DNA of 64,000 bases. Source: Podarcis pityusensis (lineage: Eukaryota). The stretch is from NCBI GenBank assembly GCA_964106645.2, contig OZ067050.1. The stretch is one strand, 5' to 3'. The notes under the pieces are model-generated. The model was not told where the DNA came from. It searched no databases and saw only the letters and a program-made list of their open reading frames with translations. The position numbers and the translations under genes are program-made. This document shows, in pieces, positions 1 to 64,000 of the stretch (positions are counted from its first letter, which is position 1; each line of letters starts with the position of its first letter).

Positions 1-384
1 AGGCAATTCCAGTTGAAAGCTTATCAGGTAACAAAGCTCACAGAAATCATTAGGTAGAGAAGGCAAACCAAAGCTCTGATTCATATAAGAAAGCACCAAA
101 CATTCATTGCGACTAAATAATTCAATGCAGTTTTTTAGTTGTACTTCACCAATTCTCTCAGTGTTGCACTGCTCTATCATCCATCTTGTTATCATTTGAT
201 CTTTCTTCCTCTGATCACCATTTTGGTTTTTCTCTGACGTTTACTTCCCTCCCATTTAACTCTAACAAATTTATGACATTTGTGTGTATAGACATTTGTG
301 TGTAGTGTGGGCCATCGCAGTGCGAAAGTGATTCATATGAATTGTAAAATCCTCTTGTGAAAGAGAATGTAACTCCATTTGCAG

Positions 385-676
385 AGTGGTGGCAAAGTTA
401 TACCAGCACATCCTAGCCTTGGCGTTTGCTGTGAATGAGATCAATGAGAATCCAAAGATCTTGCATAATATCACGCTTGGTTTCCACATCTATGACAGCT
501 ATTACAGCCTGATGATGACCTATCGTACCACTCTGGACCTGCTTTTCAATTTGCGTAGATTTTCCCCCAACTACAGGTGTGACTTGCCAAAAAACCTGAT
601 GGCTGTCATTGGTGGACTTGGCTCAGACATCTCCTTTCACATATCAGACATATTAGGTCTCTACAAGATTCCACAG
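385..676 (+). CDS. V2R exon 2 (Venus flytrap domain, N-terminal part)
   Basis: ttgcag|AGTG acceptor and CCACAG|gtag donor; 292 bp encoding ...LYQHILALAFAVNEINENPKILHNITLGF...LYKIPQ. Confidence 0.9.
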
Positions 677-1020
677 GTAGGATTTGTGCATGGAGATTGG
701 GGGACTTTAAAAGACCATACAGAAAGAGAGGCATGGTTCACAGAAAAACAAAATATTGTGTGATGATTATAGAACATATCCTGATGAGGCATGTCTTTAG
801 ACAGACTAGGAAAACAGGTGCCATGGAATAGAATCTGACATCTTGGAAGTCTTCCTTCTTGCCCTCCCCCATAAATTGTACCCCACAGTCTGCTTTTATG
901 CTATTGCAATAGCTGCTGTTATTTCAAGTTGCTTTATTTTACAGTGATAGTGCATTGTTTTCATGGAAATTCTTTTACATTCAAAGCAGTCCCATGCACA
1001 TCTCTATTAATGCATGGCTC

Positions 1021-1448
1021 GTGATGGGGGAGAAAATTTGTTGATTTGTATTTAACAGCAAACTTACCTAATCTGCACTTTCTGAAACCATATGCAAACT
1101 GAAACACAGTCATCTTTTGAAATTTGCACGTCTGCAAGTTTTGCAATGCAGTTCTTCAGCAAAGTAATGTGTTCAAATATGCCTATGCTAGAGCAAAGTG
1201 CACACATACAAATGCATATATTACTGAAAGTTGCTTACAAAAATGATTAATTAAAGGGAATTTGCTTTTTTAAAAATTGGCTATATTAGGCAACATTGCA
1301 TACAAAAATGTGTATATTAGAGAAGTCACTAAATTGCTGATGAATTTTCATGCGGACTATTTTTTTAAAAAAATCTGGTGTGGAAATGTGAAGAACTGAT
1401 ATTAAAAGTGGAAAAATTAGAAACTGAAACTGACAGGTTTTCCATCAC
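1021..1448. mobile_element. Degenerate non-autonomous DNA transposon (MITE-like)
   Basis: Short terminal inverted repeat GTGATGG...CCATCAC around AT-rich non-coding sequence; no clear TSD. Confidence 0.35.
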
Positions 1449-1490
1449 AAAGGCACCACTGAAATAAGAACATTTTAATTTTTTTTATAG

Positions 1491-2342
1491 CTGACATATG
1501 GCTCCTTCGCCCCAGGGAAAAGTGATACAATGCAACTATCTTCCTTTTACCGCATGATTCCAAATGAATCTCATCAGTACCTGGGGATTCTCCAATTACT
1601 TCAGCATTTTGGATGGATGTGGGTTGGGCTATTTGCTGTGGATGATGATAGTGGAGAACAGTTCTTGCAGGTGTTGGAACCAATGCTTTCTCAGAATGGC
1701 ATCTGTTCAGCCTTTGCAGAAAGAATTCCAAAGCAAGCATCTTGGCATACAGGAAACCAAATGAACACTATGGCCTTCAATATTAACCAACATTTGACAA
1801 ATAGCACAGCTAATACATTGATTGTCTATGGAGAAACTATGATCATTTCATGGTTAATTCTTATAACAGATCTTGTATATGAAGAAAATATGATGTCTTG
1901 GAGAAAGCTGTGGATCATGACAGCCCAGATCGATGTTGCATTAATAAGCATTCAAGCCCAAGCAAATTTGCAAGCGTTCCAAGGTGCTATTTTGTTCACA
2001 GCACACTCACACGAGCTTCCAAGCTTTAAGGAATTTCTTCAGAATATAAAACTTTGCAGGACACAAGAAAACAGCTTTTTCAAGGACTTCTGTGAGCAAA
2101 TATTTGGCTGCTCATTTCCAAATTCCCAGGATCCGATGGAGGATGGTAGTGAATGTACTGGGGAGGAGAGGCTAGAAAGTCTTCCTGGATCTCAGTTTGA
2201 AATAGCTGTGACTGGCCACAGCTACAGCATCTATAATGCTGTTTATGCTGTGGTGCATTCTTTCCATGCAATGCATTCATCTAGATCCATTCACAGAATA
2301 AAAGGAAAGAAGAGAAGTCTTCAAGATTTTGGGGCTTGGGAG
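1491..2342 (+). CDS. V2R exon 3 (Venus flytrap domain)
   Basis: ttttatag|CTGACATAT acceptor and TGGGAG|gtagc donor; 852 bp open frame LTYGSFAP...FYRMIPNE...HFGWMWVGL...GAWE. Confidence 0.9.
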
Positions 2343-2434
2343 GTAGCATTTCTACAATTAATTTACTGCTGGTTGCATTCAGTGATAATCCTATGCAGAG
2401 TAGACCCATTCAAATTAATAGACACGACTAGTTT

Positions 2435-2814
2435 AAAGGTAAAGGTAAAGGGACCCCTGACAGTTAAGTCCAGTAACAGACGACTCTGGGGTTGCGGCGC
2501 TCATCTCGCTTTACTGGCCGAGGGAGCCAGCGTTTGTCCGCAGTTTTTCCAGGTCATGTGGCCAGCATGACTAAGCCACTTCTGGCGCAACAGAACACAG
2601 AAACCAGAGCAGCGCACAGAAACACTGTTTACCTTCCCTCTGGAGCAGTTCCTATTTATCTACTTGCACTTTTGGGCATGCTTTTGAACTGCTAGGTTGG
2701 CAGGAGCTGGGACTGAGCAACGGGAGCTCACCCCATCACAGGGATTCGAACCGCCGACCTGACCGGCAAGCCCAAGAAACTCAGTGGTTTAGACCACAGC
2801 ACCACCCGCATCCC
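2435..2814 (-). mobile_element. Sauria SINE, full length
   Basis: (ACCTTT)n tail and tRNA-like 5' head on the minus strand; flanking GACTAGTTTA duplication (2426-2435 / 2824-2833). Confidence 0.9.
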
Positions 2815-3970
2815 TATGTTTATGACTAGTTTAGGTACATTCATTTCAATATGTCTACTCTGTGTAAAGCTTAGTTGGAGACAACCATTTGTTATCATGA
2901 AAAGCTCAATACAAAGTCAGATAATATCAAACATCCAATATCCTGTTGATCTGTGAATTACTGGTGAAATGGTGGTGTGCACATTTTTTTTGATAAACTG
3001 TTATGGTTTCCAATTTTGTCTTCCTGTAATTCCATTATAAAGTATATACTCCAATATTATGCTTAAACATAGGAAAGTGCCAGTAGTGGTCAGTGGAGAT
3101 GAAGAGGTGTTGCTCACCTGGCTTCCATACAGCAAGTTCCACTGCTAAGATGGGGAGGCTCAAGGCATGGTGAGATTAATGTTATGTGTGCACAGTGCCA
3201 ATCCAATACTCCTGCCACCATGCTTGCATCATGTTGAGCTCCTCTCACCTTGCTCTTCCTCTTTTCCACCTGGGTAAGCAGCAGCAGCACTTGCAAACCA
3301 TGCCACCCAACCTCCACCACCCCGATGACCTTTACTTGAAACTTAGCACCACTTGGGGAGAAAGAGTATATAAGTTCAAGTAATAAGTGTACATTTCCCA
3401 TCTTCCGCTATTGCAGAACAGCTGTTGCTGTTGTTTAGGCTGCACTTACATAAAACTTCAAACAACTGTAATCAATGAAAACATTGTAAAACCCAGCATG
3501 GAGGTTCCAAAAATATTCCAAATGGCCTTTTCCATTGTTGCTCCATAGCTGAAGATTGCTCATTCAGGAAGCTTCACCTGCCACCCACTTTATTTTTCTT
3601 CTTGTACTAAAATACATTTTAATTTGCTCATATATTTTAGAGTCACCTTATAGGACAAGGATGGGAAACCTGCACCCCTCTGAGTGCTGTTGGACTCTAA
3701 CACCCAACTAGAGTCATTGCAGTCAAAGTTGAATGTTGTCCACCACTATTTTAGACTAGTTGGGATAATATGTGTCTTTTTATTTTGGTCTTGTGTTGCT
3801 GCTGCTTTTAATAAGGTTTAGGGTAATAGTTGGGAATAGGATTCGAGTTTTTTGTTGTTTGGAATATTCTTGCTTTCATCCTCTTAAAGGCTCTGTATAA
3901 AGTTTCTTTAATGCAAACACACCAAACATATAGGTTACCCCTTTGTTTCATTTTTACCCATTTCAACTAG

Positions 3971-4422
3971 CTCCACCCATTTCTTCAAAGTGTTGTGTTT
4001 AATAATACTGCAGAAGAAATTGTGTCCTTTAATGATAAAAGGGAAATGGAAGCTGACCTTGACATAGTGAACCTAGTGATTTCCCCAAATAACTCATTCC
4101 TTAGAAAATATTCTTTCTAGTAGCACCTTAAAGACCAACTAAGTTAGTTCTTGGTATGAGCTTTCGTGTGCATGCACACTTCTTCAGATACACGAAGAAG
4201 TGTGCATGCACACGAAAGCTCATACCAAGAACTAACTTAGTTGGTCTTTAAGGTGCTACTAGAAAGAATATTTTTTATTTTGACTATGGCAGACCAACAC
4301 GGCTACCTATCTGTAACTCATTCCTTAGAGTGAAAATTGGAAAGTTTGAACACAAAGCTCCAATGGAAGATAAACTTGTCATTAATGAAGATATAATTGT
4401 GTGGCATGGAAGCTTTAACCAG
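3971..4422 (+). CDS. V2R exon 4, interrupted by a 224-bp insertion (native parts 3971-4105 and 4330-4422)
   Basis: caactag|CTCCAC acceptor and AACCAG|gtatga donor. Removing 4106-4329 restores a 228-bp frame LHPFLQSVVFNN...PNNSFLR-VKIGKFE...IVWHGSFNQ. Confidence 0.88.
4106..4313. mobile_element. Penelope-like element pseudo-LTR insertion in inverted (hairpin) configuration
   Basis: Perfect 81-bp inverted repeat (4105-4185 / 4194-4274); 16-bp TSD TAACTCATTCCTTAGA (4090-4105 / 4314-4329); hammerhead motif; same 3' end as the copies at 20 and 44 kb. Confidence 0.85.
4154..4191 (-). ncRNA. Minimal type I hammerhead ribozyme motif (Penelope-associated)
   Basis: Minus strand reads GUAU-CUGAAGA-A-GUGUGCAUGCACAC-GAAA-GCUC-AUAC: stem I, catalytic core, palindromic stem II, palindromic AGCU in place of stem III. 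Confidence 0.75.
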
Positions 4423-4577
4423 GTATGAGTTTTGGGGTGCTTTGGGGAGCTACTTTCCATTCTCCATATGGGTGTGCCAATGTTTGAGACTATCCTTTGT
4501 TGAATAACAAGATCCATGTAATGGATGATAATTTGTCTTGATAAATCCAGTGCTTTGTACTGCATCCAGAAACAAAA

Positions 4578-4970
4578 AAAGGTAAAGGTAAAGGGCCCCT
4601 GACAGTTAAGTCCAGTCGCGAACAACTCTGAGGTTGTAGCGCTCATCTCGCTTTACAGGCCAAGGCAACTGGCGTTTGTCCACTCCATAGACAGTTTTTT
4701 CCCAGGTCATGTGGCCAGCATGACTAAGCCACTTCTGGTGCAATGGAACACTGAAACCAGAGCAGTGCATGAAAACGCCGTTTACCTTTCCACAGGAGCC
4801 ATATCTATTTATCTACTTGCACTTTTTGGCATGTTTTTGAACTCCTAGGTTGGCAGGAGCTGGGACTGTGCAACAGGAGCTCACCTTGTTGCGAAGATTC
4901 GAATCTCTGACCTTTTGATCAGCAAGCCCAAGAGGCTCAATGATTTAGACCACAGCGCCGCCCGCATCCC
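4578..4970 (-). mobile_element. Sauria SINE, full length
   Basis: (ACCTTT)n tail; colinear with the 2435 and 9551 copies. Confidence 0.9.
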
Positions 4971-6013
4971 TTCTTAGAAACTAAGGAGAGGTGTAAAAAA
5001 AAAAGAAAGCTTAATATATCAATCTCTGCATGGAAATAGTTGTTTCCTCCAGTCAGAGAATGGGGCATCTGGAAGGTCTGCTGTGACAAGCCAAATACAG
5101 AGATGAGGGAGATGAGGAAAATGCACATACATTGGCATCTGAGAGCATGGTCATGGGTCTACAGGTCTATACCACATCTCTGCAGGCCTCTATTGCCATT
5201 TCCTACACCTGCTCAGTCTACTCCTTTATCCAGTGCAGGATTTCCAGTTACTTTAGGACCACAAGTTGGCCAAGTTGTGCATCCCCCCCCCCAATATACT
5301 GGATGCTAGGATAGGGGTTTAGCGGTAGATGCAGAGAAATGTGTTGATTTGTTTGGAAGGTGCTGGAGAAGTTAATGAGAGAGAAGGGAATAGATGAACA
5401 CCATTTGGCACCTTTGAAGGTGAAGAATGTTTCCAGAAGACAGCTACTCTGGGTTGTGGGCCCATATGCTGGATATGTAACATTCTTAAGATGCAAGTGC
5501 CCAGAGTCATGGGGCACCAGGAACAAGAAGGCCTCTCTACTCACCAGAAGGGAGAGACAAGACTCCAGTTCTATACCATACCCTTTGCCATTGAAAAGAT
5601 ATTTGACCAAAGGTTGAGGTTTTAGGTTATGCACTTCTCATATTAGTAATAAAATGTAGCCCCATTTTAACCCGTTTCATTTGTCTCAACTCTTTATCCC
5701 TGAGCCTAGTCACAATAATTGCCTTGTCTTTGGCAAGACTGTGGATACATATAATAAAACATATTTAAGGGCCAAATCTTGTCTTTCTAGCATCTATAGT
5801 CATGCCTGTTTCTATACAATAATGCACTAAGACAAGTAATTTATCTTCTCTGGAAACATAACTATTGGGCTCAGTAGTATACTATGTAATAATGTTCAAT
5901 ATAATTTGATTTTTCTGAGTCAACAGCTTATTCATTTTGTTGTTAAAAAAAAAAAAAGGTGATTATTTTCCTCTCATTGATTCCATCATATTCCTTGCTT
6001 TGTTTGCTGATAG

Positions 6014-6140
6014 GTGCTGCCTATTTCTTTGTGTTGTGACTCCTGCCACCCTGGTTATCAGAAGAAGAAAAGAGAAGGGGTGAAGTTTTGTTGCTATGAT
6101 TGTGTTCCATGCCCAGATGGAGAGATTTCAAACCAAAAGG
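6014..6140 (+). CDS. V2R exon 5 (cysteine-rich / nine-cysteine domain)
   Basis: gatag|GTGCTG acceptor and AAAAGG|gttagt donor; VLPISLCCDSCHPGYQKKKREGVKFCCYDCVPCPDGEISNQK. Confidence 0.9.
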
Positions 6141-7087
6141 GTTAGTGGTACCAACATTTGCTGCACATACCACCAATTTATCTAACAGACCACTGAATGG
6201 TTGTAAGTACTTGGTGAGAGTGTTAAGTTTGTGCCATCTTTCCAAGGTGTTACAATAAGTTTTCTCCACCTCGAAACTGGTTCAGCAATCTGAGTACTTA
6301 ACTTGCTTCAAATGCAGTCTTTGTCGATGAAAGCATTTCACACATTTATCTGTAGGTCATCAAATGATAAGAGAATTCATGTGGTACATTGATGTGTGAA
6401 TCAGACTTTATCTGACAATGTTATTGGGAAATCTAGAATTCCATGATTAACTGTAACTAACCAACCCAGACAATTAGTCAAGAATCATGTATTGCCGTCA
6501 CAGACTATATTGTCAATGTGTGTAGAAAGAGAAATCACTCCAGCATAATGAAAACAAGCCAAATTGTCATGAGTGTCTCCAGCTTAGAATCCATAAATGG
6601 CAAACATTGCACCTGCTTCTATCTGCATTCTACAAATACCTTAGAAACCCTGCTTAGAATGTCCTGCAACAATGAATACATGCAGAATTATGTGTGTGTT
6701 GTCACCCTATGTATTTATTTATTTATTGCAGAATATTTTTAGCCTGCCCTAAATCCATCTCAGAATGGATTGCAGCAATTAAAATAACAGTAATAACTCA
6801 AATTAATTAAATAAGAGTGTGCAAAGAAAATTAAAAACTATAGCAAAAAACCTAGCAGCAGACTAATTTATTTATTTATTTTAGAGTTGCTATTCCTGCT
6901 CAAGGCAGCATTCAATAAATGAAACAGACAAAAATGCACTTGAGGATTTGCTAAAACACAAAGTAAAGGGTTAAATGTGCATTAATCAGTATAAAGAACT
7001 AGCATAAAAATAATATTATTCAATCACTTCTAAGAATGATAATAATAATCACTACATACTGTTATTCATAAGCTTTCTGGAATATAG

Positions 7088-7395
7088 GTTGGTAGAGCAT
7101 AAGACTCTTAGGTAGAATATATACACATATAAAAAACGTGAAAATATTTTTTTTAAAAAAAAGTTTTGAAAAATTAATTAAATTTAGTATAGCTCACTGT
7201 CGCCATTTAGTGTCCCATGTGTATATTGCACTTTACAACACATTTAAAACATTTTATCTGCAACTGTATAGATGAGTCCCCAGTCTTCAAATTGTGGGTT
7301 TGAGCCCCACATTGGGCAAAATATTTTTGCATTACAGGGGGTTGGACTATATGACCCTTGGGTCCCTTTCAACTCTAAAATTCTATGATTCTATG
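7088..7395 (+). mobile_element. tRNA-Lys-derived SINE with a CR1-type 3' tail, split by a ~170-bp insert (7111-7281)
   Basis: GGTAGAGCATAAGACTCTTA and GTGGGTTTGAGCCCCACATTGGGC match the two halves of tRNA-Lys(CTT); ends in GGGTTGGACT...(ATTCTATG)2. Confidence 0.65.
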
Positions 7396-7550
7396 TTTAA
7401 TATTAAAATGTCTTCTCACATAACCAATTCTGTACATGGAATGAAAAGCTAGAACTCTCTGTGAGCAGCATAGCCACCTCAGAAGTAATTATGATATTTT
7501 CCCCAAAGGTCTTACATGAGTTGGCACTAAAATATTTTTCTACCCCCCAG

Positions 7551-8470
7551 ACATGGACAATTGTTTCAGATGCCCAGAAAATCAGCACCCAAGCAAAGGC
7601 CAAGATCGATGCATTCCCAGAGCTGTGAGCTTTCTGTCATATGAAGAACCATTAGGGATTAGTTTAGCTTCACTCTCAGCTATGCTTTCCCTGATCACAG
7701 TTTTGGTGCTAGGAACTTTTATTAAGCACAAAGAGACCCCCATAGTCAAAGCCAACAACCGGGATGTCACCTATACTCTTCTGATCTCTCTCCTGCTTTG
7801 CTTTCTCTGTTCTTTCTTATTTCTCGGAAAACCGAAGAAGGTGACCTGTCTTCTACAACAATCAGCTTTTGGCATCATCTTCACAGTGGCTGTTTCTTCT
7901 GTGTTGGCCAAAACCATCATTGTGGTTTTGGCCTTCAAGGCCACCAAGCCAGGATCCAGCATGAGGAAATGGGTGGGAAAAACAATGACAGGTTCAATTG
8001 TTCTTTCCTGCTCCCTTGTTCAAGGAGTCGTTTGTGCAGTGTGGCTAGGAATCTCTCCCCCCTTTCCAGATGTTGACATGCAGTCACTAGCAGGGAAGAT
8101 CATCATAAAATGTAATGAAGGATATGTCAACATGTTTTACATTGTCATGGGCTATATGGGACTTCTGTCTGTTATAAGCTTCACTGTGGCTTTCCTAGCC
8201 AGGAAGTTGCCAGATAGTTTTAATGAAGCCAAGTTCATCACTTTTAGTATGCTAGTGTTCTGCAGTGTTTGGGTGTCATTTGTACCAACGTACCTGAGCA
8301 CCAAAGGCAAATACATGGTGGCTGTGGAGATCTTCTCTATTTTAGCTTCCAGTGCTGGGTTACTAGGCTGTATCTTCTCTCCCAAATGCTATATTATTTT
8401 GCTGAAGCCTGAGCTGAATCACAGGGAGCAGCTAAGAAATCGAAATAATGGAAGCAACCAAGAACCTTAG
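7551..8470 (+). CDS. V2R exon 6 (7TM domain), intact to the stop codon
   Basis: ccccag|ACATG acceptor, phase matches exon 5; ORF 7553-8470 carries class C 7TM motifs. Confidence 0.93.
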
Positions 8471-9190
8471 AAAAAAATGTATCTACTATGGTATGTATTG
8501 AGTTGGGACAGTGGTCCTACACTAGGATTTGAAATGGGGGCAGTGGTTTTACTGCAGTGCTACCATATATTTCAATCCAGTCCATTTTATTTTTATGAAT
8601 GTGTTCCACACAGCTAACACAAATAATACATGATAAAACAAGTCATTATTTTATCAGTAACTGTTCTTAATTAATATATATTCTTGGTTCCTGTTTTATT
8701 TGTAACATAGGCAACCATCCAGCTCTGTAGTCCTATTGTTTCTTAATCAGCTGTTTATATAATGAAAATTTTCATTGAATCTTGCTTTTTGTATGATATG
8801 TATTGACACTGACTCATAAATGATTGCAGTGAGGATGCATTTTGTTGTTTTCCTGGAGTGGTGCTTCTTGGAATGCATTATGTCACAATACGATATGCAT
8901 CTACTCTGAAGTCAGTCCCATTCAGTTCAATGGTTAATAGTCCCAGGTAACTGTCCATAAGAGTACAGTCTTAATGTAAGAAATAAGCATGTCACAAGTG
9001 TGTTTACATTGTTTACCAAGATTTTATAAAGATACATTACCTTTATAAATTATTTAATTAGTTGAAGTGTGACTTCCTACAAGGTTGCAGAAATTTCTGT
9101 AATTTTATGTTGTCTCCTAAAATGGCTGGAATTGTCAATGAAAGTTAACATTCACCAAATTGCAGATGTCCATCACACCATTGCATTTGT

Positions 9191-9240
9191 CAACACATTT
9201 CACCAACACATTTCACCAACACATTTCACCAACACATTTC
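9191..9240. repeat. 13-bp tandem repeat (CACCAACACATTT) x ~3.8
   Basis: Read directly from the sequence; abuts the CR1 tail fragment. Confidence 0.85.
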
Positions 9241-9308
9241 CTGCTTGGCAGGGGGTTGGACTCGATGGCCCTTGTGGTCTATTCCAACTCTATGATTCTA
9301 TGATTCTA
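9238..9308 (+). mobile_element. CR1 LINE (or CR1-tailed SINE) 3'-end fragment
   Basis: GGGGGTTGGACTCGATG...TTCCAACTCTATGATTCTATGATTCT, the CR1 octamer tail. Confidence 0.75.
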
Positions 9309-9550
9309 ACAGCAAAGCTTTCCCCTTAAACTGTGGTTGGTCATAGAATTTTTATACAGATATGCTCTAATGTCTCTACAGAGATAATGTGTGCACTCTA
9401 GCTGGTGAATTGAACACATTATTATTATATTACTGTTTATAACACCCTTTATCAAAAGATCTCAGGACCAGGGATAGCACTGGTCCATAACACTCCATAA
9501 CACATGTTATGGAGCATCAATAATAAAAACATATTAAAAAGCATAATGAA

Positions 9551-9919
9551 GGGACGCGGGTGGCGCTGTGGTGTAAACCACTGAGCCTAGGGCTTGCCAA
9601 ACCGAAGGTTGGCGGTTCGAATCCCCACGACGGAGTGAGCTCTCTTTGTTTGGTCCCAGCTCCTGCCAACCTAGCAGTTTGAAAGCACACCAAAGTGCAA
9701 ATAGATAAATAGGTACAACTCCGGCGGGAAGGTAAATGGCGTTTCCATGCATTGCTCTGGTTTTTCCAGAAGCAGCTTAGTCATGCTGGCCACATGACCC
9801 AGAAAAACTGTCTACACACAAACGTTGGCTCCCTCAGCCAGTAAAGCAAGATGAGCACTGCAACCCCAGAGTCGTTCGCGAGTGGACTTTACTGTCAGGG
9901 GTCCTTTACCTTTACCTTT
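9551..9919 (+). mobile_element. Sauria SINE, full length
   Basis: GGGACGCGGGTGGCGCTGTGG head with GGTTCGAATCC B-box; (ACCTTT)n tail; 14-bp TSD TTAAAAAGCATAAT (9534-9547 / 9920-9933). Confidence 0.93.
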
Positions 9920-10642
9920 TTAAAAAGCATAATAACAGGCAGCAGAATACTAAAATAATCATTTCAACACATGACTGAATAGAGTTAATGATTTCAAATT
10001 TCTATCTAAGCACTGAACCAAGCAGCTGTTAATTGCAGGTGTGGAAGGGAATGGTTTTCATTAGGACTGCAACACACAGGAAAGAGAGGGTTAATGTCTT
10101 TCATCAAAGGTCAAGGTCCTGATAAAAATCACTCCCTCCAATTTGCCATGAGACCTGGAAGGAATGTTTCCACTGGCATATATGAGAATGTTCCTTTATA
10201 AGCCAAAAGCAACTTGGGGAAGGGAAACAATGGGGATGGGTAGGAATGTGTAGGTGGGGAAGGAGTTAAAACTCCCCTCCCCAAATGTAGCAGACCTCAA
10301 ATCTGCCATGCTACTAATTAAACACACACACAAACACACACACACTGATTCCTAATACATATTTAACATCACAACTAGTTTGGCCCTAAGTGTCATGTTC
10401 TGTTCTTCAAAATAAGTGCCAGTGGTGATGCTCCAACTTTTGCCCTATGGTTACTTTTTTTTAGTGGGAGAAACAGAGTTTGAGAACTGCATGGAAAAAA
10501 TAAAATAAATGCACATTTTGAACAACAGCTTTATTTAATTCCAGACTTTGGTTTGAAAAGTGTGACCTGGGTAGTTTCTCAGTAAAAAAATGTTTTTTAA
10601 ATCTCCATCTGTAATTGTGATGAAGTGAAGAGTGTTGACATG

Positions 10643-10644
<2 letters not shown>

Positions 10645-10682
<38 letters not shown>
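10645..10682. repeat. (TTA)n microsatellite
   Basis: Read directly from the sequence. Confidence 0.9.
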
Positions 10683-10760
10683 TAGAGAAATTTGATTGGA
10701 TAAATTATGTTAGTTTCACTTTGGTCCTATTGATACCAATGTGAAAAATCAGGGTGCCAC

Positions 10761-11750
10761 TTAAATCCACACACAGAGAAGAAAACTAAATAATATATTA
10801 TTGGAAGTGGTCCTTAGTCTTAACAAATTTGACAAAGCAGCCTTGATCTCTTTGTTTCTCATGCTGTAAATCAGTGGGTTCAGCAAAGGTGGGACCATGG
10901 AATATATCACTGTAAAAATTAAATCTAAATGTGTTGCTGTATTAGTCATGGGACTCAAATAGGAAAACAAGCCTGTGACCATAAATGTGGAGAATACCAT
11001 GAGATGTGGAAGGCAGGTAGAGAAGGCCTTTTGTCTTCCCTGTGTAGATGTCATCCTTAACACCGCACTAAAAATCTGTACATATGTCACGAGAACAAAT
11101 ATAAAACAGCCTAACCCAATGAGAGAAAACAAGAGCAGAACTCCAGTTTCAATCTGATTTTTCTTAGAACAGGAAAGCTTTACTAACTGTGGGATTTCAC
11201 AGAAAAACTGATTGACAACATTGGAGCAGAAAGGAGTTGCAAAAGTGCTGACAGTGTGCAAACCTGCATAAAGAAACCCAGTGATCCATACAGTAAGGAT
11301 CATTTCAGTGCAGGCTCTCCTGTTCATCACCACCTGGTATTGCAGTGGATTACAGATAGCAACATACCGATCATAGGCCATAACTATGAGGAGGAAAAAA
11401 TCAGTAGATAAGAAGAAGGTGAAGAATAGGGCTTGACCAACACATCCGGAATAAGAAATGTGTCTCGTATTCATGAGGGAATTGGCCATGGATTGGGGGA
11501 TAATGACCGAAACCTGGCCCAGGTCCTGCATGGCCAGGTTCATCAGGAAGATATACATTGGGGTGTGCAGGTGGTGGTCAAAGGCTACTGCAGAGATGAT
11601 GAGAAGATTCCCTGTTACAGTTGCCAAATACAATACCAGGAACAGGATGCTGTGTAGACTTTGTAATTTCTGAACTTTTGAGAATTCCAGAAGCAGAAAC
11701 TCTGAAACAGTAGTTTGGTTAGCGATGGCTTGATCCTTGCTAACATCCAT
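10761..11750 (-). CDS. Olfactory receptor, family 14-like (329 aa)
   Basis: Motifs LHTPMYIFL, MAYDRYVAICNPL, KAFSTC, PPLLNPLIYSMRN. First ATG at 11750 follows a ttttacag acceptor (the ORF track starts at an upstream GTG). Confidence 0.93.
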   Translation of the reverse strand: MDVSKDQAIANQTTVSEFLLLEFSKVQKLQSLHSILFLVLYLATVTGNLLIISAVAFDHHLHTPMYIFLMNLAMQDLGQVSVIIPQSMANSLMNTRHISYSGCVGQALFFTFFLSTDFFLLIVMAYDRYVAICNPLQYQVVMNRRACTEMILTVWITGFLYAGLHTVSTFATPFCSNVVNQFFCEIPQLVKLSCSKKNQIETGVLLLFSLIGLGCFIFVLVTYVQIFSAVLRMTSTQGRQKAFSTCLPHLMVFSTFMVTGLFSYLSPMTNTATHLDLIFTVIYSMVPPLLNPLIYSMRNKEIKAALSNLLRLRTTSNNILFSFLLCVWI

Positions 11751-12479
11751 GCTATCTGTAAAAAGAATCACAAGTGGTATCTCTTAATTTCAACAGAATA
11801 TTGTAATAATATAATGCTGTCTAAGAAGTGCTATAAGAGACAAATAAAACAGAGCTAGAAATAGTTGTGCCTAATCATTGAGGCTAACTGAACATCCAGT
11901 GACAATGAAGCATGTCCAAACTATAGACCTCCTCCTTCCAGAACAGGCCATTCCCCAATTTCCTAGACTTGAGAACTCAGAGCACATATCACCTCTGTCT
12001 TTTCAAGATTCAGCTTCAATTTATTGGCCCACATCCAGCCCATCATTGTCTCCAAGCACCGGTATAGCGCCTGAACCACATCTCCTGTTTTAGATGGAAC
12101 AAAGTGATAAACCCAAGTGTCATCCACATACTAATGGCACAAAATTTCCTAATTATGGCTCCCAGCAGTGTCATTTGTGTCCAATAAGGTCATAATGAGA
12201 TTTTCTTCACTTACATTTGATCTACCTTGCAACTACCTACCTATACCTCTGCTCAAATGTAAACCAAGGAGCTACAAGAATTCTGCCCATTGGAAAAGGC
12301 CTTTGTTATTTCTCGGTTCCATAGATCAACTATGGCTTTGGAAGGAGCAGCTATCGTTCCCATAAACCTTCAAAAATTCACCAGAAACCACTACAATTGG
12401 GGGTGCACATTTTAATAGCCCCCCCTTTCCAAGGGAAAGAGCTACTAAATTGTTTAATCTCAACAGGAAAAAACATGAC

Positions 12480-12750
12480 CATGATAAGGGTTAAGATGTT
12501 TCAGATCATTGCCCTCCCGCATGGCTGTCAGGACCAAATGCAGAATATGTCCTGATGCATGTGATGTAGTAATGACATATTGGAACAGCCCCATAGCTGC
12601 CATAGTGGCCATGAAGCCCTGAACCAGCACAAACAAGCTAGTCTTTTGATGGGTATTGAATTCCCCCAGCACAATCATCCTGGAGGTCTCCAACTCCAAC
12701 TCTGAGACCACTTCCATTAACTCAGGTAGACAAATTGCTGGTTGACTGCC
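12480..12750 (-). mobile_element. Old L2 LINE endonuclease fragment
   Basis: Translation IVLGEFNTH...FMATMAAMGLFQYV...SHASGHILHLV resembles LVLGDFNIH...MATLGLSQFVSGPTHQAGHTLDLI in the 21873 ORF. Confidence 0.7.
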
Positions 12751-14234
12751 ACTGGTTCTTTCCACCCAGGTGGGCAGGGTATAATTATCATTGCCAACAA
12801 CATCATCATCATCATCATCTCCATAACATGCCTAAAACAAGAGCTGAACACAGTCAAAGTCAATTTGTCTCCCCCAAAATGGTGAAACCTCTAAGACCCC
12901 TTAGATTTATGCTGTTAACCCCACACAGCCTCTATTTGCACACCAAATGATTATTTGTATCTCCCCCAGTTGAAAATCAGCACTTCCCATCCTCCACAGC
13001 AAGTCATTTCTGAGGGGGAAAATATCTGAGGAAAACTACATTGGCAAAAAATACTTTATATTTGTGGTCAAAGAATGGAGATAGTTAAACAGTCAAAGGA
13101 AAGTGAGGAAATAAGGCATAAAAGTTCTGGACATGATGAAACTGTTTCTTGCAGCTGAATGACATACAGTGGTTAGCTACGTATGCTTACTTTGTTGGTA
13201 AGGATTTATCCACACTTAACTTTCCTCCAGTCTTTCCAGGCACAATCTGCACTTTAAAGCTCTGAGCATTCTTTTTTTTTTGCTCAGGAGTATTCCCCAT
13301 GTAAACTTGCTCTGTAAAGCTAAGTAGCAGCAAACAGCAATCCATGGAAAAGCCAAATTGCCATTTGTTGCACTTCAGCTTTAAAGAGTAGATTTTCATG
13401 GGCAAAGCTCAGGGGCGAAAGAGAGAGTGCTTGGACATGGAGCTTTAAAGTGTTGGCTTGTTCCTGAAAAGAGTAGGGCAAAATGTAAGTGTGGATAAGT
13501 TCTAAGTTCCAGCTAATTGTGCATGAGACTACAACAGAACCAAAATGGGAAAGGTCTGTTCCATGGAAACCAGATACGTTGAAAATTAATGATTTTTCAG
13601 GCTTTACATATGATAAGCATCCTAGCATCAAAGCACTAGAAAAGCAATTAATGTACACAGTCATATTTTATTTACAAAAGTTGCATAAACTCCAATTAAT
13701 ACTCAGAAATTTCACTAGCCGTGTAAAAAACATTTTGATTTCCCATTACATTCCTTATAAATTTTGCCTGAGGAGAATCCTTGAATTTATTTTGAATGTT
13801 ATGCTTGCAAAATCCACAAACAAGCAGTTGGTCTATGGAATTCTACTAAGAAATGTTGGAAATCTTAAGGAAACCAATTTCATCTTCCCCACTGTTCCCC
13901 ACTAAGTTTTTTTTAAAAAAAAAAAAAATTATCTAGAGGAATCCCCAAATTCACTGAGAACATAAATCTAGTTTGGAATTTTGAAGGCAGCTTTTGTTTT
14001 GTTCATTGTGGTCCTACATTGTATAATACATTGTTTTTTTCAGTAAAAGATTTCACATTTTTTGTGAAGAATAAAATATCAAAAATATTCCAGTGTCCAG
14101 AAAGAAGGGTGTGTGTGGACAGATTCAATGCAGTATTTTCCTAAATAGAAACTTTAGAGAATATATATGTGAGATCAATTAAGTAACTCCTATGGTGTTA
14201 AGTAATATTTTAACTATATAAATTATTTTTTTTC

Positions 14235-14412
14235 TCTTACCTTCAAAAGCACTTTCTCTTCTATTGACTTCAGCTAACTGTATTTGGATAGTCATTCATG
14301 AAAATATATGAAAATCAATCAGGCTTTGATGCCAGTAATCACCTCTTCAACATGGGGAGGAGATTGTACTAATATCTGTTTTGTGTTCCTAGAGATTTGC
14401 TCCCTGGAGTTC
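14235..14412 (-). promoter_or_regulatory. Probable promoter and non-coding first exon of the 11750 OR
   Basis: Conserved with 28980-29158; GAAG|GTAAGA donor at 14240; O/E-like sites CTCCAGGGAG and TCTCTAGGAA. Confidence 0.5.
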
Positions 14413-14509
14413 ACCAGAGACTAGCAATAGAGACATTCAGGAAATGCATTCAACTTGTTATTTGGTTCAACATTTTTTTGAAAAAATGGAGGACAGAAGG
14501 TACATAATG

Positions 14510-14658
14510 GTAAAGGTAAAGGGACCCCTGACCATTAGGTCCAGTCGTCACCGACTCTGGGGTTGTGGCGCTCATCTCGCTTTATTGGCCAAGGGAGCCG
14601 GCGTACAGCTTCCAGGTCATGTGGCCAGCATGACTAAGCCGCTTCTGGCGAACCAGAA
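14510..14658 (-). mobile_element. Sauria SINE, 5'-truncated
   Basis: Tail and 3' body match the other copies. Confidence 0.85.
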
Positions 14659-14789
14659 GATATATGCCTATTAGCTAATTTCAGTTTGCTAATATTTCTG
14701 CCTGTGTTTGTATGCATTTGCAGGCATTCCTCAACAGACCTCTAATTTCCCCATCCTGCCATGCTGCCCCATTGACTGCTGCTGAGCAA

Positions 14790-15310
14790 TCTTTCAGCAA
14801 TGGGTGGAATCAGAAATGGCCACTCACCCAGTCCCAGCAGCATACTTTTGTAAAGAGGTGACCCACCACAGTGCAGGTTGTGGCAGGAACTGTCAAAATA
14901 TATTAGCCCTCTCCACAACGCCCCCCCCCCTACCATCTGCCCCATGGCTTCAATATGGGAGCCATCAGGATGACCTGCTCTGTGTCTGCCTGGGAACCAC
15001 TGCCCTGTGCTGCCTTGGATCCAGTCCAGAATAAGCTCAGCGTGGGGCCAATGTTTAATTAGGGGTTTAAAACCCTATTTATCTATATACATTCAGGAGA
15101 TGGGTGAAGGAAAGTGAACTTGTATCTCCTTTGCTCCTTCCACCCAAGACAATGTTGCCAACCCCAACCAGTACTGACCCCTCTACTAGTCACAACTGTG
15201 GTGAAGGTGTTGATTTTCACACTGTACATATGGATGCCAGAAGGAGGGGCTATGCAGCAAATGTGATGCCAGTCCTGGAGTGCAACTCCACTCCCCAACT
15301 ATGTGTTGAA
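14790..15310. repeat. Unclassified interspersed repeat; second diverged copy at ~36300-36710
   Basis: Shared blocks GTAAAGAGGTGA, CCATGGCTTCAAT, ATCCAGTC-AGAATAAG(C/T)TCAG, AATG(T/C)TTAATTA. Confidence 0.5.
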
Positions 15311-17165
15311 AGGATGAGGATGTCTAGGGGATTGGGAACCTTCTTCAGTCAAGGACCACATTACATCCTGGACCAGGACCAGGTACCACTGCTGGACAGT
15401 GCCAGAGATAAAACTAGATGCAGGGATAAATGTGAATTTTACATTTGCAAAGTAGGCTAGATTCTATACACTCACACTACCCTCTCTATCCTCCATCCTG
15501 ACAAGTGAGAGGCATTAACAGAGCTCAAGGACACATTTCAGTCAGGCAAAACAATTCAGGAAGGTGTGAAGCAGGCATGGGGAGATTGTGTGACTGGTGA
15601 AGATTTGTAGCCTGTGGAGTGTCCCAAGAGCCATGTAGAGGAGTCTAAGGGGTTGCATTTGACTCCCACAACTGAGGATCTAAAGCAGGGCAGTCCAGCC
15701 TTTCAAACCAAGTGGGACACAAGAGTTGATACCGAAACCACAGACCAGACACTGAATTAAATTTTCATGTCATTAATTAAAGTGTTCACAATAGAGTTAA
15801 TACTATTTAATATATGCCACACACAATTTAATGGTTTAATGTATTTATTCATTTATTAAATAAATTTAATCTGCATACTCAGGGTGACTCCCTTACCAAT
15901 AAATAGATGCAAAACACAAAAATGTGGGAGAATCCAGGATCAGTGTGTGTGAGAGAGAATCCAACTCCTGAAAGATCTGAGCATATGTAACAGGAATCAA
16001 AGTAACCACAAAACAATTACCACCACATTCCATCCCTCTCATGCAGTTGCACTCCTGACTATCCCTCTCCCTGTCCATCCTGCTGGGGGTGAAGAGAAGA
16101 GGCAGAAAGTCACAAATCCAAGGACCCCTTTCCTTATTGATACATGTGTGTGTGCTTTGGGTGTAAGAGACATTAGAGGTGGGTATCTAAAAAAAATCCC
16201 CCCTTGCTAATCTATAAACAAGAGCCCATGTTTGCTCTTCCCACCACACAGTTATTTTCTGCACAGCCAAGATCTACCTAGCCTGATCGCCCCAAATTGT
16301 CATTCCTCGCCAGCCCACTGATTCCCCCTTTTCTAGCCCCCAGCCAGGTCATTGACCTGTGTGAACAGGAGGCAATGAGGAGCCCCTCCAACTTACCAGA
16401 AGCAGCACTCTGGGGACTTGGGGGCAGCTCTCACCTAGCTCTCTGCTTGCTCCTTCCTGACACTGGTGGGTGGGGGGCAGCACCAGATTTAGAGCAGTGC
16501 TACCAGTTCACCCACACAGGATGCCCTGCCTAGGACTCCCAAAAATGGCCTTGTAGGCTACATGTTGGGACACCCCAATCTTGGTATAAAATCCCCCATC
16601 TTCATTTGGAGTACTAATGCACGTTGCACTGTTTTATCTCTTCATATATTTTGACTATGGCAAGCTTATTCTAGTCACACTTTCCAACTTCTTTATAAAG
16701 GCTATAGATAAAACATTTCACCTCATTTTTTAAGGAATGAAACACAATAGAAAACACCTTTGAGTGTGTTGCACCTGCTCTTTCCCAATGACCTTTTGTC
16801 TCTCCAGTCTTCCCATTCCTCCACTTCTGGCTCCAATCCCACATCTGCAAAATGGAGACTGCATGTCAAAAGAAGTGCTGGTATGTGAAATCATAACACA
16901 AGAGGGAATTTGTGGCCACCCAAGGGTCATTCTGAATGCTGATTGCCATATGTGCAAGTTGTGACATAAAAAGAAAACAAAAAACATTATAACATCCCTA
17001 TAATGACATACACAACAATGAGTTAAAAACAAGTGAATTGGTGAAAATTTACAACACCTGCAAGAATGGGTACATAGGTAAGCTCCCATGAATGAAATTA
17101 CTTTTTATCTATTGGCTTACATTTCCACAGCAAGAATTTATAACTAATACAAATGTTGAGGAATA

Positions 17166-17401
17166 CAGTGGTACCTTGGTTTACGGGCTTAATCCATTCT
17201 GAAAGTCATTTATTAAACCAAGGTGTGCTTTCCAATAGCAGTGGCAGACTCAATTTACAAATGGAACACACTCAACAGGAAGCAGAACATGTTCTTCTTC
17301 CAAGGCAAAGTTCACAAACCAAAACACCTACTTCTGGATTTGCAGCGTTCTTAATCCAAGTTATTCATAAATTAAGCTGTTCTTAAACCAAGGTACCACT
17401 G
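17166..17401. mobile_element. Tc1/mariner (Tigger/pogo-like) MITE
   Basis: Perfect 18-bp TIR CAGTGGTACCTTGGTTTA / TAAACCAAGGTACCACTG flanked by TA. Confidence 0.9.
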
Positions 17402-17892
17402 TATAAGCTTTTAAGGAGAACATTGTTATGAATTTTAACATGTGATAATTTACCAGTCAACTGGCAGTCAACACAATCATCTATATTAAATAAGCTTTAG
17501 ATCCTCCTGATTTCAATGGGAAAGATTAAATCTGCAGTCCAATACACAATAGCCAAAAACTCTAAATGTATTCAATGAGGTTTATTTCTGAGTATATATT
17601 CAATTATATAAATGCTAGCAGTGAGCTAGCTACATTTGCCCAGTTTGGGAGTTTATTCATTCTAAAGAAGGCTTGGCTTGTATATTGGTCCTCCAATTTC
17701 TGTCTGCCTCTGCTAGCATGGGTAATGGATAGGGAGGATCAAAGCTTTAGTACAACATCAGTCTAAAGCCCTATATGGCTACAATCTTTACCTGAGAGTA
17801 ATTCCCATTGAGTTCAGTGTTGCCTACTTCTGAGTAAACAAACATATGAATGGAAATTTTGGGCAAGGCATATAGACAACAGAAACTGTTTT

Positions 17893-18852
17893 TTAAAATG
17901 CACTGGAGAACGGTTTTTGCCGAAGGATTGGGGGAGAAATGTTAGTAATCAGTTTCCAGAATGCCACTTTCAGTTCCTTGTTTCTCATGCTATATATGAG
18001 TGGGTTCATTACTGGTGGCACCATGCAGTAGAACATAGAAACCAGGAGGTCAAATGCTGATGGGGAACTGGAACTTGGTCTGAAATAGACAAAGGTGCCA
18101 CTTACCACAAACAGGGAAATAACAATAAAGTGAGGCAAGCAAGTTGAGAAGAATTTTTGCTTCCCTTGGCTGGATGGGATTCTCAGAATAGCTCTGAAGA
18201 TCTGAACATAAGAAAAAATAATTAGAGAAAAGTAAATGAAGCCAAAAGAAGACCCAAAAATCAGAACCCAAATTTCATTGAGATATGAGTCAGAGCAAGA
18301 GATTTTCAGCAGTTGTGGGATTTCACAGAAGAACTGATTGATGACATTAGAACAGAACTCAAATCTGAATGTAGCCCCAGTGTACATAGTTGAATAAAAA
18401 ACTCCACCAATCCATGCACTGGCTGCCATCTGAATGCAAGCTTTTTTGTTCATAACAGTCTCATAATGCAGTGGATTGCAGATGGCAACATAACGATCAT
18501 ATGCCATGACACCAAGAATGATGAAGTGGGAGACCATGAAGAAGACAAGGAAGGAGACTTGGCAGATACATCCAGAGTAAGAGATGGTTTGGGTCTTCAT
18601 CAATGAATTTGCAATGGACTTGGGAACTGTAACGGATATGGAGCCAAAGTCTTGGAATGACAGGTTGGCCAGAAAGAAGTACATGGGTGTATGAAGCTGG
18701 TGGCTATAGATGATGACTGTGATGATGAGAAGGTTTTCTATGAAGGCCACCAAATACATCATGACAAAAATGATGATGTGGAATATCTGCAACTGCTGGA
18801 TTTCAGCAAATCCATGAAGAAGGAATCCATTCACTCTTGACTGGTTAGACAT
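17893..18852 (-). CDS. Olfactory receptor, family 14-like (319 aa)
   Basis: Motifs LHTPMYFFL, MAYDRYVAICNPLHY, PPVMNPLIYSMRN; ATG (MSNQS) at 18852 downstream of a ttcacag acceptor. Confidence 0.92.
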   Translation of the reverse strand: MSNQSRVNGFLLHGFAEIQQLQIFHIIIFVMMYLVAFIENLLIITVIIYSHQLHTPMYFFLANLSFQDFGSISVTVPKSIANSLMKTQTISYSGCICQVSFLVFFMVSHFIILGVMAYDRYVAICNPLHYETVMNKKACIQMAASAWIGGVFYSTMYTGATFRFEFCSNVINQFFCEIPQLLKISCSDSYLNEIWVLIFGSSFGFIYFSLIIFSYVQIFRAILRIPSSQGKQKFFSTCLPHFIVISLFVVSGTFVYFRPSSSSPSAFDLLVSMFYCMVPPVMNPLIYSMRNKELKVAFWKLITNISPPILRQKPFSSAF

Positions 18853-20113
18853 TGTTCTTCTCTGATGTTTGTTTGGTACCTGTGAACAGAAATATATCAC
18901 ATTACTTCTTTCTTATTCATCTGTAACTATCTTAGTGATGTTCTCTCAACATCTCTCTATCTGTTCTAACAGTGGTAAGCTTCAGCATTCAGTTTATTCA
19001 TGTCTCATTTCTAATCACACCCTGAAGGTTTAATTCTCATGAGTCTTGTACAGCTCAGCAACACTGAATCAGATGTGTATTTTGAGAGTTGTGCAGGTGG
19101 TGAACTTAGATTGTCCGTGATCCAAAGTGCTGTTAGAATTTATATAAAGGACTTGGGCCATAATAGCTAACTGGGTCACCATTCACCTTATGGTGAATGA
19201 AAAGTAGCATTTAAGATTATGGCAACCCCTCTTGAACTTCTGGTCCTGGGTACAATATAATAGTGTGTTGGAATTATTTTATGAACACAGCAAGGAAAGC
19301 TTAATGCAGTTTTATTTCGACAAGAAGCAACAGTCACTGGGGAGTTCACCAGGGTCGATTCCACAGATGTATAAATTACACAGGCTTATATAGAGCCCTT
19401 TCCTTAGCTTTATACACATGGATGTAGAAATTAAGTGACATTCACAGAGGAAAAGCAGGCATTATCAGAGCTGGAAACCTTGTTCAGCAAGAAGAGGATG
19501 GAACTTGTTATCAGGCTAGCTCAAGGCTGAGTTATTCCTGCACAAATATTCTTGACACATTCTTAGCACAATATGAGTAAGCTGATTCTAACAACATTTT
19601 TAATGCAATCTGGGTAATGGGAATCAATGGATTCCCCTTACAACAGTCTTAAAAATACTTGTGTTTTAGTAGGCATACAACAGACTCAACATGGTGTGAC
19701 TCCTGGAGACAGATAACATTAGGCTGGTGCTTGTGGACAGCATCAGCTACCCTTTTACATTTGCTTGGGTCTCCCAACCCTCATACGTTCCATCAAAGTA
19801 TCATCACATTACATTTAGGATTCACCTAAAGGATGAATCGAATGCAGGTCGCCGAATGCAGTATTCCATCCACTATGACCATCAGATTGAATGGGAAGCC
19901 TCATCTATATGGAATTTTCACTTTGTGTAGATACCCCATTACAAGACTGAGTAGTGGTGGTGCCCTAAAGTGCCTCCACGTATATTTTGTAAAACAATGG
20001 TCTTGGGATCCTGGAATTTTAGCACTTTGACTCTTTCTTGAGTAATTCCTATTAATTAAAAATAAAAGAATTCCTTCCAGTAGCACCTTAAAGACCAACT
20101 AAGTTAGTTCTTG

Positions 20114-20151
20114 GTATGAGCTTTCGTGTGCATGCACACTTCTTCAGATAC
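20114..20151 (-). ncRNA. Minimal type I hammerhead ribozyme motif
   Basis: Reverse complement of 20332-20369. Confidence 0.75.
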
Positions 20152-20331
20152 ACTGAAACAGAAGTTGCCAGATCCTTCTATATAGTGAGAAGGTGGGGAG
20201 GGGTATTACTCAGAAGGGTGGTGGGAATGGGTGATTGATATCTGCCAATCACCCATTCCCACCACCCTTCTGAGTAATACCCCTCCCCACCTTCTCACTA
20301 TATAGAAGGATCTGGCAACTTCTGTTTCAGT

Positions 20332-20369
20332 GTATCTGAAGAAGTGTGCATGCACACGAAAGCTCATAC
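20332..20369 (+). ncRNA. Minimal type I hammerhead ribozyme motif
   Basis: GTAT-CTGAAGA-A-GTGTGCATGCACAC-GAAA-GCTC-ATAC; predicted cleavage after C20365. Confidence 0.78.
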
Positions 20370-20584
20370 CAAGAACTAACTTAGTTGGTCTTTAAGGTGC
20401 TACTGGAAGGAATTTTTTTTATTTTTGACTATGGCAGACCAACACGGCTACCTATCTGTAACTCCTCTTAATTAAGTGAAAGGTGAATCTGACAATTATA
20501 TCCTTGGGCTTTACAATGGAACTCATATTTAAGGAAAACAGATGAGGCACATGCCTAAGTTCTTGACATTGATACCAGGAAAAG

Positions 20585-21532
20585 TTTGAGAACAGATAAT
20601 TCAACAGTCAGTCTGTGGGGACATAGAAAAGGATGATGTGATTACCAAGACCCAGCATGGGTTTCTCAAAAACAAGTCATGCCAGACAAATCTCATTTCT
20701 TTATTCCTTTTTTTCTTTTCTTTTTTGATGGATTGAGTGTCAAGCTTGGTGGATCAGGGGAATGCTGTGGACGTAGTGTAACTTGATTTCAGTAAGACTT
20801 TTGGCAAAGTGATATTTTTGGGAAGAAGCTGGTAAAATGTGGGTTGAGTGGGGTAACTGTTAGTTGGATTTGTAGCTGGCTGGCTGACCCAATCCAAAGA
20901 GTACATCTAATCCTGGAAACAAGTGACAAGTAGGGTGCCACAGGGTTCTGTCCTGAGCTCATTGTTGTTCAATGTCTTTATAAATGACTTGGTCGAAGGA
21001 ATTGAGGGGATGCTCATCAAGTTTGCAGATGATACCAAACTGGGAGGGGTTGCTAATGCCATGAAAGACGGAATCAGGATTCAATATAACCTTAACAGAT
21101 TGCAGACCTGGGCCCAAACTAAAAAAATGAATTTCAGTAGGGACAAATGTAAGGTTCCACATTTGACAGGAAGAAACAACTGCACTAAATCACTGGATTG
21201 CCAGTAGTACATGTGAAAAGGATCTAGGGGTCTTAGAAGACCACAAGCTTAAGATGTGTCAACAGTGTGTTTTAACAGCAAAAAAATAAATATAATGTTA
21301 TTCTAGGCTGCATCAGCAGAAGTATAGTGTCCCAATCAAGGGAAGTAATAGTATCACTTTATTCTGCCTTGGTCAGATCACATCTAGAATATTGTGTAGT
21401 TCTGGGTTTCACAATTTAAGAAGGATCATGACAAGATGGAATATGTGCAAAGAATGGTGGCCAAGATAACCAAGAGTCTGGAAAAGAAGCCTTATGAGGA
21501 AAAGTTGAAGGAGTTGGGTTTGTTTAGCTTGA
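20585..21532 (+). mobile_element. Degenerate CR1 LINE ORF2 (RT) fragment
   Basis: QHGFLKNKSCQTNLIS, VDVVxLDFSK, VPQGSVL...FINDL, LIKFADDTKLGG, with stops and frameshifts. Confidence 0.88.
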
Positions 21533-21866
21533 ATTAGAACACATTATTGACATGGATAGACTAGACAATGGAATTCTTAATTTTAAGGCAAACATTGAGT
21601 TAATTGGAATGAAGTTTGGCCTATTTATCCTCCTCACCTTCATTATCATCTAACTTTCCTTTCCATTCAGTGTTGCAATCCATGGTATCCCCCAATTACT
21701 CCACTTGGTTTGGGATTCAGCTGAATTAGGTGTACAAACACAATAAAAGCATCCTGCTAGTCTTATCTAAGGGGTTTCTATTTGCAAAAATTCCATTAAG
21801 CAAAATTATTTCAGTTAGAGTCCTTTATCCTCTTTATAGATCAGGCTGCCTCAAATCCATGTTTTA

Positions 21867-24800
21867 GGAGGTATGGCGGTGGGGAGGTATGGCGGTGGGG
21901 GCAGATGTCATAGGCGAAGGGGATCGAGATACGGATATGCTCGTACCCCTTCCAATCTGCGCCCCATCCCGAGAGACGAGGGTAGGGTGAGCAAGGATTA
22001 CTCACCTCCGTCACTGGTGTTGTGCAATGCCAGGTCTATAGGCAACAAAACCGCCACCCTGCGAGATTTCATCATCTCGCATGGGGTCGACCTGGCTTGT
22101 GTGATGGAGATCTGGGTGCGCGAAGGGGATACTGTTACCTTACGAGAGATGGCGCCCCCGGGTTTTTCCGTCCTCCACCAGTCACGGACTGTGGGCCGGG
22201 GGGGAGGGGTGGCATTATTAATCCGGGAAGATTGTTCTTTCAGGGCTCTACGATCGCCATCGATCCCCGGCATTGAATGTGTTGGCCTAGTGTGGGGCTC
22301 CGAGGTGAGCTTGGCTGTCTGGCTGGTGTACCGGCCACCTAGCGCACCAGCAGCCACCCTGTCAGGCCTGCTGGAGGCGGTGGCCGGCTGGGCCTTGGAG
22401 TTCCCTAACCTATTGGTATTGGGGGACTTCAACATCCATGCCGATGCCACTCCCTCCTCACAGGCTCTGGACCTGGTGTCTTCCATGGCGACACTAGGGC
22501 TCTCCCAGTTTGTTTCGGGCCCCACACATCAAGCAGGCCACACGCTGGATTTGATCTTTGGCATCGGTATAGATGTGATCATGTTTCCTTCGATGAAGGT
22601 GCCATGGTCTGATCACTATGCTCTGAAAGCCAGGATTGACGTTCCACCCCCACCCTGCTTAGGTGGTGAGCCGATTTGGGCTCGCCCGCGGAGGCTGATG
22701 GACCCTGATAGATTCCGTCAAGCCTTGCGGGACCTTTCCCCCCCTGGCGACTCATTGACTGAGCTTGTTGAGGGCTGGAATACCCAGCTCCTGGCAGCCA
22801 TCAATGAGATCGCACCTAAGCGCCCTCTGCGACCCCGCAGAAACCGGGCTCCCTGGTTTACTGAGGAGCTCCGGAAAATGAAGCGGGACCTCAGACGGCT
22901 AGAGCGGGTATGGCGGGGTGCCCGTGACGGAGCCTCAAGAACATCTTATAGGGTTTTTATGAAAACCTACGAGATGGCAGTGAAGGCCGCTAAGAAGTCC
23001 TACTTCTCGGCCTCCATTGCATCCGCTAGCTCTCGCCCGGCACAATTATTTAGTATAATTCGGTCTTTAACGTCCCTCGAAGGACAGCCAAATTTAAATA
23101 ACAATTCGACACACAGCTGTGAGGCATTTGCGAGCTTTTTTGCGGAGAAGGTCCTGTCGCTCCGCCATGACCTCCCTGCCAATTTGGATACAATAAAGGA
23201 ACTGGAGGCCCCTCGACTGTCCTCGGGTCCAGTATTGGACCACTTTGACCGGATATCCCCAGCCGATGTGGACAGACTCCTCCGAGCTGGAAAGCCCACC
23301 ACCTGTCCTCTTGACCCGTGCCCGTCTTGGCTGATTAGAGCGTGTCCAGACGAGGTGCGGGCCCCCCAGGGGGATATCATCAATTTGTCCCTTGGCACCA
23401 GGGCATTCCCAGGGGAACTGAAGGAGGCAGTGGTGCGTCCGCTCTTAAAGAAAACATCATTAGATCCTTTAGATCTATCCAATTACCGCCCAGTTTCGAA
23501 TCTTCCATTCCTGGGTAAGGTGATTGAGAGAGCGGTTGCTGAACAGCTTGGTAGGTTTCTGGATGAAACATCGGCTCTGGATCCATTCCAGTCCAGCTTC
23601 CGCGCTGGTCATGGGACCGAGACGGCTCTGGTCACCCTAACAGATGATCTCCGCAGGCAGCTGGATCGAGGCGGGTCGGGGCTGCTGATTCTTCTAGACC
23701 TGTCAGCAGCCTTCGACATGGTCGATCACAAACTCCTGGACCACCGCCTTGCCGACGTGGGGATCCAGGGCACAGTCCTTCAATGGCTGCGCTCGTTTCT
23801 CTCTGGTCAGGGACAGAGAGTGGCGCTTGGGGGGGAACTGTCATCCCGCCACTCCTTGGTGTGTGGAGTGCCCCAGGGTGCGATACTCTCCCCGATGCTT
23901 TTTAACATCTTTATGCGCCCCCTCGCCCAGCTTGTCCGGAGTTTTGGGCTGGGCTGCCATCAGTATGCTGATGACACCCAACTCTATCTGTTGATGGATG
24001 GCCATCCTGACTCGGCCCCAGACACACTGATCAGATGCTTGGAAGCTGTGGCTGGATGGTTACGTGGGAGCCGGTTGAAGTTAAATCCTTCGAAGACAGA
24101 GGTCCTCTGGCTGGGACGGGACGATATGGGATTGAGGGGGCAACTCCCATCTCTTGTGGGGGTGCAATTAGTGCCAGCACCGTCCGTTAAGAGTTTGGGT
24201 GTAATCTTCGATACCTCCCTCTCCATGGAGGCACAGATTGCAGCTATAACAAAGGCGGCATTTTTTCATCTCCGCCAAGCTAAGCAGTTGGCTCCTTACC
24301 TCTCTCGCCCTGACCTAGCCACTGTGATCCACGCGACGGTCACCTCCAGACTGGATTATTGTAACTCGCTCTACGTGGGGCTGCCCCTGAGACTGACCCA
24401 GAAACTCCAGCGGGTGCAGAATGCCGCAGCGAGACTCCTTACGGGGTCTTCGCTGCGGGATCACATTCATCCGGTGCTATACCAGCTGCACTGGCTCCCG
24501 GTGGAGTACAGGATCAGGTTTAAGGTGCTGGTTTTAACCTTCAAAGCCCTATACGGCCTAGGACCCTCGTATCTACGGGACCGCCTCTCCTGGTATGCCC
24601 CACAGAGGAACTTACGGTCCTCAAATAAAAACATCTTGAAGGTCCCAGGCCACAGAGAGGTTAGGCTGGCCTCAACTAGAGCCAGGGCTTTTTCGGCTGC
24701 GGCTCCAACCTGGTGGAACGCTCTGTCACAAGAGACAAGGGCCCTGCAGGACTTGACATCTTTCCGCAGGGCCTGCAAGACAGAGCTGTTCCACCAGGCC

Positions 24801-24978
24801 TTTGGTCAGGGCGCAGCCTGACTCCCTCCTTTGGCAATCTTTACAATACTTTAGTTTATGGTTGCCATCAATTTTGATTTTAATTAATTCTTATGATGTT
24901 TTTATAATGTTGCACTATTTTAGTGTTGTTAGCCGCCCTGAGCCTGGCTTCGGCTGGGGAGGGCGGGATATAAATAAA

Positions 24979-25025
<47 letters not shown>
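21867..25025 (+). mobile_element. L2-clade LINE, young, 5'-truncated to ORF2, with a (TTA)15 tail
   Basis: GC/CpG-rich block in AT-rich DNA; EN+RT ORF; L2-type C-terminus LHWLPV...RAFS..APTWWNAL; 3' stem-loop region followed by a TTA tail. Confidence 0.93.
21873..24821 (+). CDS. L2 LINE ORF2: APE endonuclease + reverse transcriptase (982 aa, uninterrupted)
   Basis: EN motifs CNARS, VYRPP, GDFN, TLDL, SDH; RT motifs YRPVSNL, LLDLSAAFD, GVPQG, YADD. Confidence 0.92.
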   Translation: MAVGRYGGGGRCHRRRGSRYGYARTPSNLRPIPRDEGRVSKDYSPPSLVLCNARSIGNKTATLRDFIISHGVDLACVMEIWVREGDTVTLREMAPPGFSVLHQSRTVGRGGGVALLIREDCSFRALRSPSIPGIECVGLVWGSEVSLAVWLVYRPPSAPAATLSGLLEAVAGWALEFPNLLVLGDFNIHADATPSSQALDLVSSMATLGLSQFVSGPTHQAGHTLDLIFGIGIDVIMFPSMKVPWSDHYALKARIDVPPPPCLGGEPIWARPRRLMDPDRFRQALRDLSPPGDSLTELVEGWNTQLLAAINEIAPKRPLRPRRNRAPWFTEELRKMKRDLRRLERVWRGARDGASRTSYRVFMKTYEMAVKAAKKSYFSASIASASSRPAQLFSIIRSLTSLEGQPNLNNNSTHSCEAFASFFAEKVLSLRHDLPANLDTIKELEAPRLSSGPVLDHFDRISPADVDRLLRAGKPTTCPLDPCPSWLIRACPDEVRAPQGDIINLSLGTRAFPGELKEAVVRPLLKKTSLDPLDLSNYRPVSNLPFLGKVIERAVAEQLGRFLDETSALDPFQSSFRAGHGTETALVTLTDDLRRQLDRGGSGLLILLDLSAAFDMVDHKLLDHRLADVGIQGTVLQWLRSFLSGQGQRVALGGELSSRHSLVCGVPQGAILSPMLFNIFMRPLAQLVRSFGLGCHQYADDTQLYLLMDGHPDSAPDTLIRCLEAVAGWLRGSRLKLNPSKTEVLWLGRDDMGLRGQLPSLVGVQLVPAPSVKSLGVIFDTSLSMEAQIAAITKAAFFHLRQAKQLAPYLSRPDLATVIHATVTSRLDYCNSLYVGLPLRLTQKLQRVQNAAARLLTGSSLRDHIHPVLYQLHWLPVEYRIRFKVLVLTFKALYGLGPSYLRDRLSWYAPQRNLRSSNKNILKVPGHREVRLASTRARAFSAAAPTWWNALSQETRALQDLTSFRRACKTELFHQAFGQGAA

Positions 25026-25026
<1 letters not shown>

Positions 25027-26208
25027 TTCTTCATTTTAACATCTCCTGAAGTGATCACCTGCAATACATGGTTGACTTCAGGAAGCAAATTAACTCCATT
25101 ATTCTCAAACCCAACTGCTTGCAAAATGTTCATTTCTTTTTAAACAGTCCCATTCCTTCACGACAAGTCAGAGGGTAAAAAGATAGAAATGTTGGGGATG
25201 GGTGGAGCTTACTGCACTTATCTCTCCTTGCTCTGTTTGTTTGCAGGATTTACAGGTGAGTAAAAATAGGACTTATAATATAGTTCCTTATATCTCAATA
25301 AAAAGATGTTAAAATAGAAGGTCAATGGAAGCATGTGATTACAAAGAGCAGTTATTGTGGAACAGTCTTGAGAACAATACACAAGTGAGTACCAGAATTT
25401 GTGGCTGCTATTCAATGAAGAATTAAACATACTTTAAACCATTAATGTTAATTATGAATTTATATATTGTTGTACATTTAATGTATATATTTGTGTTTGC
25501 TACCTTGGTATAATCCCTCACCAAAAGGAGGGGTATAAATCCATTAAATAAATAAACATCCTTATGTACACTAAATATTCAGTTAGATTGTGTTATGTGT
25601 GTTTGCATAAATAATTTATTTATTTCATAAAATTTATACACCACTTGATTGTAAAAATCCTCCAAAAGGTTTGCAAAATGTCAAAGCTGTTTTTCAAAAA
25701 GAAATAGGAAGTACTTGGCAATGCTATTCAGGGCCATATCATCATAGTCAATATAGTAGAACAAGCTGAGGTACACATAGGATACATAGAGCTCCAGATC
25801 GATCTGCCAGTTGACGGTGACTTTGCAGTTGTGGCACACCTGGGAACGATGCAAAGCAATGGCAGAGTAGCTGTGGTGGTGTGGCTGGTCTTTCAACAAA
25901 ATGCTCAAGGAGTCTACCTTGGGGAACAATGTGGTCTATGATGAAGTGAAGGGCGGAGGCATGCATTTTCCCACTCTGGAGACATTGGGGGACCTCCAAG
26001 AACAAATTTAGAAGGGCATAAGCATGCACAGGAAGACAAGAAGTAGTAGAAGTTCCTTTATGTAGACCCTTATGTTAGCAGATCCATATAGTTAGACAAC
26101 AACCAATTGATGGATTCAGATTTAGTTTTATTTGGTCCCATTGAAATCAATGTGAAACATCCATGTGACACTCATATCCATACCTAAAGAAAATGACTAT
26201 ATTAATTT

Positions 26209-27186
26209 CTATATTAGAAAACTAAAAACAAATTTATTTGAAGATGTTTTCAACCTTAACATATTTGACAAAGCAGCCTTGATCTCTTTATTTCTCATGC
26301 TGTAAATCAGTGGGTTCAGCAAAGGTGGGACCATAGAATATATCACAGTAAAAAACAAATCTAAATGTGTTGCTGTATTAGTCATGGGACTCAAATAGGA
26401 AAACAAGCATGTGACCATAAATGTGGAGAATACCATGAGATGTGGAAGGCAGGTAGAGAAGGCCTTTTGTCTTCCCTGTGCAGATGGCATCCTTAACACC
26501 GCACTAAAAATCTGTACATATGTCACAAGAACAAATATAAAGCAGCCTAGCCCAACGAGAGCAAACAACAGCACAATTCCAGTTTCAATTTGATTTTTCT
26601 TAGAACAGGAAAGCTTTACTAACTGTGGGATTTCACAGAAAAACTGATTGACAACATTGGAGCAGAAAGGAGTTGCAAAAGTGCTGACAGTGTGCAAACC
26701 TGCATAAAGAAACCCAGTGACGCATGAAGTAAAAATCATTTCAGTGCAGGCTCTCAGGTTCATCACCATCTGATATTGCAGTGGGTTGCAAATAGCAACA
26801 TACCGATCATAGGCCATGACTATGAGGAGGAAAAAATCAGTAGATATGAAGAAGGTGAAGAATAGGACTTGAGCAACGCATCCAGAATAAGAAATGTGCC
26901 TAGAATTCATGAGTGAATTGGCCATGGATTTGGGAATAATGACTGAAACTTGTCCCAGGTCCTGCATGGCTAAGTTCATTAGAAAGAGGTACATGGGGGT
27001 GTGCAGACGATGGTCAAAGGCTACTACAGAGATGATGAGAAGATTCCCTGTTACAATTGCCAAGTACAATACCAGGAATATTACAAAGTGTATTATCTGA
27101 AATTCCCAAACTTTTGAGAATTCCAGGAGTAGAAACTCTGAAACAAAGGATTGGTTAGCTATAGTTTGGTCTTTGCTTTGGTCCAT
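26209..27186 (-). CDS. Olfactory receptor, family 14-like (325 aa), close paralog of the 10761-11750 gene
   Basis: Full set of OR motifs, intact ORF. Confidence 0.93.
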   Translation of the reverse strand: MDQSKDQTIANQSFVSEFLLLEFSKVWEFQIIHFVIFLVLYLAIVTGNLLIISVVAFDHRLHTPMYLFLMNLAMQDLGQVSVIIPKSMANSLMNSRHISYSGCVAQVLFFTFFISTDFFLLIVMAYDRYVAICNPLQYQMVMNLRACTEMIFTSCVTGFLYAGLHTVSTFATPFCSNVVNQFFCEIPQLVKLSCSKKNQIETGIVLLFALVGLGCFIFVLVTYVQIFSAVLRMPSAQGRQKAFSTCLPHLMVFSTFMVTCLFSYLSPMTNTATHLDLFFTVIYSMVPPLLNPLIYSMRNKEIKAALSNMLRLKTSSNKFVFSFLI

Positions 27187-28979
27187 GCTTTCTGCAAAAA
27201 GAAACAGAAATACAAAGTTTTAATGACAGCAGAATATTCTAGTAATATAACACTTCAGCCTGGAGAATTTAACATTTCATACTCCTGGAGGTGCACTCCA
27301 TTGTCTCCAAGACAGATGGATGCCAACCCCCCCCCCCCCCAAAAAAAAATGGTGCATTGGAATCCCCGATCTGGACCTTGTGTATAGTAGAGAAGAATTT
27401 GCTCTCCAACATAAAAATGAGTTTCAAATTTTTACTGGAAACAGTCTTAAAATAGTTGCAAAACAAAAGTTGCAATTACAAAATAACACATTGCTCTTGC
27501 CTGCACCATGAGTTGCGAAGGACATCAGCAGCCTTCAGAGCTCCCATGGATGTAACTTCAGCATTCTGGGTGATGTAAAATAACATCTTAAAAATTTTGA
27601 GGGAGATAAGTAACAAACTCAACTGTAAGACAAGAAACAATGCCTAGGTTGAGTTTCCAAAAAGTTTCCACAAAAGTTATAGTACTGGATAGATATTTTG
27701 GGTGTGGGATTAGAACAGCTAAGGATGTCTACTAAATACCAGCTTGAAATGTAGCTAGGTCACTCTTCACAACTTGGATCAAATGTGGTTTGGGAGGAAA
27801 TGCAGCAGTTCTTAAAAAATGACCAGAGACATGTGGCTTGTGGCTTATGCTGTGTGTATACCACTTCTCAAACCAGTGATAGGAGCACACAGAGAAATGG
27901 GGACTGTGCACACAGCCTAACCCTGCACACCAAAGGATTTTAAGCTTTCTCCTGTTGAATATCAGCACCTACTATCCCCCACAGGATGCCATTTTTGAGG
28001 GGGACAATATCAGAAGGGAACAGAAGTACACTGGGAAAAATACTATATAAATAAGCACTTAAAGAATTGTGAGAGAAAAATTGGAAGAGTGAGGGTAAAA
28101 GACCTAAACACATTGAAAGTGGTTCTTACAACTCACTGACATACAGTCCTGTCCTACTTATGTTCAATTTGGATGTAATTTTCAGTTAAGAGTGCATGGG
28201 GCTGCAGCTGAATAGATCCACAATGTGATAAAATCTGTTACATGAGAACCAGGCACTTTGAAAATAAACAGAAAGTTAATGATTTTTTCAGATGCAGCAG
28301 GTAATAAGTATTCTGCCATCAAAGCATCAGAGAAGCCACAGTATATTATGAAAGGAGCACAAACTCTCTTTCTTCCTCTGAAATTTCACTAGCTTAGTTA
28401 AAACCTTTCAATTTCCCAATACATATGGAAACTTTCAAATAAATTTTGGAAGGCTTGCGAAAACTCATTCAATCTTTCCTTAAGTTCCTCTTCCTACTTT
28501 CCTCGGATGTTTTGCCACTGAAGAAACCCCCAAATTCACTTCAGTTTGAAATGTTAAAGGCAGCTCTTGCTTTATTGATTGTGGTTCTGCATTATAGCCA
28601 ACACAACACCCTGTTTTTAAAACTTAAAGAACTCATTTATTTTTTTTGTGTGAAGAATAAAAAAGGATTCCCACGCCCAGGAAAAAATCTCACATTCATC
28701 AAGATTTTCTTATAAACAAACAAACAAACAAACAAACTTCAACATTTTCCAACTCGGGACCTGCTTTTAACCCACACATAAAGTTGAGAAAAATTGATTA
28801 ATCCTGTACTATACATTTGCATGGTGGTGGTGCTCCTGTTGCAGCCTATACTGAATCGGGCCATGACCTATTAGTTGGCAACCAGTGATTTAATGGATAT
28901 ACATGTGAGATCCATTAAGTAACTCATATGGTGTTAGGTAAGGTTTGAACTGTATGAATTAATTTAGTAATATTTTTCT

Positions 28980-29160
28980 CTTACCTTCCGATGTGCTTTC
29001 TCCTCTAAGGACTTCAGCTGTCTGTGCATTTGGATAGTCCTCCATAAAAGCATATGAAACCCAACCAGTCCTTGATGGCCAAAAAGATATATTCAGCAAG
29101 GGGAGGAGGGTACAGTAATATCTGGTTTGTGTTCCTAGAGATTTGCTCTCTTGAGTGTAA
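28980..29160 (-). promoter_or_regulatory. Probable promoter and non-coding first exon of the 27186 OR
   Basis: Paralogous to 14235-14412; GAAG|GTAAGA donor at 28984; CTCAAGAGAG and TCTCTAGGAA O/E-like pair. Confidence 0.5.
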
Positions 29161-29767
29161 TGCATTCTTCATTAAATTGTTTTTCCATTGATATATAATT
29201 TTATGGTATTACTCCAGAATAAAGTGGTGTTATGAGCCATCAAACCTTGGAAATACACTTTTTCCCAAAAGGTTTCCACAATTTTGGCCACTAGTGTAAC
29301 TATAGAGATTGTAGGAATCACTCATTTCACAACCCCCTCCCCTCTACTGGTATGCCTTGGCAAAATGTATATATAAAAATGATGCAAAGCTCACACAGCT
29401 GTAACAGGACAGCACTTAACCCAGTGATCCCTAGGACTCTGTATATCTGCTTCACTTTAAGGACAGGCATACTCCCCCCTTCCTCCCCATTTTTGGTTCT
29501 GTAGGCTTTTAGAATAGTTAGGGGATCTTTTGTTCTTTAATCAAAGTGTGTATGTATTGTAATGTGCTACTTCCTAGATTGTAACTTTGCTATCTGAAGC
29601 AGCATTTTTATATATTCTGTCACTCCTATTTTATATAATAAACCAAGCTTTCTTTGTTTCTTTGTGTGAGAAATTCTTGTGGGCATAAGATTAGGGGTTA
29701 ACAAACATCCATCACAAGAACACGTCATAACTCCAGCAAAAGATCCTAAACTTCTCAGCTGTATGTA

Positions 29768-30017
29768 AATAATAATAATAATAATAATAATAATATTTTT
29801 TATTTATACCCCACCCTCCCTGGCCAGAGCTGGGCTTAGGGCAGCTAACACCAGTAAAATTACAATAAAAACATAATGCAGAAAAATTTAAAATACAGCT
29901 TAATATGCAATTTAAAATGCAGCCTCATTTTAAAAGTAGTCCATAGATCAAAACAGTAAGTGGAGGGAAACGTAAGGGTCAGACTGAGTCCAAACCAAAG
30001 GCCAGGTGGAACAGCTG
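29768..30017 (-). mobile_element. L2 LINE 3' fragment
   Basis: Minus strand has CAGCTGTTCCACCTGGCCTTTGG, like the end of the 24821 ORF, then a similar 3' UTR and a (TTA)n tail. Confidence 0.8.
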
Positions 30018-32508
30018 AACATACATGAATGCTGGCAGTGCAAACAGACACATCATAACACCCACCCACTCACAACAACAATTTGGAACACCCTCAACCC
30101 CCACCATTTCCTGCTGCTTGGCTAATCAGATTTACATCAGCCACATACCAGTCTTTTTTTTTTTTTAATTTGAGAGGAAGAATACGGTACCTAACCATTG
30201 ATGCAACTAGGCTATGATGACAGAGTATGTTTATGTAAGAATGCCAACACCAAGACAGAAGAATCAGTTTCTGACCATTGGTAGAGTATAGCTACTTCCC
30301 ACCAGTGCCAGACTTTGGGATTTAAAATTTCAGTGGCACCATGTGCAATGCCAAAATTCAGCACCCCCAACCTCTCAACTTCTGTTCTTCATCATGGCTG
30401 TGGCGTCTTCTCGGCTTGGCACCCAGTGTGGACGAACCAGTTTCACTCCCCTAATTCCGCCTCTGATCTCACTGCCTTACGGAGTGATGGCTAGGGCTGG
30501 TGTACTGAACACTCCTGATCCATGAAATCAGAGGAATGACTATGCTAGTGTTGCATGCGCTCCAGTCTCTAAGTGGTGAGAGACTCCAGGAGTGCCAAAA
30601 CTTTCCCAGGTTTGGTTTCCTTGGGATGAAGTCACTGGAAATTGTGGTGTTTTCAGGATATATGGTTTTATTTTTATAAATATATACAATCTGAGCATAA
30701 GATGGGAAGAGTCACAGCATTAACACTCTGGCATACTGATATAAAAATTGGAGTTTGGCTTTTGCTCCCCAACTCCCCAAGGGACTCTGAATCCCCTGAG
30801 TCCATGATTGGTCAGAGAAAAAATGGATAGAGGCTAGATCCAGTGGAAAGCAAGGTAGATATTTATTTTTTCTGTTGAAACAGAATTCCCTCCCCTCCCT
30901 GAACAAAAGTGTGCATCCTTTAAAGACTTTTGACATGGCCCAACCCCCTTAGTCCAAAGATCACCCCAATATCATCATATATACATCATAGGAGGTGGTC
31001 TACAGCAGAAATCCTGTCTGCCAGGATATCTGATAATTTGTCGCTGATTGCATTACCTGAGCAGCCTAGCCATTGTGATGGTTTTGTGATGGTTAATATT
31101 TTAGTTCCTGTATCCAGGTCGCAGGCTCACCTTATTCATACACAAATATGCCCTTAAGACAGAATTTGTAAGCAAAAAGACAATGAGAAGGCTTTCCCTT
31201 ACTATAGAGGAATATTTCAGGTCATTGGGAGAGTCAAAATGATTTCAGGATTGCTCTCCTGTACTATGTCAGACACATGGTTTATATATTTAGATATGTA
31301 TGCATTTATGAATATTTATTTTATATTTGAGACCTTAGAATTCTTATAACAATACCTTGCTTCCCCGTTATGTCTCTATGGGTCTGCAAAACCATAGCTT
31401 TGGTTTCAGCACAGTGAGCATTTCCAGTCTCTGTCTTTCTAGTTTTCAGTTCCCTGCCTATTCTCCTTCTTACAAGATGACCTAGTCTCCATTTGGTTGA
31501 GAGGCAAAGACTTGCACCCTACTTCTGGAAGCACCATTAGCTAGTTGTTCCTATGGAAACATGTGCAGCTCTTTAGTCATGCAAATAGGGCGTTTAACAG
31601 TCTTAGCCAGGTCTCTTATCTTAACAAAGAGACTGACGTGATCCCTCTGCTTTATTCCAACATTACATACTGTATATCAAAATTACGGCCTTGTTTTGTT
31701 TGAGAACCACAAGCATCAGCTAAACAAAGCCTCCAATCCTATAGCACAAGATATTACACCTGTATAACATAGAAGAACAGAATTATATCTGTTTGCATTT
31801 TAACAGAAAGAAACCTCACATTATATCAACATCAAGGGAATTAGAAGCGAGGGCGGGGAATGGGGATCTGTGCATATCAGGCCTACATCAAGATGTTAGA
31901 ATGTTCCATTCTTATTCAGATGAATGGTGTATCACACCAATTTTAGGTGAATCGCAACACATGTGTCATTAACTACTCAAACCAGGTTGATGGAATGTAG
32001 AAGGAAATGTTTGAAGCTTATATTTTTATTTGAGCAACGAGTGACTGATTTTTATATTCAGTTGTAAGTTATTTCATATTTCTTTCAATATCTAAGAAAG
32101 AACCGATATTATTGTTTCAGCATGAGATACATATAGGCACACCCATTTATGAAAATGCACTAGATTGCTTAACAAATTTAAAATGGGATGATTGATCGAT
32201 TAAAAATGGCTCTGTTTCTTTAAAACCCTAAGCATACTTAAATTACAATAGGATTAATGCTTTGAAATAGTTCTAAAACTGTTGACATTTTTCTTCTATA
32301 ACAAACAAGAGAAGATATTTAGGACTGCAATGGACAAAGCACACATTGGCCATGCTGGCTGAGACAGATGGGAATTGAATTCCAACAACATGGGAACCAC
32401 ATTAACTTCCCCTACTTTGATTGTGTATCAAAACATTCATACACTTTAACATCATTACATACAAAACCCTGCATAAAGAATAACACCACAAATTGTATCC
32501 TTAGAAAG

Positions 32509-33426
32509 CTATTTCAATCCTAAAATCTTGGACACAGCGACCTTAATCTCCTTATTCCTCATGCTATAGATCACTGGATTCATCATGGGTGGAATCACGG
32601 AATATATGACGGCAAAGACCATATTTGTATGTGAGGAGGCATGCTGTATGGGTCTTAGGTAAACAAGTGCTCCACCAAACAGGAACATGGAGAAAACAAT
32701 GAGGTGGGGAATGCAAGTTGAGAAAGCTTTTTGCCTTCCCTGTGATGAGGGCATTCTCAAAACTGTACTGAAGATCTGGACATAGGTTACAATTATAAAA
32801 ATAAAGCAGCCAAATGCTATAGCCACACTTAAGAAAAGAAGTGCATTTTCAAGTATGTATAACTTTGAGCAGGAGATCTTTACAAGCTGAGGGACCTCAC
32901 AGAAAAACTGATCAACAATATTGGAGCAAAATGTCATGGCAAAAGTGCTGCCAGTGTGCAGCACAGCATAGAGAAGACCACTGAGCCATGCACTGCCCGC
33001 CATCTGAATGCAGGCACCTTGATTCATAATTGTCTCATACCGTAGTGGATTGCAGATGGCGACATACCGATCATGTGCCATGACAGTGAGGAGGGTGTAA
33101 TCTGATGCTGCAAAAAGCAGAAAGAAATAAACCTGAGTGACACATCCAGAATAAGAAATCACCCTAGTATTTGAAAGGGAATTTGACATCGATTTGGGGA
33201 TTGTGACTGAAACTGAGCCAAGATCAGTCACAGCTAAGTTCATCAGGAAGAAATACATAGGAGTGTGAAGGTGATGATCAAGAGCTACTGCAGAAATGAT
33301 GAGAAGATTTCCTGTGACAGTGGCCAAATAAAAAAGCAAGAACACAAAGAATTGTGTTATCTGCAGTTCTCGAACATTAGAAAACTCCAAGAGCAGAAAC
33401 GTGTTCACAGAAGTTTGGTTAGACAT
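32509..33426 (-). CDS. Olfactory receptor, family 14-like (305 aa)
   Basis: Motifs LHTPMYFFL, MAHDRYVAICNPLRY, KAFSTC, PPMMNPVIYSMRN. Confidence 0.93.
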   Translation of the reverse strand: MSNQTSVNTFLLLEFSNVRELQITQFFVFLLFYLATVTGNLLIISAVALDHHLHTPMYFFLMNLAVTDLGSVSVTIPKSMSNSLSNTRVISYSGCVTQVYFFLLFAASDYTLLTVMAHDRYVAICNPLRYETIMNQGACIQMAGSAWLSGLLYAVLHTGSTFAMTFCSNIVDQFFCEVPQLVKISCSKLYILENALLFLSVAIAFGCFIFIIVTYVQIFSTVLRMPSSQGRQKAFSTCIPHLIVFSMFLFGGALVYLRPIQHASSHTNMVFAVIYSVIPPMMNPVIYSMRNKEIKVAVSKILGLK

Positions 33427-34038
33427 CTTTTCATCTCTGATTTAAATTGCAAAATGCTCTATGGAAGGGAAAAAAGGAAGAAAGTTGTTAACATTATTGC
33501 ATTGTCTAAAGAAGAGTTAACCTCAAGTGCTATTAATTCAAATTGAATTTAGTAATGTCCGTCAGGTGAGATTCAAAAAAGCCAGAGAGCAGAATGTGTT
33601 GTAGTAGGTTTCCAATTACTATGAAGTTCTCCTCTCACATAACAATAGCTAAGGAGACCATAAGTTGCTCATGATAACTAGAATGTGTGAGATAAAGAAC
33701 ATACAACTGTGTCTCCTATAGATCCTGGCATACAGTATATTGTACTTTCATTAAGCTTACATTAAATATGAATTACTTGAGAGAAAAAGTCTTCAGAAAG
33801 ATGTAATCATTCTGACATAATACGTAATATTTATATAATAATGATATATATGAGAACACATAACAGAGTAGGAGTGGCTGGTGTAATGGAGCTGTGCCTT
33901 GCTGCCAACTTTTTGACAGTGACATTGTTGCCACTTGCCAGCAAAAAGTGACTCTGCCAGTGAGCCCCCCCCCAAAACGGACTTCCCCACTGTCCTGCCC
34001 ACCTCCCCATTAGCCGAGTAAGCAACAGCTCAATAAAG

Positions 34039-34164
34039 ACATCTGAAGGAAGCCCTGTTTAGGGAAGTTTTTAATGACGAATGTTTTAATGTATTTTAAA
34101 TCTTTTGTTGGAAGCCGCCCAGAGTGTCTGAGGAGAGCCAGCCAGATGGGTGGGGTAGAAATAA

Positions 34165-34209
<45 letters not shown>
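34039..34209 (+). mobile_element. L2-type LINE 3' end with a (TTA)n tail
   Basis: AGCCGCCCAGAG...GGGTGGGGTAGAAATAAA followed by (TTA)n, like 24930-25025. Confidence 0.7.
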
Positions 34210-34302
34210 TGTACCACCTTTCCAAGTTAGTCATTCCTGGAATAGAGACAAAACCCAGAATGGTAGTAGTTGTAATAAGCAAAAAGCTTTCTAACAGTCC
34301 TT

Positions 34303-34643
34303 AAGGTAAAGGGACCCCTGACCATTAGGTCCAGTCGTGACCGACTCTGGGGTTGTGGCACTCATCTCGCTTTATTGGTCGAGGGAGCTGGCGTTTGTCC
34401 GCAGACAGTTCTTCCGGGTCATGTGGCCAGCATGACTAAGCCGCTTCTGGCAAACCAGAGCAGCGCACAGAAACGCCATTTACCTTCCCGCTGGAGCAGT
34501 ACCTATTTATCTACTTGCACTTTGACGTACTTTCGAACAGCTAGGTTGCAGGAGCAGGGACCGAGCAACGGGAGCTCACCCTGTCGCGGAAATTCGAACG
34601 GCCGACCTTCTGATCAGCAAGTCCTAGGCTCTGTGGTTTAACC
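34303..34643 (-). mobile_element. Sauria SINE, nearly full length
   Basis: Colinear with the other copies; shares the GACCATTAGG variant with the 14510 copy. Confidence 0.9.
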
Positions 34644-35118
34644 GGAGCTCTTATTTACAAACACCTACTCAGAATGTCTTTCTGGGTGACTGCAAAGAAG
34701 AAGAGAAGCCAGGATGATGTGAGGTTTGGTGCCAAAAGCCTCCTGAAATTTTATCTGAACCAACTCTAATATTTACTCCAAGGATGAGACACCAGTGGCT
34801 CTCCTGTTATTGTTGTTTACCAACTCTCAGTAGCCCCAGGCAGCATAGCCAATTGTCAGGCATGATGAAACTTAAATTTTTGGAGGGACACAGGTTTCTT
34901 CTTAATCCCAGGTATGGAGTTTTATAAACTCCAAAAACATTCACCACATGCTTCCCCACTTTTCCTTGCTAAATTTGAAAACAAACAAACAAACAAAAAA
35001 AAACCACCTTGATTTAATATAGTTTCAGTCTTTGCTTTTTTTACCCCATGCTCTCAGGCTGAGCATTTTTTTAGTCCATATTTGTGGTTCTAAGAAAGAA
35101 CCTGTCTTATGGTTTCAG

Positions 35119-35240
35119 TGATGTGATGTGATGTAATGTAATGTAATGTAATGTAATGTAATGTAATGTAATGTAATGTGGTGTGTGTGTGTGTACACAC
35201 ACAGACATATACATACACAGATAGAGAGATAGAAAGAGAG
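35119..35240. repeat. Compound microsatellite (TGTGA)n(TGTAA)n(TG)n(CA)n(GA)n
   Basis: Read directly from the sequence. Confidence 0.85.
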
Positions 35241-37850
35241 AGGGGGGAATTCAGATATGACCTAGAGCCAATAATTTTGTTTTGAATCTTATTGGAAACA
35301 ATATTCTTATTTAAGAAATGATATGTGGATTTATATATACTAACATCATACTTCTAGTTAGCTTTAGGCTGAGAAGATGATCTGCTTTACTCCTCAAGTC
35401 CTAACCACACCACACCACACCATAGACTAATGGAGAAAGAATAGATTCATGGATGACAGAGCATGAGGCAAAACATGAAAACTTCTAATGGAATAGCTTA
35501 AAAGAATGACTTACTTTTTCATTCATAGAGTCATTTCCCCTTAGCATGAAATTCTTCTCTATGCACTCAAGAATATTGTGCTGGCAAATGCTGTAACTAT
35601 AATGTTTATGAGCCAGCCACAAGGTTTGCCAGGAGCATCTAAAAATACTGACAAATGAAGGAGATTTATGTTGCTTTGGGGCTTGGGGTGTCTTGCTCTC
35701 AAGAGTCCAGCATAACTACGTAGATGAGGCAAATGTGTTCTTGACGTCTAAAAGTTTGCTTTGTGTTTCCAAAAGAACTTAATTAGTAACAAATGAGCTG
35801 AGTTATGATGAAGGAGAAAGTATGATTACTCATGTGAGCTAAACCCATTTCTTTCATTACCTTCTTCTTTTTTTCCTGTTTGATTCACATACTCCAAATG
35901 GCCACTAATCACATTTTGTTAAAACAGTGAAAAATGATAAAATGCGCCTGTCTATCTCTGTGTATGACCAAGGAGAAGATTTGAATGGAAGGTTACTTTA
36001 TTGGTTTTAGGAGTCTGAAATCAAGCTGAAGGAAGTGGAGGAGACTTAAAACAAATAACTTCTTAAGGAAAAAGAAAAGAAAAGGTGGACTGAAAGTGGC
36101 CTAAATGGCTGAAGACATACATCATGTATGTGGGACCAGTCTGTGAATAAATATCAGGACACTGTCCCCTGTGCTTTCTATGACTTTTCTGGCACTGTGT
36201 GGGTTAGGTATGGCAATAATTCTCAATCTAAGGGCCATCTTAGACCTTTCTTTACATTGAGATGTGGAGCACCAGGATCTTTTGCTCCAAAGCTTGACTG
36301 CTACTAGTCAGAGGTCCCAGTGGGTTAAACCCTACAGACTTTTCTTGAACTTTAACAACAGCAGCAGATGCAGTCTCTACTCCTGCAGGTTTTCAGACAC
36401 CCACGTAAAGAGGTGAGCCCCCCCCCCCCCAGTTCAAATTGTGGCAAAATAAATTAGGACTGTTGGCACCTTCCCAATCGCCTCCATGGCTTCAATCTGG
36501 GAAGGCGCCAAGATTACATACCGTGGGTCAATCTGGGGACCTCCACCTTGTCCCAAATCCAGTCAGAAATAAGTTCAGGGGTGGGGGCTAATGCTTAATT
36601 AAACATGTAGTCCAGAAAGAGGTTGAGGTAAGGAGACTTTCTGTCTCCTACACCCTTCCAACAGAGGCTGAGGGTGCCTCCCCAAAGAATCAACCCCTCC
36701 ACTCAACATATTTTCAGCTAAGAGGGTGATCCTGCAGGGTGCATGTGATGCTCCAAAAGTGTCTTTCCTTTTCCCTTCACTCTGCAAGTTCAAGGCCTCC
36801 GCTCAACAGACAAAAGGGGTGTGTCAGGCAGGAAGTTAGTTGGGCCTACCTTCTTTCAAAAGACACCACCAGCTATCAAAAAGAGGCTCTGGCAGGGTTT
36901 TCCTGACCTGCTTGCCTCTCCCTCTGACAGCCATGGATCACTCTGAGTCACCCACCTATTTCCCCTGCTAGTGCCACCAGCTCCAAGCCCGGGGAGGAGG
37001 AGCCAGCCCTTGTGCCGAGCGGTGGTGGCTGTCAAGGGAGTTGCCTCTCTATCGCCACCACTGTGGGCCTCCTCCTTTGGGCAACTTGTAGCAGGTGCTG
37101 GAGAGCAGGTGAGGAGGAGGAGAAGCTGCTGCCACTGAGCACCAACCTAGCTTGATGTGCCAACTCTGAGATGCAGGCAGAAGGCAGGGCCACCCTGGGT
37201 GGGGAGGAAAAGGGAGTGCAGCAGAGTGCAAGGAGTCTTTCTTTCTTGATTGATTGATTGATTGATTTAAAAAATGCTTTGTGTGTCTGCATCTGAATTT
37301 GCTCCCTTCTAAAATTTATTTATTGGTGTGCGATTTTCTTTTTGTAAATCTACCAAAGAAGAAAATGAGTAAAAATGGGATTAAGAGTTTTTTTTCCAGG
37401 ATGGTGTGCGTTGTGTCCCATTGTTATAGTGGTGGTGGCGCCTGCCCTTCTTCTGCTGGGTGGGAGACGAAAAAGAGGGGTTGAGGAGGGTCAGTTGAGG
37501 GGGAGTGAGAAATGTCCCTATTTTTACCAGAGGCATGTTGGAGGGTATGTGAATCCAACTTGTCCAGTGTCCAAATAAGCCCAGTTTTGCTCAGGCCTTG
37601 GGCCTTGACTGAATCCAGTGCATAACCCTAAAATAAATCTTGTTCCAGTAAGAGGCAGCAAAGTAAAAAGAGGGAGTTGGCTTCAGTGTGTGGCCACCCG
37701 ATTTGGGCTGTCTCATTGACACTGAAGGCTGCTGCTGACCAGACTGCAGCTAATTAATTACTGCTTCCTGAGTCTTCCTTCTGTATATGCAGGCAAATGA
37801 GTGTACTCATTAGAGTTTTCAACCAATCCTGGCTGTACATAAGGATATAC

Positions 37851-38434
37851 TGTCATGAGGGCTGACAGGAAAGTGCTGGGCCCCTAGAAAAGGCTAGAGA
37901 CTTGAAATGCAATGGACTCACATAAGATAACAGGGAAGTGTCCCTGGCTTGACTCCTTCAGCTTGAGATGTTGCTGGACGCTGAGCTCCGACTCCACCTC
38001 TCCCCTCTAGCTTCTCACTCTGGAGCCTTTCCCAACAGATGGAAACATGGGGATGATCCTGTCTGGGCTCTGGGCCTGTCTGGTACGCTGCTCAGCAACA
38101 CATAGGACTCTCTAGATCTGGGTTTGAGAGGAGGAGAGCCAGCAGGACTGCTGCAGGATGGCCTGTGTACTCTCTGATTCCTCCCTGTTTGTGTCTGTGT
38201 TGACACTGAGATGCTCAGCCTTCAGCCCTGTCCTGGAAGGGCCTTCTTCTGACCTCCCGCCCCACCCCCTGATCACTGCAACCTCCTGCTTCCATCATCT
38301 CCTAGCTTGTTCCCCAGCCTTTTCCCAGCTGTCCCAGCACCAGGACCTGGGTCGAAGCGCTCCTCTCCCTTGACGTCCCTGGGGGGGCTCCTGGCCGGGA
38401 GGTCCCCACCTCCTCATCCAGCCAGTCCCTGACG
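37851..38434 (-). mobile_element. Solo LTR (Gypsy-like)
   Basis: TGTCATGAGGGCTG...CAGTCCCTGACG imperfect terminal inverted repeat; 5-bp TSD TATAC (37846-37850 / 38435-38439); strand is a guess. Confidence 0.65.
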
Positions 38435-38759
38435 TATACATGGTTTTAAAAACGTGTGTGTCTTTCATATGCTACATTTTATGTATACAGTTAGATTTAG
38501 TGCACTAGCTGGGAACAGATCACTAGCCTCAAGAGCATGATATTCATTACTTTGAATGATGCCACACCTGACATGATTGTAATCTTAAACTTTTTATTGG
38601 TTCAGATCACTGAATTATTCAAATTAGTGGTTAAGAAGAATTTAGTGCTCATGTTTGCTAATGTAGTCTCATGTACCTAAAGAGACCCATTATCAGAAAT
38701 ATAAACGAGACTGTTAACATTTATTTACATACTTTGATTGGTTATTTGTGTTGCACTCC

Positions 38760-39102
38760 TGGGACCAAGTCACAAGAAACACTTTGCTGATTTTTTCTGG
38801 ACTACTCAGTACAAGCTTCCAGGGACACAATTGCTAATTTGGGTTGTGCTCCTGAGATCAAACTCCCAGGAACATAAATACTGTAGTAATAATTCTGTTC
38901 CCCATAGTAAAGGCGTCATTTTGCAAGGGTATACAAACATTTTCAAATGTGAGGGCAGACAAACAATTTCACTGCCTCAGAAAGAAATGGAGAGTGTGAT
39001 TTCTTAACAAAGCTCATTGAGTGGATCGAAGAATACAGAACACCCTAAAGTAGTGATGAAATTGCATCTGGAAATATATTATCTACTAAGAAAAAGAGTA
39101 AG
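38760..39102 (+). promoter_or_regulatory. Probable promoter and first exon of the 40344 OR (paralogous blocks at ~44580-44910, 51600-51920, 57555-57890)
   Basis: Conserved TTCCAGGGACACAATTGCTAATTT and CTCCTGAGATCAAACTCCCAGGAAC (O/E + homeodomain-like); conserved AAAGA|GTAAG donor. Confidence 0.5.
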
Positions 39103-39582
39103 GCATTTGCATTTTTATAATTTTAGTTATTGCCTGGGTAGTTTCCTGAGATCTGAATGCAGACAATAGTACTATCGTGCTGGTTTGTTGTTCTCTCCTA
39201 ATATCTATATATACTGTGCTCAGCATACACAATGACTTGCTTTGCATGACATGCTAAGACAAAACTTAGATTTGTGAGGTTTCACAATTGTGCAGCCTTC
39301 TGGAAAGACACCTACAGTAGCTGTGCTCCTCCCTGGTCCTTATACCAAGCTTTCCCTTAGCATGTCATCCAAACCAGGTCTAGTGATTAAGCTCTCTGTT
39401 CAGTAACCACCAGCAGTAACCAAGAGCAAACCTTGATTACAGATCCTAATTTGTGAGGAGAGAGCTTAATCACCTTGGCTTAATTTAACACAGTGTAGCT
39501 GCAAAAAGATTTGAGGAGGAGTAGAACAGTTGTGAGCTTCTCTCCGGGAGCCCATTCATTTGTATATTCTTAAAAACATATT

Positions 39583-39755
39583 GAGGGCACAAGGAGAAGG
39601 GGACAACAGAAGACGAGATAGTTGGACAGTGTTCTCAAAGCTATGAACTTGAGTTTGACCAAGCTGCGGGAGGCAGTGGAAGACAGGAGTGTCTGCTGTG
39701 CTCTGGTCCATGGGGTCATGAACAGTCAGACACGACTAAATGACTAAACAACGAC
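39583..39755 (+). mobile_element. Bov-B (RTE) LINE, short 3' fragment
   Basis: Matches the 3' end of the 56 and 62 kb copies; 11-bp TSD AAAAACATATT. Confidence 0.88.
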
Positions 39756-40343
39756 AAAAACATATTCTGTGTGCAGTGTGCATTAAGGTTAAAAATGGGG
39801 ATTTTTTTTAAAAAAAATAAATTTAAAAACCAGTTAAATTCTGTCTGGTCTTAGCTGGGAAGGTGTTCCTGAAAATTTGGCCCAGTCAATACAAGTCATT
39901 TGGGTGAACCATGAGAATATGCCAAATACCTTGGTGATAAGACAGGCATATAAGGAATCAGACACCTAAGCTCTCCTGGACTTAAGTTGTTATTGACATA
40001 GTCACTTAATACAAGAACCTTGAACTTGATTTGGGTAGCAAGTTATCTTGTGAGACTTAAGAGCTAGTTTTTCAATTCTAATATTGAATTACAATATAAA
40101 AATGTGTTTTGTGAGTATGGAGATTATGGAGAGAGACATCTTACCTCTGCAGATTGTTTCTGCTGCATTTAGCATATGCATAAAGTATAGCAAGGAAAGA
40201 GATAGAACATTTATGTTTTTACAGCTTTGTAAACCACTGTGATACATTTTTAAGATAGAGTTTAGTAAATATTTGTTATCAGAACAGGATTTAATCAATG
40301 TTCATCTCTCTGTTTTATTTCAGAGGCAGAAAGCATTTTAGTT

Positions 40344-41315
40344 ATGAATGCAAAAATAGATAACAAATCTGCTGTGTCTGAGTTTCTACTCCTGGAGTTC
40401 TCAGCAATACGAGACATGCAGATTCTATACTTCCTTCTGTTCCTAGTATTGTACCTGGCAATTATATTCGGGAATCTTCTCATTGTCTCTGCAGTAGCAT
40501 TTGATCGCCGCCTTCATACTCCTATGTACTTCTTTCTGATGAACTTGGCCATCCAAGACCAAGGAGCTATTTCAGTCATTATCCCCAAATCCATAGCCAA
40601 TTCTCTCATGAATACCAGATACATATCTTATGCTGGATGTGTTGCTCAAATCCTCTTATTTGTTTTCTTTATCTCATCTGAGTTTGCTCTTCTTACAGTC
40701 ATGGCATATGACCGATACGTTGCCATTTGCAATCCATTGCAATATGAAATGGTGATGAACAGGGTAGCCTGTCTAAAATTGATTGCTGGTGTGTGGGTTG
40801 CTGGTCTGCTCTATGCAGTTCTGCACACTTGTGGAACTTTTGCAACTCCATTCTGCTCAAACATCGTCAATCAGTTTTTCTGTGAGATCCCACAGTTACT
40901 TATACTTGCCTGCTCTAATCTATACCTAGCAGAAATTGGAGCTTTAGTAGTGAGTATAACATTTGTGTTTGGATGTTTTGTCTACATTGTTGTTACTTAC
41001 GTGCATATCTTTACTGCAGTTCTGAAAATCCCTTCTGTTCAGGGAAGGAAAAAGGCCTTCTCCACTTGCATACCCCACCTTGTTGTCTTCTCCGTATTTT
41101 GTTTCACAGGATGTTTTGCTTACCTTAGGCCTCCCTCTAAAACTCCATCTGACCTGGACTTTGCATTAACTGTGATGTATAGTCTTGTACCACCCATGTT
41201 CAACCCAATAATCTATAGCATGAGAAATAAGGAGATCAAAAATGCTTTATCAAAATTGTTGGGTTTGAGGCAATCTTCTCTAGGTATATCTTCCAGGATT
41301 GTTCTGAAAAGGTGA
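40344..41315 (+). CDS. Olfactory receptor, family 14-like (323 aa)
   Basis: Full set of OR motifs, intact ORF; tttcag acceptor about 20 nt upstream of the ATG. Confidence 0.93.
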   Translation: MNAKIDNKSAVSEFLLLEFSAIRDMQILYFLLFLVLYLAIIFGNLLIVSAVAFDRRLHTPMYFFLMNLAIQDQGAISVIIPKSIANSLMNTRYISYAGCVAQILLFVFFISSEFALLTVMAYDRYVAICNPLQYEMVMNRVACLKLIAGVWVAGLLYAVLHTCGTFATPFCSNIVNQFFCEIPQLLILACSNLYLAEIGALVVSITFVFGCFVYIVVTYVHIFTAVLKIPSVQGRKKAFSTCIPHLVVFSVFCFTGCFAYLRPPSKTPSDLDFALTVMYSLVPPMFNPIIYSMRNKEIKNALSKLLGLRQSSLGISSRIVLKR

Positions 41316-43454
41316 ACTCTGTGTGTAAGAATAATTTAAGGGAGTTCCTGAAACATATCATCATTGCCAGTTACAGCTTCCAGATAAATTTAGCTATGCA
41401 GATTCAACATCTGCCCTGTGTCACATGGTCATCTTGCATTTATGCAGCTCAGTTGGATCATTCACGCTTTTGCTTTTCAGATCACATGCCTTGTTGATGT
41501 ACCCATTTATGTACTTACTTATAGCCCACTGATCTGTTGCATGATTCTAAAAGTGGTCTACAATAGGCTGAACACATTTTAGCAGACCTTAGTCCTCTGA
41601 TTTATGGATAGTAAGAGGCCATATTTCTCGTCTGCTCTGTCCCCCAACAGCATGCAAACAGTGATTTGACCAGAGTATTCAGGATTTCACAAAAGTGATG
41701 ACACCTAGATGAACATATTGGGGCGGGGGGGGGGGGGAAGGAATTCACAGATTTACTGGAATGTGAATTAACATCTCAACAAGAGAAGTGCATGCAGTTT
41801 GGAGGCAGTCAAAGAAACAAACACCGTCCTCTGATAAGGAAGTGTCACAGTGCTTGCAAAAATACAACCTACAAAAGTATGTTGCCATCTAAGGCAGGAT
41901 TAGAAGAAAATACAGGACAACGCAGAGGCAGACTTTTGCATCACTAATGTAATAAAAACAGACCAGGGGGCAAAGGAATGACCCACTCCCTTAGAGACAA
42001 ATGTGAGGGTATAAGAGCTGGACACAGGAGCACAGGTAAATGTGATTGTGATGGACAGACCTTGAGTCAGCAACTAGTCAGAGTTGTTTAGAACAAAAGC
42101 CAATCTGGAGTCACAAATGCAGAATTTGACAGTTAAACAGATAGAAGGATTGCATATTGTCTAGATAGGGATTGTGTGTCATTTAGATAAGAACCTAGGG
42201 AGACATGGACATGCCTTGATTGGGATTAGGAATTAGTTAAACAGGGATTACCAATTTGATTCCCTGAGGGGGAAATAAAAATCCTAGAAGGGGCTGTGAG
42301 ATTTTTGCTATGGCAAATGCCAATTATAGGTGAAAACTGTCTAACCCGAGAAGAGGTTTCAGTAAGAATGCTGACTGGGGTTTTAAAGTTCTCTGTAAAT
42401 AGTGTCTGCTTGAAACCAGATATCGTGCCTCACATAAATAAGCATGTCTAAAATGAAGTGTTGTGCCTTAAAAGAGTTATCATTAAACTGGAACCCACAA
42501 TGAGTTTAAATACATTAAAAGTTTATTTTTCTTCCTCTCACTACTTTGACCTCTGGGTTGGCAATAAGTGGACACAGGGCATCCCTCACATACCTGTAGG
42601 TAGAACACCTGGCTGCAGTTTAAATAAACACACATTACCACAAAGATTTAAAACTGTTACTTGGGAGAGTTGAATTGTTTAAACACCTAGAAAATGAATC
42701 ATGTTGTCCAGCTCTGATCTTTGGTGAGGGACTCTGACACAGAGATCACTGGCACAATCTTTAAAAATCTTAAAAATAAAATAAAAAGCCTTGTCCTTTT
42801 AGAAAACAAAATAGAGGACAGGAAGTTCACAATGGGGAAGTAATTCCACACAAAGAATTCCTAGATCCAAAGCTTCCTAGATCCAACAGAGATCAAGTTG
42901 CTAGGTAGGTGGAGTTAGCAGACTCCAAGCAGTCTCTGTCCCTCCACTCTGCTGCTTCCTGGAATAAGCTGCAGTTGTAGCATGGCTCCCAGCTACAAAA
43001 GAGCCCAAGTGAACTGAATCTTCCCAAAATGTGATTTTACAGCCTGCATCTTTGCTAACTCAAAGATTGCATCTTCCTTTCTGTAACGAAACCAAGCTCT
43101 TTTCCTTTTAAGTCATTTAGAACATTTTACTTCTTTGTTTTGTTTAGTTTTGTTTGATTTACTTCCAATGGATGGAGATTTACCTGCTGCAACTTTTGAA
43201 ACTATGTGAGTAGATATCTTCACCTACTTGCTAAGCTAAAGTGTCTATCATTTATTATAGCTGAAGTATTTTCAGGGGAAATGTTTGTTTAAAGGTGGAG
43301 GGCGGCAGATGTAAATCCAACTAAGTTTTAATGTGCTTGGAGAAATCACAATTGTATCAACTCTACTATGAGAGGTTGAAGAATCTCCCTTCCAAACCTC
43401 TTTCTGCAACAAAATTACACAAAAATAGTCACAATTGAGAATAGCACTTGAGAG

Positions 43455-43800
43455 CTATCTTTTCCCACGCATGGTTACCTCAGATTTTCAGGAATGATAA
43501 TGACCCTCAGATTGCATCACAAATATTTAAGAAGTTTACTATATATATATTTTCAATGTTACCTCTAGTCCCACATACAGAGGCTTTAGTCTAGTGGGCT
43601 GGCATAAATCAAAGTAAAAATTGCAAAGGATTTGCTGAAAAAAAGCCTATGACTAACACAGGTTCTTATTTGGCATTACTAAATTACAAGGTCACATCAC
43701 TAGAAAAGGGAAGATCCCCTGCTGAGCTTCTGTTTCATGGAAAAGTCAGGACCAGACTACAATGTGCGAAACACCTTAACTCTGACGTAACACAAGGTGT
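43455..43800 (+). mobile_element. Decayed Gypsy integrase relic (paralogous copy at ~50425-51250)
   Basis: IFPTHG...NDNDPQIAS...VTSSP...YLALLNYKVTSLEKGRSPAELLFHGKVRTRL resembles the Ty3/Gypsy integrase core and C-terminus. Confidence 0.75.
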
Positions 43801-44100
43801 TCAGTCTCAGTTACATAAGAGATTGAGACAAAAATAATATCACTGATCGCTTGACAACTAAAGGTGACCTCAGATAGGCAAGTATTGCAATGCAACAGAC
43901 AGCAACTCTTCTGGAGATCGAAAAGGAGAAGAAAGAATGGCAGAAGTGGGAGGAACACAGCAGAGGGGGGAAATGGAGCGGGGAATACTGAGCCAGTCGT
44001 ACGTCACACAACTCTGTATCATGAAACTAAATAAAAACGTTATTCAAAAAAGAAAGAAAGAAATGAGTGTAAGAAAGTCCAGTTGAAACCAGAAGGTTCC

Positions 44101-44446
44101 ATCAGCCAAGCACCCATTCCCACCACCCTTCTGAGAAATACTCCTCCCCACCCTCCCACTATATATAAGGGTCTGGTGACTTCTGTTTCAGAGTATCTGA
44201 AGAAGTGTGCATGCACACGAAAGCTTATACCCAGAATAACTTAGTTGGTCTCTAAGCTGCTACTGGACAATTTAAAAAAAATAATAATAAATTTTTTTGG
44301 AAGGATTCTTTTAAAGACTGTTTTAGGACGTTTTTTTAAAGAACTTGATTCTTTTAAAGGATTTTTTTGGAATAGTTTTTTTAATAATCTTTTCAAGATT
44401 TATTTATTTATTTCCACCATGGCAGACCAACACGGCTACCTACCTG
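44101..44446 (+). mobile_element. Penelope-like pseudo-LTR, single arm, diverged subfamily
   Basis: Colinear with 20246-20458; AGAAGGTTC duplication (44091-44099 / 44452-44460); empty site in the paralogous unit at ~57421-57445. Confidence 0.85.
44193..44230 (+). ncRNA. Minimal type I hammerhead ribozyme motif
   Basis: GTAT-CTGAAGA-A-GTGTGCATGCACAC-GAAA-GCTT-ATAC; core unchanged although the flanks have diverged. Confidence 0.72.
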
Positions 44447-46145
44447 ATTCTAGAAGGTTCTAGAGAGACTTATATAGCATTATTATTATTTTAAATGTTA
44501 TGTAGTGTGCTATTTCGAAACAGGAAGTTGTTTCTTTCTTTCTATTTAAATACCTTGATTATTTGCGTTAGAATCATGTGGCCAAGTCTTTAGAAACACT
44601 GCTTTAATTTTTGTGGGACTCCTGAGTCCAAGCTTCCAGGGACACAATTGATCATTTGTGTTAGGCTCTTGAGACCAAACTCTGAGGAGTGTGTGTGGGT
44701 TTGTGTGTGTGTGTGTGTGTGGGTTTGTGTACACATGTTATAATTTTCCACCCCATGGTAAAAGCTTCATTCTGCATGAGTATACAGATAGGTTCACTGT
44801 TCCAGAAGAAAAGGATGGGATGATTATTATTATTATTTAAAAAGATGAAAATAAAGTGATGAAGAAATTGCATCTGGAAATCAACTTTCTATTAAGGAAA
44901 AAAGTAAGATATTTATAAGTTTATAACTTTAGTGATACCTGTGTAGTTTTCAGAGGAGTAAACAGACAATATTTCTATAGTGTATTGTGTAGAATCAGGA
45001 AACCTGCTTGTTGTGGTCTCTCCTGGAACTTATTGAGACTTGCATAGAATACCCAATGACCTGGTTTCCATGACATACTAAACCAAATATTATCTTGGGA
45101 AGACTGCAAAATGTTGAACATCATGGAGAGGAAAGCACAGTAGCTATACTCCTCCATGATCCTTTTTACTGTCAGCTCAAGCTGCACCAAGTTTTGTTTC
45201 AGCATGTCATAAAAAAAAAAACCTAGCGGTTAGCCTCTCTCCTCACCAACCATGAACTTCAACCAAGAACAAACCTTCACTGCAGCTCCAAGTGAGTGAG
45301 GAGAGAGCTGAAGCACCTTTTCTTGTCTTAGCATAATGAGGTAGCAAAAAGGTCTGGGGAAGAGCAAAGCAGCTTTGAACCTATACATTTTACATGCAAA
45401 ACAATGTGGTTTGTGCACAGCATGCATTAAGGTTAAAAACATATAACAAAGATAAGTACAGTTGAAACCTGTGTGATCTTAACTAGCAGGGAGAGCTAAA
45501 CATTAGGCCTAGAATTTAGAATATAGGTGAGTATGTGCCAAGTGTGTGAGACATGTAGAACTATTATCAGTGACTCTTGCCAAAGATCTCACTGAAAGAA
45601 CAGGGATATTAGGAATCAAGCTTTTAACATGTCCATGACCCAGATTGTTATGGACATTGCATTTAATAGAATAAACTTGCTTTTGAATCTGCATCATATA
45701 GGCAGCAAGTCCCCTTATATTTGAGAGTTACTTGAGTTTTGATGCTGAATTACAATATCAAAATACCTTTTGTAAATATGGGAATTCTCTCAAGGTACAT
45801 CTGTCCTCTGCATATTGCCATATACTAAGCAAGTATGGCAATGATGGCAGTAGGACTCCTGTGTTCCTCCTCTAGCAGTGGCAGCATTAAACTTCAAGAG
45901 CTTGAGAACATCTACTAGTTTTGAAAAAGTGGGAAGTTTATTTTAAAATAATGATATATTATCTATATGGAGTTGAAGGCTATGTTCTCATTTAAATAAA
46001 TATTTGTTTCTCCTTTTTTGTTCACTTCTTTTACCTTCAACATCCAAAAACCCTCTTCCAATGTAGTAAATATTTGTTATCACAAGAGGACTTAAACCAA
46101 TGTTTATCTTTCTGTTTTCTTCCAGTGACAGGAAATTTTTTATTA

Positions 46146-47123
46146 ATGAAGGAGAAAATAAGTAATGAATCCTCTGTTTCTGAATTTCTGCTCCTGGAGT
46201 TCTCAGCAATACGAGAACTGCAGATTCTACACTTCTCTCTGTTCCTGGCATTGTATCTGGCAACTGTATTTGGGAATCTTCTCATCATCTCTGCTGTAGC
46301 TTTTGACCACAACCTTCACACTCCCATGTACTTCTTTCTGATGAACTTGGCCATCCAGGACCTAGGGGCTGTTTCAGTCACCATCCCCAAATCCATCGTG
46401 AATTCTCTCATGAATACCAGACACATTTCTTACACTGGATGCGTTGCTCAAGTTCTTTTGTTTCTTTTCTTCTTATCATCTGATATTTTCCTTCTTACAG
46501 TCATGGCATATGATCGTTATGTTGCCATTTGCAATCCATTACAATATGAAATGTTGATGAACAAGGCAGCCTGCAAACAAATGGTTGCTGGTGTGTGGGT
46601 CGCTGGCCTTCTGTATGCAGTCATGCACACAAGTGCAACTTTTGCAACCCCTTTCTGCTCCAACATTGTCAATCAGTTCTTTTGTGAGATTCCACAGTTA
46701 CTTACACTTGCCTGCTCAAATTTCTACCTAATGGAAATTGGAGCTATAGTGGTGAGTATAATAGTTGTGTTTGGATGTTTTGTCTTCATTGTTGTCACTT
46801 ATGTGCACATCTTTACTGCAGTTCTGAAAATCCCTTCTGTACAGGGAAGGAAAAAGGCGTTCTCCACTTGCATACCTCACCTTGTTGTCTTCTCTGTATT
46901 TTGTTTCACTGCATGTTTTGCTTACCTTAGGCCTCCCTCTAAGACTCCATCTGATGGGGACTTTGCATTAACTGTGATGTATAGTCTTGTACCACCCATG
47001 TTCAATCCAATAATCTATAGCATGAGAAATAAGGAGATAAAAAATGCATTATCAAAACTGTTGGGTTTGAGGAAATCTTCTCTGTATATATCTTCCAGGC
47101 TTGTTTTGAAAAGGTATAATTAA
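46146..47123 (+). CDS. Olfactory receptor, family 14-like (325 aa)
   Basis: OR motifs; likely start MKEKISNES at 46146 after a ttcttccag acceptor (the ORF-track N-terminal extension is intronic). Confidence 0.92.
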   Translation: MKEKISNESSVSEFLLLEFSAIRELQILHFSLFLALYLATVFGNLLIISAVAFDHNLHTPMYFFLMNLAIQDLGAVSVTIPKSIVNSLMNTRHISYTGCVAQVLLFLFFLSSDIFLLTVMAYDRYVAICNPLQYEMLMNKAACKQMVAGVWVAGLLYAVMHTSATFATPFCSNIVNQFFCEIPQLLTLACSNFYLMEIGAIVVSIIVVFGCFVFIVVTYVHIFTAVLKIPSVQGRKKAFSTCIPHLVVFSVFCFTACFAYLRPPSKTPSDGDFALTVMYSLVPPMFNPIIYSMRNKEIKNALSKLLGLRKSSLYISSRLVLKRYN

Positions 47124-47509
47124 AGGGCGCTCCTGGAACACAGCATCATTTCAAGTTAAATTTTCCTAATAGATTCAGATATTCAAACTCAACATCTGCC
47201 TTGTTTCAAAGGGTCATCTTGCATTCCTTCAGCTCAGCTCTATCACACTTTTGCTTGTCAGATCTCATGGCATGTTGATAATACATTTATGTATGTATGT
47301 TTAAGTTTATACCCCATTGTTCACTTGCATGGTTTTCAAAGTGGCCTATAACAGGCTGAACACATCTCAGTAGCACTTAATCCTCTGGTTTATGGATAGT
47401 AACAGGTCATGTTTCCTGTCTACTCTGTCACCCCACATCATGCAAAGAGCCATTTTAACAGACTATTCAGGTTTTCAGAGGAGTGACAGCACCTAGATGA
47501 AATGACAAC

Positions 47510-47570
47510 ACTGGTCTTGAAAGACCTACATTGCCTCCCAGTACGTTTCTGAGCACAGTTCATAGTGTTG
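47510..47570 (+). mobile_element. Tiny L2 ORF2 fragment
   Basis: Translates LKDLHCLPVRF*AQFIVL (compare LHWLPVEYRIRFKVL). Confidence 0.55.
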
Positions 47571-49660
47571 GCCCACCTGCTGCAGATCGGACATGCTGAA
47601 AACTATCAGATTTCAGTCCACTGCAATTTCTGTTATAATAAAGCTTTCTTTTCCAGAGACCTTTGTGAAAAGTTTGTCGTGCACAGGGCCTTGGAAGGTG
47701 GGAATAGGCTCCAACCTCACAGGACAGTGGGCAGCTAACCGGTCAATTTTGACCTTCTATGCAGTATCCGCAACAAGTTAAGACTTGTCTCTGGTTAAAG
47801 ATTGAGGCGAGACTCCTTTCAGTATTCCCTTGCAGTTTTGGTGTACTGAGAGTTGGGGAAATTGTGTTGGAGCAAGCGCGCTGACGAGTCTGGACTGGGG
47901 TGCCATCTTGGCCTTCCTGCCCATGTGAACGTATCCTGGATGTCCAGATAGGGAATGCTTTGGGAGGAGTTCCTCCCTTTGGTGTGGTCAAGTGTGACCT
48001 GTGAAGGTCTTCCCCCAGCGTTGGTGGTGCAGCTGCACAAAAAGGTTTGCCGTCTTCCCTCAGCATAAGTTTGCGTTCCCGTGTGCAAGAGGACTTGGAT
48101 GAGTTGATGGCAGCTCTCCCTGAACTCAAAATATTTTGGTTGCAATTGCTTCAGTGACATGTGTGACACGGCAGCCACTGCCCAGCTGCCACCGAGAAGG
48201 CCAGAAAGTGCGTGGATGGTGCAGTGGCCAAGAAGGTCCTAGCCTTGGGAGGTGTGGTTATCCGCCATGCAGGCATTTCCTTCAAAGATGGGGTTTTGTA
48301 CAGGTCAGATGGAGTACATCTTTCTGATTCTGGAAATGACCACTCACCTCATTAAATGGGAGGCACCCTTTGCGTGGTCGTGCACAACCCCCTGGACCCT
48401 ATGCGGCACCATTAGCACAGGCTTGGCTTTGCCTTTTCCAGGTGGGATACCTGGAGGTCTCCGCCTACCTCAGCCAGTTGCCCAATCCTGCCTGGGGAGG
48501 CGTTGCCAAGGTGATCAGGCCAGGTACAGGGAGGGACTACCTGCCCACACAATAGGGGGAGGATCTTACCTGGGAATCGTCAGTTGGCTCCAGAACTTCT
48601 CCCACCCTACCCATCCTCAGTTAAGACTTCTTCTGCAGGTTAATCTTTTCTCCACAGGTACGCGGGCACTGCAACGTCAAGGTTGCTGTTGAGGGCTGGA
48701 AAGAATTCTCCTGCATTGGCAGGTTTGCCTTTCCCGTAGCAAAAGTCACAAACTTGGCGGTATCAGGCCTTGGGTGGAATCCTTTAATCTATCTTCCCTA
48801 AATGGGGGGGGGTGCAGCGGTGACCCTCTTTGTGGCGGCGATCCCAGGGTTCCCTGTTAAAGGGGTTGTTTGGGGGGAGGCTTTAGCCGTATGCCTAGAG
48901 GTTGTCATTGCTCTCCCCTGCGATGGCAGCTTAACAGGGGCGGGCTCTCTCTGATTGAACCTATGTTCTCCAGAGCCAGCCCATCTCCCCTCCCCCCACA
49001 ACCCTGATGTTTCCCATATCCCCGGCAGGGGACTGGGAGGGATAAACGCCCAATGCCTGAGCCAAGGTCTACCCATAACTGAAACATAATAAAGTTGTGG
49101 CCAATTTTAATCCCATAGCACGTTGTCTTGAGTCGTTATTCCACAAGGGGGCCACCCAGGGTTTGGGGGACTCTGCCTGTCCATGCAATGATGTTTGGCT
49201 GACTAAAGTGTCAGCGGGGTTAAATGTTTGGTTGCAGGTGTGAGTAATTTTTGGCGGTGAGCGCAGGTGCTTTTGTGGCGGTTAGGCATTGGTTCAAGGT
49301 GGTCTGGAGGGGAGGTCAGATAACCTGGACCCTCCAATGCGCAACAGGTATTCCGTTAAAGGAATCCAGGGACTCGCCATGCTTTTGTCGACACCTTTTG
49401 GGGGGTAGGGCCACGCAAGGGTCCCTGGGAGCATTTTGGGGTGAACTTGAGTCACGTGACCATACCAATGCTCCCCCATGGTGTTTACCTGTACTGACTA
49501 TATGGTGGGGCCCAGTCGTCAGTGTTATCCTGCTGAGGTCAGGTGCAGCTAGTCAGGAACCAACGCCTAAACAAACCACTCACTATCTGTAATCAATTTA
49601 ATTGTGGCCAAAATTTTGCCAATAACCTAAAACTAAATTCCTTGTCAATTATTTCTTTAT
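47571..49660 (+). mobile_element. Decayed, internally deleted Ngaro/DIRS tyrosine-recombinase retrotransposon
   Basis: YR box I relic FGVLRVGEIV (47837-47866) joined to an SGNH-hydrolase relic (...GMLWEEFLPL...ARKCVDGAV...GGVVIRH...LYRSDGVHLSDSGND, DGVHLS at 48308-48325), then two terminal modules ending in AATAAAGTTGTGGCC-like sequence. Confidence 0.78.
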
Positions 49661-49945
49661 TATTGGGAAACTCCTGGGAATCTTAACATGCAACCAAAAG
49701 ATTGCATGTTCCTTTTTGCAAGGAAATGAAGCTCTTTTATTTCCGAGTCACTTTTTGAGATCACTTTTACTTCTTTAATTTTTGTACTGCCAATGGATAG
49801 AGACTTGCTTGCTGTAAGGTTTGAAACTCTGTGAGTAAATATCTTCACATACTTGCCAAGCTAAGTGTCTATGATTTGTTCTAGCTGAAGTATTTTTACA
49901 GGGAATCCAGTTAAGTTTTAATGTGCTTGGAGAAATAACCATTGT

Positions 49946-50372
49946 AATGACCGGCAGAATCTGAGACCAGGGAGAAGAATCGGTGAAAGAAGACTGGAAA
50001 AAATTTAAGGACTATTTACAGAAATATTGCAAAATTAAGGAACTTTAGAAGGATGTTGGATAGAAACTAAGAGGTTTTTAGCTGTAATGCTTTAAGAGAT
50101 ATGGGGAAAAAAAAAAGGTTAACAATTGGGTAAAAGATTAATGGTAAGGATTTGCTGAACCAACAAATGGAACTGGAATACAAAGAAGGGAGGTATGAGG
50201 AGGTCCGGGGAAATAAGAGTAAGGAAGATAGGTTATGGAACATTATTGTGTTTTTAACTGTTTTATTTTGTATGTTTTTTCTTATTTTCTACTTTTTTGC
50301 TGTACTTTATACTTTTTTCTTTGTTTTGTATAATTTTGTGAAACTTTAATAAATATCATTATAAAAAAAAAA
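49946..50372 (+). mobile_element. L1-clade LINE 3' fragment
   Basis: ORF2 C-terminal relic EDWKKFKDYLQKYC, AATAAA plus poly(A), perfect 16-bp TSD GAGAAATAACCATTGT (49930-49945 / 50373-50388); empty site at ~43340. Confidence 0.88.
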
Positions 50373-50645
50373 GAGAAATAACCATTGTGCTAACTCAACC
50401 AAAAGAATTCTGAAATAGTCACACTTGAGAGCTATCCCCCCCCCCCCCCCAGGCATGGGCCGTAAGTTTGCATCACAGGTACTTAAGAAATTTTTTCATG
50501 TTACTTCTAGTCTCAAAAAGTCCCACTCTAGCGGACAGGCAGAAAGTGAAGTAAAGATTATAAAGTATTTGCGGGGGGGGGGGGACACAGACGGATGGAC
50601 AGAACTTGGACTCAAAACAGATCCTTATTTGGCATCACAAAATTA

Positions 50646-51118
50646 ATGTTTGGTTGGCCGATATTATCAAAGGCATAAGAGGTTGGTTGCAGGTGTGAAG
50701 GTATTGGTGGTGAGCTTTGGGCTCACGTGGTGCTTAGGCATTGGAATAGTGTTGTGTGGGGGAGGAAAGGTGCAGCCATCACCTACCCCTCCATGCTTAA
50801 GGGTATTTCGTTAAAGGAATCTGGGGATATGGATCTCATCCAAAGCCTGTGGAGCGGCTAGGGCCATGCCAAGATCCCTTCAGGAATCCAGGAGATGCTC
50901 AAGTTGATCTGCATCAGCAGGGCTCCCCCTACTGGTGGTTTACCCTTACAGACTTCCTGCAAGGCAGGCAGGAGTGTAGTCTGTTGTTGCCAATGCCTAA
51001 GCCAATACCACTCACATTCTGTAACCAATAAAGTTGTGGCCTAAACTAACATTAACCTAAAATGCTGTGTCCTTGTGTCTTTATTTCTCTTGGGGGTGCC
51101 TTAGGGGCATTGACACAC
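50646..51118 (+). mobile_element. Solo Ngaro/DIRS terminal repeat inserted in a Gypsy integrase relic
   Basis: Homologous to 49225-49660; splits DPYLAxxN|YRAT; AATTA on both sides. Confidence 0.7.
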
Positions 51119-53118
51119 AATTACAGGGCCACATCCTTAGAGCAGGGAAGCTCCCTTGATGAGCTCTTGTTTCATAGAAAACTCAGGACCAGGCCACCAT
51201 GCATGTTAACACCTTAACTCTGATTTAACACAAGGTGTCCAGTCCCAGATACATAAGATACTGAGACAAAAATGATATTATGGAACAGATATCCTAAATG
51301 GGAGAACACAGTGGGTAAGGGGAAATTACTGTACACGGGGAACACTGAGCTAGTTATACCTCACACAACTATCAGAAATGAGTCTCAGAAGGTCCAGTTG
51401 AAACAAGAAGGTTCCAGAAAGACTTATATGGCATTAACATCATCACTATTATTAGTATTAAATTATATGGTAGTTTTTTTAGAAACAGGAACATAAATAA
51501 ATCTAAGTGTCTGTGGTTTATTCTAGCTTAAATATTTTCATGAGCAATGTTTAAGGTGGAAGTTTACATACTTTGATGGATTTGTGTTGGACACCTGGGA
51601 CCAAGGCTTAACAAACACTCCTGCTGCTTTTTGTGGGGCTCCTGAGTCCAACCAACAAGGAACACAATTGCTGATTTGATTGAGGCTCTTGAGACCAAAC
51701 TCCTAGGAACATAACTGTAACAATAGTAATAAATTTCCACCCCATGGTAAACTCTTCATTCTGCAAGAGTATAGAAACATTTTCACTGCCTCAGAAGAAA
51801 AGGAGGAAGAGATTAAAATAAAAATAAAAAAAAGATCCATGGGTGGCTAGAAGAATACAGAACATCTTAAAGTGATAAAGAAATTTCATCTGGAAATTTA
51901 TTTAAAGGAAAAGAGTGAGATGTTTCTATTTTTATAACTTTAGTGATACCTGTGTAGCTTTTGTGTAGTTTTTGGAGGGTTAAATCAACTATTGTGTATT
52001 ATGTAGAATGTGAAATCCTGCTTGTTATGTGGTCTCTCCTGAAACCTATATAGACTGCACATAGAAAACCCAGATACCTGGTTTCCATGATAACCTAAGC
52101 CAAATCTTAACTTAGTGAGACTTCACAAATGTGCAATGCCCTGGAAAGAAGATTACAGGAGCTTTGCTGTGCTCCTTTTTGCTTTCATCTTAGGCTACTC
52201 CAGGTTTTGACTTGCACACCATCCAAACCAAGACTAGTGGTTAGCCTCTCTCCTCACCAACCATGAGCTGCAACCAAGAACAAACCTTCACTGCAGCTCC
52301 TAGTGAGTTAGGAGAGAGTTTTAGCACTTTGCTTGTCTTATCTTGTCTTGTCATAGTGTGGCAGCAAAAAGATCTGGGGAGCAGCAAAGCAGCTGTAAGC
52401 TTCTCTCCAAGAGTCTATACATTTGTACATTTATAAGACTGTGGTCTGTCCACAGCGCACATTAAGGTTAAAAACATACAACAAACATTAAAACACCTGA
52501 AACCTCTGTGGTCTCAACTAGGAAGGAATTGCAAAGCATTGAGCCCAGAATACTGAATACATGCCTCCTGGGAAGTATGTGCTCTGTGTCTGAGCCATGT
52601 GGAATCACTACCAGTGATTCAGTCAAATACCTCACTGATCAAACAGGGATGTTAGGAAACAAGCTGTTAAGGTATTGTACACTCAAGTTGTGATGGGCAT
52701 TGCACTGGAAATTAACACAAAACCCACAAATTTTAGTCTCCATTATATGGGCACCTAATCATCCTATATTTAAGTATTACTGTAATTCTAAGTAATTATC
52801 AAAATGTGTGTTGTAAATATGGAGATGATGGCAAGAGGCATCTCCCCTCTCCACATTGTTTCTGCAGACTTCCACATAGACAGAAAATATGCCAAAGATG
52901 GACATAGAACTACAGAAGTGGCAGCATCCACCCCACTCAATCGCAATTGGCCAAAAGAGGCCTGGGGTGATCGTGATGCCACTCTGGCGTAAAGGGCATC
53001 ACTCCCCCCATACCAGGGGTGGGGGAACTGTGTTGTGGGCCTGCCTGCAACCAGGACCATCCTTTAAGATGATTCAGTTTGTGAGCAGCACCATCTACTA
53101 GTTTTGAAACAGCAGTAG

Positions 53119-53700
53119 TTTATTTTTTTTATTTATGGTTGTCAGTTATATACATTTCAATAGTTTTACAATTATTTTATCATTTCAAAACTCGACACAT
53201 TCCGTGGTTCCTTAATTTTTATGTTTATTTTCATTTCCAGAATATTCTAAATTATCTTAACGGATTCTTTCATTCATCTACTTTAATTATATACTCTTAT
53301 GAAACTGCAGCTTAGTACAACAATTTGTTCATAAATATTCAGTAATGACCGCTCCCCACATGGGGGCGCCCTTTGTGTGGTCATGTGCAGCCCCCTGGAC
53401 CCTATGTGGCACCATTACCACAGGCTTGGCTTCACCTCCCCCCAGGTGGGATACCTGGAGGTCTCCGTCTACCTCAGTCCATTCTTTAATAAAATGTTTG
53501 TTAGCTTGATTTCTTATATTTCCAGTACATTTTGCCACTTCTGCATAGTCCATAAGTTTTTGTATCCATTCTTCTTTTGTCGATTCTTCTTTTTCTTTCA
53601 ATTTTTGGGAAAATAACTTTCTTGCCATTGTAGTAGCATACATGAATAAATTTCAATGCTCTTTGGGTAGCTCTACCCCTATAATTCCCAGAAGAAAAAA
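53119..53700 (-). mobile_element. L1-clade LINE 3' fragment containing a captured ~135-bp piece
   Basis: EEWIQKLMDYAEVAK...KEW relic; poly(T) at 53119; imperfect TSD AGCAGTAGTTTATTTT / AGCAATAATTTATTTT; absent from the paralogous units. Confidence 0.8.
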
Positions 53701-53928
53701 AGACTACTTAGCAATAATTTATTTTAACATATATGGAGTTGAAAGCTAACATCTCCTTTACATGAAGATTTATTATTACACTATTTTGTTCACTACTTTT
53801 TAAAAAATCTATATCCCACAAAAATCATATCTGAAGCAGTATTGGATAACAAATGTTGATTATTAGAAAAGGACTTAAACCTGTGCTTATCTTCCTGTTT
53901 TCTTCTAGAAGCACCAGTCATTTTAGTA

Positions 53929-54915
53929 ATGAATGCAAAGATAGGCAATGAATCCTCTATCTCTGAATTTCTACTCCTGGAGTTTTCAGCTGTACGGGAA
54001 CTGCAGATTCTACACTTCTCTCTGTTCCTGGTATTGTACATGGTAATTGTATTTGGGAATCTTCTCATCATCTCTGCCATAGCTTTTGACCACCATCTTC
54101 ACACTCCCATGTACTTCTTTCTGATGAACTTGGCCATCCAGGACCTAGGGGCTGTTTCTGTCACCATCCCTAAATCGATGGCCAATTCCCTCATGAATAT
54201 GAGACACATTTCTTATGCTGGATGCATTTCTCAAGTGCTTTTATTCTTTTTCTTTGTATCATCTGATGTTGCCCTTCTTACACTCATGGCATATGATCGC
54301 TATGTTGCCATTTGCAATCCATTACAATATGAAATGGTGATGAACAGGGCAGTCTGCAAACAAATGGTTGCTGGTGTGTGGGTTGCTGGAATCCTTAATG
54401 CAGTCATGCACACGAGTGCAACTTTTGCAACCCCTTTCTGCTCCAACATTGTCAATCAGTTTTTCTGTGAGATTCCACAGTTACTTACACTTGCCTGCTC
54501 AAACTTCAACCTAATGGAAATTGGAGCTATAGTAGTGAGTGTAATACTTGTGTCTGGATGTTTTGTCTTCATTGTTGTCACTTATGTACACATCTTTACT
54601 GTGGTTGTGAAACTCCCTTCTATTCAGGGAAGGAAAAAGGCCTTCTCCACTTGCATACCTCACCTGGTTGTCTTCTCCGTATTTTGTTTCACAGCAGCAT
54701 TTGCTTATCTTAGGCCTCCCACAAAAATTCCATCTAATGGGGACTTTGCAATAACTGTGATGTATACCATTGTACCACCCATGTTCAATCCAATGATTTA
54801 CAGCATGAGAAATAAGGAGATTAAAAATGCTGTATCAAAGCTCTTGGGTGTGAAGCACTCTTGTATTAATATCTTTTCCAGACTTATACTGAAACGATTA
54901 CACTTCTCTCTGTAG
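53929..54915 (+). CDS. Olfactory receptor, family 14-like (328 aa)
   Basis: Full set of OR motifs, intact ORF. Confidence 0.93.
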   Translation: MNAKIGNESSISEFLLLEFSAVRELQILHFSLFLVLYMVIVFGNLLIISAIAFDHHLHTPMYFFLMNLAIQDLGAVSVTIPKSMANSLMNMRHISYAGCISQVLLFFFFVSSDVALLTLMAYDRYVAICNPLQYEMVMNRAVCKQMVAGVWVAGILNAVMHTSATFATPFCSNIVNQFFCEIPQLLTLACSNFNLMEIGAIVVSVILVSGCFVFIVVTYVHIFTVVVKLPSIQGRKKAFSTCIPHLVVFSVFCFTAAFAYLRPPTKIPSNGDFAITVMYTIVPPMFNPMIYSMRNKEIKNAVSKLLGVKHSCINIFSRLILKRLHFSL

Positions 54916-56180
54916 GTCTAAGCATTGGGATCTGTGGAGATATCATGACCAGTTACAGCTTCTAGAAACATTTTGATATGCAGACTCAAAATCTGCCAGG
55001 TGTCACAATGACATCTTGTGTTCCTCCAGCTTAGATGTACCATTAACAATGTTGCATCTCTGTTCACATAGCCTGTTAATCATACATTTAAAGAGGGAAT
55101 GTCTGTCATATAGTGCATGTGTACCCTTTCTGACCCAGTGCATTCATCTGGCAATCAGCTTTTCTGGGATTGTCATTTCTTTTTATTTAAAGCTAAAGTG
55201 GGTTTTCTAGCCATGGGAAAAGGAAAAATGTGGATGAGCCCTTGTTTAGGAACTTCAGATGAGAAGGACCTGTTCTGATTGGATTTTGGGATTAGTTTTA
55301 GAAGGCTACCCAATTGCTTCCTTGAGGCTAAGGAAAAAACCCTAGAAGGGGCTATGAGATTCTTGCTAGGCAGTGACACGAATATCCATTTTAGTTAGAA
55401 AAGGTCTATCCTGAGACTAGTTTTAAACTAGTGTTTTGACTGGGGTTTATAAGTTCTGTGTAAAGAGTTTTTGCCTGAAACTATTGCGTCCCACTCAAGT
55501 AACATTTCTAAAATGAAGTGTTGTGCCTTAAGACAGTGACTATTAAGTTTGAATCCTCAATGAATGTAAATCTATAAAATTCTATCTTTGTTCCAGAAGT
55601 GCCTCCTCTTTACTTTGAACCTTTGGTGGCAGATAAGTGGACACAGGGCATCCTTCCCATAAGTAGAACACCTGGCTGTTTTTTACTGACAAAGAGTTAA
55701 AATGTCTCCAGTGTTGTTACTAGGGAAAGTTGTATCTTTTAGAAACCCAGGAAATTGGTCATGTTTCCCACCTCCCATCTTTAGTAAGGGAATCTGATAC
55801 AGTGGCCACTGACACAGTTTCTCAAAATCTTAAAAAACAAAACCACATCCTTTTGGAAAATGTAAGAGTTAAGATCCACATGGGGAAAGTAATTCTACAA
55901 AGGAAATCGAGGGTCAGCTTCCCAGAACAGATAGAGTCCATCCTATTTGTGATAGTGTATGGAAATACAGAACCATTGCTTGGAGAAAAAACTAGTCATG
56001 CTCTGGGATTCATTGAAAGATGACACACAATTTGCCAAATAAAAACATTCACGTTGAACAAAGGTACCCTTATGTTTTTGGAGGAATGGGTAAAGTGAGC
56101 GATATAAAATCTAAATACTATAGCCAAAAAGACCAGTGGCACATGTTCCTTGCAAAGTTCCTTTGGACCTCACAAAGCTG

Positions 56181-56615
56181 TTGTTGTTTTTGTTGTTGTT
56201 TAGTCATTTAGTCGTGTCCGACTCTTCATGACCCCATGGACCAGAGCACGCCAGGCACTCCTGTCTTCCACTGCCTCCCGCAGTTTGGTCAGACTCATGT
56301 TTGTAGTTTCGAGAACACAGTCCAACCATCTCGTCCTCTGTCGTCCCCTTCTCCTTGTGCCCTCAATCTTTCCCAGCATCAGGGTCTTTTCCAGGGAGTC
56401 TTCTCTTCTCATGAGGTGGCCAAAGTATTGGAGCCTCAGCTTCACGATCTGTCCTTCCAGTGAGCACTCAGGGCTGATTTCCTTAAGAATGGATACATTT
56501 GATCTTCTTGCAGTCCATGGGACTCTCAAGAGTCTACTCCAGCACCATAATTCAAAAGCATCAATTCTTCAGCGATCAGCCTTCTTTATGGTCCAGCTCT
56601 CACTTCCATACATCA
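56181..56615 (-). mobile_element. Bov-B (RTE) LINE, 5'-truncated
   Basis: RVPWTARRSN...LQYFGHLMRREDSLEKTLMLGKIEG...RTRLND; (CAA)n tail. Confidence 0.93.
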
Positions 56616-57675
56616 AGGCTGGAAGTACTCAAATGTATGGAATCTTTATGAATAAATGAAAAGAACTTCATGTTCTGTAGACATGGCATGCTAAGATAGT
56701 CTAAAGATTTGAACACAATATTCTGATTATTAATTGTCCATAGTTATCTCCAGAGTAGGCATAGGAACTGCTTTTATAATGGATTTTTTAAAAAACAGCA
56801 ACAACAACAACAACAACAACCAAATGTTAACTTGTTAATTTATGTATTTGTATGTCAGTCACTATATTTTACCCAGGGCAACCAAAGTCAACAGTGATAC
56901 ACCTTAAATCTTACATAGATATGGAAACTCTGGAGACAAGTAGTATGTGCTACAAGCCCTCTCACCAACCCCAAAAGCAACCACACACAAATAGAATTAG
57001 AGGTGCTGGCCCTTGTATTTGAATGTAAAAAAATCCACAAATTTATATTTGGAGACCAATATTAGCAGAAGCAGATGAGAAACCCCATATCTGCATTGCA
57101 AATGGTAGTTTCAAGGATACCCTTCCAACTATTTTCCCCCCTGGTGGAATACTATAGTATTTCCTTAGAGTTATTATTATTATTATTTAACTACTTATTA
57201 GATTTAAAAACCAACCTTCATCACAAGCTCTCATGGCAATTCACAAGATAAACACCTGGGTGAAATTAAGAGCATTGACCAAAACACAGCGGGGGGGGGG
57301 GGGAGAGAAGGAGCGGGGAACACTGAGCCAGTCATACGTCATACAACTTTCGGTACCATGAAAATAAATAAAAACATTATTTAAAAAGAAAGAAAGAAAT
57401 GAGTCTGAGAAAGTCCAGTTGAAACCAGAAGGTTCCAGACAGACTTATGTAGCAATATTATTATTTTAAATATTAGAAAGTATGCTGTTTAGAAACTGGA
57501 AGTTTTGTTTTGTTTTGTTTTTTACATACCTTGATTATTTGTGTTAGACTCCTGGGGCTAAGTCTTTAGAAACACTGCTTTTATTTTAGTGTAATTCCTG
57601 AGTCCAAGTTTCCAGAGACACGATGGCTAATTTGTGTTGGGCTCTTGAGACCAAACTCTGAGGAGTGCATTAGAT

Positions 57676-57678
57676 ACA

Positions 57679-57725
<47 letters not shown>
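57676..57725. repeat. (CA)n(GA)n microsatellite inside an OR promoter block
   Basis: Read directly; the paralog has (GT)n at the same place (44688-44730). Confidence 0.9.
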
Positions 57726-57727
<2 letters not shown>

Positions 57728-59136
57728 TATAATTTTCCACTCCATGTTAAAAGCTTCATTCTGCAAGAGTATACCCATATGTTCAATGTTACAGAACAAA
57801 AGGATGGGGTGATTTTCTAAAATACAGATGAAAATGAAGTGATGAAGAAATTGCATCTGGAAATCTACTTTCTACTAAGGAAAAGAGTAAGATATTTACT
57901 GGTATATGTTTAGAACTTTTGTGATAGCTGGGTAGTTTTCAGAGGACTAAACGTAGACAATACTTCTATAGTGTATTGTGTAGAATGGGAAAACGTGCTT
58001 GTTGTGGTTCCTGGAACTTATTTAGACTCACGTAGAATACCCAATGATCTGGCTTCCATGACATGCTAAACCAAATTTTATCTTAGGAAGACTGCACAAA
58101 TGTTGAACCTCATGGAGAGAAGAGTACAGTAGCTTTGCTCCTCCATGATGCTTTTTATGGTCAGCTCAAGCTACCGTAAAGTTTGGTTTTAGCCTATCAT
58201 CCAAGCCAAGACTAGTGGTTAGGCTCTCTCCTCACCAACCATGAATATTAACCAAGAAAAAAACTTCATTACTGCTCCAAGTGAGTGAGGAGGGAGCTGA
58301 AGAACCTTGTCTTGGCTTAACATAATGTGGCAGCCAAAATATCTGGGTAAGCGCAAAGCAGCTGTGAGCCTATACATTTTACATGCAAAACAATGTGGTT
58401 TGTGTGCAGCATGCATTAAGGTTGAAAACATATAACAAAGATAAAAATAGTTGAAACCTGTGTGATCTTAACTAAGGAGTACTAAACATTAGGCCTAGAA
58501 TACAGAATGCAGGTGAGTATGAGCCAAGTGTGTGAGTCTTGTGGAACTATTATCAGTTACTCCTGCAAAAGACTCACTGAGTGAATGGGGATATCAGGAA
58601 TCAAGCTTTGAACATGTCCATGACCCAGATTGTTATGGACATTGGAATTTAAGAGAAGAAACTTGATCTTGAATTTGCATCATATAGGCAGCAAGTTATC
58701 CCCCTATATTTAAGAGTTACTTCAGTTTTGACCATGAATTACAATATTAAAATATGTTTTGTAAATATGGAGATTCTCTCAAGGTGCATCTGCCCTCAGC
58801 ATATTTCCACAAACAAAGCAAGTAAGGAAATGATGGCAGTAGGACTCCTGTGTTCCTCCTCTAGAATTCAATCAACTTCAAGAACTTGTGAACACCACAT
58901 TCTACTAGTTTTGAAACAGTGGTAGTCTTTTTTAAAATAATGATATCGATATGGAATTGAAAGCTAAATTCTCATTTGAATAAAAAATAATTGTTTCTCC
59001 TTTTTTGTTCACTTCTTTCTTTTACCTTCAACATCCAAAAACCCTCCTCCAAAGCAGTAAATATTTGTTATCACTAGAGGATTTAAGCCAATACATATCT
59101 TCCTGTTTTCTTCCAGTGACAGGAAGATTTATATTA

Positions 59137-60150
59137 ATGAAGGAGAAAATAAGTAATGAATCCTCTGTCTCTGAATTTCTGCTCCTGGAGTTCTCAACAA
59201 TACGAGAACTGCAGATTCTACACTTCTCTCTGTTCCTGGCATTGTATCTGGCAACTGTATTTGGGAATCTTCTCATCATCTCTGCTGTAGCTTTTGACCA
59301 CTACCTTCACACTCCCATGTACTTCTTTCTGATGAACTTGGCCATCCAGGACCTAGGGGCTGTTTCAGTCACCATCCCCAAATCCATCGTGAATTCTCTC
59401 ATGAATACCAGACACATTTCTTACACTGGATGCGTTGCTCAAGTTCTTTTATTTGTTTTCTTTTTATCATCTGATTTTTCCCTTCTAACAGTCATGGCAT
59501 ATGATCGCTATGTTGCCATTTGCAATCCATTACAATATGAAATGTTGATGAACATGGCAGCCTGCAAACAAATGGTTGCTGGTGTGTGGGTAGCTGGCCT
59601 TCTGTATGCAGTCATGCACACAAGTGCAACTTTTGCAACCCCTTTCTGCTCCAACATTGTCAATCAGTTCTTTTGTGAGATCCCACAGTTACTTATACTT
59701 GCTTGCTCAAACTTCTACCTAATGGAAATTGGAGCTATAGTGGTGAGTATAACATTTGTGTTTGGATGTTTTGTCTTCATTGTTGTCACTTATGTGCACA
59801 TCTTCACTGCAGTTCTGAAAATCCCTTCTGTTGAGGGAAGGAAAAAGGCGTTCTCCACTTGCATACCTCACCTTGTTGTCTTCTCCGTATTTTGTTTCAC
59901 TGCATGTTTTGCTTACCTTAGGCCTCCCTCTAAGACTCCATCTGATGGAGACTTTGCATTAACTGTGATGTATAGTCTTGTACCACCCATGTTCAATCCA
60001 ATAATCTACAGCATGAGGAATAAGGAGATAAAAAATGCATTATCAAAACTGTTGGCTTTGAGGAAATCTCCTCTGGATATATTTTCCAGGCTTGTTCTGA
60101 AAAGGTGTAATCAAAGGGAGTTCCTGGAATATAGCATCATTTCAAGTTAA
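59137..60150 (+). CDS. Olfactory receptor, family 14-like (337 aa), near-identical paralog of the 46146 gene with a 12-aa longer C-terminus
   Basis: OR motifs; start MKEKISNES at 59137; CAA where the paralog has TAA. Confidence 0.92.
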   Translation: MKEKISNESSVSEFLLLEFSTIRELQILHFSLFLALYLATVFGNLLIISAVAFDHYLHTPMYFFLMNLAIQDLGAVSVTIPKSIVNSLMNTRHISYTGCVAQVLLFVFFLSSDFSLLTVMAYDRYVAICNPLQYEMLMNMAACKQMVAGVWVAGLLYAVMHTSATFATPFCSNIVNQFFCEIPQLLILACSNFYLMEIGAIVVSITFVFGCFVFIVVTYVHIFTAVLKIPSVEGRKKAFSTCIPHLVVFSVFCFTACFAYLRPPSKTPSDGDFALTVMYSLVPPMFNPIIYSMRNKEIKNALSKLLALRKSPLDIFSRLVLKRCNQREFLEYSIISS

Positions 60151-61528
60151 ATCTTCCTGATAAATTCATATATGCAGACTCAACATCTGCCCTGTGTCAC
60201 ATGGTCATCTTGCATTCCTTCGCTTGTCAGATTACATGGCATGTTGATAATCCATTTATGTATGTATGTTGAAGTTTATACCCCATTGTTCACTTGCATA
60301 GTTTTCAAAGTGGCCTACAACAAGCTGAACACATCTCAGTAGCACTTAATCCTCTGGTTTATAGATAGTAACAGGTCATGTTTCCTGTCTATTCTGTCAC
60401 CCCACATCATGCAAAGAGCCATTTTAACAGACTATTCAGGTTTTCAAAGGAGTGACAGAACCTAGATGAAATGATTTTTGGCATTGCCTGGATTTCATAG
60501 ATTTACTGGAATGTCACATGCGCACATATCTGAATTAACATCTCAGCAAAAAGTTGGAGGCAGTCAGAAATACAAACACTGCCCTGTGATAGGGAAGTGT
60601 CAGAATGCATGGGAAATAATACAAACTCTTTGCAAAAATATGTTGCCATCTAAAGGAAGCTCAGGAGAAAACACAAAAGAGACACACCTCCTCACCCGCC
60701 AGTGTAGATTTTACATCACTCCTGAAACAAGAACAGATCAGGGACCAGAGGTATTCACCATTCCCTTAGAAACATATAGAAGTGTGATGGAATAACAAAT
60801 AGATAAATGTGATTGCAGTGGACAGATCTTGAGTTAGCAGCAGTCAGATATTGTTAGAACATCAACCAATCTGGAAGAACTGGTGAGTAAATAATACAGA
60901 ACTTTGCTGTCCAACAAATTGGGATTTTATGCCAGTTAGATAGGGACTGTTCGTCATTTAGACAGCAACCTGGAGAGAGAAGGACCTATTCTGATTGGGA
61001 TTAGGAACTACTGTAGCTAAACATGGATAACAAATTTGATTCCTTGAAGGGGAATTAAAAGTCTTAGAAGGGGTTGTAAGATAGTTGCTAGGGCAGTGAA
61101 ACAAATGCCGATTGTAAGTGGAAATAGTCTATCCTGAGAAGAAGTTTGAAGAAAAGTGCTGACTGGGGTTTTAAAGTTCAGTGTAAAGAGTGTCTGCCTG
61201 AAACGACATGCTGTGCCTTACATGAATATGCATGTATAAAATGAAGTGTTGTGCCTTTGAAGAGTAACCATAAAGCTGGAACCCACATGTAAGTGTAAGG
61301 AAACTGAAGTCTCTAGTGTTGTTAATAAGGAGAGTTGTATCTTTTAAACAGAAAATTGGTCATGCTATCCAGTTCCCATTTTCAGTTTAGAGAGTCTGAC
61401 ACAGTGATCACTGACACAAAGTATCAGAATCTTAAACAACAAAACAAAACAAAACAAAAACCTAGTCCTTTTAGAAACAAAATATTAGACCGTAGTTTTA
61501 CACTGGAGAAGTAATTCCACACAGAGAA

Positions 61529-61913
61529 TGTTGGCATAATTCCGTTCCACCTTAAGAACAGACGTGTGGAATTGTTGTATGTCACATGCCTGTTTACACT
61601 TCAGCACAGCTTGCTGGGAACTTTCGTTTTGTGTATAGCTATTGCTTATGCTGCTTGCTTTGGACATGAAGGGGATCAGACATGTTTTCCTTTTGTCCTG
61701 ATGTATGCTGAATAAACTGCTTGTAAATATGCTCACACATACTTCTGTTGCGTAGCGTTATCTCTGCTGATTAGAGCATGCCCTAGCTTTTGAAGTTTGG
61801 GCTGCTGATTCATGTGGCACCAAGGACTGGAGTTTGTCCGGTACACCAGCTGGTGGGATGGAGCCAGCTGGGGGCCTCCCAATTGCCCCCGCTTCCTTGG
61901 TTGTATGCCAACA
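61529..61913 (+). mobile_element. Solo LTR (385 bp, 5-bp TSD; Copia/BEL/Gypsy class unresolved)
   Basis: 10-bp terminal IR TGTTGGCATA / TATGCCAACA; TSD GAGAA; internal AATAAA; empty site in the paralog at ~55890-55920. Confidence 0.88.
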
Positions 61914-62165
61914 GAGAATTGAGGGTCAGCTTCCAAGATCAGATGGAGGCTATCCCATTTACAATATTATGTGAATACAGAACTTTTGCTAGGACTAAAA
62001 ACTTTTCATGCTCTGGGACTTATTGAAAGATGACACACAATAAGCCACACAAAAGACTTCATATTGAACAGAGGTATCCTTATTTCTTTTAAGGAATAAG
62101 CAAGGTGAACATTGTATTTAAATGGAAAATACCAATACACATAAAGAGTTTGTGTTTATGCACAT

Positions 62166-62967
62166 TTGTTGTTTAGTCGTTTAGTCGTGTCCAACTCTTC
62201 GTGACTCCATGGACCAGAGCAGGCCAGGCACTCCTGTCTTCCACTGCCTCCCGCAGTTTGGTCAGACTCATGTTTGTAGCTTCGAAAACACTGTCCAACC
62301 ATCTCGTCCTCTGTCGTCCCCTTCTCCTTGTGCCCTCCATCTTTCCCAACATCAGGGTCTTTTCCAGGGAGTCTTCTCTTCTCATGAGGTGGCCAAAGTA
62401 TTGGAGCCTCAGCTTCATGATCTGTCCTTCCAATGAGCACTCAGGGCTAATTTCCTTAAGAATGGATGCGTTTGATCTTCTTGCAGTCCATGGGACTCTC
62501 AAGAGTCTCCTCCAGCACCATAATTCAAAAGCATCAATTCTTCGGGGATCAGCCTTCTTTATGGTCCAGCTTTCACTTCCATACATCACTACTGGGAAAA
62601 CCATGGCTTTCACTATACGGACCTTTGTTGGCAAGGTGATGTTTCTGCTTTTTAAGATGCTGTCTAGGTTTGCCATCGCCTTTCTCCCAAGGAGCAGGCG
62701 TCTTTTAATTTCGTGGCTGCTGTCACCATCTGCAGTGATCATGGAGCCCAAGAAGGTAAAATCTCTCACTGCCTCCATTTCTTCCCCTTCTATTTGCCAG
62801 GAGGTGATGGGCCCAGTGGCCATGATCTTCGTTTTTTTGATGTTGAGCTTCAGACCATATTTTGCGCTCTCCTCTTTCACCCTCATTAAAAGGTTCTTTA
62901 ATTCCTCCTCACTTTTTGCCATCATGGTTGTGTCATCTGCATATCTGAGGTTGTTGATATTTCTTCC
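62166..62967 (-). mobile_element. Bov-B (RTE) LINE, 5'-truncated, with an open RT C-terminal frame
   Basis: NLRYADDT through RRIDAFELWCWRRLLRVPWTARRSN to TRLND; (CAA)n tail. Confidence 0.95.
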
Positions 62968-63598
62968 TGAAGGAATGGGTTTCCAAAACCCAAAAACTGA
63001 CTGTGCAGGCAGTTTTTAAACTGCACCAAAATCCCTATTTTCCCTTAGCTAAAATGCATAAACTCAAGCCGTTGAGTAAATCCATAACAAGAACAGAGCC
63101 CTCTGCTTTATCAGTTGTGACGGCAACTATGGCCTTCACTGTACCAGTAGTAGAACAGAACAGAGAGAAGACACGTCAGAACTTTATCTTATGTGCTGAC
63201 CACAAAGACGCGCAGACCCAATCTGGGAACAGCGCCAGAGCGTGTTCCCGCAGATGATGTAGGAAGAGGAAGATCCTTTTATGGTCAGGAGTGCAGGAAG
63301 GAAGATCCTTTTATGGTTGAGAGTACCAGAGCAGGAACATATGTGATGTCAACCTGTGTACGTAGGCCGACGTGGTTGGGCTCCTAGGGGAGGAGTGAGA
63401 GGGTGCCTGGAGGATATATAAACTGCATGAAACTGGTCATTTCTTTGGACTTGCTGTGGACTTGATCACGCAAGTGCCTTCTGCTATCCGGACAGCAGAA
63501 TAAACTCTTTCTTTGAATCAACCTCAGGTGTTGTTTGACTTCCTTCCTCCTGTCCCAGAGCAACACTGACCCAATCGGTGAATTCCAATAAGGCTACA
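62968..63598 (+). mobile_element. Solo LTR (631 bp, 4-bp TSD, ERV1-like) nested at the Bov-B 5' end
   Basis: TG...CA ends; TSD TTCC (62964-62967 / 63599-63602); TATATAAA at ~63415; AATAAA at ~63499; internal direct repeat AGGAAGATCCTTTTATGGT. Confidence 0.8.
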
Positions 63599-63691
63599 TT
63601 CCGGAGATTCCGGTGTACAGTTCTTCTGGACTTTGAAGTAAAGATATATATGTATAGAGATCTGCTAACACTATCACCATGCTAGCTAATA

Positions 63692-64000
63692 CAGTGGTGC
63701 CCCGCAAGACGAATGCCTCGCAAGACGAAAAACTCGCTAGACGAAAGGGTTTTGTGGTTTTTGAGCTGCTTCGCAAGACAAATTTCCCTATGGGCTTGCT
63801 TCGCAGGACGAAAACGTCTTGCAAGTTTGTTTCCTTTTTCTTAACACCGTTAATAAGTTGCGACTTGACTTCAAGGAGCAACTCATAGAACGCGGTGTGG
63901 TAGCCTTTTTTGAGGTTTTTGGTGATTTTTGAAGCTTTTCCAAAACTTTTCCGACACCGTGCTTCGCAAGACAAAAAATTCGCTAGACGAAAAAACTCGC
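63692..64000. mobile_element. Tc1/mariner (Tigger-like) MITE, runs past the window end
   Basis: TA|CAGTGGTGCCCCGC start with repeated subterminal GCAAGACGAA / GCTAGACGAA motifs. Confidence 0.75.

Follow-up and report, generated by a model that had tools for sequence, protein, structure and literature searches.

A truncated Penelope-like insertion in exon 4 of an otherwise intact lizard V2R gene: a predicted null allele that likely segregates with an empty one

A truncated copy of a Penelope-like element (PLE; the copy is herein the stub) lies in exon 4 of an otherwise intact V2R gene of Podarcis pityusensis (GCA_964106645.2, contig OZ067050.1), and we consider it quite probable that this is a predicted null allele, likely segregating with an empty one. 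The stretch of DNA analyzed, 64,000 nucleotides of that contig (herein the window), carries exons 2 through 6 of a class C GPCR on the + strand, and every splice site is GT-AG (Table 1). Exon 1 was located 1.6-1.8 kb upstream of the window; it has a hydrophobic start, and its phase-2 donor fits exon 2. The gene shows the hallmarks of a V2R: six coding exons; flytrap, nine-cysteine, and 7TM domains; and clustering with squamate V2Rs. Exon 3 is 96% and 95% identical to the V2R models of Podarcis muralis and P. raffonei, respectively, and neither the 40 kb upstream nor the rest of the window gave a further match to V2R exons 2-6.

Table 1. Features of the V2R gene and of the insertion in its exon 4 (window positions unless a locus is named)
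Feature	Position	Strand	Description
V2R exon 1	L051:8209-8423		215 bp, upstream of window; signal-peptide-like start
V2R exon 2	385-676	+	292 bp
V2R exon 3	1491-2342	+	852 bp, phase 0-0; ANF_receptor profile 78-310 of 353
V2R exon 4 with insertion	3971-4422	+	452 bp; 228 bp when empty, 76 aa
Target-site repeat, left copy	4090-4105	+	host codons of N-S-F-L-R motif
Left arm (inverted pLTR copy)	4105-4185	-	81 bp, perfect
Penelope-like (Neptune-type) stub	4106-4313	+	208 bp; inverted pLTR fragment + direct pLTR fragment + tail
Premature TAG, codon 503	4118-4120	+	302 nt before next exon junction, 429 nt before last
Minimal type I hammerhead motif, intact core	4191-4154	-	antisense to V2R transcript
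Right arm (direct pLTR copy)	4194-4274	+	hammerhead without first core bases and stem I 5' strand
One-sided tail	4275-4313	+	39 bp; has ATG (4286) and first codons of parent RT-endonuclease ORF
Target-site repeat, right copy	4314-4329	+	first 5 bases = element's own continuation
V2R exon 5	6014-6140	+	127 bp, cysteine-rich domain
V2R exon 6	7551-8470	+	7TM domain; stop 8468-8470

A preliminary description of this locus had reported exons 2, 3, 5, and 6 as intact, and they are: all four are open and bounded by GT-AG sites. It had also named older lesions, for instance in exon 1, as a finding that would mark the gene as already dead; that exon, too, is intact, and the gene is otherwise sound. 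With the insert removed in silico, the V2R frame runs for 877 aa with no internal stop, and all 25 of the conserved cysteine columns are present in the resulting protein. Private residues number 9 in the window V2R, 12 in the P. muralis ortholog, and 7 in the P. raffonei ortholog. Because the 877-aa frame is open, the cysteines are kept, and private residues are not in excess, the gene apart from the insert is, as far as its coding sequence and splice sites tell, free of any sign of earlier decay. Removal of 4106-4329 leaves an exon 4 of 228 bp, which matches the whole exon 4 of all 19 paralog loci fetched; its 76 aa form the end of the flytrap domain and the linker to the cysteine-rich domain.

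When 59 proteins (58 hand-picked database matches and the window V2R) are placed in a quick tree, the latter clusters with a single ortholog from each of four lacertids (SH-aLRT 100), and this group in turn falls within a clade of 13 rows that also includes Anolis, Elgaria, and five snakes (SH-aLRT 100). Other V2R 7TM exons in the genome number at least 128, with the best at 75% identity to that of the window, and large V2R sets are described in lepidosaurs (PMC10869828). Since there is one ortholog per lacertid, the clade reaches to Anolis, Elgaria, and snakes, and the best paralog is at 75%, these sequence comparisons mark the window V2R as a lone, old lineage within a large family. Disabled vomeronasal receptors are familiar: of the mouse VR genes analyzed, at least one strain carries a truncated form of 18.2% and a frameshifted form of another 14.3% (PMC3460788), and 39 pseudogene contigs are described in a corn snake VNO transcriptome (PMC3590772). 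The strain-polymorphic truncated alleles of mouse share with the present allele a stop or frameshift in a receptor that is intact elsewhere; the cause here is a retroelement, whereas there it is a point change (PMC3460788), and the receptor hit here has no close paralog (best 75%, 7TM exon).

The 452 bp of exon 4 comprise 228 bp of coding sequence, the 208-bp insert, and one extra copy of the 16-bp repeat, much as the preliminary description had it. The repeat copies at 4090-4105 and 4314-4329 are 100% identical; the arms pair over 81 bp without a mismatch around an 8-nt loop; translation entering the insert reads K-Y-S-F-stop, with TAG at 4118-4120; the net frameshift (+224 bp in exon 4) and the intact AG/GT splice sites were likewise borne out. 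The predicted RNA fold of exon 4 is exceptionally stable (z = -21.2; 0 of 100 shuffles equally stable). Since the first 5 bases of the repeat also match the continuation of the element, the duplication proper may be 11-16 bp. The hairpin is real, as had been claimed, but hairpins of this form are already described for Penelope-like insertions, and the genome has many that look like it: a search with the insert returned 617 candidates, and the 40 that were scored all match it over almost the full 208 bp, at 90-100%. An miRNA or a DNA transposon (MITE) was considered and rejected, as the arm sequence is that of the pLTR of an RT element.

The parent family was identified through the tail. A 35-mer from it has 569 exact copies in the genome (reversed control, 0), and at 2 of 25 such loci the tail continues into a long ORF. 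Both ORFs, fetched in full, are 910 aa long (L080:932-3664, +; L081:2062-4794, -), with an RVT_1 match above cut-off (E 2.5e-12) and, at the C-terminus, a GIY-YIG match (E 2e-4) whose 21.9 and 21.6 bits fall just below the Pfam cut-off of 22.6. Arm sequence is present both before and after the ORF at L080, and inverted in the stub. The family therefore combines an RT+GIY-YIG ORF, pseudo-LTRs (pLTRs), a one-end tail, and a short target-site duplication (TSD), the features of an EN+ PLE. Between RT and endonuclease, a C-x4-C-x2-C linker can be made out by eye; a CX2-5CxxC linker marks the Neptune and Nematis clades (PMC8557442), and the label "Neptune-type" thus follows from a motif common to Nematis. 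The tail, 39 bp here, measures 27-42 bp in the first 10 copies measured, and among the 30 best copies the target duplication is 10-17 bp in 29 and 12-14 bp in 23. The stub belongs to a small subfamily (11 exact genome matches of a diagnostic 35-mer), and its right arm and tail are identical over 120 bp to 5 of the 10 other subfamily loci. With its open 910-aa ORFs, the family looks recently active.

An inverted, truncated pLTR together with a one-sided tail of 30-40 bp is described for Penelope-like insertions (PMC8557442; PMC3846280), and the tail is tied to internal start sites of reverse transcription (PMC11167929). The stub resembles EN+ insertions of this kind (PMC8557442; PMC3846280; Anolis Poseidon, PMC11167929) in the inverted truncated pLTR beside a direct one, the 30-40 bp tail at one end, the short TSD, the hammerhead in the pLTR, the position of the tail in the ORF start, and a parent with RT followed by GIY-YIG. 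It differs in that this copy is only 208 bp long and lies within a coding exon; its parent, unlike Poseidon, has the Cys linker motif of Neptune/Nematis; and, in contrast to the in vitro initiation of Poseidon, which proceeded without homology, 5 bases at its junction are also found in the template (PMC11167929). By analogy with these systems (PMC11167929; PMC8557442), we propose that the endonuclease of an element from the family with open 910-aa RT+GIY-YIG copies, whose pLTR and tail make up the stub, would have nicked exon 4; reverse transcription would have started inside the ORF start of the element and ended after ~130 nt; and an inverted second copy would have been added, leaving the target duplication.

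Several observations were made on related sequences. Among 26 hairpins parsed from loci L001-L030, 18 different centers occur, and subfamily changes are found in both arms of a copy. Because the centers vary while both arms carry these changes, the inverted arm is suggested to be made anew from the same template at each insertion. In the same set, the longest duplications (16-17 bp) start with bases matching the continuation of the element, which possibly reflects primer pairing. A second, longer inverted pLTR pair of the family lies at 20059-20458 of the window; its arms extend through another ~90 bp of pLTR, an intact hammerhead core is seen by eye on both strands, and a 13-bp repeat with one mismatch flanks it. 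An older, more diverged direct pLTR copy at 44193-44446 has an expanded A/T-rich stretch preceding the tail. Two copies of a high-copy repeat, which we take to be a Sauria SINE-like candidate, lie in introns 3 (~2445-2820) and 4 (~4580-4975), the latter with very high contig depth. The segment 22001-24000 reaches a G+C of 0.565 against ~0.39 around it and is CpG-island-like.

The empty allele, 224 bp shorter as the preliminary description had anticipated, is found in other lizards. The ortholog models of three lacertids (P. muralis, Lacerta agilis, Zootoca vivipara) have a whole exon 4, and seven public runs, examined as contigs and not as reads, were surveyed for polymorphism: five show the empty site only, one lacks cover, and one shows the empty site together with the right junction of the insert. 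In X1 and X2 (organism A) and X8 (organism C), one contig each joins 4089 to 4314, the empty site; contigs of X7 and X9 (organism C) leave the window sequence at 4314; X11 has no cover on 4330-4400 and is uninformative. In X5 (organism B), a 50-nt record of depth 12 matches 4294-4343 with 0 differences beside a downstream contig of depth 23.9, and an upstream contig of depth 20.3 continues by the empty path, its last letters lying on 4330-4339, where the depth of 56.2 equals 23.9 + 12 + 20.3. With the right junction at half depth beside the empty path, X5 likely holds both alleles as a heterozygote; the record has 20 letters on the element side, below our bridging rule of 31 letters, and comes from one sample. 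The left junction appears in no contig of any run (depth in the X5 bin 4048-4101, 21.1). The suggestion that the allele is segregating thus gains one run with both forms, at the level of contigs, one sample, and the right junction only. A search of the assembly for a second, empty copy of the site gave 0 matches with 2 mismatches allowed, a result that does not prove absence.

Gene models of orthologs were also inspected, and no truncated one occurs among 48 short hits. The P. raffonei model (XP_053215924.1) lacks exactly exon 4 (857-76 = 781 aa), exon 3 being joined to exon 5. Gene predictors omit broken exons that have no RNA support, and this model could reflect an older shared insertion or a skipped isoform. 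Among snakes, the models of Crotalus tigris, Vipera latastei, and Liasis olivaceus miss part or all of exon 4 or exons 4-5, and those of Python and C. adamanteus are whole; the snake absences may be model errors or further losses.

The arms show 0 differences in 216 sites, which bounds their divergence at less than ~1.4%, a bound of the same size as the differences seen in the flanks when the runs are compared with the window. To call the event "very recent", as had been done from the perfect arms, is therefore an overstatement, since they give only this upper bound; on the arm sequences, the insertion is young but not provably very recent. X5 differs from the window by 9 letters and a 3-nt indel upstream and 3 letters downstream, compared with 3-5 letters upstream and 0-1 downstream for X1, X2, and X8. 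Given that the divergence of its contigs from the window exceeds that seen in the empty-site runs, X5 probably comes from an individual other than the one assembled, and the filled allele may be common to lineages about 1% apart. It is accordingly conceivable, though on balance doubtful, that the insertion is older than it appears, common to wall-lizard species by ancestry or hybridization, and drifting as a tolerated null. The greater divergence of the junction-bearing X5, the exon-4-less model of P. raffonei (21 residues from the window protein), and arms that permit up to 1.4% divergence speak for such an age; the collapsed contigs of X5, however, may show the empty haplotype only, the P. 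raffonei lesion may be another one, and the subfamily is small (11 exact matches) and homogeneous. This older insertion would fit the mechanism of our preferred reading, a Penelope-like stub producing a null, and differs from it on age.

As both splice sites of exon 4 are intact, its inclusion is, judged from these sites, the default, and a message that includes it would meet the stop at codon 503. By the 50-nt rule, nonsense-mediated decay is predicted from where this stop lies. The stop-bearing message would accordingly undergo such decay or yield an ectodomain without the membrane domain. The preliminary description correctly gave exon 4 as phase 0-0, and skipping it would keep the frame (801 aa vs. 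877 aa) and delete ANF_receptor profile positions 311-351; a cryptic splice scan, based on a crude consensus count, found no stop-free, frame-restoring route other than skipping of the whole exon. A receptor from the skipped message would lack the end of the flytrap domain and be at best weak.

Over its full length, exon 4 can be aligned with a stretch of 77 CaSR residues. Exon 5 of CaSR has that length, and its exon-5-less form is described as dominant negative in keratinocytes and as partly compensating in knockout mice (PMC5020072). Given the alignment and the equal length, the borders of V2R exon 4 and CaSR exon 5 can be inferred to coincide. The exon-5-less isoform and the exon 5 knockout mouse thus concern the same aligned 76/77-residue in-frame exon of a class C GPCR; in CaSR, bypass of the disrupted exon by skipping is demonstrated, whereas in the V2R skipping of exon 4 is only possible (PMC5020072). 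We regard it as unlikely that the allele is a switch to an exon-4-skipped, CaSR-like receptor of 801 aa, weak or dominant negative on its partners. The 0-0 phase of the exon, its alignment to a CaSR exon 5-sized stretch whose skipped form has functional consequences (PMC5020072), and the 781-aa RefSeq model of P. raffonei with exon 3 joined to exon 5 would agree with a switch; it is opposed by the two intact splice sites that make inclusion the default, by the loss of ANF_receptor positions 311-351, and by the possibility that no real transcript underlies the P. raffonei model. A combined version, in which the insertion persists as a polymorphism common to several wall-lizard species and forces a CaSR-like skipped receptor that damps the intact allele, strikes us as quite improbable.

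It is very improbable that misassembly produced the insert by placing a repeat at a 5-base microhomology: long palindromes do trouble assemblers (PMC8557442), and the left junction is absent from the contigs of all runs examined, but an independent short-read data set contains the right junction without a single letter changed, and the copy has a family-typical duplication and tail.

The insert had further been called ribozyme-bearing, and it does contain a hammerhead motif, in antisense only, with no apparent part in the knockout. The minus-strand motif has the core, helices I and II, an extra base after A9, the G10.1-C11.1 pair, and a palindromic helix III stub; the fold topology fits, and its stability is not above that of shuffles (z -0.14). 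No intact core is present on the V2R sense strand, which is missing the 5' strand of stem I as well as the bases that open the core. The window has 0 Rfam hits at gathering score, and no hammerhead family is among 26 weak hits on 4000-4420; these are mostly miRNA-precursor models, of a kind to fit any long hairpin, and were rejected. In a sample of 30 copies biased toward those most like the stub, intact cores number 14 in element sense and 25 in antisense. The minimal type I hammerheads described for metazoan PLEs (PMC4209133) share the core, the 4-bp helix I and 6-bp helix II, the extra base after A9, the G10.1-C11.1 pair, and the palindromic helix III stub; in contrast to them, the stub has one intact copy, antisense to its host and without a tandem dimer partner. 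A non-LTR retrozyme, for which a tandem array with at least 2 complete hammerhead units is the criterion (bioRxiv 10.64898/2026.07.22.740005), was set aside, as there is a single inverted pair with one intact core. Because the motif is antisense and, in the predicted fold, locked where both arms pair into one hairpin in the V2R transcript, the hammerhead is likely a bystander. That it silences the V2R itself, by cutting the receptor pre-mRNA, is scarcely credible, since the minimal motif, complete as it is, belongs to the other strand, the core start and stem I are missing from the sense copy, the arms pair as one hairpin in the transcript, and minimal PLE motifs are described as not cleaving as monomers (PMC4209133) or as needing the protein of the element for activity (PMC11167929).

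A literature search, with subscription journals and supplements outside its scope, found no report of this V2R allele. Nothing is overturned by it: receptor nulls are common, and the insertion type is already described. The stub does indicate that the Penelope-like family still hits coding exons. If the allele is segregating, its 224-bp length difference would serve as an inexpensive marker of a natural knockout in a V2R that has no close paralog; were the polymorphic skipped-receptor version true, it would offer a series of natural, PCR-typable knockouts in a chemoreceptor conserved among squamates. Podarcis is a genus used in chemical-communication work, and, given segregation, insert homozygotes could help to assign a ligand to this V2R.
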